From an uncultured delta proteobacterium (GTDB taxonomy: Bacteria > Myxococcota_A > UBA9160 > SMWR01): a stretch of DNA of 64,000 nt. Location: positions 416,001 to 480,000 of the forward strand of contig CAWHTE010000002.1 of the NCBI GenBank assembly GCA_963832165.1, written 5' to 3'. Each line of letters starts with the position of its first letter. Position 1 is the first letter of the stretch. The notes below the pieces were generated by a model. The model did no database searches, was not told where the DNA came from, and saw only the letters and a program-made list of their open reading frames with translations. Position numbers and translations under genes: made by a program. This document shows, piece after piece, positions 1-64,000 of this stretch.

Positions 1-2
1 GC

Positions 3-635
3 TCGGCCGCCGCCGGTCACCTCCACCTGTATCCGTACAACTTCCAGCCGTCGCAGCTCTGCTTCCTGTGCGCATGCCTCGAAGAGACCCGGAACGTCCC
101 GGGCAACGTCGCGGAGGTGGGCTGCGCCCACGGCTACACGGCGGTCTTCCTCAACAAGTACATGGACGACCAGAAGATCGAGAAGCAGTACTTCGCGGTG
201 GATACGTTTAGCGGCTTCGTGACCGAGGACCTGGCGTTCGAGGTCGTGCAGCGCGGCAAGCCGCCGGGACTGATCACGGGCTTCGAGGACAATCGGAAGA
301 AATGGGTCGACGAGTCGATGCGCGCCAATGCCATTCGGCGCGTAAAGTCGATCCAGGCCGACGTCAACGAACTCGACCTCACGACCCTGGGCCCGCTGGC
401 GTTCTGCGTGCTCGACGTGGACCTCTATCGGCCGATGTCGAAGGCCTTGGAAGAACTGTACGACGTGCTCTCGCCGGGCGGTGTGATGGTCGTAGACGAC
501 TGTGACCCGAACAACGTCCGCTGGGATGGCGCGGACCAGGCCTACCGCGAGTTCACGAAGAGTCGCGGGCTTCCGTACACCGTCGTTCACCGGAAGCTCG
601 GAGTCGTGCGAAAGGCCGAGAACCGACCCGCCTAG
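3..635 (+). CDS. TylF/MycF-like O-methyltransferase (5'-partial)
   Basis: Frame open from the window edge: VPGNVAEVGCAHG, YFAVDTFSGF, FCVLDVDLY, LSPGGVMVVDD motifs typical of the TylF family. Confidence 0.8.
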   Translation, partial: SAAAGHLHLYPYNFQPSQLCFLCACLEETRNVPGNVAEVGCAHGYTAVFLNKYMDDQKIEKQYFAVDTFSGFVTEDLAFEVVQRGKPPGLITGFEDNRKKWVDESMRANAIRRVKSIQADVNELDLTTLGPLAFCVLDVDLYRPMSKALEELYDVLSPGGVMVVDDCDPNNVRWDGADQAYREFTKSRGLPYTVVHRKLGVVRKAENRPA

Positions 636-668
636 CGCAGCGGCCGCGGGCCGTCGGCGCGTGCAAAG

Positions 669-2237
669 TCACGGCCGCAGCGCATAGCTCCGCGGCCCGA
701 GCTGCGCGGCGAGCGCGAGCTGGATCTCGTCGGCCCAGTCGCACAGGCGCGCGCGCGTCTCGCGCGGGTCGATCAGATCGTGTACGCCGAACGCCTCGGC
801 GCGCGCGAACGGCGAGCGCGCGCTCGCGAACTGCTCCTCGAGCTCGCGCCGGCGCGCGTCGGGGTCGGGCGCGCTCGCGATCTCGCGCCGGAACGCCACC
901 GCGACGCCGCCCTCGATCGGCAGCGCGCCGCCCTCGGCCGAGGGCCACGCGAACACGGTCGCATCGGGCGCGAAGTGCGCCGCCGCGGCGACACCATAGC
1001 TCTTGCGCACGATCACGGACGCCCACGGCACGGTCGCCTGCACGACCGCGAAGATCGCCTCGGCGCCGAAGCGGATCGTCGCCTCCCGCTCGGCCTCGCT
1101 GCCGATCATGAAGCCCGGCTCGTCGACGAACGCGACCACGGGCAGGTGGAAGGTGTCGCAGAGCTCGACGAATCGGCGCACCTTGCGAGCGGCCGCGGCG
1201 CTCATGGCGCCCGCGTAGAAGCGCGTGTCGTTGGCCCACACGCCCACGGGCTGGCCGCCCAGACGCGCGAGCGCGGTGATCTGCGAGCGCCCGTAGCCGC
1301 GGCCGAGCTCGAAGAGCGAGTCGCGGTCGAGCACGTGGCGCACGAGCGCGCGTGCGTCGTAGATCCGGCGGCGTTCGCGCGGAATGATGTCGAGCAGCGC
1401 GGGCTCGGCGCGATCGCGCGGGTCGTCCGCGGCGCTGCGCGGTGCCGGCTGCCAGACGTTGCTCGGCAGATAGGAGAGGAAGTGGCGGATCTTTTCGAAC
1501 GCGTCGCGCTCGTCGCGCGCCACGGCGTCGACGACGCCGCTCTTCTCGTGCACGCTTGCGCCGCCGAGCTTCTCCTTGTCCACCCGTTCGCCGAGCGCGC
1601 GCTCGACGAGCGCGGGGCCCGCCACCATCACCTGCGAGGTATCTCGCGTCATCACCGCGAAGTGCGAGGAGACGAGCCGCGCAGCGGGCAGACCCGCCAC
1701 CGCGCCGAGCGCGGCCGATGCGACGGGCACCGAGGCCATCGCCTCGGCGATCGACGCGAAACGGTGTCGGGCCGACGCTCCGCCTTCGCCTGCGCCGCGC
1801 TTCGGGCTCTTGCCGTCGGCCGCGGTCACGCTGCCACCCGCGCCCTGCAACAGGCGCACGAGGGGCACGCGCAGCCGCAGGCACAGGTCCTCGGCGAACA
1901 CGCTCTTGCGCAGTCCGGCCGGGGAGGGAGAGCCGCCGCGCTGCGTGAAATCCTCTCCGCCCACGATGCAGGGCCGGCCGTCGATGCGGCCCGCGCCGAG
2001 CACGTAATTCGCGGGAGTGAACGCGCGCAGCGCGCCGGTCTCGTCGACCTCGCTCGCTCCCGCGATCGCCCCCTGCTCGCGAAAGCTGCCCCCGTCGAGC
2101 AGCGCGTCGATCCGCTCGCGGATCGCGAGCCGCCCCTGCGCGTGCTGCGCGTCGACCGCGTCGCGGCCGCCGTGCTCTTTGGCGAGCTCGCGGCGCGCGC
2201 GGATCTCCTCGACCTCGGGGCTCCAGTCTTCACTCAT
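669..2237 (-). CDS. Acyl-CoA carboxylase carboxyltransferase (beta) subunit
   Basis: Starts MSEDWSPEVEE; GRLAIRERIDALLD, DFTQRGGS, KLGGASVH, FVELCDTFHLPVVAFVDEPGFMIG, LIDPRETR. Confidence 0.92.
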   Translation of the reverse strand: MSEDWSPEVEEIRARRELAKEHGGRDAVDAQHAQGRLAIRERIDALLDGGSFREQGAIAGASEVDETGALRAFTPANYVLGAGRIDGRPCIVGGEDFTQRGGSPSPAGLRKSVFAEDLCLRLRVPLVRLLQGAGGSVTAADGKSPKRGAGEGGASARHRFASIAEAMASVPVASAALGAVAGLPAARLVSSHFAVMTRDTSQVMVAGPALVERALGERVDKEKLGGASVHEKSGVVDAVARDERDAFEKIRHFLSYLPSNVWQPAPRSAADDPRDRAEPALLDIIPRERRRIYDARALVRHVLDRDSLFELGRGYGRSQITALARLGGQPVGVWANDTRFYAGAMSAAAARKVRRFVELCDTFHLPVVAFVDEPGFMIGSEAEREATIRFGAEAIFAVVQATVPWASVIVRKSYGVAAAAHFAPDATVFAWPSAEGGALPIEGGVAVAFRREIASAPDPDARRRELEEQFASARSPFARAEAFGVHDLIDPRETRARLCDWADEIQLALAAQLGPRSYALRP

Positions 2238-2261
2238 GCGAGCAGGGTAGAGTACGCAGCG

Positions 2262-3284
2262 ATGGAGTCGATCTACTACGTCGCGGCGTGGGCCTGCCAC
2301 CGGCGTTGCCGTCACTGCTACGAGGATCGCTTTCGCCCCTACGTTCGCGGCGAGCTCGAAGGCGTGCTGCGCGAGTCGCTGCACAACATGCCGCGCATCG
2401 TCGACCACCTGCCCGAGCGCATGAGCTATCTCGATCGCAGCGATCCGCGCGCGGATGGATCGCTGCCCGAGAAACAGGGGCGCATCATCGTCTCGGGCGG
2501 CGAGTTCCTGCTCGATGCACTGCGCGAGAAGCTCAGCTACCCGCTCGTCGAGCGCCTCGTCGCGCGCTACCGCGGAGAAGGCGGCGTCCAGGTCGTGATC
2601 CAGACCACCGGCGACGTGCTCACCGACGCGATCGTCGACGCGTTGCTCGAGCGCGGCGTCTACATGATCTCGGTCGCGAGCATCGACGACTTCCACATCG
2701 GCCTCGAAGGCGCGGACCGACAGAGGGCGTTCGTCGAGCAGCTCACGCGCATGTTCGAGCGCCACGGCATGCGCGAGTCGACGGGATTCGAGGGGCCGGG
2801 CCCCGTCTACCACTTCTTCGGCGCGCAGCCCGGGAGCTGGATCGGCAAGCTCTGGCCGCGCGGGCGCGCGTGGCAGAACGGCCTGTCCACGGCGACGCTC
2901 GCGGACAATTTCTGCAACCGCTGGTCGGGTGGTCTCAAATTCCTCGAGCACCGCTACGACGGCTCGGAGGTGTCGGTCGAGCCCGACGGCAGCGTCTACC
3001 CGTGCTGCGTCAAGACGAAGCTGCCGATCGGCAACCTGATCGAGGATCCGCTGATCGACATCCTCGAGTCGCTGCGCGGCGATCCCGTGTACGAGGCGAT
3101 CAGCGCGGGGCAGCCCGAGCGCATGGGCGAGGCGTTGGGCTGGGACGTGGCGCGCTTCGTCAGTGAGTCGCGCACGGTCACACCGCAGGGGCAGCCCTAC
3201 GAGAATCTCTGCATCGGCTGCGACCGGTTTCATGAGAAGGTGCTGGCGCCGCGCATCGCGGCGGCCCGCGAGAGACGCGCATGA
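2262..3284 (+). CDS. Radical SAM protein with SPASM/twitch-like C-terminus
   Basis: CHRRCRHC (CxxxCxxC), SGGE, and C-terminal FC..VSVEPDGSVYPCC..IGNL..CIGC. Confidence 0.85.
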   Translation: MESIYYVAAWACHRRCRHCYEDRFRPYVRGELEGVLRESLHNMPRIVDHLPERMSYLDRSDPRADGSLPEKQGRIIVSGGEFLLDALREKLSYPLVERLVARYRGEGGVQVVIQTTGDVLTDAIVDALLERGVYMISVASIDDFHIGLEGADRQRAFVEQLTRMFERHGMRESTGFEGPGPVYHFFGAQPGSWIGKLWPRGRAWQNGLSTATLADNFCNRWSGGLKFLEHRYDGSEVSVEPDGSVYPCCVKTKLPIGNLIEDPLIDILESLRGDPVYEAISAGQPERMGEALGWDVARFVSESRTVTPQGQPYENLCIGCDRFHEKVLAPRIAAARERRA

Positions 3285-3485
3285 CGGGGATGCGTCATGG
3301 GCCGCGGCTGCCCATCTTGGGACACGCGGTGACGTAAGTCGGAAGCGCGCTACCCCGAGGGACCCGCGAGGCGCTGCGCAGGTGATGCGCGCCTGGCCGC
3401 GGGATCCGTCTGCGCAGTCTGTGCATTTTTCGTCAAATCGCGCTGCAGGTCCGCTGCTGGCAAGCTTCTTGCGTGGTCGCTTCTC

Positions 3486-4643
3486 GTGCGACTACGCATC
3501 GCAACGCTGAATGTCTGGGCGGTGCCGCTGCTCTCGGAACGGATCGGCACGCGCATGCGCGAGATCGGGCACCGGCTCGGCGCACTCGAGCTCGACGCGA
3601 TCGCGTTCCAGGAGGTCTGGACGCCGACCGCGCGTCGCAGACTGGTCGAGGCCGGGCGAAGGGCCGGGCTCGCGCACGCGTGGCACCGCAAGCGGTTCGT
3701 GATCGGGAGCGGGCTGCTCGTGCTGTCGCGCCTGCCGATCGACGATGCGGACTTCGACCGCTTCGCGCTGCGCGCGCGACCGACCCACGTGGACGAGCTC
3801 CTGGGTGGAAAGGGCTTCGCGCGAATCGCACTGCGCACGCCCGTGGGCCGGCTCACACTCGTCGATACCCACCTGCACGCGGGCACGGCGAGCGACGATG
3901 AGCTCGGCGTGCGCGCACACCGCACCGCCCAGATCGTTCAGCTCGCAGGAGAGATGCGCGACCTCTCGGAGCCGGTGCTCGTGGTCGGCGACCTGAACCA
4001 CCAGGAGAGCGAGCCGGAATACCAGGTGCTGCGCGGGCTCACGGCGCTGCGCGATCTCGCTGCCGAGACCGGGAGCCGCGCAGCCACGGCGCTTCAGAGC
4101 AACCCCTATCGCGCCGGCAGCCCGAAGCCGGATCGGCGCATCGACTATGTGCTCGCGCGCGACGGCGATGCGCTCGGCGTGCGGCCGGTATCGGTCGCGC
4201 GCGTATTCGACGAGCCGTTCGCGATCGACGGGCGCGCGGCCGCGTGCTCGGACCACGCCGGCGTGCTCGCGGAGCTCGAGATCGCGCCGGTCGCGCGCAC
4301 GGGTCGCGCGCTCGCGGACGTCGCGGCGCTCGATCTCGCGTCGCGCCTGCTCGGCGAGGGCGCGAACACTGCGCGTCGCGATCGCCGGACCAACCGCGCA
4401 GAGGCTGGGATCGGGCTCGCGGCTGCTGCGCTCGCAGTGACGGGCAGCCGCACGTCGATGTTCGGCCGCCGCGCCTTCCTGCGCGGTGCACTTTCACTCG
4501 GCGCGCTCGCGGCACTCGCGCCGAGTGTCGAGTCCTCGCTCTCGTCGGAGTGGCTCGCGCGCAACGAGATCGACGCGTTCGGCGACGCGGTCACGCTGCT
4601 CGCGCGCATGCGCGCCGATCACCGCTCCAGCTCGAACCGGTAG
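3486..4643 (+). CDS. Endonuclease/exonuclease/phosphatase-family protein, neutral sphingomyelinase-like
   Basis: ATLNVW, AFQEVW, GSGLLVLSR, DTHLH, VGDLN, RIDYV, SDHAGV motifs; hydrophobic C-terminal tail. Confidence 0.82.
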   Translation: MRLRIATLNVWAVPLLSERIGTRMREIGHRLGALELDAIAFQEVWTPTARRRLVEAGRRAGLAHAWHRKRFVIGSGLLVLSRLPIDDADFDRFALRARPTHVDELLGGKGFARIALRTPVGRLTLVDTHLHAGTASDDELGVRAHRTAQIVQLAGEMRDLSEPVLVVGDLNHQESEPEYQVLRGLTALRDLAAETGSRAATALQSNPYRAGSPKPDRRIDYVLARDGDALGVRPVSVARVFDEPFAIDGRAAACSDHAGVLAELEIAPVARTGRALADVAALDLASRLLGEGANTARRDRRTNRAEAGIGLAAAALAVTGSRTSMFGRRAFLRGALSLGALAALAPSVESSLSSEWLARNEIDAFGDAVTLLARMRADHRSSSNR

Positions 4644-5245
4644 GTCGCGCGGACGTCGACCTGCTCGACGGGCCGGCCGTCCTGGATCGCGGGCTGGTAC
4701 TTCCAGGTCGTCACGGCGCGGATCGTCGCGGCGTCCCAGATCCGCGGCGGCTCGGAGGCCAGGATCGCGACGTCCTTCACGCTGCCGTCCACGGCCACGG
4801 TGAACGAGAACGTGACCCAGCCCTCGATCCCGCGGTCGCGGGCCTGATGGGGATAGTCGGGCTCGATGCGGACCTGGGGCACGGGTGCGCGGTCGGAGCC
4901 GCCGGCGTGTGAGATCTTCGAGCCTTCGCCCGGCGGCACGCCCAGCTCGCCCGGGCCGAAGGTCTGCGGCGCGAGACCCTTGGGATCGTGGCCCGGCCGG
5001 ACCACGTTCGGCTCGATCACGATCGTCGACACTTCCGACAGCTGCGGCTTCGGGATCGGCGGCGGCACGCGGATGATGTGGATCGGCTCGGTCTCGGGGA
5101 TGTGGGTCGTGAAGTCGATGCCGGGCACGACCGGGATGACGTCGAAGTTCACGACCGGAGAGACCAACACTCCCAGGAACCAGAACAGCGTGATCGTCGT
5201 GAGAACGGACAGGAAGAACGAGACCGATAACCGGATGCTCGCCAT
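4619..5245 (-). CDS. tonB: Energy transducer TonB
   Basis: N-terminal TM helix, Pro-rich linker, YPHQARDRGIEGWV..FTVAVDGSV..WKYQP TonB_C domain. Confidence 0.88.
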   Translation of the reverse strand: MASIRLSVSFFLSVLTTITLFWFLGVLVSPVVNFDVIPVVPGIDFTTHIPETEPIHIIRVPPPIPKPQLSEVSTIVIEPNVVRPGHDPKGLAPQTFGPGELGVPPGEGSKISHAGGSDRAPVPQVRIEPDYPHQARDRGIEGWVTFSFTVAVDGSVKDVAILASEPPRIWDAATIRAVTTWKYQPAIQDGRPVEQVDVRATYRFELER

Positions 5246-5351
5246 CGCGGACCCCCTGCTCGTTCCGGGCGCACCCGGAGAGCGCTTCGGTCCGCGGCGC
5301 CATTCTACGCCAAACGCGCGTTAGCGTCCATCCCTATCTCTGTGGGGCCGC

Positions 5352-5837
5352 TCAGAAGCGCAGGATCTCCGCCTCGAGCGTTGCGAGGTCGAGCACGCCG
5401 ATCCGGTTGTGGCCGGCCAGGTGTCCCGCGCACTCGCCCGGGTTGAAGCAGAGTGCGCCGCCGCGGCGCTCGATCGCGTGTCGGTGATCGTGGCCGTAGA
5501 GCGCGACGGCGAGCTGGGTGAGGTCGAGCGCTTCGAGCTCGCGCGGATCGTGCACCACCGCGATCCGCCGGCCCGCCCACTCGACGCGCAGCGGCGGGTC
5601 GACGAACACGTGGCCGTGCTCGACGCACGCCGCGCCGAGCAGCTCGCGTTCGACGTCGTTGTTGCCGAACACCCCGAACAGCGGCGCGTCGAGCGCCGCG
5701 AGCGCGCGCAGCGTCTTCGCCTGCGTGATGTCGCCCGTGTGCACGACGCGCTCGACGCGCGCCGAGTTCAGCAGCTCGACGATCCGCGCCACGTTGGGCA
5801 GGTGGTTGTGGGTGTCGCTGATCACGCCGATCCGCAC
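5352..5837 (-). CDS. YfcE-family metallophosphoesterase
   Basis: ISDTH, HTGD, GNND, GHDH, NPG motifs. Confidence 0.9.
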   Translation of the reverse strand: MRIGVISDTHNHLPNVARIVELLNSARVERVVHTGDITQAKTLRALAALDAPLFGVFGNNDVERELLGAACVEHGHVFVDPPLRVEWAGRRIAVVHDPRELEALDLTQLAVALYGHDHRHAIERRGGALCFNPGECAGHLAGHNRIGVLDLATLEAEILRF

Positions 5838-5869
5838 AGCGCGAAGCTACCGCCTCGGCGGGCGAGCGA

Positions 5870-8155
5870 CTAATCGGCCGCGGCCAGCGCGCTGGCCCAG
5901 CCCGCGATCCCGGTGTCGGGCCACGCGGTGCGGACGCCGAGCAGGTCGGCGAGCACGCGCGAGACGCCGCGCAGCGACGGGTGTCCGGGCGCGCGGCCCA
6001 TCGGAACCCCCGCGCCCGTGGCGACGAACAGCGCAGGGCGGTCGTGCTCCATCGCGGTGCGGATGCCGTGGTCGCTCATCACGATCAGCACGTCGTCGGC
6101 GTCGAGGGACGCGTGCAGTGCGCCGATCCGCTCGTCGATGTAGCGGTAGACGTCGAAGAGCAGGCCCTGGCCGTCGTCCTGGCCGTCGCGCACCGCCTCG
6201 GCGAAGTGCGCGTGGGTGAGGATGTCGAGCGGCTCGATCCGGACTGCGATCAGATCCACGGCGCCCTCGCGCAGCAGCGCGTCGGTGGCGTCGAGCTCGG
6301 ACGCGATCGTCTGCAGGTAGTGGACGTCCATCGGATCGCTCGCGCTCGCGAGGCCCGGGAAGCGCTTGCGCTCCCCCGCGTCGAGCTCGCGCCGCGTGCG
6401 GCCGAGCGAGAGCCGGCGCGTGGCGCCGTGCGGCCCCGTGACCTCGCCATGCCGGCCCGCGCGCACGCCGCCGTGCGCGAGCAGGAGGTTCGCGGCGCTG
6501 CGCTCGCCCGCGCCGACGGCAGCGAACAGGTCCTGCGACTCGGGCAGCACCCACGAGAGCGCCTCGAACGGATTGCTCCCGACCGACTCGAGCCCCGCGA
6601 GCTCGACGCCGAAGCGGTAGAACGCTCCCGCGATCGACGTGTCCGTGCGCCGGTCGGGCCACACGAGCGCCTCGAGCGCCGCGGCCGTGAGCGGCGGATC
6701 GCTGTCGAGCACCGCGCGATAGCCCGAGCGCAGCAGCGCGTCGAGCACGGGCAGGTCGCCGCGCGCGCGCAGGTACTGGCTGATCGCCCAATCGCCGCAG
6801 TCGAGCAGGACCATCGCCACGCGCCGGCGTCCGTCGGCGGACGAGCGCTCGAGCGCGGGGGAGGGTGCGGGTAGCGCAACGCGCGCTGCGGGCCGGATCT
6901 CGATCTTGCGCAGCTCGCCGCCGCTCACGGCGACCGTGCCCGACGCGGCGATGCGGCCGTCGCGCGCGCGCAGCACCCAGCGCTGCGGCGCGATCCCGGC
7001 GCTGCGCTCGACGATCACGGGTCGGGCGCGGTGCTCGATCGGAAACGACTCGTACTCCGCGTCGGGCGCCGCGCCCGCATCGCGCGTGATCCAGAGCGTG
7101 CCCGCGGGCGCGTCCGGCGTGAGGCGGAAGCGCAGCCGTCCCTTCCGGGCAGCCGATGGATTGCGCGCGAGCTCGCGGCCTTGCCGCGCGCGCAAGAGCT
7201 CTTCGCGCCGGATTCCCTCGAGCGCGAAACGCTCGTGCAGCGCGTCGTAGGTGGCGATCGCGCCGTCGGTGCGTCCCGCATTCACGAGCGTGAAGATCAG
7301 CCGGATCCCGACCGACTCCTCGAGCTTCTCGTCGCCGAGCGCCGCCGCGTCGCGCAGCGCGCCGCGAAGCGCACTGAGAGCGTCGAGCTCCGGATCGACG
7401 AGGCCGCTCACGCTGAGGGCGAGCGCATAGCGCGCGCGCACCTCTTCGGGTCGCCCGCCCGCGTTCTGCCAGCGCTGATAGGTCGCGCGCGCCGCGCCGA
7501 GGTCGTCGTTCATCGCGTGGGCGATGCCGAGCGTGTCGAACCAGAGCGAGCGCACATTTTCGGCGCCCGACGGCAGCTCGTCGCCGAGCGCGCGCAGCGC
7601 TGCGGGCGCGTCGCCGCGCAGTAGATGGCGCTGCGCGAGCGCGGTGCGCTCGAGCGCGGCCGCCTCGCCGCGCGCGGGAATCCGCAGCGCGAGGTCCTTC
7701 AGCACGAGCTCTTCGGGCTCGACCGCGGAACGCGCCTCGAGCTCGAGTCGGAACAGCCCGGGGTCGTCTGGATGCGCGCGGCCCGCCGCGCGCGCGAGCG
7801 CGGCGGCCTCGTCGCTGCGTCCCTGCGCGCTGCGCTCGCGCACGAGCAGCGCCGCGAGCGCGGGCTCGGGCGTCCACGCGTCCGGGTCGGATGCGAGCGG
7901 GTCGAGCAGGGCGACGCAGCCCGGGGTATCGCCGCTCGCGATCAGCGCGTGGCAGCGGCACTCGGCTGCGGCGCGGCCGGTCGCGCTCGGCCCCGCGAGA
8001 CCTTCGGTGGCGGCGAGCGCGTGCGAGATGTCGCCCGCGGCCGCGGCCTCGCATGCGCCGATCACGGCGAGCTGGTCGCGCGCGCGCGCGAACGAGATCA
8101 CGCCGATCGCGCCCGCGAGGAAGCTCGCGGAGAATACGAGTGCCGCGCGCTTCAC
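5870..8155 (-). CDS. TPR-like region fused to alkaline-phosphatase-superfamily (nucleotide pyrophosphatase/phosphodiesterase) domain
   Basis: GTG start overlapping upstream stop (GTGA); N-terminal hydrophobic segment, helical repeats, then VLLDCGDW, PPLT, DILTHAHF, MSDHG. Confidence 0.72.
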   Translation of the reverse strand: MKRAALVFSASFLAGAIGVISFARARDQLAVIGACEAAAAGDISHALAATEGLAGPSATGRAAAECRCHALIASGDTPGCVALLDPLASDPDAWTPEPALAALLVRERSAQGRSDEAAALARAAGRAHPDDPGLFRLELEARSAVEPEELVLKDLALRIPARGEAAALERTALAQRHLLRGDAPAALRALGDELPSGAENVRSLWFDTLGIAHAMNDDLGAARATYQRWQNAGGRPEEVRARYALALSVSGLVDPELDALSALRGALRDAAALGDEKLEESVGIRLIFTLVNAGRTDGAIATYDALHERFALEGIRREELLRARQGRELARNPSAARKGRLRFRLTPDAPAGTLWITRDAGAAPDAEYESFPIEHRARPVIVERSAGIAPQRWVLRARDGRIAASGTVAVSGGELRKIEIRPAARVALPAPSPALERSSADGRRRVAMVLLDCGDWAISQYLRARGDLPVLDALLRSGYRAVLDSDPPLTAAALEALVWPDRRTDTSIAGAFYRFGVELAGLESVGSNPFEALSWVLPESQDLFAAVGAGERSAANLLLAHGGVRAGRHGEVTGPHGATRRLSLGRTRRELDAGERKRFPGLASASDPMDVHYLQTIASELDATDALLREGAVDLIAVRIEPLDILTHAHFAEAVRDGQDDGQGLLFDVYRYIDERIGALHASLDADDVLIVMSDHGIRTAMEHDRPALFVATGAGVPMGRAPGHPSLRGVSRVLADLLGVRTAWPDTGIAGWASALAAAD

Positions 8156-9309
8156 GACGCAGACCCCGGCCGCGGGACCAGCGTCACGCGCAGTACGAGC
8201 GCGCCGCGGTCCTCGCCGCCCGTGGCGAGCACGCGGCTCCACGGCCAGTGCAGCGGCCGCTGCGAGCCCGGGAACGCGCGCGCGAGCAGGTCGTCGGCGC
8301 GCTGGATGGCCGCGAGGTCGAGGTCGAACCGCGCGGGCGCATCGGGCGCACCCAGCGTCGGGGCCGCGAGCGCGCGCTTCAGGCTCGTGGGGTTCCAGCC
8401 CACGACCAGCGTGTCCTTCGTCGCGACATAACACGGCGCGAGGTCGGGCAGCACGTTCAGGTCGAGCAGGCACGCGCCATCGCCCGCTTCGAGCTGAAGC
8501 GGGCTCCGATGCACGGGCCAGGTCTCTTGTAGATCGGCGATGAAGCGCTCGATCGCGCTCACGGCAGCGCTGCGCATCGAGAAGCCCAGTGCGAGCGCGA
8601 TGCCGGGCATCGCGTCCGCGCGCTCGGGCAGATACACCGCGCCCTCCCAGGTGCCATCGAGCACGGCGCTCGCGAAGATCCCGCTCTTGAGGCGGAACAG
8701 GCGATCCGCCTGGCTGCCGTCGGGTACGAGCGCGGCGAGGTCGAGGCCCGCGCGCGGGCGCACGCGCAGCTGCACGAGGCGCCCCGTGCTCGCGAGGCGA
8801 TCGGGCCCAACCGGGAGCGCGCCTGGCACGAACAGACTCAGCGCGCCGTCGTCGGGAGGGTCGGGCCAGCGCAGATCGATCGCGAGCGCACCGTTCTCCC
8901 TGCGCAGTGCGCCGCGCACCACGTGGCCGCTGGCCGGCAGCGCGAACACGAGCTCGCTGTCCGATTCGCGGCGGATCCGCTCGAGCGCGTCGCCATCGGC
9001 GAGACAGCGCACTTCTCCGCCGAGCGCCGCGATGTCGCCATCGGGCGCATGAACGCCAACGCTCTCGCAGTCGGGCAGCGCCGCGGCGAGCTCGCTCGCA
9101 CGGCGCGCGAGCGGGGTGCCCTCGAGCTGAGCGAGCTGTCCGAGCACTTCGCGCACCGCAGCAGCGTTTCCGGCCCACCAGGCGCCGGGCAGTTCGGTCG
9201 AAGCCGGGCTTCCGCAGCCCGCGAAGAGCGCCGCGAGCAGAGCCATCCGCGCGCGCACGGCGCGCCGCGCACTCCGGTGCGAGGCAATTCGACCCACGCC
9301 GGGACTCAT
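8152..9309 (-). CDS. Hypothetical lipoprotein (start may be 9246)
   Basis: Lipobox-like LFAGC; translationally coupled to the downstream gene; host-like codon usage. Confidence 0.65.
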   Translation of the reverse strand: MSPGVGRIASHRSARRAVRARMALLAALFAGCGSPASTELPGAWWAGNAAAVREVLGQLAQLEGTPLARRASELAAALPDCESVGVHAPDGDIAALGGEVRCLADGDALERIRRESDSELVFALPASGHVVRGALRRENGALAIDLRWPDPPDDGALSLFVPGALPVGPDRLASTGRLVQLRVRPRAGLDLAALVPDGSQADRLFRLKSGIFASAVLDGTWEGAVYLPERADAMPGIALALGFSMRSAAVSAIERFIADLQETWPVHRSPLQLEAGDGACLLDLNVLPDLAPCYVATKDTLVVGWNPTSLKRALAAPTLGAPDAPARFDLDLAAIQRADDLLARAFPGSQRPLHWPWSRVLATGGEDRGALVLRVTLVPRPGSAS

Positions 9310-9399
9310 CGGCCTTGTTCGCGCGCGCCTTTAGCGGCCCTCGTTGCGCGCGAATTCAGTGCCGGCGCGGCCGCGCCGATAACGGGATCGGGGGAGCCG

Positions 9400-10239
9400 A
9401 TGCAGGATCGCGAGCAGTGGATGCGCGCGGGCGCGCAGGGTCCCAAGCCCGACCGCAAGCCGGAACGCGGCGCGCGACCGACCCGCCGCGGCGCGCGCCG
9501 GCTGCTCGGGATGCGCGTCGACGTCGCCGACTACCTCGAGGCGATCGAGATGATCCTCGCGATGGCGGAGTCGGGCGGCGGCATGACCTGCTGCGCCACG
9601 GTGCACATGGTGATGGAGGCGTGGGACGATCCGAGCTTCCGCGCGATCGTGAACGACTCCGAGCTCGTGACCTCCGATGGCATGCCGCTGGTCTGGTCGC
9701 TGCGCGCACTCGGCGCGGACGCCGCGCGCGTGTACGGGCCGACGCTCACGCCGCTCGTATGCGAGGAGGCCGCGCGTCGCGGAGTGCCGGTTGGCTTCTA
9801 CGGCGGCAGCCCCGAGGTGATGACCGCGCTCACGCAACGCCTCGCACAGCGCTGGCCCGGGCTCCAGATCGCGTTCGCCCACAGCCCGCCCATGAGTGAC
9901 GAGGCAGCGAGCTTCGATGAGGAGATCGCCGCCGCGATCGAGGATTCGGGCGCGCGCGTGCTGTTCGTGGGGCTCGGCTGTCCGAAGCAGGAGCGCTGGA
10001 TGTCCGCCTATCGCGAACACCTCTCGTGCGCGCTCGTGGGCGTCGGCGCGGCGTTCGATTTCGTCGCGGGCACGAAGGCCCAGGCGCCCGCGTGGATCCA
10101 GCGGTCGGGGCTCGAGTGGCTGTTCCGGCTCGCGTGCGAGCCGCGCCGGCTCTGGCGCCGCTACGCGCACAACAATCCGCGCTTCGTGCTGCACATGGCG
10201 CTCCAGCTCGCGCGCGAGCGCGGTCGCACAGCAGGCTAG
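9400..10239 (+). CDS. WecB/TagA/CpsF family glycosyltransferase
   Basis: SDGMPLVW, RVYGPTL, FVGLGCPKQERW, GVGAAFDF, GLEWLFRL..EPRRLWRRY. Confidence 0.93.
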   Translation: MQDREQWMRAGAQGPKPDRKPERGARPTRRGARRLLGMRVDVADYLEAIEMILAMAESGGGMTCCATVHMVMEAWDDPSFRAIVNDSELVTSDGMPLVWSLRALGADAARVYGPTLTPLVCEEAARRGVPVGFYGGSPEVMTALTQRLAQRWPGLQIAFAHSPPMSDEAASFDEEIAAAIEDSGARVLFVGLGCPKQERWMSAYREHLSCALVGVGAAFDFVAGTKAQAPAWIQRSGLEWLFRLACEPRRLWRRYAHNNPRFVLHMALQLARERGRTAG

Positions 10240-11141
10240 TCGCCGCGCAACAGCTCGAGCGCACAGCCCAGCGCGCGCTCGCGCTCGCGCCGCGCGAGCG
10301 GATCGCGCCCGCGCACGCTCCACAACGCGGCGCGCGCGAGCTCGGTCGCCGCTCGGCGCACGCGCTCGAGCGCGTTCGCGGGCGGATCGAGGCGCGCGAG
10401 CGAGCGGCCGAGGCCGCGATACCAGCGCAGGTACGCCGCGAGCGAGGCGCGCTCGGCGTCGACGTGGTGATCGATCACGGCGTCGGGCAGGTAGAGAATG
10501 CGCCCGGTCCGGCGCTGGAGACGGCGGAGCAGCTCGGTCTCCTCGCCCGGGATCATGCGCGTACCCCAGCCGAGGTCGGTGCGGAAGCCGCCCGCCTCGA
10601 GCGCCGGCGCGCGCACGACGCCGAGATTGCCACCGAACGGCAGCGCGGGGCCGCCCGCGCCGCACTCCTGTGGCTCGGGTCCGAAGTCGTAGCGGCCGGT
10701 CGGGCCGCCCAGCTCGCTCTCGAGAAATGCGCGCCAGGGCTCGGACAGGCCATCCGGCAGCACGGGAACGATCGGCCCGCCCGTGGCGAGCACGTCGGGC
10801 GCAACGAGCCCGCGCGCGTGCGCATCGACCCAGCCCGCGCGGCAGGTGGCGTCGTCGTCGAGGTAGACGACCGCGCGCGCGGCTGCGACGGCGAGCGCGC
10901 AGTTGCGCGCGGCGGAGAGCCCGCGCACGGGCTCGCTCGCGACCGCGAGCGGCACGGGGAAATCGCGCGCGATCGCGGAGACGGCTGCGCGCGTGTCGTC
11001 CTCGCTCGCATTCTCGACCACGAGCACGTCCCACCGGACGGCTGCCCGCTGTGCCGCGAGACTCGCGAGCGCGCGCAGCAGCACGTCGCGCCGGTTGCGC
11101 GTGCAGATCGCGACGGTCAGCGCGGGCTCGGACTCCGCCAT
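10236..11141 (-). CDS. Glycosyltransferase family 2
   Basis: VAICTRNR, GLSAARN, YLDDD, GEETEL; GGAGG RBS upstream. Confidence 0.9.
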   Translation of the reverse strand: MAESEPALTVAICTRNRRDVLLRALASLAAQRAAVRWDVLVVENASEDDTRAAVSAIARDFPVPLAVASEPVRGLSAARNCALAVAAARAVVYLDDDATCRAGWVDAHARGLVAPDVLATGGPIVPVLPDGLSEPWRAFLESELGGPTGRYDFGPEPQECGAGGPALPFGGNLGVVRAPALEAGGFRTDLGWGTRMIPGEETELLRRLQRRTGRILYLPDAVIDHHVDAERASLAAYLRWYRGLGRSLARLDPPANALERVRRAATELARAALWSVRGRDPLARRERERALGCALELLRGD

Positions 11142-11254
11142 CGCACCTCCCGTCGGGCTTCGCCAGCAGGTAACCGGGTCGGCGAAGCCCCTCATTTCCT
11201 TGAGTGATCGCGTGGCTCAGGCCCGGGACCGCTTCCGCCGATGAGAGAGTGCCG

Positions 11255-12970
11255 ATGGCGACCTCCGATCACCCCGCACCCGCTGTGGACACCGCCGCGG
11301 ACGCGGAGCGCCCGCTCGTGGCACCCCGGCGCTGGCGCGGACTGCGCATCGCCGCAGTGCTCGCGGAGTCGGTCGCGGGCGAGCGCGCGTGGATCGAGCG
11401 CATCTGCGCGGGCCGCTTCCCGCTCCACTTCGCGGAGCGCGGTGCGGAGCGCGTGCGGACATTCGTGAACAGCGACGTCGTGCTGGCGCCCGCGCGCGGG
11501 GCAAGCTCGGATCCCGCGCTGCGCGAGGCGCTCGCGAGCGGTTGCTTCCCGGTGCTCTGCGACGGCGATGCAGCGCAAACCGGGATCGTGTCCGGCGTGA
11601 ACGGTCTCGTGGTCGAGCCCACGCCGGAGGCGTTCGCGCGCGCGCTCCAGTGGTGCGCGACTCACGTCGGCGACGTGCGGCGCGCGGGTCGGCTCAACGC
11701 GCGGCTCGCCGCGGGCGATCCCGCAGCGCGCGAGGCGCTCGCACGCGGCGTTCTGCCCGCGCGCTTCGCGTTCGTGACGCCCGAGTACGCCACCGAGCGC
11801 GACACGCAGGGCGGTGGGCTCGCGAGCTACGTGCGCAGCACCGCGCGCGCGCTCGCGGAGCACGGCCACGAGGCCGAGGTGTTCACGATCGGGCGCACCG
11901 ACGGCGTCGAAGACGACGCGGGCACACGGGTGCACCGCGTGCGCGAGGCGATCTCGCGGCGTTGGGTGCGCGCGCTGTTGCGGATGTGCCGGTATCTCTC
12001 GCTCCGACGCGCGGCGCTGCCGCTGATCGCCGCGGTCGACGCGTTCTTCCTCGCGCGCGCACTCGCGCAGCGCGAGCGCAGCGTCGAGTTCGACGCGGTG
12101 CAGAGCGCCGATTTCCGCGCGACCGGCTTGTTCGTGCGCGGCCGCACGCGCTGCGATCGGCCGCATCTCGTGCGCGCGAGCACGGACGACGCGACGCTCG
12201 CGGCGCACAACGGCGAGAGCACGGTCGACCGCGCATGGCTCGATGCGCTCCAGCGCCGCTGTCTGCGCCGCGCCGACGTCTCCTACGCACCGAGCCGCTT
12301 CCTCTCGCGCCACTTCGCGCAGCGCTGGGGTCTCCCGCTGCGCGTCGCGCGTCCACCCGCGCCGCGCCTGTGCGCGCGCGAGCCGTCGCGCGAGCACGCG
12401 TTGCCGAAGCGCTACTTCATCCACTTCGGCCAGCTCACGCCCGGCAAGGGCAGCGGCGATCTCGCGGCGGCGTTGCCGCTGGTCTGGGAGCAGGCGCCCG
12501 ACTTCGAGATGGTGTGGGCGGGCATCGATCGCGGCCAGCGCCTCTCGGGCTGGCGGTCGCTCTGGGGCGCGCGCCGCAACCAGGTGCTCTGGCTCGGCGC
12601 GCTGCCGCGCCCCGATCTGCACGCGATCCTCGCGCGCGCCGATGCGGCGGTGCTGCCCACGCGCTTCGACAACCTGCCCAACACCGTGATCGAGTGCCTC
12701 GCGCTCGGCGTGCCCGTGATCGGCACGAGTGGCGCGAGCATCGAAGAGCTCGTGACACCGGGCCGCGACGGAGAGCTGGTGCCGATCGGCGATCCCGCGG
12801 CGCTCGCCGCGGCGATCACGGCGCGCTGGCTCGCGCCCGGTCCGCACGAGTGCACCGCGCGCCTGCCCAGTTCGCTCGACCCGGGCGCGGCCGTCGATGC
12901 GTTGCTCGCGCTCGCGGGCCTGCGCGACGGGCCGGTGGAACGGGATGGCGGATTACGGGCTTCGCCCTAA
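11255..12970 (+). CDS. Glycosyltransferase family 4 with an extra degenerate N-terminal GT fragment
   Basis: FVTPEY..GGGLASY, FGQLTPGKG, DNLPNTVIECLALGVPVIGT. Confidence 0.82.
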   Translation: MATSDHPAPAVDTAADAERPLVAPRRWRGLRIAAVLAESVAGERAWIERICAGRFPLHFAERGAERVRTFVNSDVVLAPARGASSDPALREALASGCFPVLCDGDAAQTGIVSGVNGLVVEPTPEAFARALQWCATHVGDVRRAGRLNARLAAGDPAAREALARGVLPARFAFVTPEYATERDTQGGGLASYVRSTARALAEHGHEAEVFTIGRTDGVEDDAGTRVHRVREAISRRWVRALLRMCRYLSLRRAALPLIAAVDAFFLARALAQRERSVEFDAVQSADFRATGLFVRGRTRCDRPHLVRASTDDATLAAHNGESTVDRAWLDALQRRCLRRADVSYAPSRFLSRHFAQRWGLPLRVARPPAPRLCAREPSREHALPKRYFIHFGQLTPGKGSGDLAAALPLVWEQAPDFEMVWAGIDRGQRLSGWRSLWGARRNQVLWLGALPRPDLHAILARADAAVLPTRFDNLPNTVIECLALGVPVIGTSGASIEELVTPGRDGELVPIGDPAALAAAITARWLAPGPHECTARLPSSLDPGAAVDALLALAGLRDGPVERDGGLRASP

Positions 12971-13026
12971 TCCGCCCTACGAAGAGGTCTTGTAGGGCGG
13001 ATTAGCCCGAAGGGCGTAATCCGCCA
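12946..13026. repeat. REPIN: inverted pair of 35-bp GTAG-family REP elements (12946-12980 and 12992-13026)
   Basis: GTAGGGCGGATTAGCCCGAAGGGCGTAATCCGCCA and a near-identical inverted copy separated by 11 bp, lying between convergent genes. Confidence 0.88.
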
Positions 13027-13923
13027 TTACACCCGGCCGAGCAGTCCGCGCGCGCGGCCTGCGCCGTAGCTCGCGATCTGCAGGCCCTGCGCACGCCGCG
13101 CAAGGCCGAACGCGCCGAGCGCGCGCGCTGTGCCGAGCGCCATGCCGCGCAGCGCCACGAACAGGACGCCGCCGGCCACGCCGCGCGCCGCGTGCGCGCG
13201 ATCGACGCGCGTGTGCGCCGAGCCCGCGCGCCACGCGCGCGTGAGGATCCAGCGCAGCGTCGCGCGCTGTGGCGGAACGACGTCGTACACGATCGCGGCG
13301 TCCGCCCATGCGATCGCGCGGCCCGACGCCGCGAGGCGCTCGAACAGCTCGATGTCCTCGCCGAGCGGCACGAAGCGTTCGTCGAAGCGCGCGCGCGTCT
13401 CGAGCAGGCAGCGCGTGCGCACGAGCGCGTTGTTCGTGGAGGCGCTGCCGACGCGCGCGCCGTCGGCGTGGCGCGGCGAGGCGAAGAAGCCGCCCTCCGC
13501 GATCCAGCGCGCGGGCGCCGCGGCAAAGCGCGGCACCACGGGCCCGGTCACGACGTCGGCGCCCGTGCGCTCGGCGACCGCGAGAAGCGCGTCGAGCCAG
13601 CCCGGCGTGGGAAGCTCGTCGTCGTCGATGAACGCGATCCAGCGTGCGCGCTCGAGCGCCGCTGCGAGCGCCGCGTTGCGCGCGTGCGGGATTCCGCGGC
13701 GCGGCTCGACGCGGTAGTCGATCGGAAGAGAGAGCTCCGCGCGCGCCCGCTCCGCCACCGCGCGCGCGGACGCCTCGGCGTCGTTGTCCACGATCACGAC
13801 CGCGAGACTCGGCGCGGGTCCAGCGAAGGTCTGCTCCGCGATCGCGCGCAGCAGCGCGGCGAGCCCGTCCGGGCGGCGGAAGCTCGCGATGCAGATCGCG
13901 ACGTCGACGGGACCCATCGCCAT
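13027..13923 (-). CDS. Glycosyltransferase family 2 (ExoM-like)
   Basis: VAICIASFRRPDGL, VDND, GIPHARN, AFIDDDE, GEDIELF. Confidence 0.9.
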   Translation of the reverse strand: MAMGPVDVAICIASFRRPDGLAALLRAIAEQTFAGPAPSLAVVIVDNDAEASARAVAERARAELSLPIDYRVEPRRGIPHARNAALAAALERARWIAFIDDDELPTPGWLDALLAVAERTGADVVTGPVVPRFAAAPARWIAEGGFFASPRHADGARVGSASTNNALVRTRCLLETRARFDERFVPLGEDIELFERLAASGRAIAWADAAIVYDVVPPQRATLRWILTRAWRAGSAHTRVDRAHAARGVAGGVLFVALRGMALGTARALGAFGLARRAQGLQIASYGAGRARGLLGRV

Positions 13924-14095
13924 CTCCCTTCCAAGCCTCCTGAATCGGATGCGCGCACGCGCGGCTGAAGGCCCGCGGGTGAACCGGTGTGGCCGCTTTT
14001 CCCCGCACGGACGGGCGCCTCGGGGCGCCGCCTGCCTCAAGCCGAAGCGCCAAGTAGCCGATTTCAAAGGCGCGGGAGGTCGCGCGCACAGGGCC

Positions 14096-15469
14096 ATGAA
14101 GCTGTCTACGTTGCGCGCCGTTCACGTCGCCACCGATGCGCTGCTCGTGTCGCTCGGATGGCTCGCCGCGTACGGCGTCCGCTATGCGATGGCGGAGCCG
14201 ATCGGCCGCGCGATCAATCCGCTCGACTGGTATCTGCGCGCGCTGCCGATCGTCGTGGTGCCCTGGATCGCGACCTGCTGGTGGTTCGGGATCTACCGAA
14301 GCCGACGCACGCACACTGCGGTCGACGAGCTCTCGAAGCTCATGCGCGGCGCGATGCTGGGCCTGCTCGTGCTCTCCGCGGTCGGCTTCTTCTTCAAGGA
14401 GCTCGAGTTCGGGCGCCTGGTCGTGCTCGCGAGCGCGGGCCTGAACCTCGTGTTCCAGGGCGCCAGCCGGATGGTCTTCCATCGGCTCGAGCGGAATCTG
14501 CGGCGCTCGGGCAGCTCCGACATGCGCGTGCTGATCGTGGGCACGGGCGTACCCGCGATCCGTCTGCTCCAGAAGCTCCAGGACCACCCCGAAGACGGCT
14601 ATCGCGTCGTGGGCCTGCTCGACGATGCGCTCGAGCCGCCCGAGAAGGACGTGGCGGGAATCCCCGTCCTGGGCCACATCGACGACCTGCGCGCGATCGC
14701 GACCTTGCACGAGGTGGAGGAGATCTTCATCGCGCTGCCGTCGCTCTCCCACGCGCACATGCTCGCGCTCGTGCTCGAATGCGAGGACCTCGGGATCACG
14801 TTCCGCGTCGTGACGAATCTGTTCGAGGTGCTCACCGCGGGCACGCAGCTCGACCTGATCGACGACCTGCCGCTCGTGCGGCTCGGACTCGAGCGCGTAC
14901 ACCCGCTCTACGAGCCGTGCAAGCGCGTATTCGATCTGGCCTGCGCGATCACCGGGCTCGTCGTTGCGGCGCCGCTCCTGGCCTGGGTGGCGTTGCGGCT
15001 GCGACAGAGCGGTGTGTCGCCGTGGTTCGTGCACGAGCGGATCGGCCGCGACGGCCGGCCGTTCCGGCTGATCAAGCTGCGCACGCTGCGCGACGACGTC
15101 GGCCCCTACGAGGAAGCTCCGCGCGGCGCCGACGATGCGCGCGTCACTCCGTACGGGGCCTGGCTGCGCGCCACGAGCATCGACGAGCTTCCGCAGCTCT
15201 GGAACGTGTTGCGCGGCGAGATGTCGATCGTGGGGCCGCGCCCCGAGATGCCGTTCGTGGTGGAGCGCTACGACGAGTGGCAGCGCCGCCGCCTCGGGGT
15301 GAAGCCCGGAATCACGGGACTCTGGCAGATCCTCGGCCGCAAGGATCTGCCCATGCACGAGAATCTCCAGTACGACTTCTATTACATCCGCAACCGATCG
15401 CTCGCGCTCGACGCGTCGATCCTGTTGCGCACAGCGGGCGCGGTGTGGTCGCGCCGGGGGGCGTTCTAA
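14096..15469 (+). CDS. Exopolysaccharide priming polyprenyl-phosphate glycosylphosphotransferase (WcaJ-like)
   Basis: N-terminal TMs, VLIVGTG domain, [42 protein letters not shown]. Confidence 0.93.
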
Positions 15470-16372
15470 GTGACCGACGTCGACGTTTCGATCTGCATTG
15501 CCACCTATCGCCGGCGTCACGGGCTCGCGCGCCTGCTCGACAGCTTGTCGCGCCTGAAGCTGCCCGAGGGCGTGCGCGCCGAGGTGATCGTGGTCGACAA
15601 CGACCCCGCGAGCGATCCGGCCTACACGCTCGACGCCGACGCCGTGCCGCCGTTTGCGCTGCGCTGGCTGCGCGAGCCGCGCCGCAACATCGCCTACGCG
15701 CGCAATCTCGCGGTGGCGAACGCGCGCGGGCGCTGGGTTGCGTTCGTCGACGACGACGAGGTGGTCGACGAGCACTGGCTCGCCGCCTACTGGGAGCGCG
15801 CCTCCGAGGGCGAGTGCGACGGCTACTTCGGCCCCGTGCTGCCGCGCATCGAGACCTGGTACACGCCGTGGCTCGACGTGTCGTTCTTCGAGCGCCCGCG
15901 CTTCGTCTCGGGCACCCGGATCACGAACCTGGGCGCCCACACCTGCAATGCGTTCGTGCGCCGCGCGCTCCTGCGCGACGCGATGTTCGACCCCGCGTTC
16001 GGTCGCAGCGGCGGCGAGGACACCGCGCTGTTCCGGCGACTCGCCGCGCGCGGTGCGCACTTCGCCTGGTGCGACCAGGCGATCGTGCACGAGTACGTTC
16101 CGGCCGCGCGCCACCGGCCCGGCTGGCTCGCGCAGCGCGCGTTCCGCGGCGGGTGTGTGCACGCGCAGATCGAGCACGAGCTCGGACGCGTGCCGTCTCG
16201 CTCGGCGGCTGTGACGCAGTCCAGCGCGGCAGCGGGTGTGCTGCTCGCGGCGGCCACGGCGCTGCTGATCGGCGGGCGCGCGCGTTCGCTGCGCGTGCTG
16301 CTGCAAGCGGCGGTCCAGGCCGGCAAGGGCTGGGGGCACCTGGGCGGGGGATTCCAGGAGTACTCCGACTAG
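15470..16372 (+). CDS. Glycosyltransferase family 2 (ExoM-like)
   Basis: SICIATYRR, VDND, NIAYARN, AFVDDDE, GGEDTALF. Confidence 0.9.
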   Translation: MTDVDVSICIATYRRRHGLARLLDSLSRLKLPEGVRAEVIVVDNDPASDPAYTLDADAVPPFALRWLREPRRNIAYARNLAVANARGRWVAFVDDDEVVDEHWLAAYWERASEGECDGYFGPVLPRIETWYTPWLDVSFFERPRFVSGTRITNLGAHTCNAFVRRALLRDAMFDPAFGRSGGEDTALFRRLAARGAHFAWCDQAIVHEYVPAARHRPGWLAQRAFRGGCVHAQIEHELGRVPSRSAAVTQSSAAAGVLLAAATALLIGGRARSLRVLLQAAVQAGKGWGHLGGGFQEYSD

Positions 16373-16373
16373 C

Positions 16374-17576
16374 ATGCGGATCGCGCTCTTCCACAACCGC
16401 TACCGCGAGCGCGGCGGCGAAGACACGCTCGTCGACACCGAGTCCGAGCTGCTCGCAAAGGGCGGCCACGAGGTCGTGCGCTGCATCGTCGACAACCGCG
16501 AGGAGCTGTCGAGCGCGCTCGGCGTGATCCGCACGGCGCTGCGCGCGCGCCGGAATCCCGAGAGCGCCGCTCGCGCTGCCCGGCTCGCGGGGGAGGCGCC
16601 GCTCGACGTCGCGCACGTGCACAACTTCTTTCCCGTGCTCTCGCCCGCGATTCACGAGACGCTCTCGGCGCTCGGCGTTCCCGTGGTCCAGTCGCTGCAC
16701 AACTATCGGCTGCTGTGCGGGAACGGGTATCTCATGCGCGATGGGCGCGTGTGCGAGGAGTGCATACCGCGCGGGCCGTGGCACGCGGTGCGCTACGGCT
16801 GCTACCGCGGCTCCCGTGTGCAGACGGTGGTCTGGTCGGACGCGATCTCGCACCACCGCGCGCGCGACACCTGGCGCCGCTGCGTCGATCGCTTCGTCGT
16901 GCCGACCGAGTTCGTGGCGACGAAGCTGCTCGCGGCGGGGCTACCGCGCGAGCGCGTCGAGGTGTTGCCCTACGTGGTCGCCGATCCGGGCGAGCCGGCG
17001 CCGCCGGGGCACGGCGCGGTGTACGTGGGCCGGCTGTCGCCCGAGAAGGGCGTCGACCTCTTGATCGACGCGTGGCGCGAGCAGGGCGGGGCGCCGCTCG
17101 AGATCGTCGGCAGCGGCCCCGCCGAGGCGGAGCTGCGCGAGCGCGCGCGCGGCGTGCCGGGTGTGCGCTTCCTGGGCGTGCAGGACCGGGAGGGCGTGCT
17201 GCGCGCGCTGCGCGCGGCCGCGTTCGCCGTGGTGCCTTCGCGCTGGTACGAGATCGCGCCGTACGCGGCGATCGAGGCGCTCGCGTGTGGCCGGCCCGTG
17301 GTGGCGTGGCGCGGTGGCTCGCTCGCACAGCTCGTGAGCGACGGGCATTCGGGTCTGCTGTTCGACGCGCTCGAGCCCGCGAGCGTCGCGCGCGTGTGCA
17401 CGGCGCTGCTCGGCGACGCGGAGCTCGTGCGCCGGCTCGCCGCGGGAGCGCGCGAGGACTATCTCGACCATCACGCGCCCGAGGCCGGACTCGCCGCGCG
17501 CGAGAGGCTGTACGCCGCGGTCAGCGACGAGCGGCGGCGTGGAGAATCGCCCGGCGCAGACCGCCCGCGAGCGTAG
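16374..17576 (+). CDS. Glycosyltransferase family 4
   Basis: HNRY..GGED, HVHNFFP, SLHNYRLLC, YVGRLSPEKG, PSRWYE..IEALACGRPVV. Confidence 0.92.
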   Translation: MRIALFHNRYRERGGEDTLVDTESELLAKGGHEVVRCIVDNREELSSALGVIRTALRARRNPESAARAARLAGEAPLDVAHVHNFFPVLSPAIHETLSALGVPVVQSLHNYRLLCGNGYLMRDGRVCEECIPRGPWHAVRYGCYRGSRVQTVVWSDAISHHRARDTWRRCVDRFVVPTEFVATKLLAAGLPRERVEVLPYVVADPGEPAPPGHGAVYVGRLSPEKGVDLLIDAWREQGGAPLEIVGSGPAEAELRERARGVPGVRFLGVQDREGVLRALRAAAFAVVPSRWYEIAPYAAIEALACGRPVVAWRGGSLAQLVSDGHSGLLFDALEPASVARVCTALLGDAELVRRLAAGAREDYLDHHAPEAGLAARERLYAAVSDERRRGESPGADRPRA

Positions 17577-18705
17577 CCGGGCCGAAACGCTTCGCGGTGT
17601 CGCGAGCCCGTGCGCCGAGCCGCGCGCGCTCGGGATCCGCGAGCGCGTGCGCGAGCTCGCTGCGCAGCCGCTCGGGATCGGTCGGATCGCACAGCCATCC
17701 CGTCTGGCCGGGCTCGATCAGATCGTCGGCGCAGCCCGCGAGCCGCGAGCACAGGACGGGCAGTCCGCACGTCATCGCTTCGTTCACGACCAGGCCCCAG
17801 GGATCGCCGAGGCTCGGGAACACCAGCAGGTCCGACGCCGCGTAGGCGGCCGCGAGCGCGTCGGGGCGCAGCGCGGGCAGCCGCGCGATCGCGCCCGCGC
17901 CGCACGCTCGGCGCGCGTCGTCGACCGCGCCCGCGAGCGGGCCGTCGCCCACGAACAGGAGCGTCCAGCTCGAGCGCGCGGACTCGGGCAGCTCCCGCCA
18001 CGCGTCGAGCAGCGGCAGCACGCCCTTCGACGCCTCGAGCCGCCCCGGCACCAGCGCGATCTGCTCGCGCGTGCCGAGCGACGCGCGCAGCGCGAGGCGC
18101 TCCGCGGTCACGTCGAGCGCGGCGAAGCGCGCTTCCCACCACTCCGCGGCGTGCGCGTTGGGCGCGTCGAACAGCCGCGCCTCGGGTACGCCGAGCCCGC
18201 GCAACACCTCGCGCGCCTGGACTCCCATCCCCACCACGGCATCCGCGCGCGCGAGCAGCGCGCGGCGCAGCGCGCGCTGGAGCGAGCCGACCGCTGCGGC
18301 CGCGCTGCGCGCGTGGTAGCTCCAGATCACGAGCGGCACGCGGTAGAGCGCCGCGTAGGCGGCCGCGAACATCGTGCGCGGGCCGAGCTCGCTCGTCACC
18401 ACGACGTCGGGAGCGAAGCGGCGCAGGGATCCGAGCGCGCCCCACGGAACGTGCAGCGTCGACCACTGCTCCGACGCCTGTGCGCGGTGCGCGCGCACGC
18501 GCCGGCGCAGCGACGCGCCGCCCACGATCTCGACGTCGAGGTCCGCGCGTCCCTGCTCGTAGGCGCCCTCGAAGGCGCGCTGCCAGCTCGGGTCGTCGGC
18601 CGCGGACAGCAGCACGCGCAGCTGCCAGCCCGGCGTCGCGGCGAGATCGCGGTACACCGGCAGGCGGTACGGCGTGAGGATGTTGGTCAGCAGCGCGACG
18701 CGCAT
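17521..18705 (-). CDS. Glycosyltransferase family 4
   Basis: LTNILTPYR, GRLEASKG, FVGDG, DPWGLVVNEAMTCGLPVL. Confidence 0.9.
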   Translation of the reverse strand: MRVALLTNILTPYRLPVYRDLAATPGWQLRVLLSAADDPSWQRAFEGAYEQGRADLDVEIVGGASLRRRVRAHRAQASEQWSTLHVPWGALGSLRRFAPDVVVTSELGPRTMFAAAYAALYRVPLVIWSYHARSAAAAVGSLQRALRRALLARADAVVGMGVQAREVLRGLGVPEARLFDAPNAHAAEWWEARFAALDVTAERLALRASLGTREQIALVPGRLEASKGVLPLLDAWRELPESARSSWTLLFVGDGPLAGAVDDARRACGAGAIARLPALRPDALAAAYAASDLLVFPSLGDPWGLVVNEAMTCGLPVLCSRLAGCADDLIEPGQTGWLCDPTDPERLRSELAHALADPERARLGARARDTAKRFGPATLAGGLRRAILHAAARR

Positions 18706-20402
18706 CAGTAGGCCTTGTAGAACGCGATCGGCGCCGAGCGCGGCGGCTCGTCGACTGCGAGCACGAGCAGGCCGCGCGTTCCGTCGGCGTCGAACGAGAC
18801 GGAGTGCCGCTTCGCGTCCAGGAATCGCACCGCGGCGGCTGCGAGCGGCTCGCCGTCGATACGGATCGGGTTCGCGGTGCCGATCGGGAGCCAGCGATAG
18901 GGCGCGGAGACGAGCAGCTCGAAGCTGGACTCGGCGCCAGCGTTGCCCTGCAAGCGGCGCCCCGCAACGAACACGGAGTCTCGATAGGGCTGATAGTTCT
19001 CGTCCCAGAACGCGCGCAGGGGCGCCGGGAACTGATTGAGCCGGAACGACTGCACGAGGTAGTGCACGGGCTCGGCGCGGAAGCGCGCGATCAGATGATC
19101 GACCTCGCGATCGCGCTGCGGGCCCTCGAACGTGCGGTAGATGCGCTGCGAGAACCAGAGCCCGATCGGCTGGCGCACGCCGCAGAACAGAGCGGTCTCG
19201 GGTTGGAAGCCCGCGCGATCGGGCGAGAAATTGCGGTGCACGAAGCGCAGGCTTTCGCGCTGCACCGCCTGACTGTCGTCGAGCGCGAGGGCCGTGTGCA
19301 GGACCGCACCGAGCCCGAGCGCGGCCCAGAGCACGGGCGACCCGAGGCGCGCGGTGCTCGGCCAGGGCGCGAACGCGCTGCGCAGCGGGGCCAGCGCGAG
19401 CGCGAAGGCGACCGCTGCGAACAGCCCCAGCGTCATGAGGAAGTAGGCGAACGCGGCGGCGTGGAACGCACCGACGCCGACACCGAGCGCGAGCACGGCC
19501 CACGCGAGGGCCATACGCCGCGTGCGCGCGGCCTTCATCGCGAGCGTCGCGGCGCTCATCGCCGCGAACAGCGCGAGATGGGGCACGAGCGACGGCAGCG
19601 TCGCGAGGTACTGCGAGTAGCCGATCGTCGCGCGATAGAAGTCGAACACGTCGAGGTAGTTGCGCACGGTCTCCGGCGAGGTGCCCGAGATCGCAGAGTG
19701 GGTCTCTGGCACCTCGAACGCGATCGCCACGAAGCCGCGCCAGGCCGCGAGCACGAGCAGGGCACCGAGCGCAGTGCCGCCTGCGCGCGCGAGCTCGCGG
19801 CGGGTGCGCCACTCGGTGCGCAGCGCGAGGTCGCCCGCGGCGAGCAGTCCCGCGAGCGCCGCGACGTAGGCGAGCTTCTGGGTGCCGAGCCAGCCGATTC
19901 CGAACGCCACGCCCGCCACGAGCGCGAGCCACGGACGCCGACGCGAGGCGAGCAGCGCCGCCGCGCCCCACGCCCCGCCGACCAGCGCCACCTGGTCGGT
20001 GCGGACCTGGATCGACCATTCGAGAAATGCGGGCAGGAGGCCCAGCAGCGCCGTACCGAGCGCCGCGTCGTGCCAGCGGTGGCGATCCGCGGGCAAGAGC
20101 TCGCATAGCAGTACGAACACGCCCGCCAGGTAGCCCCAGGTGAGCGCGAGCCACGCGAGCCGCGCAGCGCGCCCCGTCGCGATCTCGTCCGCGCATGCGC
20201 GCACGAGTGGAAGCAGCGCGACCTGCGGCAGGCCCGGGTGCCCCGCGCTCTGGAGCTCGCCGAGCTGTGCCGTGAGCGCCACGTCGTGGAACAGCGCGAA
20301 CTCGTCCCAGTTGAAGGCGGTCGTGAACACGGTCGCGACGCGCAGCGCCGCGAATCCGAGCAGCGCGCACGCGAGCGCGATCCAGCCGATCCGGCGGGCC
20401 AT
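18705..20402 (-). CDS. Multi-pass membrane protein, possible GT-C fold glycosyltransferase
   Basis: About ten hydrophobic segments, early WDE motif, VRTD, TQK; located in a glycosyltransferase cluster. Confidence 0.62.
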   Translation of the reverse strand: MARRIGWIALACALLGFAALRVATVFTTAFNWDEFALFHDVALTAQLGELQSAGHPGLPQVALLPLVRACADEIATGRAARLAWLALTWGYLAGVFVLLCELLPADRHRWHDAALGTALLGLLPAFLEWSIQVRTDQVALVGGAWGAAALLASRRRPWLALVAGVAFGIGWLGTQKLAYVAALAGLLAAGDLALRTEWRTRRELARAGGTALGALLVLAAWRGFVAIAFEVPETHSAISGTSPETVRNYLDVFDFYRATIGYSQYLATLPSLVPHLALFAAMSAATLAMKAARTRRMALAWAVLALGVGVGAFHAAAFAYFLMTLGLFAAVAFALALAPLRSAFAPWPSTARLGSPVLWAALGLGAVLHTALALDDSQAVQRESLRFVHRNFSPDRAGFQPETALFCGVRQPIGLWFSQRIYRTFEGPQRDREVDHLIARFRAEPVHYLVQSFRLNQFPAPLRAFWDENYQPYRDSVFVAGRRLQGNAGAESSFELLVSAPYRWLPIGTANPIRIDGEPLAAAAVRFLDAKRHSVSFDADGTRGLLVLAVDEPPRSAPIAFYKAY

Positions 20403-20494
20403 GCGTCTGGATCGGCTTTGCGCGTGGCGCGATTGAGGGTTGATCCGCCCCGTTGCACACGCACGAGCGCGCGCCGCAGCCGCGGGGCATGGGC

Positions 20495-20541
20495 AACTGA
20501 ACATGTAACTATTTGAGATTATTAAAGATTTAATTCAAAAG
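20495..20541. promoter_or_regulatory. AT-rich regulatory patch with palindrome and IHF-like site
   Basis: ATTAAAgaTTTAAT palindrome at 20521-20534; TAACTATTTGAGA at 20506-20518 is one mismatch from YAANNNNTTGATW; lies between divergent genes. Confidence 0.45.
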
Positions 20542-20622
20542 GCAGCCGGGGAGCGCGGGACTTCACCCGCGCTCGCGGCGCGCCGATACAGATGGGGCAC
20601 ACCCCTCGGAGGAAGGGCGCCG

Positions 20623-20946
20623 ATGCGACTCGCACTGGTACTCGCGACCTGCCTCGCGCTGCTGGCTCCTGCCGCCGCGTCCGCGGGCCCGCGGTCGCGC
20701 CACAACCGATGCGACTGGATCGCGCGGCAGCTCGTGAGCGCCGACGCGAAGAAGCAGCGCGCCGCGGAGATCGACGACGCGCTAGGCGTCGACAAGTTCG
20801 AGAGGCGCCTCAGCTACCTCGAGGATCACTTCGAAGAGCACTGCCCCGTGCAGGCCGCCGAGCAGAATGCGGCACAGCAATTCGCCGCGATGCTCAAGAA
20901 TGCGGGGCGTGCGGCCCTCTCCTATCTGACGCTCGGCGCCTACTGA
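20623..20946 (+). CDS. Small secreted hypothetical protein
   Basis: Signal peptide MRLALVLATCLALLAPAAASA, GGAGG upstream, two mature-region Cys. Confidence 0.7.
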   Translation: MRLALVLATCLALLAPAAASAGPRSRHNRCDWIARQLVSADAKKQRAAEIDDALGVDKFERRLSYLEDHFEEHCPVQAAEQNAAQQFAAMLKNAGRAALSYLTLGAY

Positions 20947-20985
20947 TCGCGTTCGCAGAGATCCGAACCTAGGATCTGCGCTCGC

Positions 20986-22926
20986 ATGTGTGGCATCGCC
21001 GGATACGTGCTCCGCTCGGCCCGCCCGCGGCGCGCCGCAGCGCTGCGCGACGCGCTGCGCCGGATGGCCCACCGCGGTCCCGACGACGAAGGACTCGCGT
21101 TCTTCGATCCGCAGAGCGCCCGGATCTGGAACTTCGTCACCGAGCAGAGCGACGCGCGCGCGGTCGGCGCTACGCCGCTCGGCGGAGGCGAGGCGTTCCC
21201 GCACGGCGCCGCATTCGGCCATCGCCGCTTCTCGATCGTGGGGCTCGATGCGAGCGGCCACCAGCCGATGTGGACCGCCGACGGCCGCGTGTGCGTGAGC
21301 GTGAACGGCGAGATCTACAACTACGTCGAGCTGCGCGCGGAACTCGCGGCAGCCGGCCACGTGTTCCGCTCGGCCTCCGACTCGGAAGTGCTCGCGGTGG
21401 CCTACCGAGCGTGGGGCACCGAGTGCTTCGCGCGCTTCAACGGGTTCTACGCGGTCAGCCTCTACGACGCCGAGCGGCGGCGCGTGCTGCTCGCGCGCGA
21501 CCGGCTCGGCGTGGCGCCGCTCTACGTGAGCGAGACGTCGGAGGGGGTGTTCTGGGCGTCCGAGGTGCGCGCGCTGCGCGAGCTCGCGGGCAGCGCGTTC
21601 ACGGTGCGCCACCAGTCCGTGGTCGATTTCGTCGCGTGGCAGCGCCGTGACTACCACGACTCGACGTTCTGGAACGAGATCTCCACGCTGCCGAGCGCGA
21701 GCTTTGCGTGGGTGGACGGAGAGCGTGGACTCGAGACGACGCGCTACTGGTCGCTGCCCGCGCAGCGCGCGCGCGCGACCGACCTCGATCCCGACGCCTG
21801 CGCGCGCCGGCTGCGCGAGCTGCTCGACGACGCGACGCGACTGCGCCTGCGCGCCGACGTGCCGGCCGCGGTACAGATCAGCGGCGGGATGGACTCCTCG
21901 GCCATTCTCGCGCTCGTGGCGAACCACGCGCCTCGGATCTCCGCGTTCACGGTCTCGTTCCCGGACCCGCGCTACGACGAGGAGCCGTTCGCGCGCGCCG
22001 TGGCGGATCGCTACCGCGCGCAGGTCGACTACCACGTGTTCGAGCCACCCGACGACGACTTCCTGAACGCCGCGGACGACTTCGTCGAGCTGATCGGCGA
22101 GCCGTTCCACTCGCCGAATCTGTTCACGGCCAATCGCATCTGGCGTCGGATGGCCGACCAGGGCTACCGCGTGAATCTCTACGGTGGGGGTGGCGACGAG
22201 GTGCTCGCGGGCTACGTCGGCGAGTACTTCTACCCGTATCTGCGCTACGTCGCGCGGCATCACGGGCCCGCGCGCGCTCTGCGCGAGCTGTGCTCGCTGT
22301 CCGAGCGCGGCCCGGGCTTTTTGGGTGCGGACTATCTGCTGCGCGCCGTACGCGCGGTGCCGGGCACCCAGCAGATCTACCGGCGCCTGCGCGCGCCGTG
22401 GCGGCGGCATAGCGACGCGTTCGTGCCGCCGGCGGGCGTGCGCGCGCGCGCGGGCGCACCGGAGCCGATCGAAGAGCGCATGGTCGAGCTCGCACGCGAT
22501 CAGCTCCTGAACTACTGGCTGCGCATCGACAGCCAGAACAGCATGAGCATTCCGCTCGAGCTGCGCACGCCTTATCTCGACTATCGCGTGGTCGAGTTCG
22601 CGTTCTCGCTGCCGCTCGAGTACCTGATCCGCGACGGCTGGATGAAGTGGCTGCTGCGCAAGGCGATGGACGACCTGCTGCCGGCCGAGGTCGCCTGGCG
22701 CCGCGTGAAGGGCGGATTTCCGTTCCCGATCGGCCCGTGGCTCGAGCGCCACGAGGAACGCATCCTCGCGATGCTTGCGAAGCTCGACTGCCCCTATCTC
22801 GACCCGCGCGTGCTCGCATCCGAATGGAAGACCACCGCGCGCCGCGACCCGAACCGGATGTGGTCGCTCGTCTCGATCGGGCTGTGGTGGAAGAAGTGCA
22901 TCCAGGGCGAAGCCCTGGTGGCCTGA
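20986..22926 (+). CDS. asnB: Asparagine synthase-like glutamine amidotransferase
   Basis: MCGIAG, HRGPD, HRRFSI, NGEIYNY, SDSEV, ARDRLG, SGGMDSS, GDEVLAGY. Confidence 0.92.
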   Translation: MCGIAGYVLRSARPRRAAALRDALRRMAHRGPDDEGLAFFDPQSARIWNFVTEQSDARAVGATPLGGGEAFPHGAAFGHRRFSIVGLDASGHQPMWTADGRVCVSVNGEIYNYVELRAELAAAGHVFRSASDSEVLAVAYRAWGTECFARFNGFYAVSLYDAERRRVLLARDRLGVAPLYVSETSEGVFWASEVRALRELAGSAFTVRHQSVVDFVAWQRRDYHDSTFWNEISTLPSASFAWVDGERGLETTRYWSLPAQRARATDLDPDACARRLRELLDDATRLRLRADVPAAVQISGGMDSSAILALVANHAPRISAFTVSFPDPRYDEEPFARAVADRYRAQVDYHVFEPPDDDFLNAADDFVELIGEPFHSPNLFTANRIWRRMADQGYRVNLYGGGGDEVLAGYVGEYFYPYLRYVARHHGPARALRELCSLSERGPGFLGADYLLRAVRAVPGTQQIYRRLRAPWRRHSDAFVPPAGVRARAGAPEPIEERMVELARDQLLNYWLRIDSQNSMSIPLELRTPYLDYRVVEFAFSLPLEYLIRDGWMKWLLRKAMDDLLPAEVAWRRVKGGFPFPIGPWLERHEERILAMLAKLDCPYLDPRVLASEWKTTARRDPNRMWSLVSIGLWWKKCIQGEALVA

Positions 22927-22928
22927 GT

Positions 22929-22987
22929 GCAAGGAGGCCGACGACCGTCGGCCGACGCGCAGCGAGGCATAGCCGAGCGAAGGCGGG
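22929..22987 (+). repeat. Second intergenic palindromic repeat family, copy 1
   Basis: GCAAGGAGGCCGACGAccGTCGGCCGACGCGCAGCGAG..CGAGCGAAGGCGGG, shared with 49291-49348. Confidence 0.75.
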
Positions 22988-23047
22988 AGCCCGAGCGCGA
23001 GCGAGGAGCGAGCGCGAAGGCCCGGCCAAGTTACACTCGCGCCGCCG

Positions 23048-23854
23048 ATGACACGCACGAAGGTGATTGCGATCGCGCTGCTGTGCGCCGGACTCGTGTC
23101 GCCGGTCGCCGCGGGCGCGCGCGGCGCGGACGGCGACTTCGAACAGCGCCGCTCCTCGCACTTCGTGTTGCACCAGGACGTCGCGATCGACCAGTCCGGC
23201 GGCTTCCGCGGCTCGCGCCGCTTCGAGCAGCAGGTGCTCGACGAGCTCGAGCGCGCCTACGATGCGCTCGGCCACTGGCTCGCGTTGCGGCCGCCGCGGC
23301 GGATCGACGTGGTCGTCTACGACCCCGCGCGCTTCGACGCCGAATTCGCGGGTCAGTTCCGCTTTCCCGCGGCCGGATTCTACCACGGGGTGATCCGCGT
23401 GCGCGGCGACACGCAGCTCACCACCGGTCTCTCGCGCGTGCTGCATCACGAGCTCGTGCACGCGGCACTCGATGCGGCCGCGCCCACGCTGTGGCTGCCC
23501 GGCTGGGTGAACGAGGGCGCCGCCGAGTGGTTCGAGGCGCGCACCTCGGGCCAGCGCGGACTCGCGACGCGGCAGCGCGCCGCGCTCGAGGGGATCGCGC
23601 GCAGCGGCGAGCTCCAGTCGCTCTCCACGCTCGCGTCGCCGACCTTCGCGGGGTTCGACCGTCGCGCGGCGCAGATCGCCTATCTCCAATCCTACGCGCT
23701 GATCGACTACCTCGCGCGCGCGCAGGGCGAGCGCTCGCTCGCGGACTTCCTCGCCGAGCTGATCCAGAGCCGCAGCCTCGACCGCGCGCTGCGGCGCGTG
23801 TATCGCCTCGACGCTGCGACGCTCGAGGCGCGCTTCGCGCGCGAGCTCTCCTAG
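23048..23854 (+). CDS. Secreted peptidase MA-like (gluzincin) metalloprotease
   Basis: Signal peptide; HELVH followed by PGWVNEGAAEW; AYLQSYALIDYL. Confidence 0.8.
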   Translation: MTRTKVIAIALLCAGLVSPVAAGARGADGDFEQRRSSHFVLHQDVAIDQSGGFRGSRRFEQQVLDELERAYDALGHWLALRPPRRIDVVVYDPARFDAEFAGQFRFPAAGFYHGVIRVRGDTQLTTGLSRVLHHELVHAALDAAAPTLWLPGWVNEGAAEWFEARTSGQRGLATRQRAALEGIARSGELQSLSTLASPTFAGFDRRAAQIAYLQSYALIDYLARAQGERSLADFLAELIQSRSLDRALRRVYRLDAATLEARFARELS

Positions 23855-24669
23855 TGGCGCGCCGAATCGCGCTCGCAGCCGCGCTCGCACTGTTCGCGTG
23901 CGGTGGCGCCGAGTCGTTCGAGGCGAGCGGTGTCGTGCGCGCCGTGCGCGCGTCGGAGCGTTCGGTGACGATCGAGCACGGCGACATCGAGGGGCTGATG
24001 CCCGCGATGACGATGAGCTTCGACGTCGCCGACCCGGAACTGCTCGCGGGGATCGAGCCGGGTCAGTACGTCGAGTTTCGTCTCTCGCGGAGCGGTGAGC
24101 ACTTCGAGATCACGGCACTCGAGGCGCCCGGCGCGGCCGAGGCGGGCGTCGCGGGAACGTCCGGCGGCGGCGATCCACTCCGGGCGGCCGGGGATCCCGC
24201 GCCGGATTTCGCGCTGGTCGATCAGGATGCGCGCCCGGTCTCGCTCGCGGCGCTGCGCGGCAAGGTCGTGCTGCTCGACTTCGTCTACACGAGCTGCCCC
24301 GGACCGTGCCCGATCCTGACCGGAATCCACCGCGACGTGCGCGACGGACTGTCCGCCGCCGACCGCGCGCGCGTGCAGCTCGTGTCGATCACGATCGATC
24401 CGTTGCGCGACACACCCGAGGTGCTGCGCGCGTGGACGAGCGCGCGCCGCCTCGATACCCAGGGCTGGTCGTTCGCGACCGGACCCGTCGCCGACGTGGA
24501 CGCGGTCGTGCTCGCCTACGGCGTCGGGTCGACGCGCCAGCCGAGCGGCGAGATCGAGCACACCGTCGCGACCTTCCTGATCGACCGCGAGGGCAATATC
24601 GCGCGGCGCTATCTCGGCCTCACCCACGAGCCCGCTGCGGTGCGCGCGGAGATCGAGCGCTTGCTCTAG
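23854..24669 (+). CDS. CusF-like copper-binding domain fused to SCO1/SenC domain lipoprotein
   Basis: Lipobox LFAC; HGDIEGLMPAMTMSF (CusF-type); FVYTSCPGPC, SITIDP.RDT, IEHT (SCO). Confidence 0.87.
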   Translation: MARRIALAAALALFACGGAESFEASGVVRAVRASERSVTIEHGDIEGLMPAMTMSFDVADPELLAGIEPGQYVEFRLSRSGEHFEITALEAPGAAEAGVAGTSGGGDPLRAAGDPAPDFALVDQDARPVSLAALRGKVVLLDFVYTSCPGPCPILTGIHRDVRDGLSAADRARVQLVSITIDPLRDTPEVLRAWTSARRLDTQGWSFATGPVADVDAVVLAYGVGSTRQPSGEIEHTVATFLIDREGNIARRYLGLTHEPAAVRAEIERLL

Positions 24670-24671
24670 CG

Positions 24672-25049
24672 CTATTCGACGCGCTCGGCGGTCTGTGCGT
24701 GGATGCCCCAGATTTCGTCGTCCAGCGACGCGTGATCCCACTTGCCGGCGACGCGCACCTTGCGGCCGACCTCGGGCGGTTTGCCGTCGTTGAGCTTGCG
24801 CAGCATGTGCTCAGGAACGCGGACCAGCACCGAGCCGGTGTCATCCTCGAGCGTCACGACGTAGCGGGAGCCGGAACCCACCGCGACGTGGGTGATGCGA
24901 CCCTGGACCATCACGTAGTCGCCCGACTCGGCCTTCTCGTTCACCTCCGCGATCGGGCGGACCCCGGACGCCATCGACCCCTTCCAGGCGGAAGCCGGAG
25001 CGGCCAGCGTGAAGCTCGCAATGGCGAGGACGATCACTGCGCTGCGCAT
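24672..25049 (-). CDS. Periplasmic OB-fold protein (YgiW/YdeI BOF-like)
   Basis: Signal peptide; VMVQGRI, LEDDTGSVLV, KVRVAGKWD. Confidence 0.7.
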   Translation of the reverse strand: MRSAVIVLAIASFTLAAPASAWKGSMASGVRPIAEVNEKAESGDYVMVQGRITHVAVGSGSRYVVTLEDDTGSVLVRVPEHMLRKLNDGKPPEVGRKVRVAGKWDHASLDDEIWGIHAQTAERVE

Positions 25050-25125
25050 GGAACCCCCCTTTGCGCGGGATTCATGGATCGGTGCCGCGCACGCGGAGCT
25101 TGAGGACGTGTGCGACGCTTCGCGC

Positions 25126-25710
25126 ATGCGAACGAGCCTCCACATAGCGCTCGCGGCCACTGCAGCGGTGGTTCTCGGTCTCGGCTCGGGCGCGTGGGCC
25201 GTGCGTGCGGGACTCTCGGCGGGCAACGTCGCGAATGGACCCTGGCGGACGAGTCTCACCACCGGGAGCGCCGAGGCGGACCTCTACACACGGGCCCGTG
25301 TTGCGGTCGGCGCACTGCTGGCGCTCTCGCCCGCAGAGACGATCTACTGGAACGCCGACCGCGACTCCTCGGGCGCGCTGCTCGAGGCGCGCTGCGACTA
25401 CGAGGTCGCGGGCGACGAGCTGCCCGCGCGCTGGTGGAGCATCACAGCCTACGGCTCGGACGATTTCCTGATCCCGAACGAGCCCGGGCGCTATTCCTTC
25501 AGCCAGACGACACTCGCGCGCGAGCCGCGTGGCGCCTGGGCGATCGAGGTTTCGACGGAAGCGAAGCCGCGCAACTGGCTGCCGTCGGGCCGGTCGGGCG
25601 ACGCTGGCCGCTTCGCCCTCACCCTGCGTCTCTACAACCCGGAGCGCGCGATGCGCGAGCAGCCGGGATCGGCAGAGCTTCCGCAGATCGAGCGGGGTGA
25701 ATGCCGGTGA
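25126..25710 (+). CDS. DUF1214-like protein
   Basis: NGPW, YTRARVA, ETIYW, ARWWSITAY, NWLP, LTLRLYNP. Confidence 0.78.
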   Translation: MRTSLHIALAATAAVVLGLGSGAWAVRAGLSAGNVANGPWRTSLTTGSAEADLYTRARVAVGALLALSPAETIYWNADRDSSGALLEARCDYEVAGDELPARWWSITAYGSDDFLIPNEPGRYSFSQTTLAREPRGAWAIEVSTEAKPRNWLPSGRSGDAGRFALTLRLYNPERAMREQPGSAELPQIERGECR

Positions 25711-26237
25711 AGCGCGCTCTCGCCACGACGCTCGCCGTGCTGGGCTGCGCGGCCGCGCTCCACGTCGCGGTAGTCGCGACTCTGCCCTACGCGATCATGG
25801 GCGTCGCGATGCGCCGGCTCGGCGCCGCGGGCGGCGAGAACGTCTGGATGCACCCTCCGCTTGCGACGGCGGCTTCGCGCGCGATCGTGCGCCCGAGCCC
25901 GGACCTCGCCTACTCGAGTCTGATCTTCGACGTCGGCGAGCGGCCGCTCCGGGTGCGCGTGCCGATCACGCTGCCCTACACCTCCCTTTCGGGCTTTGCG
26001 CGCAACACCGACAACTTCTTCGCCGTGAACGACCAGACGGCGGGTGCGCCCGAGATCGACGTCGTCCTGGTCGGCCCGAGCACTCCGCGCGCAGGGCTCG
26101 AAGGCCTGCGTGTCGTCACTTCGCCGAGCGACCGCGGCATCCTGCTCGTGCGCCGCGTCGTCCCCGACGCGGCCGACTTCCCCGCAATCGACTCCGCCCG
26201 CCGCGTCACCGAAGTCCGGAGTGGTTCGATTCGCTAG
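25701..26237 (+). CDS. DUF1254-like protein (start may be GTG 25707)
   Basis: IVRPSPDLAYS..FDV..PLRV, YTSLS..NTDNFF..ND; coupled to the DUF1214 gene. Confidence 0.75.
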   Translation: MPVKRALATTLAVLGCAAALHVAVVATLPYAIMGVAMRRLGAAGGENVWMHPPLATAASRAIVRPSPDLAYSSLIFDVGERPLRVRVPITLPYTSLSGFARNTDNFFAVNDQTAGAPEIDVVLVGPSTPRAGLEGLRVVTSPSDRGILLVRRVVPDAADFPAIDSARRVTEVRSGSIR

Positions 26238-26345
26238 CTCGGCATGCCCGGGGGGAGCCGCTGGAGCCGAGAATCCGTCAGCGGAGGATCCGCTCGCCGG
26301 CGCGGCGTGGTAGGTTGAGACAGCGCTGCAGTTCTGGGGTTCGTT

Positions 26346-27917
26346 CTGACGCGTCTCGTCCTACCGACGCTGTGCCTTCTCGCCGCCTTGTCGGCGGCGG
26401 AGCCACGCCAGGCCGGGGCCGAGGAGAACGAGCCGGCGCCGGCGCGGGTCGAGCCCGCGCCCGCGGCCCTCGAGCTCGCGCTTCGCGAGCTCCCGCCCGG
26501 CATCCGCGCCGCGGCGCCCGAGGCACCGTCGCCGCTCACAGTCGAGTACACGGTCGACGCAGCGCTCGAGGCCCAGGTCCGCGAGATCCTGACGCGCAGC
26601 CGCCTCCATCTGGCCCAGGTGATCGTGATGGATCCGGCGACTGGCGAGGTCTTCGCATACGTCGCGACCGATCCGCAGGCCTTTCCGGCAACGCGCGCCT
26701 ACCCGACGGCGTCGCTCATGAAGGTCGTGACCGCGGCCGCGGTGCTGCGCGATGCGCCCAGCGCGGCGCGACGGAGCTGCCGCTACCGCGGGAGCCCCTA
26801 CCAGGTCAACGCCGCGCAGCTCAAGGCACCGCGCACGGGAGGTCGGCTCGAGAGCTTCGATGAGGCGCTCGCGATCTCGAACAACCAGTGCTTCGCGCGC
26901 CTCGCGGCCCACGATGTCGGACGTGCGGCGCTGTTCGCGGAGATCGAGCGCGTGGGCCTGCTCGCATCTCCCGCTCCCGGGCATCCGGGTGGGAGCATCG
27001 AGCCGGTCGGGGACGCGCTCGCGCTGGGCCGCCTCGGGTCGGGGCTCGCGGGCTCGTTCCTCTCGCCGCTGGCGGCCGCGCGGCTCGCCGCGGCGCTTGC
27101 GCGTGGCGAGCTGGTCGAGCCGCACTGGATCGCGCGTGTGCGCGACGCCGCGGGCGAGCTCGTCGCGGTGCCGGACGTCGCCCCGCCCCGGCGCATCTGG
27201 GAGCCGGACGTCGCCGCCTCACTGCGCCGCTCGCTGCGCGGCGTCACCGAGCGCGGCACCGCGCGCCGCGCCTTTCAGAACAAACGCGGCGAGCCGCTGC
27301 TCGGCGACGTCGCGGTCGCGGGCAAGACCGGAACATTGAGCGGCAAGGATCCGAAAGGGCTCTACCAGTGGTTCGTCGGCGTCGCTCCCGCGGAGGAGCC
27401 GCGCATCGCGATCGCCGCACTCGTGGTGCGCGACCGCAAAGGATCACATCGCCGCGGCGGCGCGGGGACCAACGCCTCGCAGGTCGCCGCGCAGACCCTG
27501 CGAGGGATCTTCTGCGACGGCGCCGGCTGCGCCGCCGATCGCGTCGAGCCGCTCTACGCGCGCGCCAACGCGCGCCGCGCCGAGTCTGTGGCGGAGCTCG
27601 AGGCGCAGCGCGCCGCGCGCGAGCGTGCCCGCATCGCCGCCGAGCGCGTCGTGCCGGCGCGTCTGCTCGAGGAGTCCGACATCGAGTTCCCGCGCTCGCT
27701 GCGGCGCCGGAAGGTCGAGGGGGAGATCGTGCTCGCCGTCTCGCTCGCGCCGAGCGGCGACGTCGCGAACGTCCGCGTCGACGCGTCGGACCTGCCGGCG
27801 CGATTCGGCAATCACGTCTCCGAAGTGGTGCGCGACTGGAAGTTCGCCCCGTCGACCCGCGGCGGCGAGCCGATCGCGAGCGAGGTTCGGCTGCGGATCC
27901 CGGTTCAGATCCGCTAG
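26346..27917 (+). CDS. Penicillin-binding transpeptidase domain fused to C-terminal TonB_C domain
   Basis: SxxK (ASLMK), SxN (SNN), KTG (GKTGT), WFVG; C-terminal FPRSLRRRKVEGEIVLAV..SGDV..WKFAP. Start uncertain: CTG 26346 gives a signal peptide, otherwise TTG 26388. Confidence 0.82.
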   Translation: MTRLVLPTLCLLAALSAAEPRQAGAEENEPAPARVEPAPAALELALRELPPGIRAAAPEAPSPLTVEYTVDAALEAQVREILTRSRLHLAQVIVMDPATGEVFAYVATDPQAFPATRAYPTASLMKVVTAAAVLRDAPSAARRSCRYRGSPYQVNAAQLKAPRTGGRLESFDEALAISNNQCFARLAAHDVGRAALFAEIERVGLLASPAPGHPGGSIEPVGDALALGRLGSGLAGSFLSPLAAARLAAALARGELVEPHWIARVRDAAGELVAVPDVAPPRRIWEPDVAASLRRSLRGVTERGTARRAFQNKRGEPLLGDVAVAGKTGTLSGKDPKGLYQWFVGVAPAEEPRIAIAALVVRDRKGSHRRGGAGTNASQVAAQTLRGIFCDGAGCAADRVEPLYARANARRAESVAELEAQRAARERARIAAERVVPARLLEESDIEFPRSLRRRKVEGEIVLAVSLAPSGDVANVRVDASDLPARFGNHVSEVVRDWKFAPSTRGGEPIASEVRLRIPVQIR

Positions 27918-27990
27918 CGGCCGTGGCCAACCGCTCGCGCTACTTCGCGTTCGGCAACGCCCGCTGCTCGGGGCAGATGGAGGGTGCAGC

Positions 27991-29016
27991 ATGCGAGTTC
28001 TGAACATCCACGGCGTCGATGACGTCCGGCTGGATCCGGTCGATCCGCCGCGCCCGGGAAGCAAGGACGTCGTGGTGAGGGTGAAGGCGTGCGGAATCTG
28101 CGGCAGCGACCTCACCTACATCAAGATCGGTGGAATTCTCCGTCCGCCCGGCGGCACGACGCCGATCGGCCACGAGGCCGCGGGCGAAGTGATCGCCGTC
28201 GGAGACGACGTGAGCGGCGTTGCCGTGGGGCAGCGGGTCGTCATCAACCCGATGATGACGCCGAGCCATATCGGCAGTGGCGGCCCGGAGGGTGCCTTCA
28301 CCGAGGAGCTTCTGGTTCGCGACGCGCGCGTCGGCGACAGCCTGCTTCCGATCCCGGAGGATCTGCCCTACGAGATCGCGGCGCTGACTGAGCCGCTCGC
28401 CGTCGCGCTGCACGGCGTCAACCGCGCCCAGGCGAAGCCGGGCGACAAGGTGGTCGTGTTCGGATGCGGTCCGATCGGTCTCGGCATGGTGCTGTGGCTG
28501 GTGGACCGCGGCGTGACCGACGTGGTCGCGCTCGACCTCGCGCCGGAACGGCTGGCGCGCGCTGCGGCGCTCGGCGCACGAGCGGTGTTGGATCCCACGC
28601 GCGAAGACCTTCGCGCGCGCCTGCTCGAGCTGCACGGCTCGGCGCGTATTTTCAACCGCGAAGCGGTGGGTACGGATGCCTTCATCGACGCAGCCGGTGC
28701 GCCCAACATCCTGTCCGACGTGGTGAGGATGGCGAAGTACCAATCGCGCATGGTGGTGACGGCGGCCTACATGAAGCCGGTGCCGCTCGATCTCGGCGCG
28801 ATGCTGACGACCGAGATGATGATCACCACCGCGGTCGGCTATCCCGACGAAATGCCGGACGTGATCGCGGCCCTGCCCCGGCTGCGCGAGAAGCTCAGTA
28901 CGCTGATCAGCCATCGCTTCCCGTTCGACGAGGTCATCGAGGCGCTCGGCGTCGCCGGTACGCCGGCTTCGGCGAAAGTGATGATCGAGTTCCCGGCGAT
29001 CACCTCGCCGAATTGA
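27991..29016 (+). CDS. Zinc-binding (MDR) alcohol dehydrogenase
   Basis: CGICGSD, GHEAAG, EPLAVALH, GCGPIG. Confidence 0.9.
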   Translation: MRVLNIHGVDDVRLDPVDPPRPGSKDVVVRVKACGICGSDLTYIKIGGILRPPGGTTPIGHEAAGEVIAVGDDVSGVAVGQRVVINPMMTPSHIGSGGPEGAFTEELLVRDARVGDSLLPIPEDLPYEIAALTEPLAVALHGVNRAQAKPGDKVVVFGCGPIGLGMVLWLVDRGVTDVVALDLAPERLARAAALGARAVLDPTREDLRARLLELHGSARIFNREAVGTDAFIDAAGAPNILSDVVRMAKYQSRMVVTAAYMKPVPLDLGAMLTTEMMITTAVGYPDEMPDVIAALPRLREKLSTLISHRFPFDEVIEALGVAGTPASAKVMIEFPAITSPN

Positions 29017-29050
29017 CACCTCGACCGCTGTTCCCGCAGACTGACCGCCC

Positions 29051-30223
29051 GTGAGCACAGCGAGCACACGAATCACGATCGACGATGTCGTCGCACGCGC
29101 GGCCCAGCGTGCAGGGCTCGACGACTTCGGTCCGCCGACCTGGCGCGAAGGCCTGGAAGTCCTGCTCGGCGAGCTCCACGCGGACGACCGGGTTACGGAC
29201 CCGGGCTATGAGACGATGATCGGAATGATGGTCGATGCGCTGTGGAACCGACTGCGCGTGGTCGACTACGCCAAGCAGCATCCGGAAGTGCGGTCGGGAC
29301 AGATCCGGGCGCCGCTCGTGATTCTCGGGATGCCGCGCACCGGCACCACGGTCGCGAGCTATCTGCTCGACCAGGACCCCGCGCACCGCTCGCTGCTGAA
29401 CTGGGAAGCCCCCGATTCGATCCCGCCGTCGACCACGAAGACGCTGCGCAGCGATCCCCGCTGTCTCGCGAAGAAGGAGATGGCGAACAAGATGGTCGAG
29501 GCGATGCTCGCCGCCGGCATCAGCCCGCCGCATTGGGAGGACGCCGACGGCCCCACCGAGTGCATCTTCGTACAGAACCAGGACTTCAAGGCGCTCTGCT
29601 GGGATGCGTTCCAGCCGAACGACGTGTATTGGCGCTGGCTGAAGCAGTGCGACATGACGAGCGCGTACGAGTACGAGCGGCTCGTGCTACAGATCCTCCA
29701 GTCGCAGGCATCGGGCCGCTGGTCGCTCAAGATGCCGTCGCACGCAGTGCACATCGAGACGTTGGTGAAGACCTTCCCCGACGTGAGGATGATCTGGGCG
29801 CACCGCGACCCCTACAAGGCGACGGGGTCGCTCTGCAGCACCGTCGAGATGGGCCACGGCAGGCTCGGCTTCGTCGACCGCGAGGCGATCGGGCGCACCT
29901 CGGTGGACCAGATGCGCGAGCACGTGGGGCGGCCGCTGCGCCTGCGCGAGCGGATCGGTGACGCGCAGTTCTACGACCTGCACTACGCCAACCTGATGCG
30001 CGACCCGATCGGCGAGATGCGCGCGATCTACGCGTGGGCGGGCGAAGAGCTCTTGCCCAGGGTCGAGGCGCGGATGACGGAATGGCTGAAGGCGCGTCCG
30101 CAGGATCGCTTCGGTCCGCGGCCGTACTCGCTCGAGCAGTACGGACTCACTCAGCGGGAGCTGGTGCCCGTGTTCGCGGAGTATCTCGACCGGTTCGACA
30201 TCGAGCTCGAAGGCGTCGAATGA
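29051..30223 (+). CDS. PAPS-dependent sulfotransferase
   Basis: GMPRTGTT PSB loop, WSLKMPSH, WAHRDP. Confidence 0.88.
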   Translation: MSTASTRITIDDVVARAAQRAGLDDFGPPTWREGLEVLLGELHADDRVTDPGYETMIGMMVDALWNRLRVVDYAKQHPEVRSGQIRAPLVILGMPRTGTTVASYLLDQDPAHRSLLNWEAPDSIPPSTTKTLRSDPRCLAKKEMANKMVEAMLAAGISPPHWEDADGPTECIFVQNQDFKALCWDAFQPNDVYWRWLKQCDMTSAYEYERLVLQILQSQASGRWSLKMPSHAVHIETLVKTFPDVRMIWAHRDPYKATGSLCSTVEMGHGRLGFVDREAIGRTSVDQMREHVGRPLRLRERIGDAQFYDLHYANLMRDPIGEMRAIYAWAGEELLPRVEARMTEWLKARPQDRFGPRPYSLEQYGLTQRELVPVFAEYLDRFDIELEGVE

Positions 30224-31482
30224 GCGGCCCTGCGCTCGTAGACCTGGTATCGGCCGGTGCGCAGCAGCAAGACGCGGTTGCGATCAACGACCACATCTTC
30301 ATGTCGCGCGGCGTGTCGAACTGCTACCTGGTCGGCACCGGCAGCGGGGCGCTGCTCGTGAACACCGGGATGACGCACGAGGCCGAGGCCCACCGCGACC
30401 GCTTCGCGCGGGCGTGCAACGAGCGGGTCCGGGCGATCGTCTTCACGCAGAGCCACGGGGACCACGTCGGCGGCTGGACGATGTTCAACGGTCCCGACGT
30501 CGACACGATCGTGCAGAAGAACTTCCCCGACGTGCGCGGCTACTGGAACCGGCTCGCACCGTTCTACGGCCGCCGGACCGCGAAGCTGTGGAGCGGAGTC
30601 GCCGCGACGCGCGCGCAGGGCGTTCCGGCCAGCCGTCCCCCCGTGCTGCCGCCCGACCCGGTGCCGACGGTCACGTTCGACGACACCTACTCGTTCAAGG
30701 TCGGTGACCTGCGCGTCGAGCTGCTCGCGGTCCCGGGCGGAGAGACCACCGACTCGCTCCTGGTCTGGCTGCCCGACGAGCGCGTCGCGTTCAGCGGGAA
30801 CATGCTAGGCCCGATGTACCTCCACGTACCCAACCTCTACACGATCCGCGGCGACAAGCTGCGCAGCGCGTTGCGCTACATCGAGTCGGTCGACCGGTTG
30901 CGCGCGCTGGAGCCGGAAGTGCTGATCACGGGTCACGGCGACCCGATTCGCGGCGCCGAGCGCATCCACGCCGATCTCGAGAAGCTGCGCGACTCGGTGC
31001 AGTGGGTGCACGATCAGACCGTCGCCGGGATGAATGCCGGGACCGACCTGTTCACGCTGATGCGCGAGATCGCGCCGCCGCCCGAGCTCGCGCTCGGGGA
31101 GGGGCACGGCAAGGTGATGTGGAACGTGCGCGCGATCTGGGAGGAGTACGCCGGGTGGTTCCGCTACGAGTCCACCACCGAGCTGTACGCGGTGCCGCCG
31201 CGCGCGGTCTTCGGCGATCTCGTCGAGCTCGCGGGCGGACCCGACGCGCTGGCGAAGCGGGCTGCGTCGCACGTCGCCGCGGGCAGGCCGCTCGAGGCTC
31301 TACACCTCACCGACATCGTGCTCGACGCGGCTCCCGAGCACCGCGGAGCCCGTGAGACCGCGCTCGCCGCGCACGCGCTCCTGCTCGAACGCAGCGGAGG
31401 GGCGAACCTCAGCGAGACGCGGTGGCTCGAGACCGAGATCGCCGCGGCGCGCGCATCGTTGGACCACGAGGAGAAGGACTGA
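30220..31482 (+). CDS. Alkyl-sulfatase-like MBL-fold hydrolase
   Basis: TQSHGDH, PGGETTD, PNLYTIRGD, ITGHG, YAGWF dimerisation region. Confidence 0.82.
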   Translation: MSGPALVDLVSAGAQQQDAVAINDHIFMSRGVSNCYLVGTGSGALLVNTGMTHEAEAHRDRFARACNERVRAIVFTQSHGDHVGGWTMFNGPDVDTIVQKNFPDVRGYWNRLAPFYGRRTAKLWSGVAATRAQGVPASRPPVLPPDPVPTVTFDDTYSFKVGDLRVELLAVPGGETTDSLLVWLPDERVAFSGNMLGPMYLHVPNLYTIRGDKLRSALRYIESVDRLRALEPEVLITGHGDPIRGAERIHADLEKLRDSVQWVHDQTVAGMNAGTDLFTLMREIAPPPELALGEGHGKVMWNVRAIWEEYAGWFRYESTTELYAVPPRAVFGDLVELAGGPDALAKRAASHVAAGRPLEALHLTDIVLDAAPEHRGARETALAAHALLLERSGGANLSETRWLETEIAAARASLDHEEKD

Positions 31483-31483
31483 C

Positions 31484-32284
31484 ATGGCGGCAGCGGACCT
31501 CTTCGACCTCACCGGCAAGGTGGGGCTGGTCACCGGCGCGAACAGCGGTCTCGGCTTCGGGTTCGCGAGCGGCATCGCCAAGTGCGGTGGTGATGTCGTC
31601 GTGTGGGGTCGCCGGGCCGACAAGAACGAGCAGGCGGCCGAGCAGCTGCGCAAGATGGGGGCGCGGCGCGTGCACTGTCAGAGTGTCGACGTGGCCGACG
31701 AGGCGCGTGTCGTCGCCGGAATGGCGGAGGCGATCGAGGTGATGGGACGCGTCGACTGCGTCGTCGCGAACGCCGGCGGCGTCTCGGGTGCGCCGCTGCA
31801 CCTGATGAGCACGCAGATGTACAACGACCTGCTCGGCGTCGCGCAGCACGGCGCGTTCTTCACGATGCGCGAAGGCGTCAAGCACATGAAGGCGCGCGCC
31901 GACGCGGGCGACCCGGGCGGCTCGATCATCGTGTGCGGCAGCCTCACGACCTTCATGGGGCACGCAGGGATCGCGCACTACGCCGCGGCGAAGGGTGCGG
32001 TGGCGTCGATCATGCGATCGATCGCCGTGGAGTACGGACGCGACGGCATCCGCGCCAACGCGGTGTGTGCTGGCCTGTTCTGGAACGGTCCGATGGAGAA
32101 CGCGCCCGAGGCAGTCATGGGACCGCTGAAGCAGGTGATGCGCGAGAAGAATCCGATCCCGCGGATGGGCAACCCCGAGGATCTCGAAGGCATCACCGCG
32201 TACCTGATGAGCGACTGCTCGAAGTACCACACGGGAAACCTGATCGTGGTCGACGGCGGCCAGTCGATCACGACGCTCACCTGA
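31484..32284 (+). CDS. Short-chain dehydrogenase/reductase
   Basis: TGANSGLG, ANAG, YAAAK, VDGG. Confidence 0.92.
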   Translation: MAAADLFDLTGKVGLVTGANSGLGFGFASGIAKCGGDVVVWGRRADKNEQAAEQLRKMGARRVHCQSVDVADEARVVAGMAEAIEVMGRVDCVVANAGGVSGAPLHLMSTQMYNDLLGVAQHGAFFTMREGVKHMKARADAGDPGGSIIVCGSLTTFMGHAGIAHYAAAKGAVASIMRSIAVEYGRDGIRANAVCAGLFWNGPMENAPEAVMGPLKQVMREKNPIPRMGNPEDLEGITAYLMSDCSKYHTGNLIVVDGGQSITTLT

Positions 32285-32318
32285 GCGCGTCGGGGCGCGG
32301 GAAGCGTGCCCGGGGGGC

Positions 32319-33879
32319 CTAACCGCTGTTGTACGTGCGCAGCCGGCCCGCGCGCGTCTCGCGCGTGAACATGTAGAAGTGCCAGTGCGTGACGCAGCGG
32401 TTCATGAACTGCGCGAAGCCGATCACGCCGGGCCGGTGCTTGCGGTTGTCGCGCCAGAAGAAGCGCCAGTAGGTGCGGCCGACGCTACCGAGCGAGCCGT
32501 CGCGGAATAGCGCCTTCGCGAGCTTCCAGAGCGAGATCAGGCCGTAGCCGAGCGTCGGGATCGTCTTGCCCTCGCCGGCCTTCTCGCAGATCTCGGCGCG
32601 CTTGCGCTCGAACTCCGGGTGCTTCTTGTACGTCGTGAAATAGCGCTCGAAGAACGCCTCGGGCGTGTAGAGGCGCCCGACCAGCTCCCAGTAGTTCGAG
32701 CGCAGCTCTTCGCGCGTCATCTGCTTGGGATGGAAGTTGCAGTTGGGGTCTTCCTCGACGAGGCGCCCCTCCTTCTCCAGGCGCTCGTAGAGCGGCGTCT
32801 TCGGGATGGCGCCGAGCATGCCCACCATCGCGAGCAGGATCCCGTTGTCCTGGATGAAGCGGTACTGGTCCTCGAAGATCTGGAGGTCGTCGTTGTCGAA
32901 GCCGACGATGAAGCCCGCGCTGATGTCGAGCCCCGCGCGCTGGATCCGCGCGAGCTTGTCCTGCATCGAGTCGCCGCGCGTGTTCTGGAACTTCTTGGTC
33001 TCTTTGAGTGACGCTTCGCGCGGCGTCTCGATGCCGATGAACACGCTGCGGAAGTTGGCCTCGTACATGAGCTCGAGCAGCACCGCGTCGTCGGCCAGGT
33101 TGATGCTGGCCTCGGTGGAGAGCCGCAGCGGGATAGTTGTGCTCGCGCTGCCAGATCGCGATCTCGCGCAGCAGTTCCTTGGCTTCTTTCTTGTTCCCGA
33201 TGAAGTTGTCGTCGACGATCATCGCGGAGAAGAAGCCCGCCTTGCGCATCTCCTCGAGCTCGGCGATCACCTGCGCGGCCTTCTTCGTGCGCGGCACGCG
33301 GCCGAAGATCACGATGATGTCGCAGAACTCGCACTGGAACGGGCAGCCGCGCGAGAACTGCAGCGAGCCCGACGCATAGCGCTGGACGTGCAGCAGGTCG
33401 TAGCGCGGGATCGGCAGGGTGGTCATGTCGGTGCGACCCTCCTGCTCGTAGCGCGTCTTCACGGGGCGTCCGGCCGCGAAGTCGGCGAGGAACAGCGGCC
33501 AGGTCTCGTCGGCCTCGCCGACGAACATCGTGTCGCACAGCCCCTCGAACACCTCCTCCTTCACCGAGACGTACGGGCCGCCCACCACCACGTAGGTGTC
33601 GATCTTGCGCAGCCGCTCGAGGATCTGGCGTTGGCGCTCGCGCTGGACGTTCATGCCGGTGACGCCGACGATGTCGAAGCGGTCGAGCGTGGCCCAGTCG
33701 ATCTCCTCGACGTTCTCGTCGATCAGCACGATCTCGTGCGCGCCCGCGAGCGCGGCCACGGTGGGCAGCGCGCCGTTGATCATCGTGCTGCGCCGGTCGC
33801 CGGGATAGAGCGGCAGCGCGTACTCGAAGCCCCAGTAGGAGGGCTCGAAGCGCGGGTTGATCAGACACACCGAGAGCAC
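32319..33879 (-). CDS. B12-binding radical SAM methyltransferase-like protein (HpnP-related), frameshifted near 33131
   Basis: VGVTGM, VVGGPY, GEADETW, SRGCPFQCEFC, DDNFIGN; continues in another frame as TEASINLADD, VFIGIETP, GFIVGFDND. Start approximate. Confidence 0.82.
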
Positions 33880-34129
33880 CGGCTTGGCCGGCCGGGGTGA
33901 TGCAGCAGGCGGACGCTGCTCGGAAGCGAACGAAGACGCGAGCGCTTGGGCCAGGAAGGATCCCTCTGGACGGGGGAGTACGGGCGGCGGACGGCACGGC
34001 AGCCGAAGGGCGGGAGAGGCCGAGCGGAGGTTAGGCGATCCGGTGGCGGGCTCCAATCCCCCATTTCCGGGGAGGCGATTTCCCGGGGGCCCCAGACCCG
34101 GCAGGGATGGGCGGCTACGTTCTGAATCG

Positions 34130-37100
34130 ATGGATGCGCTGGATCTCTTCCATCCCGCCGTACGCACCTGGTTCGAGCGGCGTTTTCCCCTGGGTCCCAC
34201 CGAGCCCCAGGAGCGCGGCTGGCCCGCGATCGCGAGCGGCCGCGACACGCTGATCGCCGCGCCCACGGGCTCCGGAAAGACGCTCGCGGCGTTCCTGGTC
34301 TGCATCGACCGGCTGCTGCGCGAGGCCGAGCGCGGCGATCTGCCCCAGACCACCGACGTCGTCTACGTCTCGCCGCTCAAGGCGCTCGCAACCGACGTGC
34401 GCGAGAACCTGATCGCGCCGCTGGCCGAGATCAGCGCGATCGTGCAGCAGCGCGGCGGGGCGTGGGAGGAGATCCGCGCCGAGGTGCGCTCGGGCGACAC
34501 GCCCGCGGCGCAGCGTGCGCGGCTCGTGAAGCGACCGCCCCACATCCTCGTCACCACGCCCGAGTCGCTCTACCTGATGCTCACGGCCGAGCGCAGCCGC
34601 GAGACGCTGCGCAACGCGCGCACGGTGATCGTCGACGAGATCCACGCCACCGCGCGCGACAAGCGCGGCTCTCATCTCGCGCTGTCGCTCGAGCGGCTCG
34701 AAGCGCTATGCGCGCAGAGGCCCGTGCGGATCGGCCTCTCCGCGACGCAGCGGCCGATCGAGCGGATCGCGCGGCTGCTCGTGGGTGCCTCGGCGGAGGC
34801 GACCCTGCCGGACGGCAGCCCGCGCTGCGAGATCGTCGATGCGGGGCATCGCCGCGCGCTCGACATCGCGATCTGGGTACCCGGCAGCGAGCTCTCCGCC
34901 GTGGCGTCGATGGAGCAGTGGGGCGAAGTGCTCGCGGAGATCGCCGCGCAGGTCACCCAGCACCGCACCACGCTCGTGTTCTCGAACACGCGCCGGCAGG
35001 CCGAGCGCATCGCCCACCTGCTCGGCGAACGGCTCGGCGTGGACCGCGTCGCGGCGCATCACGGCAGCCTCGCGGTCGACCGGCGCCACCGCATCGAGCA
35101 GCGCCTGCGCGACGGCGAGCTCGCCGCGCTCGTCGCCACGGCGTCGCTCGAGCTCGGCATCGACATCGGGCCCGTCGAGCTCGTGTGCCAGCTCGGATCG
35201 CCGCGCGGGCTCTCCACGTTCCTGCAGCGCGTGGGCCGTTCGGGTCACGCGCGCGGCGCCGTGCCCAAGGGCCGCCTGTTCCCGACCACGCGCGACGAGC
35301 TCGTCGAGTGCGCCGCGCTCGTGCGCGGCGTGCGCGCAGGCGAGCTCGACGCGGTGCACCCGCCCGAGGCCCCGCTCGACATCCTCGCTCAGCAGATCGT
35401 GGCCGCGTGCGCGGCGGAGCCGTGGAAGGAAGCCGAGCTGTTCGATCTCGTGCGGCGCGCGGCGCCCTACGAGCACCTCGCGCGCGGCGACTACGACGCC
35501 GTGGTCGAGCTCGTCTCCGAGGGCATCCAGACCGGCCGCGGTCGCCGCGCCGCCTACGTGCACCGCGATCGCGTGAACGGCGTGCTGCGCGGACGGCGCG
35601 GCGCGCGGATCGCGGCACTGACCTCGGGCGGCGCGATCCCGGACACCGCCGACTACCGCGTCGTCGCCGATCCCGACGACACCGTGGTCGGCACCGTGAA
35701 CGAGGACTGGGCGGTCGAGAGCATGGCCGGCGACGTGTTCCTGCTCGGCAGCACGTCGTGGCAGATCCGCCGCGTCGAGTCGGGCGTGGTGCGCGTACGC
35801 GACGCGCACGGCGCGCCGCCGACCGTGCCGTTCTGGCTCGGCGAGGCTCCCGCGCGCAGCGCCGAGCTCTCGCGCGAGGTATCGGAGCTGCGCGCCGAGG
35901 TCTCGCGACATCTCGTCGCAGGGGGCGCCGCCGTGGCGCGCGCAACGCTCGCCGCGCGCGCGGGCCTCGACGCCGCGGGCGCCGCACAGCTCGTGGCCTA
36001 TCTCGAGGCGTCGCTCACGGCGCTCGGCGCGCTGCCGAGCCAGCGGCGGATCGTGGTGGAGCGCTTCTTCGACGAGAGCGGCGGCATGCAGCTCGTCCTG
36101 CACGCACCCTTCGGCGGCCGGATCAACCGCGCGCTCGGGCTCGTCGCGCGCAAGCGCATCTGTCGCGCGTTCGACTTCGAGCTCCAGGCCGCGGCCACCG
36201 ACGACGCGATCGTGCTGTCGCTGGGTCCCCAGCACAGCTTCCCGCTCGAGACCGCGGGGTCGCTCCTGCACTCGCACGAGCTGCGCGAGACGCTCGCGCA
36301 GGCAGTCCTGTTGTCGCCGATGTTCACGGCGCGCTGGCGCTGGAACCTCGGACGCGCGCTCGCGGTGCTGCGCTTCCGCGGCGGACGCAAGAATCCTCCG
36401 CCGATCCAGCGCATGGAAGCCGACGACCTCATGTGCGCGGTCTTCCCGGGTCTCGCGCAGTGCCAGGAGAACCAGGTCGGGCCGATCGAGCTGCCCGATC
36501 ACCCGATCGTGCGCCAGACGATGCACGACTGCCTGCACGAGGCGCTCGACGTAGACGGCGCGCTCGAGATCGCGCGCGCGATCGAGAGCGGTGAGGTGGA
36601 GCTGCATCTGCGCGACACGAGCGAGCCGTCGCCGCTCTCGCACGAGATCCTGAACAGCAAGCCCTATACGTTCCTCGACGACGCCCCGCTCGAGGAGCGC
36701 CGCACGCGCGCGGTGAGTCTGCGCCGTGGGCTGCCCGCAGCCGCGCGCGATCTCGCGGTGCTCGACGCTGCCGCCGTCGCGCGAGTACGCCAGGAGGCAG
36801 CGCTCGCGCCGCGCGACGCCGAAGAGCTGCACGACGCGCTGCTCTCGCTCGTGGTGCTGCGCCCCGAGCGGGCCTGGTATTCGTGGTTCGACGCGCTCGC
36901 CGCGGACGGTCGCGTCGCCGAGGTCGGCGGGTTCTGGCTGGCGACCGAGCAGCGCGACACGGTTCACGCGCTCTTCGAGCGCGACGACGACGCTGCGATC
37001 GCCGAGGCTCTGCGCGGACACCTCGCCGTCACGGGCCCCGCGACGATCGCCGAGCTCGCGCTGCGCGTCGGGCTGTCCGCGCCGCAGATCGAACGCGGCG

Positions 37101-38227
37101 TCGCGGCACTCGAGGCGTCGGGTTATGTCCTGCGCGGCTCGTTCGATCCCGACCGCAGCGAGCCCGAGGTGTGCGCGCGCCACCTGCTCGCGCGCATCCA
37201 CAGCTACACCCAACGCCGGCTGCGCAGCGAGATCGAGCCCGTCTTCGCGCGCGACTTCATGCGCTTCCTCTTGCGCTGGCAGTCCGTCGCGCCGGGAACG
37301 CGGCGCGAGGGCCGTGCGGGCACGCTCGCGGCGATCCGCCAGCTGCAGGGGTTCGAGCTGGCCTCGGGCGCGTGGGAGAGCGCGGTGTTGCCCGCGCGCG
37401 TCGCGGCGTATCGGCCGGGCTGGCTCGACGACCTGTGCTGGTCGGGTGACGTGGTGTGGGGCCGCCTCGGCCTGCGCAGCGGCAAGCTTCCCTCGCGCGC
37501 GACTCCGATCGCGCTCGTGCAGCGCGCCGATCTCTCGTGGCTGCTCGCCGCACTGCGCGGTGGCGACGCCGCCGAGTTGCCCGAGAGCGAGGCCGCGCGC
37601 GCGGTGCTCGCCGCGCTCGAGCGCGGCGGCGCGCTGTTCCAGTCCGAGCTCGCGGTGCGCGCGGGAATCGGCGCCGCGGAGCTCGTGCCCGCGCTCTGGG
37701 AGCTCGTGGCCGGCGGACACATCACGTCCGACGGGATCCAGTCGTTGCGCCAGCTGTTCGACGGCCGCGCCACCGCGCTGCGGCGCTCTGCGCGCGAGCA
37801 GCGCCCGGGTCGCGCGGCGCAGGGGCGCTGGGCGATCCTCGCTGCGCCGCCGCCGGGCGATTCCGACGAGCACGCCGAGCAGGTGGCAGAGCAGCTGCTC
37901 GCGCGCTGGGGCGTCGTGTTCTACGACGTGCTCGCGCGCGAGAATCTCGCGCTGTCGTGGCGCGAGATTCTCGTCGCGCTGCGCCGGCTCGAAGCGCGCG
38001 GGCGCGCGCGCGGCGGCCGCTTCGTCACGGGCTTCTCGGGTGAGCAGTACGCGTGGCCGGGTGCGGTCGATGCGCTGCGCGCGGTGCGCAAGCTACCGCT
38101 CACGGGCGAGCGCGTGGTGCTGTCGGCGGCCGATCCGCTCAACCTGGTCGGGATCCTCACGCCGGGCGCGCGCATCCCTGCAGGTGGATCCGCGAACGTC
38201 ATCTGGTGCGACGGCGAGGTGCTGTGA
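34130..38227 (+). CDS. lhr: Lhr-family ATP-dependent helicase (long form)
   Basis: APTGSGKT, TTPESL, DEIH, LSAT, ELGIDIG, QRVGRSGH, PFWLGE, GRFVTGFSGEQY, AADPLNL. Confidence 0.92.
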   Translation: MDALDLFHPAVRTWFERRFPLGPTEPQERGWPAIASGRDTLIAAPTGSGKTLAAFLVCIDRLLREAERGDLPQTTDVVYVSPLKALATDVRENLIAPLAEISAIVQQRGGAWEEIRAEVRSGDTPAAQRARLVKRPPHILVTTPESLYLMLTAERSRETLRNARTVIVDEIHATARDKRGSHLALSLERLEALCAQRPVRIGLSATQRPIERIARLLVGASAEATLPDGSPRCEIVDAGHRRALDIAIWVPGSELSAVASMEQWGEVLAEIAAQVTQHRTTLVFSNTRRQAERIAHLLGERLGVDRVAAHHGSLAVDRRHRIEQRLRDGELAALVATASLELGIDIGPVELVCQLGSPRGLSTFLQRVGRSGHARGAVPKGRLFPTTRDELVECAALVRGVRAGELDAVHPPEAPLDILAQQIVAACAAEPWKEAELFDLVRRAAPYEHLARGDYDAVVELVSEGIQTGRGRRAAYVHRDRVNGVLRGRRGARIAALTSGGAIPDTADYRVVADPDDTVVGTVNEDWAVESMAGDVFLLGSTSWQIRRVESGVVRVRDAHGAPPTVPFWLGEAPARSAELSREVSELRAEVSRHLVAGGAAVARATLAARAGLDAAGAAQLVAYLEASLTALGALPSQRRIVVERFFDESGGMQLVLHAPFGGRINRALGLVARKRICRAFDFELQAAATDDAIVLSLGPQHSFPLETAGSLLHSHELRETLAQAVLLSPMFTARWRWNLGRALAVLRFRGGRKNPPPIQRMEADDLMCAVFPGLAQCQENQVGPIELPDHPIVRQTMHDCLHEALDVDGALEIARAIESGEVELHLRDTSEPSPLSHEILNSKPYTFLDDAPLEERRTRAVSLRRGLPAAARDLAVLDAAAVARVRQEAALAPRDAEELHDALLSLVVLRPERAWYSWFDALAADGRVAEVGGFWLATEQRDTVHALFERDDDAAIAEALRGHLAVTGPATIAELALRVGLSAPQIERGVAALEASGYVLRGSFDPDRSEPEVCARHLLARIHSYTQRRLRSEIEPVFARDFMRFLLRWQSVAPGTRREGRAGTLAAIRQLQGFELASGAWESAVLPARVAAYRPGWLDDLCWSGDVVWGRLGLRSGKLPSRATPIALVQRADLSWLLAALRGGDAAELPESEAARAVLAALERGGALFQSELAVRAGIGAAELVPALWELVAGGHITSDGIQSLRQLFDGRATALRRSAREQRPGRAAQGRWAILAAPPPGDSDEHAEQVAEQLLARWGVVFYDVLARENLALSWREILVALRRLEARGRARGGRFVTGFSGEQYAWPGAVDALRAVRKLPLTGERVVLSAADPLNLVGILTPGARIPAGGSANVIWCDGEVL

Positions 38228-39003
38228 CCGAGGAGTCGGCCCCGCACAGCGCTCGCCTCGCGCGCCACTACGACGCGAAGTACGGCGCCGAGCGCGAAGC
38301 GCTCCGCACCGAGATCGTGCGCGCGCACCCCGCGCCCGCGAGTCGCCACGAGGCGTGCCTCACCCACTTTCCGCGCCACTTCCGCGGCGGCGACATCCTC
38401 GAGATCGGCGCGGGCGATGGGCTCATCGCGCGCAGCCTCGCCGCCGCGGGGGTTCCGTTCGACCACTACACCGCCACGGAGTACTCCGAGGCGCGGCTCG
38501 ACGGGTTGCGCCGCTCGCTCGCCGACCCGCGCGTGCGCGTCGCGCGCCTCGATCTCGAGGCGCCGCCCGGCGAGCACGCGGGCCGCTACGACGCGGTGAT
38601 CCTGCTCGCGCTCGTCGAACACCTCGTCGATCCGCTCGCGGGTCTGCGCCACGTGCGCGAGATGCTGCGCCCGGGCGGGATCGCGTTCATCGACACGCCC
38701 AACATCGCCAAGTACACGCGACGGCTCAAGCTGCTGTTCGGGCGCTTCCCGTCGACCGCCTCGCGCGACGAGGGCCTCGCGACCTGGCAGGGTGATCCCG
38801 TCGACCTGCACGACGAAGGCCACCTCCACTACTTCACCTACCGCTCGCTCTCGCGGCTGCTCGTCGAGCGCTGCGGGTTCGCGCGCACGACGCCCGCGCC
38901 CTACGTCACGCGCCCGCATCTGCTCGGTCGCCGCGTCGACGCCGCACTCGCGCGCTGGCGGCCGCAGATCTTCGCGGAGCTGTGCCTGGTGGCGCACGCC
39001 TGA
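38224..39003 (+). CDS. Class I SAM-dependent methyltransferase
   Basis: ILEIGAGDG, VEHLVDP, LRPGG..DTPN, HLHYFT; GTGA overlap with lhr. Confidence 0.87.
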   Translation: MTEESAPHSARLARHYDAKYGAEREALRTEIVRAHPAPASRHEACLTHFPRHFRGGDILEIGAGDGLIARSLAAAGVPFDHYTATEYSEARLDGLRRSLADPRVRVARLDLEAPPGEHAGRYDAVILLALVEHLVDPLAGLRHVREMLRPGGIAFIDTPNIAKYTRRLKLLFGRFPSTASRDEGLATWQGDPVDLHDEGHLHYFTYRSLSRLLVERCGFARTTPAPYVTRPHLLGRRVDAALARWRPQIFAELCLVAHA

Positions 39004-39045
39004 CGCGCGCGGAGGCCCATGCTGTGGCCCGCGCGCACTCGCGCA

Positions 39046-39657
39046 TCACTCCTCGTCGGACGACTCCGGCACCGAGAGCTCTTTGGGCATCGACGCGGTC
39101 TCCGTCGCGGAGGCGGGGGAGTGCGCGAAGCGCACCGTGACGAACCGGTTCTCGGCGCGCTGCGCCTCGCTCGTGGGACCCTTGTGCACGGCGCCGCGCG
39201 TGCCGAGGCCGCCGAACGTGAAGCCGACAGAGAGGTCGGGGATCTCCTCCTTCTCCACGGCTGCCTTGCGCGCGGCCTCCACGGCGACCTTGATCTCCTT
39301 CATCGCCGTGAACGCGCGCTCGACGCTGACGCTGTCCTCGAACGCGGTCCCGCGCGAATCGAAGTCGGCACCGCCGTGCACGGTCACGAGCCGAACCGGA
39401 GCGCACTTGCTGCGGTGGCTGGACACGACCAGGGCGGCGATGTGATCGACGCCCTCCTGGCCGGGCTGGCCCTCGTCGGAATCGTCTGGCTGGTACTCCG
39501 CCTTGAAGATGCTCTTCTGCTCGGGCGGATAGCGCCGAAAGCGGATCGAGGCGAACGGATCGACGTTAGGGCAGTCCTCTTCGATCCCGGTGGCTCCGGC
39601 CGGTGACACGACGAGATTCGCCAGCAGCAACCCGAGCACCACGCGTGTGGGCCTCAT
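39046..39657 (-). CDS. Secreted hypothetical protein
   Basis: GAGGAG RBS, signal peptide MRPTRVVLGLLLANLVVSPAGA. Confidence 0.68.
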   Translation of the reverse strand: MRPTRVVLGLLLANLVVSPAGATGIEEDCPNVDPFASIRFRRYPPEQKSIFKAEYQPDDSDEGQPGQEGVDHIAALVVSSHRSKCAPVRLVTVHGGADFDSRGTAFEDSVSVERAFTAMKEIKVAVEAARKAAVEKEEIPDLSVGFTFGGLGTRGAVHKGPTSEAQRAENRFVTVRFAHSPASATETASMPKELSVPESSDEE

Positions 39658-39716
39658 CGCTCTCCTCCTCGACCCGGCGGGAAGCCGGCGGGAGCAATGT
39701 AGGCGCAAAGCCCGCG

Positions 39717-41285
39717 TTACACCGCACCCAGGCGCGCGCGCGCGAGCGGCTGGTTCGGCTCGAGCGCGAGCGCGGCGCGCCAGCTCTGTGCGGCTTCGTC
39801 GTTCCACGCGAGCGCGTCGGCGAGCAGAACGCCGCGGCGCGCGAGCAGTGCCGCGCGCGCGGTGTCGGTGTCGGCGCTCTCGCACACGTGCTCGACGAGG
39901 TCGAGCTGCGCGAGCGGTCCGCCGTCCAGCGCGCACGCGGAGAGCGCGCGCTCGAGCAGGTCTTCGCGCGAAGGCGCGAGCTCGAGGCAGCGCCGCCAAT
40001 GCGGAATTGCGCCGCTCGGGTCGCCGAGCGATTCGGAGACGAGCGACGCGAGCTCGAGCTGCAGCTCGAGCTCGCGATCGCGGCTCGCACGCGGGAGCTC
40101 CTCGCGCAGGAGATTCACGAGCGGCAGCGTTTCTGCGCGGCTGCGGTAGAGATCGGCGAGCGCCGCGCGCGCTCCGAGGTCGTGCGGGAGATCGGCGAGC
40201 AGGCGCTGGTAGCACGCGATCGCGCGCTGCGAGTCGCCCGCGGCGCGCGCTGCGTCGGCCGCGCGCTGGACCCATCCCGTGCGCTGATCGCGCGGCTCGC
40301 ACGCGGACGCCGCGCGCTCCGCGAGGTCGATCAGCGGCTCGCTGCGCCCGAGCTGCTCGTAGAGGCCCGCGAGCATCGGCGCGACCTCGAGCAGTGCGCT
40401 CGGTGTCGAGAGCGCGGGCTCGAGTGCCGCGATCGCTGCGACCGGATCCCGGAGCACGTTCGCGCGCAGCTCGGCGATCCGGAGCCGCAGGTGCAGTGAT
40501 TCGGCGTCGATACCCGCACCGCGCGCGTCGCGCGAGGCGAGCTTGCGCTCGAGCACGCCGAGCACACGGCTGGAGCGCTGATCGGCGGGGGTGTCCGCGA
40601 CCGGGGCATCCTCGAAGTCGGGCATCGTGAGCGTTGCCTGCGGCTCGTCGGCGGGTGCGGACTCGAGATCGCACTCGAGGTCCGGGACGCCATCCCATTC
40701 GATGTCGACTTCAGACGCGAGCTCGGCTTCGCCGGACTCGCTCGCGGGTGCCGCGTCCTCGGCAACTTCGGGCTTCGGCGCGCGCGGATCGTCCCAGCCC
40801 TCGCGGCGCGCTCGCGCATAGAGCTGCTCGGCCTGCTCCGCGTCTCCGAGGCGTCGGTGCCAGACGTCCGCCATCAGGACGTACGCGCGCGCGCGTTCCT
40901 CGGCCGACTCGGCGAGCGCCGCCTCCTGCTCGCCGACCTGGAGCACGACCTCCCAGCTGCCGCGCGATTCGTAGATGCGGCGCAGCTGGCGCAGCGCGCG
41001 CAGCATCCGGGGCTCGAGCTGAACGGCCTCGGTGTAGGCGAGGATCGCCGCGTCGGTGTCGTCGAGGCGCTCCTCGCACACCTGCGCGAGACGCATCGAG
41101 ATCTCGGCGCGCTGGCGCGCGCGATCGGCGAGCGAGGGCGCGGCGCGGCGGCGGCGGTACAGGTCGGCCAGGCCAGGCCAGTCCGCCGCCATGAACAGGT
41201 GCTCCTCGAGGAACTCGAACGACACGCGGTCGTCCGGGTTCGCCGTGAACCGCGCCAGATGCTGTTCGTGCGGCAAACCGGCCAA
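39717..41285 (-). CDS. Tetratricopeptide-repeat protein with acidic linker
   Basis: TTG start after GGAGG; repeats such as LAQVCEERLDD..AILAY..AVQLEP, AIPHWRRCLELAP. Confidence 0.75.
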   Translation of the reverse strand: MAGLPHEQHLARFTANPDDRVSFEFLEEHLFMAADWPGLADLYRRRRAAPSLADRARQRAEISMRLAQVCEERLDDTDAAILAYTEAVQLEPRMLRALRQLRRIYESRGSWEVVLQVGEQEAALAESAEERARAYVLMADVWHRRLGDAEQAEQLYARARREGWDDPRAPKPEVAEDAAPASESGEAELASEVDIEWDGVPDLECDLESAPADEPQATLTMPDFEDAPVADTPADQRSSRVLGVLERKLASRDARGAGIDAESLHLRLRIAELRANVLRDPVAAIAALEPALSTPSALLEVAPMLAGLYEQLGRSEPLIDLAERAASACEPRDQRTGWVQRAADAARAAGDSQRAIACYQRLLADLPHDLGARAALADLYRSRAETLPLVNLLREELPRASRDRELELQLELASLVSESLGDPSGAIPHWRRCLELAPSREDLLERALSACALDGGPLAQLDLVEHVCESADTDTARAALLARRGVLLADALAWNDEAAQSWRAALALEPNQPLARARLGAV

Positions 41286-41491
41286 GGAGTCCTCCGCCGG
41301 GTCCCGGCGCGCCCAACGCGCGCGGATCCCCCTCGCCGCATCGGATTCCCGAGCGCGCAACTTGACCGGCACGGGGTCCGCGAAACGGTCGGGCGCGCAG
41401 TCCGATTCGCGATGCGGTGCGGCCGGTTGGCCCGCGCTGCTGCTGCTGCAGACGGCTCAGGGTCCGGTCCGGATTCGACGATGAAGAGGCG

Positions 41492-43255
41492 ATGGACTCC
41501 GGCCTGCTGCTCGCGTCGATCTCGACGCTCTCCTGTGTTGCGCTCGGCCTCGCGGTCGGGCTGCGGCGCGAGCACTCGATCCTCGCGAGCACCGTGCTCG
41601 CGCTGCTGATGTCGCTCGGACTCTGGAGCGGGGGGCTCGGGATCGCGAGCTGGAGCGGGCCCGGCCCGATCGCCGTCGCCGCGCTGCGGCTGGCCGCGCT
41701 GGGCGCGTTCAGCGCCACGGGCCTCTGGCTCCTGATCGCGCTGCGCCAGCGCTGGCCGATCCAGCTCGCCGGCCGCGCCGGCACCGCAGTCGCGCTCGCG
41801 CCGGCCGCACTGTTCATCGCCGCAGCGCTGTCCAACGGGAGTCACGGCCTCGCATTCCGCCGCACTCCGAGCCTCGCGGAGGGCGATTGGGCCGGGCCGC
41901 TCACGCTCCTGCTCTTCACGGTCGCGTTCGTGTGCGCGACGGCCGGGGCCGCGCTGTTCACGCACTCGGCGGTGCGTTTGTGGCGCGAGGAGGAGCGCCG
42001 GCCCGCCCTCGCGCTGCTGCTCACGATGCTGGCGCAGCCGATCGCATTCCTCGCCGACCTGCACGGAGCCGTAGGGCCTACGTACCCGCTCGCGGCTGCT
42101 GCGCTGACGCTGGGTGCGCTCGTGCTCGCGACCACGCTGCTGCGCTATTCGCTACTCCAGCCTCCGCCGCTCGGCCACCGCCAGGTGATCGAGCACCTGC
42201 GCCACGGCGTGCTGATGGCAACCGCAACCGGCGAAGTCATCGACCACAACGCCGCGGCCGAGCAGCTGCTGGGCGGCCCGCCGCGCGGGCGCACGATCGC
42301 CGATGCGATCGCGGCGCTCGTGCCGAGCGCGCAGCGCGAGCCGATCCGCGTCGCGCTCGAACGCCTCGACCTCACGCTCGAATCCCTGTCGCTCCAGATC
42401 GAAGCCGATCGCCGCCGACACCTCGAGGTGTTGGTGCGCCCGATCCCGGGCGACAGCGGCACCTCGATCGGGCAGGTCGCGATGCTGCGCGACCGGACCG
42501 CGGAGCGCAGCTATGCCGACGCGGCGCTGCGCACCCAGAAGCTCGAAGCCGTCGGAACGCTCGCGGCAGGGGTCGCGCACGAGGTGAACAACCCGCTCGC
42601 GTTCGTGCGCGCCAATCTCGGCGAGATCACGCGCCTGTCCGAGGTTGCGGCCGCGTGGCGATCGAAGCACGAGTCTCGTCTCGCCGACGAGCTCGCCGAG
42701 ATGGGCGAGCTCGCGAGCGACGCACTCGCGGGACTCGCGCGGATCCAGCGCGCGGTGTCGGACGTGCGCCGTCTCGCGGCGGCACCCGATTCGGGCTCGA
42801 GCGCCGTGTCGCTCGACGCGGTGGTGCTCGACGCGCTGCGTCTGCTCGAGCTGCGCGCGAGCGGGCGCGTCGAGATCCGCACCCACTTCGCGACGGACCT
42901 GCCGACGATCCGCGGCTCCGCGCAGCTGCTCGTGCAGGCGGTGCTCTCCCTGCTGCTCAACTCCCAGCAGGCGCTCGAGGGCACGCCCGAGCCGTGGATC
43001 GAGGTCGAGACCGGAACCGCGGGCGACTCGGAAGTGTGTGTGTACGTGCGCGACAACGGGCCTCCGATCCCGACCGCGCTGCGCGAGCGCATCCACGAGC
43101 CCTTCCTGCTCTCGGGGCGCGATCCGTACGGACGTGGCCTGGGCACGAGCCTGGCCGCGGGCATCGCGCGCGACCACGGTGGCTCGCTCAGCGCCGACCC
43201 GTGCGAGGGCGGCGCGGTGTTCGTGCTGCGCCTCGCGGCGCGGCCGGAGCTCTGA
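41492..43255 (+). CDS. 7TM-PAS sensor histidine kinase; H-box intact, ATP-binding domain degenerate
   Basis: Multi-TM N-terminus, PAS (NAAAEQLL), AHEVNNP, SLLLNSQQA, DNGPP, GRGLG. Confidence 0.85.
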   Translation: MDSGLLLASISTLSCVALGLAVGLRREHSILASTVLALLMSLGLWSGGLGIASWSGPGPIAVAALRLAALGAFSATGLWLLIALRQRWPIQLAGRAGTAVALAPAALFIAAALSNGSHGLAFRRTPSLAEGDWAGPLTLLLFTVAFVCATAGAALFTHSAVRLWREEERRPALALLLTMLAQPIAFLADLHGAVGPTYPLAAAALTLGALVLATTLLRYSLLQPPPLGHRQVIEHLRHGVLMATATGEVIDHNAAAEQLLGGPPRGRTIADAIAALVPSAQREPIRVALERLDLTLESLSLQIEADRRRHLEVLVRPIPGDSGTSIGQVAMLRDRTAERSYADAALRTQKLEAVGTLAAGVAHEVNNPLAFVRANLGEITRLSEVAAAWRSKHESRLADELAEMGELASDALAGLARIQRAVSDVRRLAAAPDSGSSAVSLDAVVLDALRLLELRASGRVEIRTHFATDLPTIRGSAQLLVQAVLSLLLNSQQALEGTPEPWIEVETGTAGDSEVCVYVRDNGPPIPTALRERIHEPFLLSGRDPYGRGLGTSLAAGIARDHGGSLSADPCEGGAVFVLRLAARPEL

Positions 43256-43257
43256 CC

Positions 43258-45093
43258 GTGTATCCCGCGATCGGTCCGGCTCTCGTCACGCTGTGCGCCT
43301 CGCTCGCGATGTCGATCTATCTGATCGCGCGCGGCCACAAGGAGCCGCTGCACTGGATGCTGCTCGGCTACCTGATCGGGATCGTGCTCTGGACCGGCGG
43401 CGTGCTGGCGCGCTTCACGGTGGACGACCCGGCACACCTCGCGGTGGCGTTGCGCGTGATCTTCACGGGGATCCTGCTCGCGTCGTCGTTCTGGCTCCTC
43501 ACTGCGTTGGCGTACGTGGGCGGGCGCGAGGCGAGATGGCGGGTGAATCCGGCTCTGGTCGTGGGCGTCGTGTCGTCGCTGTTCGCGCTCGCGCTGTTCA
43601 CGAACGACGGCCATCGCCTGTTCCTGCGCAAGATCGACTTCGCGGCGGTCGAGGCGGGGCCGCCCGCGTACGCGGGACCGGTGTTCTGGGCGTTCCTGGT
43701 CTGGGCGTACGGCTGCGTGGGCGGCGGCATGGTGCTCTACCTGCACGCGGCCGGCGCGATGCTGCGCGGCGATGCGCGGCGCCGCGGCATCCTGCTCGCG
43801 ATCGCGTCCGCGGTGCCGCCCGCGACGAGCACGCTCTACGTGTTCCAGCTGCTGCCACTGCACTACGACCTGACCCCGATCGGTCTCATGGTCGCAAGCG
43901 TCCTGCTCTCGCGCGCGATCTTCCGCTACCAGCTGCTCGAGAGCCTGCCGCTCGCGCGCGACGCCGTGCTCGCGCGCCTCGACGACGGCGTGGTGATGGC
44001 GAGCGCGAGCGGGCGGATCACGGAGTGGAATCCGGCCGCCGAGCGCATCCTGGGCGAATCGCTCCAGCGCGGCGCCGACCTCGGCGCCGCACTCTCGCAG
44101 TCGCTCGTGTGCGGTGATCCGCTCGGGCACGGCGCGGCGTCTGCCGCTGCGCTCGCGGGCGAGGTCACCGAGCGGCCGTGCGCGGTGCGCACGGCAGACG
44201 GAAGGCTGATCGAGGTGATGACGGCGGTGGTCGACGAAGGGCGCGGCGAGCCCGCAGGCCGCTTCGCGATCCTCTCCGACCGCTCCTCGATCGACCGCGC
44301 CGAGCAGCTCGCGCGTCAGACGCAGCGGCTCGAGATGGTCGGTGCGCTCGCGGGCGAAGTGGCGCTTCAGATCAACGACCCGCTCACATTCGTGCGGTCG
44401 AGCCTCATGGAGATCGAGCGGCTCGGCGCGCGCGTCGACGCCGCGGTCGCGGGGCCCGACGCCGAGCTCGCGACCGAGCTCTCCGACCTGCGCAACGTCG
44501 CGCTCGAGACGCTCGAGGGCGTCGAGCGGATCCGCCGCATCGTGGACGGCATGCGCGCGCTGTCGAGTGGCGAGCGCGTCGGGTCTGCGCCCGTCGACCT
44601 CAACGAGGTCGCGCGCGAGGCGGTGCGCATGGCACAGCTCGGCGAAGCGGGTGGCGACGGACCGTCGCTCGCGCTCGGGCTCGAGTCGCTGCCGGTCGTG
44701 TCCGGGAACGCCGACCGTCTGGTGCAGGTGGTGTTGAACCTGCTCGTCAACGCGCGCCAGGCGCTCGCGGACACGCCCGCGGCGTGCATCCATCTCCAGA
44801 CGCGCGCCTCCGACCGCGACGTCGAGCTCGAGGTGCGCGACAACGGCCCCGGGATCCCGGAAGCCGTGATGGACCGCGTGTTCGATCCGTTCTTCACCAC
44901 GCGCGGGCCCGACGAGGGCACCGGGCTGGGCCTCGCGATCGCGTTCGACATCGCGCGCGAGCACGGCGGCGTGCTCGAAGTGAGCTCGCGGCCGGGGCAG
45001 GGGGCGAGCTTCGTGCTGCGGCTACCGGCGGAGCGCCGTGAGGGTGCCGCGGCCGGGTCCGGGCGGATGGTGGAGCAGCAGGTGGAGCACTGA
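43258..45093 (+). CDS. 7TM-PAS histidine-kinase-like protein lacking the phosphoacceptor His
   Basis: Multi-TM N-terminus, PAS (WNPAAERIL), H-box reads ALQINDP, intact NLLVNARQA, DNGPG, FDPFFTT, GTGLGL. Confidence 0.85.
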   Translation: MYPAIGPALVTLCASLAMSIYLIARGHKEPLHWMLLGYLIGIVLWTGGVLARFTVDDPAHLAVALRVIFTGILLASSFWLLTALAYVGGREARWRVNPALVVGVVSSLFALALFTNDGHRLFLRKIDFAAVEAGPPAYAGPVFWAFLVWAYGCVGGGMVLYLHAAGAMLRGDARRRGILLAIASAVPPATSTLYVFQLLPLHYDLTPIGLMVASVLLSRAIFRYQLLESLPLARDAVLARLDDGVVMASASGRITEWNPAAERILGESLQRGADLGAALSQSLVCGDPLGHGAASAAALAGEVTERPCAVRTADGRLIEVMTAVVDEGRGEPAGRFAILSDRSSIDRAEQLARQTQRLEMVGALAGEVALQINDPLTFVRSSLMEIERLGARVDAAVAGPDAELATELSDLRNVALETLEGVERIRRIVDGMRALSSGERVGSAPVDLNEVAREAVRMAQLGEAGGDGPSLALGLESLPVVSGNADRLVQVVLNLLVNARQALADTPAACIHLQTRASDRDVELEVRDNGPGIPEAVMDRVFDPFFTTRGPDEGTGLGLAIAFDIAREHGGVLEVSSRPGQGASFVLRLPAERREGAAAGSGRMVEQQVEH

Positions 45094-46533
45094 GCGGTCG
45101 CGATCGCCGACGGCGCCGTCGCCGTCGAGGTCGGAGCCCGCGAGGTGGGTCTTCAGACCGAGCGAGCTCTCGAAGCGCGCCAGGTCGGAAAGCCCGACCA
45201 CGCCGTCCTGGTCGAAGTCGCCGTCGCACCGGTCGCCGAAGCCGTCGCCGTCGGCATCGCGCTGGTCGGCGTTGGGCTGCTCGCGGCAGGTGTCGAGCCG
45301 ATCGGGCACGCCATCGCCGTCGCTGTCGGCGACCGGCGCGAACGGCCGCGCGACCTGCATCAGCGGATCGCCCACGTACACGTTCATCCACGAGAGATAG
45401 GGAATGTTGCGGTAGAAGGCTTCGATCGCGGGCGCGCCGCGCGCATAGTCGACGAGCAGCATCGGCCGCGCGACCCCCGACAGCATCGGCTCGTCGACGT
45501 GCCCTGCAACGCCTGCGACACCGAGATGGATCAGGTCGGCAGCGAGCGATTGCCCATAGAGGTCGGGCGCGCGCGTGAAGGTACGCGCATCGGTGCTCAC
45601 GAGCGTGACGGCGATCGAGCGCGGCGCGAAGCGACCCGGAACGCGACGTCCGTCGATCTCGCCGAAGTAGGGCGCGGGCAGATGGTTGACGTCGTTGCTG
45701 CCCCACGAGGCGTAGCCCGCGATCGCGTCGACGCCCGTGACGAAGCCAGGCGCGGTGTCGTGGAGCACCGACGAGCCGAGCGCACCGAGCGCGGCGGCGG
45801 CAGGGCGCAGCAGGAGCACGTTGCCCGCGTGGTAGCCGTTCGACTGGTTGGGATTCTCGTCGATCACGAACGTGCCGCGCGGATCCGGGGCCACCGCGTT
45901 CGCGAGCAGCGCGGCGACGTCGCGCGGCACGCCGCTCTTCGGGTCGGACGCGTCCTGGTAGCCCGTGATTCGCGCCACGAGGTAGCGCAGCGGCGCCTTC
46001 GGGTAGCGATCGCGCCACGCGTCGAACGGCAGGCTCGAACGGAAGTAGGGATTGGCGGCGCCCGCGGTCCCCCCGCGTCCCTCGAGAGGCGAGAACAGCA
46101 CGGCGAGCTCGGCGTCGACCGCGGCGGTCTGGCGCTGGTCGACGGGCACGCCCTGGTCGTCGTTCGTGACCCGCAGCGGGACGCCCTTGGTGGTGACGAG
46201 GATCCGGATCTTGCCGGCCGGGTCGTTCTTGCGCAGGAAGCGCGCCACGGGATCTCGCACGCGTTCGATGTAGCCCGTGCGGTCGATGCGCTCGTGCACG
46301 GGCGTCTGCATCAAGGGGTCGTCGCCGAGCGGAAGCTGCAGATGGACCACGTTCTGCGCAGGCACGTCGCGCTGGCGCCGATAGGCCTCCCCGATCGCCA
46401 CCGATGTGGCGCTCGCGTCGTTCACGATCACGAGCACCTCGGGGTGGCCGGGCCCGGCGCGCGCGGCCGAGGCGAGCAGGGCAAGTGCGAGCCCGATAGA
46501 ATACGCGCCCGCCGCGAAGCGCCCTGCAGACAT
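45022..46533 (-). CDS. TIGR03790-like exported protein with C-terminal Ca-binding (TSP3/dockerin-like) repeats
   Basis: Signal peptide; VLVIVN, KGVPLR, VDAELA, NPYF, LVARI, SWGSND, GHVDEP, LSWM..VGDPL; DSDGDG/DADGDG/DFDQDG repeats. Confidence 0.75.
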   Translation of the reverse strand: MSAGRFAAGAYSIGLALALLASAARAGPGHPEVLVIVNDASATSVAIGEAYRRQRDVPAQNVVHLQLPLGDDPLMQTPVHERIDRTGYIERVRDPVARFLRKNDPAGKIRILVTTKGVPLRVTNDDQGVPVDQRQTAAVDAELAVLFSPLEGRGGTAGAANPYFRSSLPFDAWRDRYPKAPLRYLVARITGYQDASDPKSGVPRDVAALLANAVAPDPRGTFVIDENPNQSNGYHAGNVLLLRPAAAALGALGSSVLHDTAPGFVTGVDAIAGYASWGSNDVNHLPAPYFGEIDGRRVPGRFAPRSIAVTLVSTDARTFTRAPDLYGQSLAADLIHLGVAGVAGHVDEPMLSGVARPMLLVDYARGAPAIEAFYRNIPYLSWMNVYVGDPLMQVARPFAPVADSDGDGVPDRLDTCREQPNADQRDADGDGFGDRCDGDFDQDGVVGLSDLARFESSLGLKTHLAGSDLDGDGAVGDRDRSVLHLLLHHPPGPGRGTLTALRR

Positions 46534-46542
46534 GGAGTCATT

Positions 46543-48215
<1,673 letters not shown>

Positions 48216-48219
<4 letters not shown>

Positions 48220-49249
48220 TTCGCGCGCTGAGCCGGCGCCGACGCGCGCACGTTCTCGAGCGTCGCGCGCGTGGCCAGCGTGAGCGGGTCGAGCTTGCCG
48301 AGCGCGGGCTCGAGCAGCCCGAGCGAGCGCTCGAGCGTCCTCCGCGCCGAGTCGCGCTCGCCGAGGCCCGCGTAGGTGCGCCCGAGATAGGAGAGGCTCG
48401 CGCCGAGCTCGACCGGTGCGGTGACGCCGCGCTCGTGGATCGCGACCGCGCGCTCGAGCAGCGTGCGCGCGCGCGCGTAGTCGCGCCGGTCGAGCAGCGC
48501 CGAGCCCTCGCGGTCGAGGTCGCGCGCGACGGTCGCGGCGTCCGGTTCGTCTCGTAGGGCGGATTAGCCCGAAGGGCGTAATCCGCCAGCAGCCCGCGAA
48601 CGCGCACCACGGTGGGATCGTTCGCCGCGAGCGTCTTCTCGTAGAGCGGCAGCGCGCGCTCGAAGAACGCGCGTGCGCGGTCGTGCTCGCCGCGCGCGCG
48701 GTGCAGCAGCGCGAGATTCGCGAGCGTCTCGGCCACGAGCTCGTCGCTCGCCGGCTGCAGGAACTCCCAGACGCCGAGCGCCTGCTCGTAGAGCTCGCCC
48801 GCTTCGCGCGCATTTCCGAGCGTCGCAGCCGCGGCGGCCCGCTCGCCGAGCAGCCAGCCGAGGTTCGCGAGCGTGAGGGTGCGCAGCTCCGGATCCGCGC
48901 CGCCGACCGCCTGCTCCGCGAGCGCGCGCCGGTAGAAGTGCTCGGCCTCCGGCAGATGGCCGCGGTCGTGCAGGGTCACCGCGAGCTCCGCGAGCGCGCG
49001 TGCCTCGGGTACCCGAGAGTGCTCCGCATCGCGCAGCCCGGTGGCGCGCGCATAGAGCGGCGCGGCGAGGTCGCGGCGGCCGGTGGCCGCGTGCTGATCG
49101 GCCTCGCGCGCGAGCGCGCTCGCTTCCGATGCCGCGGCGCGCGGCTGCGTCCGTGCGCTCGATCTCGGCGCCTCGCGCGGCGGACCCGCGGGCGCAGCAC
49201 AGCCCGCGATCGCGCACAGGACGCCCAACCGGAATGCGGTTCGCAGCAC
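48216..49249 (-). pseudogene. TPR lipoprotein gene frameshifted at an internal REP element
   Basis: Lipobox IAGC and TPRs (LANLALLH..ARAFFERAL); after the REP the TPRs continue in another frame (DAATVARDLDREG..ARTLLERAV..SLSYLGRTY..QRAN*). Confidence 0.68.
48554..48588 (+). repeat. Single GTAG-family REP element
   Basis: Identical 35-mer to 12992-13026. Confidence 0.9.
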
Positions 49250-49290
49250 GCAGGGCTCTTCGGCAGAGCGGCCGCCGTGCCTGATGGCGG

Positions 49291-49381
49291 GCAAGGAGGC
49301 CGACGAAGTCGGCCGACGCGCAGCGAGCCGAAGGCGAGCGAAGGCGGGCCCCTGCACGGGATGGCTCGCTGCGCTCGCTAC
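49291..49381 (+). repeat. Second palindromic repeat family, copy 2
   Basis: Near-identical to 22929-22987; GCGCAGCGAGCC also pairs with downstream GGCTCGCTGCGC. Confidence 0.75.
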
Positions 49382-49388
49382 TCCCGCC

Positions 49389-50651
49389 CTACTTTGCCAA
49401 TCGGATCCCGCTGAACTGCCAGCGCGCGTCGGGGTAGAAGAAGTTGCGGTAGCTCGCGCGGATGTGGTCGGCGGGCGTCGCGCACGAGCCGCCGCGCAGC
49501 ACGAGCTGATTGCTCATGAACTTGCCGTTGTACTCGCCGAGCGCGCCCGCAGGGGGCGCATAGCCGGGATAGGGCGCGTACGCGCTGCGCGTCCACTCCC
49601 AGACGTCGCCGAACAGCTGCAGGAAACCGCCCTGATCGGCGGGCGCCGGGCGCGGGTGCAGCGCTCCGCTCTCCACGGTGTTGCCTTCGACCGGCGTGTC
49701 GGCCGCCGCGACCTCCCACTCCATCTCGGTGGGCAGGCGCGCCCCGGCCCAGCGCGCGAATGCGTCGGCTTCGTAGAAGCTCACGTGGGCGACCGGCTCG
49801 TCGGGCGCGACCTCGCGCAGGCCGCCGAGCGTGAACATCCACCACGCGTCGCCGCGCCGCTGCCAGTAGAGCGGCGCCTCCCAGCCGAATCGCTGCACCG
49901 CGGCCCAGCCGTCGGAGAGCCACGGGTTCGGATCGCGGTACCCGCCCGCCTCGATGAACGCGAGGTACTCGCGGTTCGTGACCGGCCGGCTCGCGAGCGC
50001 GAACGGCTCCAGATAGACGCGGTGGCGCGGCGTCTCGTTGTCGAATGCGAAGCCGTCGCCCGCGTGACCCACTTCGCGCACGCCGCCCGGGAACGACACG
50101 AAGCGCGCCTCCGCGCGCGAGCTCGGCGCCGGGAGCACGGTCGATGCGCGGTACACGGGCGCGAGCGGGTTCTGGGCGAACAGGTGCTTGAGATCGGTGA
50201 GGATCAGCTCCTGGTGCTGCTGCTCGTGGTGCGTGCCCAGGAGCACCACCTCGCGCAGCGCCGCATCGAGCTTCTCGTCTTCGAGCAACAGGAGCACGTG
50301 CCGGTCGACGTGCTCGCGATAGGCGAGCACCTCGTCGAGCGACGGCCGCGCGAGCAGCCCGCGCTGCGGCCGCGCGTACTGGGGTCCGACGCTGTTGTAG
50401 TACGAGTTGAACAGCACGCGGAACCCGGGCTCGAAGCAGCGGTAGCCCGGCAGCGCCGGCTCGAGCGCGAACGTCTCGAAGTACCAGCTCGTGTGCGCGA
50501 GGTGCCACTTGGTCGGGCTCGCATCGGGCATCGACTGGAGCGCGCAGTCCTCGGCGGAGAGCGGCTCGACAAGTGCTAATGTCGCGGCGCGCACCGCTCG
50601 GTAGCGCTGCGCGAGCGCATCGGCTGCGGTCGCTCTAGAGATGGCAGACAT
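49389..50651 (-). CDS. egtB: Ergothioneine biosynthesis sulfoxide synthase
   Basis: QSMPDASPTKWHLAHTSWYFE, HEQQHQEL, GEYNGKFM, RASYRNFF, RWQFSGIRL. Confidence 0.92.
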   Translation of the reverse strand: MSAISRATAADALAQRYRAVRAATLALVEPLSAEDCALQSMPDASPTKWHLAHTSWYFETFALEPALPGYRCFEPGFRVLFNSYYNSVGPQYARPQRGLLARPSLDEVLAYREHVDRHVLLLLEDEKLDAALREVVLLGTHHEQQHQELILTDLKHLFAQNPLAPVYRASTVLPAPSSRAEARFVSFPGGVREVGHAGDGFAFDNETPRHRVYLEPFALASRPVTNREYLAFIEAGGYRDPNPWLSDGWAAVQRFGWEAPLYWQRRGDAWWMFTLGGLREVAPDEPVAHVSFYEADAFARWAGARLPTEMEWEVAAADTPVEGNTVESGALHPRPAPADQGGFLQLFGDVWEWTRSAYAPYPGYAPPAGALGEYNGKFMSNQLVLRGGSCATPADHIRASYRNFFYPDARWQFSGIRLAK

Positions 50652-50672
50652 CAGCCGATAAAGGCTACCCCT

Positions 50673-51479
50673 ATGCACCGGGAGGTGCCCGCCGTGCAAG
50701 CGGAATACATCGATGTCACGCGGGCGCGCTCGATGCCCGGGCTGCGGCTCGTGCTCACCACCGGTGTCCCGGGGCCCTGGGGAGAGGCCGCGAAGGGGAT
50801 CTTCCACGCGAGGAAGATCGCGTTCGCGCGCGTCGCGCAGGCGGCCGGAGCCGACAACGATGAGCTCTTCGCGTGGACCGGACACCGCAACGCGCCGGTC
50901 GCCGTCTACGAAGACGAGCCGCCGCGCACCAGCTGGTCGGAGATCCTCTGGCTCGCCGAGCGTCTCAGCGCCGCGCCGTCGCTCCTGCCCGAGGCCCCCG
51001 ACGATCGCGTGCGCTGCCTCGGACTCGCGGAAGAGCTGATGGGCATCGGCGGCTTCGGCTGGAATCGCCGCCTGATGCTGCTGCGACCGGGCATGGGCGA
51101 CTCCGACACGCCGCCCGAGGCGATGCGAGCGACGCTCGGGCGCATGGCGCGCCAGTACGGCTACAGCCGCGCGGCCGCCGACGAAGCACCCGATCGCATC
51201 GTAGAGGTGGTCGGAGTGCTCTCGCGCCAGCTCGCCGCACAGCAGGCCCGAGGCCGACGTTATTTGATCGGCGACCGCGTGTCTGCGGTCGACATCTACT
51301 GGGCCGCGATGGCCGCGCTCGTGGCACCGCTGCCGGCTGATGTGTGTCCCATGCCCGAGATGCTGCGCGGCCTCTACGGGAACCCGGGTCCGATCGTGAC
51401 GAAGGCGCTCGACCCCGCGCTGCTCGAGCACCGCGACCGCATCTACCGCGAACACATGGAGTTCCCGCTCGCGCTCTGA
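50673..51479 (+). CDS. Glutathione S-transferase-like protein
   Basis: VPGPWGEAAK, NAPV, YLIGDRVSAVDIY. Confidence 0.7.
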   Translation: MHREVPAVQAEYIDVTRARSMPGLRLVLTTGVPGPWGEAAKGIFHARKIAFARVAQAAGADNDELFAWTGHRNAPVAVYEDEPPRTSWSEILWLAERLSAAPSLLPEAPDDRVRCLGLAEELMGIGGFGWNRRLMLLRPGMGDSDTPPEAMRATLGRMARQYGYSRAAADEAPDRIVEVVGVLSRQLAAQQARGRRYLIGDRVSAVDIYWAAMAALVAPLPADVCPMPEMLRGLYGNPGPIVTKALDPALLEHRDRIYREHMEFPLAL

Positions 51480-51497
51480 GCGCGCGCTCTCAAACCC

Positions 51498-53303
<1,806 letters not shown>

Positions 53304-53414
53304 GCCATTCCCTCGGGTCGCCCGCGTGCGCTCGGAGGCGGGACTCGAAGTGCGCCGAGCTCGCGATCGCTGGGCTTGGTCGATCCTGGAGCTTCGGCGG
53401 CGTTACGCAGATCT

Positions 53415-53561
53415 GTCTAACGCCAGAACTCATCGCCGGCGCCGGCCCGAACCGCAGGCGATACCAGAGCTTCGCTCGTGGTATACGTCTCCTCATCCCT
53501 GTTACACACTTGCCCGCTGTGTGCGGTGCTTTAGATAGGTCTGTCGAATTACAAGTTAGGG
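53415..53561 (+). other. Putative long attC site (imperfect arms)
   Basis: GTCTAAC at 53415 and GTTAGGG at 53555; L-box pairing is weak. Confidence 0.55.
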
Positions 53562-53617
53562 GGCACCAACCCTTGATTCTCAAGGAGAAATAGTATCTAT
53601 CATTCGGAGGCTGTCAC

Positions 53618-54133
53618 ATGAAGTTTCCGTTCGACGAAGTGAACATGCACGATACGGAGCATGCTGACTGGGTAAGGTCGCAGCGCGATCCGGAGCTGTG
53701 GCATGCCGCCGCGATCGCCGTGGTCAACTATCTCGGGGATCCTCACGGCTTTCTAGTCTGGCTCGCTGATCAGCGTGAAACGGATCGCGCGACCGCTGGA
53801 TACTTCTTTTTCGGAGTACAGGGGTCTGACTATCTGCGCGGGCAAAAGGACTTCCTGGGCGAAGGATTGTCCAGCGGGCAGTGGCTGGCCGCCATGGAAG
53901 CCATCTGCCGAAGAGCGGCGACCACCGGCTTCGCCAATGATTCACTCGGCCTTCATCCCGGGTTTGAGGCGACGAGACAAATGTGCCTCGATGTTGTCAA
54001 CCGCGGTCAGGTCGCGGAAGGCATTACCGTTCCGAGCGCGCTCCTCGACAGGCCGTTTCCTCCTGAGAAGAAGCTCCAGTATTTCGTCGAAGACGGAACG
54101 CTGTTGGATCACAACCCCGGCCCATTCTTGTGA
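53618..54133 (+). CDS. Cassette gene: hypothetical protein, DUF4274-like
   Basis: GGAGG RBS; PELWH..WLADQRETDRATA..FF pattern. Confidence 0.65.
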   Translation: MKFPFDEVNMHDTEHADWVRSQRDPELWHAAAIAVVNYLGDPHGFLVWLADQRETDRATAGYFFFGVQGSDYLRGQKDFLGEGLSSGQWLAAMEAICRRAATTGFANDSLGLHPGFEATRQMCLDVVNRGQVAEGITVPSALLDRPFPPEKKLQYFVEDGTLLDHNPGPFL

Positions 54134-54147
54134 GGTAGGCTGCGCGC

Positions 54148-54786
54148 ATGCTCAAGGTGTACGGCTTTGCTCGAGTGAACAAGGGAGCGCGTGGCAAAAC
54201 TCGCGACTTGCGTGTCCTGTGGACGCTCGAAGAGATCGGACTGCCCCACGAGATCGTCGGGATGGACCACCCCAACCACGATCTCGATTCACCTGCGTAC
54301 CGCGCGCTGAATCCGTTTGGTCAGATTCCGGTGATCGATGACGATGGCGTCGTGGTCTCCGAGTCCGGCGCGATATTGCTCTACCTTGCGCGCAAGAGCG
54401 GCAAGCTGATGCCCCACGATCTCGCGGGGGAGGTACAGGTGCTTCGCTGGTCCTTCACCGCGCTGAACACCATCGAGCTGCCGGTGCTATCGCTGTGGTT
54501 TGTCAACTTGAACGGTGGCAAGAACAGCAAGCCCAGCGAGGCGTTGCATGACTGGGCCAAGATGCGCTTGAAGCAACTCGATGGTTGGCTCGCAAATCGA
54601 CAGTTCATCGCGACCGAGGACTTTACTGTCGCTGATGTCCTCATGACGCACGTGCTGGACGCTGGAACCAATCAGGAGATGCTGAAGCCGTACTCGAACC
54701 TCCTCGCTTACCGCGCGCGTTGCACCGAGCGACCAGCATGGAAGAAGACGGTCGACGCGTACTGCGAGCGAGTCGAAGCCGCCTGA
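54148..54786 (+). CDS. Cassette gene: glutathione S-transferase
   Basis: RVLWTLEE, LNPFGQIP, ESGAILLYLA, FTVADVL. Confidence 0.9.
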   Translation: MLKVYGFARVNKGARGKTRDLRVLWTLEEIGLPHEIVGMDHPNHDLDSPAYRALNPFGQIPVIDDDGVVVSESGAILLYLARKSGKLMPHDLAGEVQVLRWSFTALNTIELPVLSLWFVNLNGGKNSKPSEALHDWAKMRLKQLDGWLANRQFIATEDFTVADVLMTHVLDAGTNQEMLKPYSNLLAYRARCTERPAWKKTVDAYCERVEAA

Positions 54787-54805
54787 CCTGAACGAGGGGC
54801 GCGCC

Positions 54806-54870
54806 GTCTACCCTGCTGATGAACCTGACGGGCGCTTCGCGCCTCGCAGGTTATCGGCTAAACGTTGAGC
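54806..54870 (+). other. attC recombination site (65 bp)
   Basis: R'' GTCTACC, L'' GAT(G)AACC pairs with L' GGTTATC, TG(A)CG/CGCA, GGCGC-ttc-GCGCC loop, R' GTTGAGC. Confidence 0.88.
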
Positions 54871-54891
54871 GGGGCGAAGAGACGAAGTGCT

Positions 54892-55689
54892 ATGGCCGGG
54901 CTCAGTGACAAGTGGGCAGCCGGCGCGACCTACGAAGACTTCATGGGTCGGTGGAGCCGTCTACTTGCACCCCAGTTCGTGTCGTGGTTGCGGGTCCGCC
55001 CGACTGCCCACTGGCTGGACGTCGGGTGTGGTACTGGTGCACTCAGCGACGCGATCTGTGCCGGTGCACGCCCTGCCTCCGTAGTGGCATGCGACCCTTC
55101 TGAGTCCTTCGTCGAGTACGCTCGTCAGCATCAGGTCGATCGGCGCATCTCCTTCGTCGTCGCCGGTGCCGGTGACCTTCCAACCCGCTCCGGCGGCTTC
55201 GACAGCGTTGCTTCCGCTCTCGCCTTGAACTTCTTCCCAGAGCCCGAAGTGGCCATCGAAGAAATGCGCCGCATCGCTGCCACGGATGGCCTCGTGTCGG
55301 CGTGCGTGTGGGACTACGCGGGTCGGATGGAATTCTTGCGGCGCTTCTGGGATTCTGCTGCAGCCTTGGATCCCAACGCGACCGAGCTGGACGAAGGCCG
55401 CCGCTTCCCGATCTGCCGACCCGATACGCTCACGTCGCTGTTTCGCGGGGGCGGTCTCAGCGATGTTGTCTGCGAATCAATCGAGATCACCACCCGATTC
55501 TCCACATTCGCCGAGTTCTGGACTCCATTCCTGGGTGGCACCGGTCCTGCGCCTTCCTACGTTGCGAGTCTCGAATCCCGTCAACGCGAGTCATTGGCGC
55601 AACATCTCGACCGCTCGCTTTCTCGGGAGCCGGACGGCGCGATCTGCCTCGTTGCCAATGCGTGGGTTGTACGTGGAATCTCGCGCTAG
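54892..55689 (+). CDS. Cassette gene: class I SAM-dependent methyltransferase
   Basis: YEDFMGRWS, WLDVGCGTG, LALNF, VWDY. Confidence 0.9.
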   Translation: MAGLSDKWAAGATYEDFMGRWSRLLAPQFVSWLRVRPTAHWLDVGCGTGALSDAICAGARPASVVACDPSESFVEYARQHQVDRRISFVVAGAGDLPTRSGGFDSVASALALNFFPEPEVAIEEMRRIAATDGLVSACVWDYAGRMEFLRRFWDSAAALDPNATELDEGRRFPICRPDTLTSLFRGGGLSDVVCESIEITTRFSTFAEFWTPFLGGTGPAPSYVASLESRQRESLAQHLDRSLSREPDGAICLVANAWVVRGISR

Positions 55690-55699
55690 CAGGCGCGCC

Positions 55700-55809
55700 G
55701 CCCAACGCTGAAGCTGCCGGGCGCGGGCTTCGGTCGCGCGGGCGCCCTTGCTCGACACAGGCCGTGGTAGCATCGCGCGCGGCCGCAGCTTCGCGGCCAT
55801 CCGTTAGAC
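55700..55809 (+). other. attC recombination site (110 bp, R''-L'' spacer missing)
   Basis: R'' GCCCAAC, GC(T)GAAGCTGC pairs with GCAGCTTCGC, R' GTTAGAC. Confidence 0.8.
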
Positions 55810-55893
55810 GGCGGCGGGATGCTGAAGGTCGGTCCTACGCGGTTGCCGCGATCGATCCTCCGCGAACACCTGCAACCGGAACGGAGGTAGAGC

Positions 55894-56679
55894 ATGTCGT
55901 GTTCCGCGAAGGTCCACGGCCTTGCGAAAGATCGGATCGGTTCGTTCACCTTGGTGCTGACCCTCGGGCTGGCGATGGCCACCTCGGCTTCGGCGCTGAC
56001 GCTCGGCTACGGCGACTACCGGAACGGTTCGATCGAGTTCAACAACATCATGGAGACGGCGAGCAGCCCCGACCCGCCGCTCTTCGTGCGCGATGGCAGC
56101 ATCACGCTCTCCGGCACCACGCTCGCGTTCGTCGCCGACGACTACTTCAGGGTCGAGACGACAGGCGGCGAGGCGGTCGACAGCCGTTTGTCCCTCGACA
56201 TCGAGGTCCCGACGGGCAGCATCCTCCGGATCCTCGGGATCCAGATCATCGAGAGGGGCGACTACAACCTCTCCGGAGACGGTGAGGTCGGGGTCGTCAC
56301 CAACCTGGAATTGGTCGTCACGGAGATCGACTTCGTGGCCAACCTGAACGCGCCGCCGCAGCAGTTCGCGATGACCTTCGACGGCGGCTGCGCGGGCAAC
56401 GGGCGCTGGGCCGCCAGCTGTGGCGACACCGCGGGTTCGTGGTTGGGGACGCTCGACGTCGACGTGGACGCCATCGCTACTGGCGTGACGAGAACCCAGA
56501 TCTTCGCCGTCGACAACGAGCTCGACGCGGTCTCGTTCGATGGAGGCACCAACGACATCAACAAGAAGCAGTTCGAGATCCGCGTGATCCTGACGCCCGA
56601 GCCGGGCACCTTCGGCCTGCTTGCGCTCGGTCTCGCAGGGCTCGCGATCCGGCGTCGGATCTCAAGCGCGATCCGTTAG
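55894..56679 (+). CDS. PEP-CTERM sorting-domain surface protein
   Basis: GGAGG RBS, signal peptide, C-terminal TPEPGTFGLLALGLAGLAIRRR. Confidence 0.88.
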   Translation: MSCSAKVHGLAKDRIGSFTLVLTLGLAMATSASALTLGYGDYRNGSIEFNNIMETASSPDPPLFVRDGSITLSGTTLAFVADDYFRVETTGGEAVDSRLSLDIEVPTGSILRILGIQIIERGDYNLSGDGEVGVVTNLELVVTEIDFVANLNAPPQQFAMTFDGGCAGNGRWAASCGDTAGSWLGTLDVDVDAIATGVTRTQIFAVDNELDAVSFDGGTNDINKKQFEIRVILTPEPGTFGLLALGLAGLAIRRRISSAIR

Positions 56680-56689
56680 GCGACGCTCG

Positions 56690-57139
56690 ATGAGTCGGAA
56701 TCTACTACTCGAAAAGGTCAGATGCGTCGCAGCAGTCGTCGTAACGGTCGGCCTGGCTTCATGCACAAGCGTAAGAGTGGAGCCGTTACCCACCTCGGTC
56801 TCTCCCGACAGAGTCTGCATCTGGACAAACCCCAAAGTCCAGGTCGAGGACTTCGTTACGGTACTCCGCGATGGATTTTCCCGACACGGAATCCCCAGCG
56901 AGGTGCATTCGGAAGAGCCGTATGAGCGTTGCACCTTCGTAGTGACCTATACAGCGCTTCGTTCATGGGACCTCGCTCCGTTTCTCTCTCACGCGGAGAT
57001 CTTCTTGGAGCGGGATCGCCAGATCGTGGCAAGGGCAGAATTTCACCTCCGCGGTAAAGGTGGGTATTCCTTTTACAAGTACCAAGGGACCAGAGAGAAG
57101 ATTGATCCCGTTATCGATAGACTCTTAGCCGGCCACTAG
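56690..57139 (+). CDS. Cassette gene: Sbal_3080-like lipoprotein
   Basis: Lipobox LASC; VCI..NPKV, YTALRSWD, HLRGKGG, KIDPVIDRLL. Confidence 0.75.
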   Translation: MSRNLLLEKVRCVAAVVVTVGLASCTSVRVEPLPTSVSPDRVCIWTNPKVQVEDFVTVLRDGFSRHGIPSEVHSEEPYERCTFVVTYTALRSWDLAPFLSHAEIFLERDRQIVARAEFHLRGKGGYSFYKYQGTREKIDPVIDRLLAGH

Positions 57140-57203
57140 AGCGCCGCCTAACAAGGTGCCGCAGCTGACCGGCCCGCGCATTCCCGGAATCTGGTAAAGC
57201 ACA

Positions 57204-57758
57204 GTGAAGGCCCCGGACGAAATCGAGACTACGCGCCTGGTGCTGGTTCGGCCCCAAGCTGAGGATGCGGCCGCGATCTTCGACCGATATGCGAGCGATC
57301 CGGACGTCACTCGATTTCTCGGCTGGCCGCGCCATCGGGCGGTCGCCGACACCGAGGTGTTCCTGACGTTCAGCGCCGAACACTGGAACCTATGGCCGGG
57401 TGGTCCCTATCTCATTCGATCGCGCACCAACGGAGAGCTGATCGGCGGCACCGGGTTCAGTTTCGATGCCGCAGGCCAGGCGAGCACGGGCTATGTGTTG
57501 GCGAAGGACGCCTGGGGCCACGGATACGCAACAGAAGCGCTGGGAGCCATCGTTGACGTGGCGGGCCGTATCGGCATCGCCAGGTTGTATGCCCTCTGTC
57601 ATCCCCAGCACCGACCTTCTTGGCGAGTCCTCGAAAAGTGTGGGTTCGCTCGGGAACCTGACTGGACTCAGCAAACGGAGTTTCCCAATCTCGCGCCGGG
57701 GGTTCTGCAAGATGTACTCTGCTATGCACGATTCCTCGAACCGAGACACGCGGACTAA
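57204..57758 (+). CDS. Cassette gene: RimJ/RimL-type GNAT acetyltransferase
   Basis: IETTRLVL, SDPDVTRF, WGHGYATEAL, SWRVLEKCGF. Confidence 0.9.
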   Translation: MKAPDEIETTRLVLVRPQAEDAAAIFDRYASDPDVTRFLGWPRHRAVADTEVFLTFSAEHWNLWPGGPYLIRSRTNGELIGGTGFSFDAAGQASTGYVLAKDAWGHGYATEALGAIVDVAGRIGIARLYALCHPQHRPSWRVLEKCGFAREPDWTQQTEFPNLAPGVLQDVLCYARFLEPRHAD

Positions 57759-57833
57759 CCAGGCGATGGACCAGACGCCGCGTCGGGTCGCTCTCGCGTC
57801 CCTCCCGGCGCTGGGCATCGCCGGTCGTTAGAC
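57753..57833 (+). other. attC recombination site (81 bp)
   Basis: R'' GACTAAC containing the stop codon, GATGGACCAG(A)CGCCG pairs with CGGCGCTGGGCATC, R' GTTAGAC. Confidence 0.82.
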
Positions 57834-57857
57834 GGCCCGAATCTACCGAGGAGACGA

Positions 57858-58370
57858 GTGTTGCAAGGTGCGAGTACTCTCGAACTTCTTGCTCAGCTTG
57901 CGACCACCATTCTCGGATTCAGCGGCGTGGTGGCCGTCCTTGGCCGCCGAGTTTCGGGCGACTGGATCGAACTCGATCGAAGACGCTTCCATCAGATGGT
58001 CCACGCTGCGGTTCTCGCACTACTCCTGTCGCTTCTGCCCCTCGTGATGCACAGTGCAGGACTCGACGAGTCGATGATTTGGGCCTGGTCTAGCGGCATT
58101 GGAGGCGCCCTCTGCGTTCTTGTCTTCGCACGCGTGCTCAGAGGCTGGGTGTCGGTGTCGTCCAATTCGGCGGTCAGCAAGCCAACGTTCGCCTACGTTG
58201 GCTTGGCGGCGGTGGGTGCCCCGGCTTTGCTCGGTCTCAATGCCGTTGGTGTCTTGCTCGACCGAACATTGACTCCGTATCTCTTGTCGTGCCTTCTCGT
58301 GTTGGGAATGTCGATCGTTTTGTTCCTTCGCCTCCTCGAAGCCGAAATCGTGGAACGGCGGGCCGTCTAG
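57858..58370 (+). CDS. Cassette gene: small multi-pass membrane protein
   Basis: GAGGAG RBS; LAQLATTILGFSGVVAVL plus about five TM segments. Confidence 0.75.
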   Translation: MLQGASTLELLAQLATTILGFSGVVAVLGRRVSGDWIELDRRRFHQMVHAAVLALLLSLLPLVMHSAGLDESMIWAWSSGIGGALCVLVFARVLRGWVSVSSNSAVSKPTFAYVGLAAVGAPALLGLNAVGVLLDRTLTPYLLSCLLVLGMSIVLFLRLLEAEIVERRAV

Positions 58371-58479
58371 GCGACGGGTTGAGTTGAATGCGGAATCGGT
58401 CAGCGGCTGCCGTACGTCAGATGCCCTGCGTAGCGGGCCAGCCGTAATCGAGTGCCGAAGACCGGGGGAGCGGCTGCGG

Positions 58480-58908
58480 TCAGACCAGCCGCGTCACCCC
58501 TGGCAGCTCTTCGAGGTCTTTCCCGAAGCCACCATCAGACGTCTGAGCGCGCAACGTCAGATACCCGTGCTCGCCCGCGATTCGATCTCCATCGAAATGC
58601 ACCACGAGGATCCAGCCCCGATGCAGGGGATAGGCATCCGAATACTCGATCAAACAATGCGACTCTCCCCAACGCGTGACACTCGGGTCGTCAAGAGCCC
58701 GAAGAATCTCCTCCGTGTATGCCGCCGGCATCACCTTCAGGGCCCGCGCATACATGGCACGCACTGCCTCACGCCCCTCGAGGCGGTAGTTCGGGATCAG
58801 CCAGACCGGATGATTCGATAACGGAGCCATCGTCGCGTCGAGATCACCAGCAAGTTCCCCGAGGACATGAGCCCTGAGCCCCTCTCTCGCTGCATCCGAC
58901 ACCATCAT
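58480..58908 (-). CDS. SnoaL/NTF2-like protein, inverted relative to the array
   Basis: HVLGE..GDLDATMA, LEGREAVRAMY, FDGDRIAGE; own -10 TAAGAT at 58912-58917. Confidence 0.72.
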   Translation of the reverse strand: MMVSDAAREGLRAHVLGELAGDLDATMAPLSNHPVWLIPNYRLEGREAVRAMYARALKVMPAAYTEEILRALDDPSVTRWGESHCLIEYSDAYPLHRGWILVVHFDGDRIAGEHGYLTLRAQTSDGGFGKDLEELPGVTRLV

Positions 58909-59148
58909 TCAATCTTACCCCGGAACCCCAGCTTCGCGCTGTCAGAACCTCCCAGCGGCGCGGAGGGTCCGCGGCTTGGGGACCGCGTGTATGCTGGGGC
59001 TCGAACTCCGGAGGGATCTGCCGACCTAGCAACGCCTGTGGACACCACTCCCCTGGAGAGCTGCAAGGCAGCTCGGTGACGTTGCGGAAGGTTCCCGCGC
59101 CCGTCAGCTGAGCGCCGATCCGTTAGACAGAAAGAGTCCCGCGCGAGC

Positions 59149-59649
59149 ATGATGAACGCCGACGAAGCGACCATCCGCGGCGCCCGCTTCGATGACTACG
59201 CTCAGGCGTGCCGCCTGAGCGACGCCGTCGACGAACTCCATCGTGAGCATTTTCCTTGGATGTTCAAGACGCCTGACGTCCAGCCTCGATCGGAAGCCTA
59301 CTTTTCGGACCTCCTACACCGCGAAGACTCCGCAGTCTTCGTGGCCGATGCTGGTCGCGTTGTCGGCGTCGCTTTCGGTTTTCTTCGATCGGCTCCGGAA
59401 TTCCCCGTATTCCGTCAACAGCGTTGGGGCGTCCTCGATGGACTCGTCGTCGACCCGAAATGGCGGCGCCGTGGAATTGGTACGCGGCTGACTCACGCCG
59501 TGGAGGAGTGGGCACTCGAATCGGGAGCACCGTGGATTGAGCTCAACGTCTACGAGTTCAACACTGAAGCGCGGCGGTTCTGCGAGGCGCTCGGTTACCT
59601 GCCAGTCTCCACGAAACTGCGAAAGCCGGGCCGGTCTGGAGACGCCTAA
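59149..59649 (+). CDS. Cassette gene: GNAT acetyltransferase
   Basis: LVVDPKWRRRGIGTRL, LNVYEFN..ARRF; preceded by GTTAGAC (59122), stop codon within GCCTAAC (59644). Confidence 0.9.
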   Translation: MMNADEATIRGARFDDYAQACRLSDAVDELHREHFPWMFKTPDVQPRSEAYFSDLLHREDSAVFVADAGRVVGVAFGFLRSAPEFPVFRQQRWGVLDGLVVDPKWRRRGIGTRLTHAVEEWALESGAPWIELNVYEFNTEARRFCEALGYLPVSTKLRKPGRSGDA

Positions 59650-59650
59650 C

Positions 59651-60460
59651 ATGACGTTGCAGCAACCCGTCCATGTGAAGCACTACGGCCTCGACGGTCG
59701 CTCGGTGGTAGTCGTTCACGGCGGACCGGGTGCGCCAGGGGGCGCCAGCCTGCTCGCTCGAGCGCTGGCGGATCCCCTCCATGTGCTGGAGCCGTGGCAG
59801 CGGATGAGTTCCGACATTCCCCTCTCCGTGGCACAGCACATCGAAGACCTTGCGAACGTGATCTCGCAGGAGATTCCGGGCGAGAGTCCGGCTCTGGTCG
59901 GAGAGTCATGGGGAGCCATGCTGGCTCTTGCCTTTGCGTGCGCGTATCCAGATCGCGTTTGCGCGCTTGCCTTGGTCGGCTGTGGAACCTTCGACTCGAA
60001 GGCACGTGCGCGCCTCGAGTCGACACTCGAAGAACGCACGACGGAGGAGCTTCGAGAGCAGCTAGTCGAGCTCGCCACTCGCGTGCGAGACGAGAATGAG
60101 CGCACAGCATTGGCGCATGCGCTAAGCGATCGCCTCTACACCTATAGCCGCGCAGTCGAAGAGCCCATCGGAAGGTTCGATCTGAGGGGTCACACCGAAA
60201 CCTGGAGCGACATGATTCGCCTTCAGCAAGGCGGCGTGTATCCCGCCGCTTTCACGACGATTACCTGCCCGGTGCTGATGCTTCACGGTTCCTACGATCC
60301 ACATCCCGGCGAGTTGATCCGAGATGGCTTGCTGAAGTTCATTCCTCATCTCGAGTACACGGAGCTCGACCGGTGTGGGCACTCGCCTTGGATCGAGGAA
60401 CACGCTCGTGATCGCTTTCTGTCGATTCTGCGATCATGGCTCCAGCGACATCTCCGGTAA
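59651..60460 (+). CDS. Cassette gene: alpha/beta hydrolase (start 59651 or GTG 59675)
   Basis: VHGGPG, GESWGAMLA, MLHGSYD, CGHSPW. Confidence 0.87.
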   Translation: MTLQQPVHVKHYGLDGRSVVVVHGGPGAPGGASLLARALADPLHVLEPWQRMSSDIPLSVAQHIEDLANVISQEIPGESPALVGESWGAMLALAFACAYPDRVCALALVGCGTFDSKARARLESTLEERTTEELREQLVELATRVRDENERTALAHALSDRLYTYSRAVEEPIGRFDLRGHTETWSDMIRLQQGGVYPAAFTTITCPVLMLHGSYDPHPGELIRDGLLKFIPHLEYTELDRCGHSPWIEEHARDRFLSILRSWLQRHLR

Positions 60461-60486
60461 CCGCGCATACGCCGCCAAACAACGCC

Positions 60487-61502
60487 CTACGAAGCGAACA
60501 GCGCCTCGCAGCCGCTGCCCGCGAGCACGGAATCGACCACGGCGCGGTCACCGGATGCGAGCGCCGCATAGCCCTCGCGCAGCCACGCAGGCACTTGCCC
60601 TGATACGGGAACGGCTTCTGCACCCACGGCCGGCCGTCGATCTCACACTCCACGGTGTCGGCGCCGCGCGCGAGCGCGTCGGCGTTCGCGAGCAGGAACG
60701 GCGCGTACACGCGGCCGACCTCGCCGAAGAGCGCGCGCAGCGCAGGGGTCGCCGCATCGCGCGCGATCCACGCGTCGGCGCGCGGCTCGAAACCCGAGAG
60801 GTCGTCCACGACGTCGACCCAGGCCGCCACGCGCGGCGCGCGCTCCATCGCGATCGCGCGCGGCGTGGGGTCGAAGCCCGCGAGCTGCGTGAGCTGGCCG
60901 TAGAGTCCGAAGTCGCAGGCCGCCGGCCGCGCGCCGAACACGAACGGCGCCTCGCAGAGGCGCGCGTCGAGCAGCCCGAGCAGGCGCACATAGCTGTCTT
61001 CGATCACGGAAGCCGTCGTCGCGTTCGACCCGACCACGCCGAGCCGCCCGATCTGGCGCTCGGCGAAGGTCTTGCCCGCCGCGCGCGCGGTGTCCTCCGC
61101 CTCGTCGATGCGCTGCCAGCGCGGCAGGATCGCCGCGGCCTGCGCGGCATCGGGCGCGAACGCCCAGCGGTAGTGGAACATCGCCTTGGTGAGCCATTCG
61201 TCGGCGTAGTCCTCGAGCAGCGAGTCGAGGAAGCCGACCACCGGATCCTCGGGAATCACGGAGCGACCCGCGTATTCCGTCTCGAGTCGCCGGATCAGCG
61301 GCGACGAGTCGGTGAGCGCCTCGCGCGCGCCCGGGTAGACGAGCTGCGGCAACAGCGATACGCGCGCGCGCGGCAGCGCGCGCGCCTCGGGCGTGCCCAT
61401 GAGCACCCAGGTGTGAGGGATGCGCCGATAGCGCAGCACCGCGCGCAGCTTGCGGCTGTAGGGCGAGCCGGGCACGCCCATGATGCACAGCCCCGCGTCC
61501 AC
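60487..61502 (-). CDS. Glutathione S-transferase family protein, frameshifted near 60587
   Basis: GSPYSRKLRAVLRY, TDSSPLI, LEDYADEW, HYRW; C-terminus WLREGYAAL..SGCEALFAS* lies in a shifted frame. Confidence 0.8.
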
Positions 61503-61504
61503 TC

Positions 61505-61900
61505 CTACTCCTCGCGCGTCGTCGCGGCGAGCAGCCATTGACCTTCGAGCCCCGCACTGCGGTGCACGCCGAACTTCGCGACGTCGGGGCTCATGGCGAT
61601 CTCGACGAACGCCTTGCGCGACGGGTACTCCACGAGCGCGGCCATGTGGAAGCCGTCCGCGCCGGTTCCGATCACCTGGCTGTCGACGCGGCCGCTCCAG
61701 ATCACGCGACCGCCGTTGGCCGCGACGAAGCGCGTCATCTCGTCGGCATAGCGCTGATACGCCTCTTCGCCCGTGAGCCCGACGTCGGGGTCGGTCGCCC
61801 GCTCCTTGAAGCGCAAGAGGTTGAGCATCACGACGGGCCGATCCTGCGGCCCGGCGAGCAGCGCCTCGATCTGCTCCTTCGCGGGGTACACGGCGATCAT
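61505..61900 (-). CDS. DUF1330-like protein
   Basis: PVVMLNLLRFKE, GEEAYQRY, LVEYPSRKAF, HRSAGL. Confidence 0.82.
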   Translation of the reverse strand: MIAVYPAKEQIEALLAGPQDRPVVMLNLLRFKERATDPDVGLTGEEAYQRYADEMTRFVAANGGRVIWSGRVDSQVIGTGADGFHMAALVEYPSRKAFVEIAMSPDVAKFGVHRSAGLEGQWLLAATTREE

Positions 61901-61944
61901 TTGCTGTTCTCCAGTAGGTTCCCGCACACTGCCACAGCAAGTTT

Positions 61945-61974
61945 CGCGCAGCGAGCCGAAAGGCGAGCGAAGGC
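61945..61974 (+). repeat. Second palindromic repeat family, partial copy 3
   Basis: CGCGCAGCGAGCCGAAAGGCGAGCGAAGGC matches 49317-49345 with one extra A. Confidence 0.65.
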
Positions 61975-61997
61975 CATCGGGCCTGGAGGAACGTGCG

Positions 61998-63653
61998 ATG
62001 CGAAAGCTCGCGATCGGTCTCGCGCTCGTGCTCGTGCTCGCGGCGGGCATCGCATTCTGGGTGAATCGGCAGGAGATCCTGATCCGCGTGCCCGGCATGA
62101 TCAGCCGGATCATCGATCCGATCGGCCCGAGCCAGCCGGTCGTCTGGCAGCCGGGACCCACGCAGCCGCCGGGCGGAACGCGCCCGCCGAACATCGTCGT
62201 GATCGTCGCCGACGACCTCGGCTACAACGACCTCACGTTCGGCGGTGGAGGCGTCGCGAACGGCGCGGTGCCGACGCCGAACATCGACGGCATCGCCGCG
62301 TCGGGGGTCGAGTACACGCGCGGCTACACCGGCAACGCCACCTGCGCGCCGTCGCGCGCCGCGATCCTGACCGGCCGCTACCCGCAGCGCTTCGGCTTCG
62401 AGTTCACGCCCGCACCGAAGGCGTTCATGCGCCTGATCGCGTACATGCGCCGCGACGAGGCGCGCCCGCCGATCTACTACGCCGATCGCGAGGCCGACGT
62501 GCCGTCGATGGAGCAGGAGGGGATCCCGCCCGCGGAGATCACGATCGCGGAGCTGTTGCGCGAGCGCGGCTATCACACGCTCGGGTTCGGCAAGTGGCAC
62601 CTCGGCGAGGCGCCCGCGATGCAGCCGAACGCGCAGGGCTTCGACGAGTATCTCGGCTTCCTGTCCGGCGCGGCGCTCTATCTCGAGCAGGACGATCCGC
62701 TCTCCGTGAACTCGGTGCAGGACTTCGACCCGATCGATCGGTTCCTCTGGGCCAACCTCGCGTTCGCGGTGCGCAAGGACGACGGTCCGCGCTTCGCGCC
62801 CGACGCGTACATGACGGACTACCTCGCGCGCGAGGCCGCGCGCGCGATCGAGGCGAACCGCAATCGCCCGTTCTTCCTGTACCTCGCGTTCAACGCGCCG
62901 CACACGCCACTGCAGGCGCTGCGCTCCGACTACGAGGCGCTGTCCGGCATCGAGGACCACACGCTGCGCGTGTACGCGGCGATGATCCGCGCGCTCGACC
63001 GCGGCGTCGGCACGGTGCTCGGCGCGCTGCGCGAGAACGGGCTCGAGCAGGACACGCTCGTGGTGTTCACGAGCGACAACGGCGGCGCGGACTACATCGG
63101 CCTGCCCGACATCAACAAGCCGTACCGCGGCTGGAAGATGACCTTCTTCGAGGGCGGCGTGCACACGCCGTTCTTCGCGAAGTGGCCCGCGCGGCTCGCG
63201 CCCGGGCAGCGCTATCACGCGCCGGTCGCGCACGTCGACATCTTCGCCACCGCCGCGGGCGCCGCGGCGGCGCCGCTGCCGTCCGATCGCGCCGTCGACG
63301 GCGTCGATCTCGTGAAGCTCGCGCGCGGCGAGGCCCAGGGCCGCGCGCACGGCGCGGTGTTCTGGCGCTCGGGCCACTACCGCACGATCCTCGCCGACGA
63401 CTGGAAGCTGCAGGTCTCGGAACGCCCCAAGAAGACCTGGCTGTTCGACATGAAGGCCGATCCCACCGAGCGGCACGACCTCTCTGACGAGCGCCCCGAC
63501 AAGGTGCGCGAGCTGTCCGCGATCCTCGCCGAGCACGAGGCGCAGATGGTGGTGCCGGCGTGGCCCGCGCTGATCGAGGGCGCGATCGCGATCGACCATC
63601 CGTTGAACGTCCCCGCGCAGGACAGCGACGAATTCGTCTATTGGGCGAACTGA
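61998..63653 (+). CDS. Formylglycine-dependent (Cys-type) sulfatase
   Basis: PNIVVIVADDLG, CAPSR..LTGR, GKWHLG, APHTP, SDNG, EGGV. Confidence 0.93.
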   Translation: MRKLAIGLALVLVLAAGIAFWVNRQEILIRVPGMISRIIDPIGPSQPVVWQPGPTQPPGGTRPPNIVVIVADDLGYNDLTFGGGGVANGAVPTPNIDGIAASGVEYTRGYTGNATCAPSRAAILTGRYPQRFGFEFTPAPKAFMRLIAYMRRDEARPPIYYADREADVPSMEQEGIPPAEITIAELLRERGYHTLGFGKWHLGEAPAMQPNAQGFDEYLGFLSGAALYLEQDDPLSVNSVQDFDPIDRFLWANLAFAVRKDDGPRFAPDAYMTDYLAREAARAIEANRNRPFFLYLAFNAPHTPLQALRSDYEALSGIEDHTLRVYAAMIRALDRGVGTVLGALRENGLEQDTLVVFTSDNGGADYIGLPDINKPYRGWKMTFFEGGVHTPFFAKWPARLAPGQRYHAPVAHVDIFATAAGAAAAPLPSDRAVDGVDLVKLARGEAQGRAHGAVFWRSGHYRTILADDWKLQVSERPKKTWLFDMKADPTERHDLSDERPDKVRELSAILAEHEAQMVVPAWPALIEGAIAIDHPLNVPAQDSDEFVYWAN

Positions 63654-63687
63654 GTTGCTGATAGGATGGGGACCCCGGAGGCAGGAA

Positions 63688-64000
63688 ATGCGGCGCCTCG
63701 GAAGGCTTCTCCTCTTCGTGGCCATCGTCGCGCCGGCCGCGGTGGCCGCGCAGTCCGGCGAAGAGGGCAGCGTCTGCGTCCGCGACTACACGCCGGGCCT
63801 GAGCTGCACCTCGTCCGACGTCGACATCGAAGCCCTGGTGCTGAGCAACGTCGTCGAGGATTGTGGGGTGGACGCGACGGCCCAGGTGGTGCTCGACGTG
63901 GTCTTGTCCACCAGCCCCACGAGCCGCTACGACCTCGGGATCTTCCTCTCGCTCGATGGCGGCAGCGCGCTCAGCGGCGGTTTCTGTTACCACGACTATC
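63688..64000 (+). CDS. Secreted Cys-containing protein (3'-partial)
   Basis: ATG after GGAGG; MRRLGRLLLFVAIVAPAAVAAQ signal peptide; frame open to the window end. Confidence 0.65.
   Translation, partial: MRRLGRLLLFVAIVAPAAVAAQSGEEGSVCVRDYTPGLSCTSSDVDIEALVLSNVVEDCGVDATAQVVLDVVLSTSPTSRYDLGIFLSLDGGSALSGGFCYHDY

What the first reader, a model, noticed from the sequence alone, without database searches (positions are those of the whole stretch)
41492..45093. Tandem histidine kinases with complementary defects: candidate obligate heterodimeric 'split' sensor kinase
Seen: two adjacent paralogues, 2 bp apart, with the same 7TM-PAS-DHp-CA layout. HK1 keeps the H-box (AHEVNNP, His codon 42578), but its catalytic boxes are eroded: N-box SLLLN, G1 DNGPP instead of DxGxG, F-box HEPFLLS, G2 GRGLGT. 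HK2 has textbook N/G1/F/G2 boxes (NLLVNA, DNGPG, FDPFFTT, GTGLGL), but its H-box reads ALQINDP, with His replaced by Leu (CTT at 44365) and neighbouring residues also changed, so a single base error is unlikely. Established: class I kinases are dimers and many phosphorylate in trans. Inference: HK2 supplies ATP catalysis and HK1 the phosphoacceptor, giving an AND-gate receptor with two sensor domains. No response regulator gene is nearby.
Basis: partly seen in the sequence, partly recalled or inferred. Interest (0 to 1): 0.85.

Follow-up and report, generated by a model that had tools for sequence, protein, structure and literature searches.

The report
Two half-broken sensor kinases, paired
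Two neighbouring sister genes for membrane sensor kinases in a Myxococcota bacterium have each lost the half of the reaction that the other keeps, and related bacteria repeat this split, so the two proteins probably work only as one two-protein kinase.

Summary
Observation confirmed. HK1 (41492-43255) keeps the full His-Glu-x-x-Asn box, but its ATP domain is eroded. HK2 (43258-45093) has an intact ATP domain, with His→Leu, Glu→Gln and Asn→Asp. This is not error or plain decay. In orthologue groups defined on the sensor half alone, the box is intact in 40 of 40 HK1 and 1 of 47 HK2, and the ATP motifs in 9 of 40 HK1 and 46 of 47 HK2. A sister subfamily repeats the split independently. Of 24 complete tandem pairs, 17 are complementary, always in the same order, and none lost the same function twice. 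All 121 single copies keep His. Best reading (0.7): HK2 phosphorylates HK1's His in trans in a heterodimer. No activity was measured. Caveats: this HK1 keeps several ATP-binding residues; His itself survives in 9 of 12 distant HK2 lineages; lone His+/ATP-dead copies exist; HK1's sensor signature is relaxed, so the AND gate is unsupported. Precedents: FasB/FasC, CheA3/CheA4. The scan noted similar pairs in five other genomes.

The parts
41492..43255 (+). HK1, 587 aa: HisKA_7TM-PAS-DHp-CA; phosphoacceptor/output subunit (His kept, ATP domain eroded)
41519..42160 (+). HK1 7TM region (residues 10-223), seven helices, ancestral signature partly lost
   Evidence: Pfam 41.3 bits; model helices
42191..42508 (+). 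HK1 PAS domain (234-339)
42578..42592 (+). HK1 H box His363-Glu-Val-Asn-Asn367, intact in 40 of 40 orthologues
42920..43237 (+). HK1 CA domain (477-582): N1 Asn→Ser486, G1 last Gly→Pro525, F box and G2 changed; N490, D521 and GxGxG kept
43256..43257 (+). 2-bp gap between HK1 stop and HK2 GTG; stop and start touch or overlap in all 6 pairs of this subfamily
43258..45093 (+). HK2, 611 aa: HisKA_7TM-PAS-DHp-CA; sensor/catalytic subunit (no His, ATP domain intact)
43282..43950 (+). HK2 7TM region (9-231), ancestral signature kept
   Evidence: Pfam 112.8 bits
43975..44283 (+). HK2 PAS domain (240-342)
44365..44379 (+). HK2 broken H box: Leu370 (His site), Gln371 (H+1), Asp374 (H+4)
44704..45033 (+). 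HK2 CA domain (483-592) with canonical N, G1, F and G2 boxes

Best explanation
An orphan 7TM-PAS histidine kinase was duplicated in tandem and the two copies divided the chemistry. Shown: both are full-length and translationally coupled. HK1 keeps the His, the H+1 Glu, the H+4 Asn and the whole response-regulator docking face of helix 1. HK2 keeps the ATP site and the ancestral sensor. Inferred: they form a heterodimer through the DHp bundle; a signal at HK2's 7TM region switches HK2's ATP domain onto His363 of HK1 (trans phosphorylation); HK1 passes the phosphate to a response regulator encoded elsewhere and probably also dephosphorylates it. An HK2 homodimer has no acceptor. An HK1 homodimer could act only as a phosphatase or phosphotransferase.
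For: (1) Reciprocal conservation in groups defined on the sensor half alone: H box 40/40 HK1, 1/47 HK2, 88/90 other relatives; ATP motifs 9/40, 46/47, 84/90. After thinning to <60% identity, with a stricter G2 test: box 13/13 and 1/12, ATP core 4/13 and 12/12. (2) Losses are parallel. His is replaced by Leu, Phe, Arg or Glu, with 7 His/non-His changes on the HK2 tree. On the HK1 tree the second N-box Asn changes 5 times and the lid 4 times, including whole deletions. (3) In 193 genomes of the order the two clades occur only as an adjacent pair, 6 of 6; 4 of the 5 complete pairs are complementary. (4) A separate sister subfamily shows 13 complementary pairs among 19, in the same order, from at least two further origins. 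(5) No pair lost the same function twice; 78 of 78 and 43 of 43 single copies keep His. (6) The nearest solved kinase by sequence, ZraS, is described as trans-acting (PMC12314577, passages). (7) The complex model scores 0.67 against a best control of 0.01, contacts agree in at least 85% of runs, partner pLDDT at least 79; the mark was reached by 116 of 157 solved and 2 of 215 mismatched pairs. This is weak support, because kinase dimers are textbook structures.
Against: No activity was measured. This HK1 keeps N490, D521 and GxGxG, and 9 of 40 orthologues pass the ATP-motif test, G006 among them. His is kept in 18 of 47 HK2 rows and 9 of 12 distant lineages, His+Glu in 8 of 12; the near-universal HK2 change is at H+4. 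His+/ATP-dead relatives persist with no adjacent partner in G021, G041 and G181. An intact kinase with nearly the same helix-1 residues lies elsewhere in this genome and in 4 of the 5 other pair-bearing genomes, so phosphate could reach HK1 by another road. Three sister-subfamily pairs took a non-complementary path. The G044 clade of HK2 has lost the first N-box Asn. Cis versus trans was not tested for this family. Homodimers were not modelled.
Confidence: 0.7

Rival explanations
1. HK1 works like RedE or PhyK. It takes phosphate from, or removes it from, a response regulator shared with the genome's other orphan kinases. HK2 is a His-less, nucleotide-binding sensor that regulates HK1 (DivL-like) without phosphorylating it.
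For: Lone His+/ATP-dead relatives exist in two lineages. An intact paralogue has the same docking residues. HK1 keeps the H+4 Asn, the phosphatase residue (PMC3510030, abstract). PhyK keeps a conserved CA domain yet is not a kinase (PMC5964349, passages). RedE is a myxobacterial precedent (PMC2755868, abstract).
Against: It does not explain why HK2's whole catalytic set is held as tightly as in working single kinases (51 of 53 conserved CA positions in this copy). Nor why His is lost only where the neighbour has lost its ATP site (14 of 14), or why the same pairing arose at least three times.
Confidence: 0.17
2. HK1 in this genome is still a slow but self-sufficient kinase, and HK2 is a pseudokinase that tunes or sequesters it.
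For: N490, D521 and the G2 glycines are kept; 9 of 40 orthologues pass the ATP-motif test.
Against: The first N-box Asn pairs with the H+1 Glu, and its change is kinase-deficient in CpxA (PMC3904827, passages). The last G1 Gly is a Pro. Four close orthologues (57-63% identical) lack the lid altogether. Lid identity within the HK1 clade is 0.35, against 0.87 in HK2.
Confidence: 0.08
3. Sequence error, or ordinary decay of a redundant duplicate.
For: CTT is one base from CAT. Several database rows from these loci are frameshifted.
Against: Leu in 18 of 47 orthologues. Both frames are full length, and the domains each copy keeps are as conserved as in single kinases or more so.
Confidence: 0.03

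Closest known systems
FasB/FasC/FasA of Streptococcus pyogenes (PMC12675982; read: abstract, Results parts 1-2 of 3, Discussion part 1 of 2; supplements not seen)
   Same: Two adjacent full-length membrane kinases. Two-hybrid data show heterodimers and no homodimers; FasC His246 is needed and FasC's ATP domain is dispensable; the authors propose that FasB phosphorylates FasC.
   Different: ComE-type system with its regulator in the operon; FasB still has His residues and cis phosphorylation was not excluded; the sensor is on the His subunit. Here the family is HisKA_7TM-PAS, the pair is orphan, the His is gone from the sequence, and the conserved sensor sits on the ATP subunit.
CheA3/CheA4 split kinase of Rhodobacter sphaeroides (PMC3591291, passages)
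   Same: Acceptor and ATP domain on different proteins; neither autophosphorylates alone; the free acceptor is the phosphatase.
   Different: Class II (CheA/Hpt) proteins that lack whole domains. Here both keep every domain and lost residues.
Rv0600c-Rv0601c-TcrA of Mycobacterium tuberculosis (PMC3544749, one passage; the domain split is recalled, not read)
   Same: Two kinase genes serve one regulator.
   Different: As recalled, small proteins each with one domain, not duplicated full-length sensors; regulator adjacent.
RedE (Myxococcus xanthus, PMC2755868, abstract) and PhyK/LovK (Caulobacter, PMC5964349, passages)
   Same: His-bearing kinase-like proteins that do not autophosphorylate, as inferred for HK1.
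   Different: They are loaded from a receiver domain, not by a His-less sister kinase; no receiver is nearby here.
DivL pseudokinase (PMC4211667, abstract and section headings)
   Same: Kinase fold without kinase or phosphatase activity, like HK2's DHp.
   Different: DivL uses its regulator-docking face; HK2's docking face is the part that drifts.

Membership tests
Class I HisKA sensor kinase (self-sufficient): HK1 | Phosphoacceptor His with H+1 acid | tested here: met
   His363-Glu364
Class I HisKA sensor kinase (self-sufficient): HK1 | Intact N, G1, F and G2 boxes | tested here: not met
   N1, the last G1 Gly and the F box are changed; N2, the G1 Asp and GxGxG are kept
Class I HisKA sensor kinase (self-sufficient): HK2 | Phosphoacceptor His with H+1 acid | tested here: not met
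   Leu370-Gln371; no HisKA hit
Class I HisKA sensor kinase (self-sufficient): HK2 | Intact N, G1, F and G2 boxes | tested here: met
HisKA_7TM (PF16927) sensor kinases | N-terminal 7TM domain above the Pfam cut-off | tested here: met
   41.3 and 112.8 bits, cut-off 28.6
Split kinase (CheA3/CheA4 sense) | Acceptor and catalytic domains on separate polypeptides, each lacking the other domain | tested here: not met
   Both proteins carry DHp and CA folds; the split is by residue loss
Split kinase (CheA3/CheA4 sense) | No autophosphorylation alone, phosphorylation when mixed | not testable with these tools
   needs an assay
FasBC-type heterodimeric kinase | Two adjacent co-encoded full-length kinases, one giving His and one giving ATP | tested here: met
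   at sequence level only
FasBC-type heterodimeric kinase | Heterodimer forms, homodimers do not | tested here: inconclusive
   heterodimer model passes, but homodimers were not modelled and the core residues are alike in both copies
FasBC-type heterodimeric kinase | Cognate ComE-like regulator in the locus | tested here: not met
   nearest receiver about 135 kb away
Trans-autophosphorylating kinases | Loop handedness that puts the CA domain on the partner's His | tested here: inconclusive
   nearest solved relative ZraS is described as trans; model contacts fit a cross-dimer CA position, but HK2's CA is not confidently placed

The most novel reading that the evidence does not exclude
Tandem duplicates of HisKA_7TM kinases in this order are repeatedly driven from homodimer to obligate heterodimer by the same route. 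The downstream copy first loses the regulator-facing H+4 residue, the upstream copy loses its ATP site, and then the downstream His goes. Intact, intermediate and fully split pairs all survive. The result is a switch in which the heterodimer is the only kinase and the free His subunit the only phosphatase, and together with the scan's notes on other phyla it would be a common but unrecognised class of two-protein sensor kinases that annotation calls two ordinary kinases.
Probability: 0.4. Interest if true: 0.85.

Novelty: new variant of a known kind. Interest (0 to 1): 0.7.

Why it matters
Complementing a His mutant with an ATP-site mutant is the classic laboratory test for trans phosphorylation (recalled). 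Here evolution appears to have made that pair, at least three times in one order. It offers a graded natural series (intact pair, partial, fully split) for a long-standing question: how a homodimer becomes an obligate heterodimer after duplication, and whether that is adaptive or neutral (PMC11066126, abstract). It would give the FasBC model a cleaner case in which the His is absent from the sequence. It also warns that such genes are annotated as two normal kinases.

Tried and rejected
Cluster look-up gave no accessions, so six further database pairs rest only on equal contig lengths; all six are complementary, but they are not in the count of 24. Co-divergence of partners (Mantel rho 0.96) is expected from co-inheritance and was not used as evidence of binding. 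No heterodimer-specific charge pairs were evident in the 25 best model contacts. An idea that the His-less copy always gains an acid at H+4 failed in part: 9 of 13 in the sister subfamily. A single origin of HK1 plus HK2 is not rejected (p-AU 0.51) but not shown; a fast tree had separated them. The sigma-70 and terminator scan found nothing. The cognate regulator was not identified. Expression and read-level checks remain open. Rows dropped before counts: 21 of 168 candidate proteins for short sensor matches, then rows outside 520-660 aa or duplicating a genome row; P0041 and P0137 (frameshifted), the G006 HK2 (cut by contig end), L055 (G1 segment missing), and P0194 and P0177 (treated as copies of the G010 pair; only P0194 was checked); one frameshift fragment and two unrelated kinases; two frameshift fragments. 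Sister-subfamily sampling covered 60 fetched regions plus L003, chosen from the 150 listed of 214 matches, so its counts are not a census. Literature: searches found no paper on such pairs in HisKA_7TM kinases; the library holds open-licence papers only.
Full report
Observation. Both genes are as described. HK1 spans 41492-43255 (587 aa) and HK2 43258-45093 (611 aa), two bases apart. Both are HisKA_7TM-PAS-DHp-CA proteins, 33% identical. HK1 has His363-Glu-Val-Asn-Asn. HK2 has Leu370-Gln-Ile-Asn-Asp, so it lacks the His, the H+1 acid needed for kinase activity and the H+4 Asn needed for phosphatase activity (roles from PMC3510030, abstract). HK2's ATP boxes are canonical. HK1's are only partly eroded: the first N-box Asn, the last G1 Gly, the F box and two G2 residues are changed, but the second N-box Asn, the G1 Asp and GxGxG remain. 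The nearest receiver domain is about 135 kb away. A fragment 82% identical to HK1 is labelled Myxococcota.

Context. The pair lies between a TPR gene and an Lhr-type helicase on one side and a TIGR03790 gene and ettA on the other. Many relatives carry one intact kinase at this site. The 29 proteins scanned (the pair and representative neighbours) matched no response-regulator model among the hits shown.

Orthologues. I collected 183 related proteins and built trees on the sensor half only, so that groups do not depend on the motifs counted. HK1-like and HK2-like proteins form two clades (100/98 and 93/93 in a 48-row tree). One origin for both is not rejected (p-AU 0.51). With six rows dropped (listed under Tried and rejected), the His-Glu-x-x-Asn/Thr box is intact in 40 of 40 HK1, 1 of 47 HK2 and 88 of 90 other relatives. 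The ATP motifs (second N-box Asn, DxGxG, PF[FY], xxGxG) are intact in 9 of 40, 46 of 47 and 84 of 90. After thinning to under 60% identity, and with a stricter G2 test, the box counts are 13 of 13 and 1 of 12, and the ATP core 4 of 13 and 12 of 12. Within-clade identity over H to H+12 is 0.95 in HK1 and 0.61 in HK2; over the ATP lid it is 0.35 and 0.87. The losses are parallel: Leu, Phe, Arg or Glu at the His site, and several separate lid deletions in HK1. That is relaxed selection on one half of each protein with strong conservation of the other half.

A qualification. His itself is kept in 18 of 47 HK2 rows and in 9 of 12 distant lineages. The near-universal HK2 change is at H+4. Full His loss is a late, repeated step, and the window's pair is near the end of the series.

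Pairs in genomes. Among 193 genomes of the order, the two clades occur together and adjacent in 6 genomes and were not found apart. G000, G003, G005 and G044 are complementary, G010 is intact in both copies, and G006 is cut by a contig end. Stop and start touch or overlap in all six. All 78 single copies of this subfamily keep His, and 73 pass the ATP test.

Independent repeats. While checking paralogues I found a second HisKA_7TM subfamily, separated from the first by a long, fully supported branch. Of 19 tandem pairs found there, 13 are complementary (His gone in 12), 3 are intact, and 3 have an intact upstream copy with an eroded downstream one. The upstream copy in G046 is frameshifted in the assembly; its ATP domain in the other frame shows the same erosion as in G018. 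One complementary clade is nested among intact pairs, so the split arose at least twice there. All 43 single copies keep His. Over both subfamilies, 17 of 24 complete pairs are complementary, always with the His copy upstream; none has lost the same function twice; and all 14 His-less copies sit beside a His+/ATP-broken partner. These genomes are related, so no p-value is given, and the second subfamily was sampled, not censused.

Mechanism. The simplest account is a heterodimer in which HK2's ATP domain phosphorylates His363 of HK1, and HK1 alone meets the response regulator. This needs trans phosphorylation, which is not universal and depends on loop handedness (PMC3904827, passages; PMC5956149, passages). 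The closest solved kinase by sequence is ZraS, described as trans-acting (PMC12314577, passages). The heterodimer model scored 0.67 against a best control of 0.01; the mark was reached by 116 of 157 solved and 2 of 215 mismatched pairs, contacts agreed in at least 85% of runs, and partner pLDDT was at least 79. It shows a DHp bundle with HK1's CA domain touching HK2, whose helix before the His site is in continuous contact; I infer a trans layout from that. HK2's CA domain is not confidently placed, homodimers were not modelled, and kinase dimers are textbook structures, so this is likeness, not proof.

The AND gate. Of 20 7TM positions conserved in single copies, HK2 orthologues keep 0.91 and HK1 orthologues 0.60 (one position may be a one-column shift). 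The HK1 residues there are variable. In this subfamily HK2 looks like sensor plus engine and HK1 like the output subunit. In the sister subfamily the difference is small (0.77 against 0.69), so two inputs remain possible there.

Against the reading. His+/ATP-dead relatives persist without an adjacent partner in G021, G041 and G181. An intact kinase with nearly the same docking helix exists at C2:170699-172381 of this genome and in 4 of the 5 other pair-bearing genomes. HK1 could therefore act as a phosphatase or phosphotransferase in a network of orphan kinases, like RedE (PMC2755868, abstract) or PhyK (PMC5964349, passages). That rival leaves unexplained why HK2 keeps 51 of 53 conserved CA positions and why His is lost only next to an ATP-broken copy.

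Known systems and novelty. FasB/FasC is the closest: a heterodimer in which one His is essential and that subunit's ATP domain is dispensable (PMC12675982; supplements not seen, and they bear on the FasB His data). CheA3/CheA4 is the classic split kinase (PMC3591291, passages). The working principle is therefore known. Searches found no description of reciprocal residue-level splitting in full-length HisKA_7TM paralogues, nor of its repeated origin. The scan's notes list similar pairs in four other genomes by words and one Myxococcota pair resembling the sister subfamily; none resembled this locus closely. These notes are unchecked and did not set the score.

Verdict. Real, conserved and recurrent: a new variant of a known kind. 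Trans-acting heterodimer 0.7; two-sensor AND gate about 0.25; interest 0.7.

Noticed in passing
L355:2123-5718 (G018) and 18 further loci (L356, L390-L397, L405, L408, L412, L415, L421, L423, L425, L445, L446): A sister HisKA_7TM subfamily with 19 tandem pairs: 13 complementary in the same order as the window's pair, 3 intact, 3 other.
   Followed up: yes
L394, L396, L397 (G034, G066, G064): Pairs with an intact upstream kinase and a downstream copy that keeps His but has an eroded ATP lid: a different fate of the same duplication.
   Followed up: partly
L292:8018-9781 (G021), L293:10953-12710 (G041), L444:2278-4182 (G181): Lone 7TM-PAS proteins with an intact H box and a dead ATP domain, with no adjacent kinase; candidate phosphatases or phosphotransferases.
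   Followed up: partly
L003:418-2196 (G000 C2:170699-172381): A third, intact, orphan HisKA_7TM kinase with almost the same regulator-docking helix as HK1; several orphan kinases of this order may share one regulator.
   Followed up: partly
window 45022-46851 (-): TIGR03790-family gene with thrombospondin-3 repeats whose ORF overlaps the 3' end of HK2 by 72 bases on the opposite strand; TIGR03790 genes and ettA recur beside the kinase in relatives.
   Followed up: partly
P0053 (database protein, 698 aa): Matches HK1 over 65% and HK2 over 28% of their lengths; probably a frameshift join of the two genes, possibly a real fusion.
   Followed up: no
L055:1-1785: Metagenome HK2 orthologue with the G1 segment missing in frame; may be an assembly error.
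   Followed up: no
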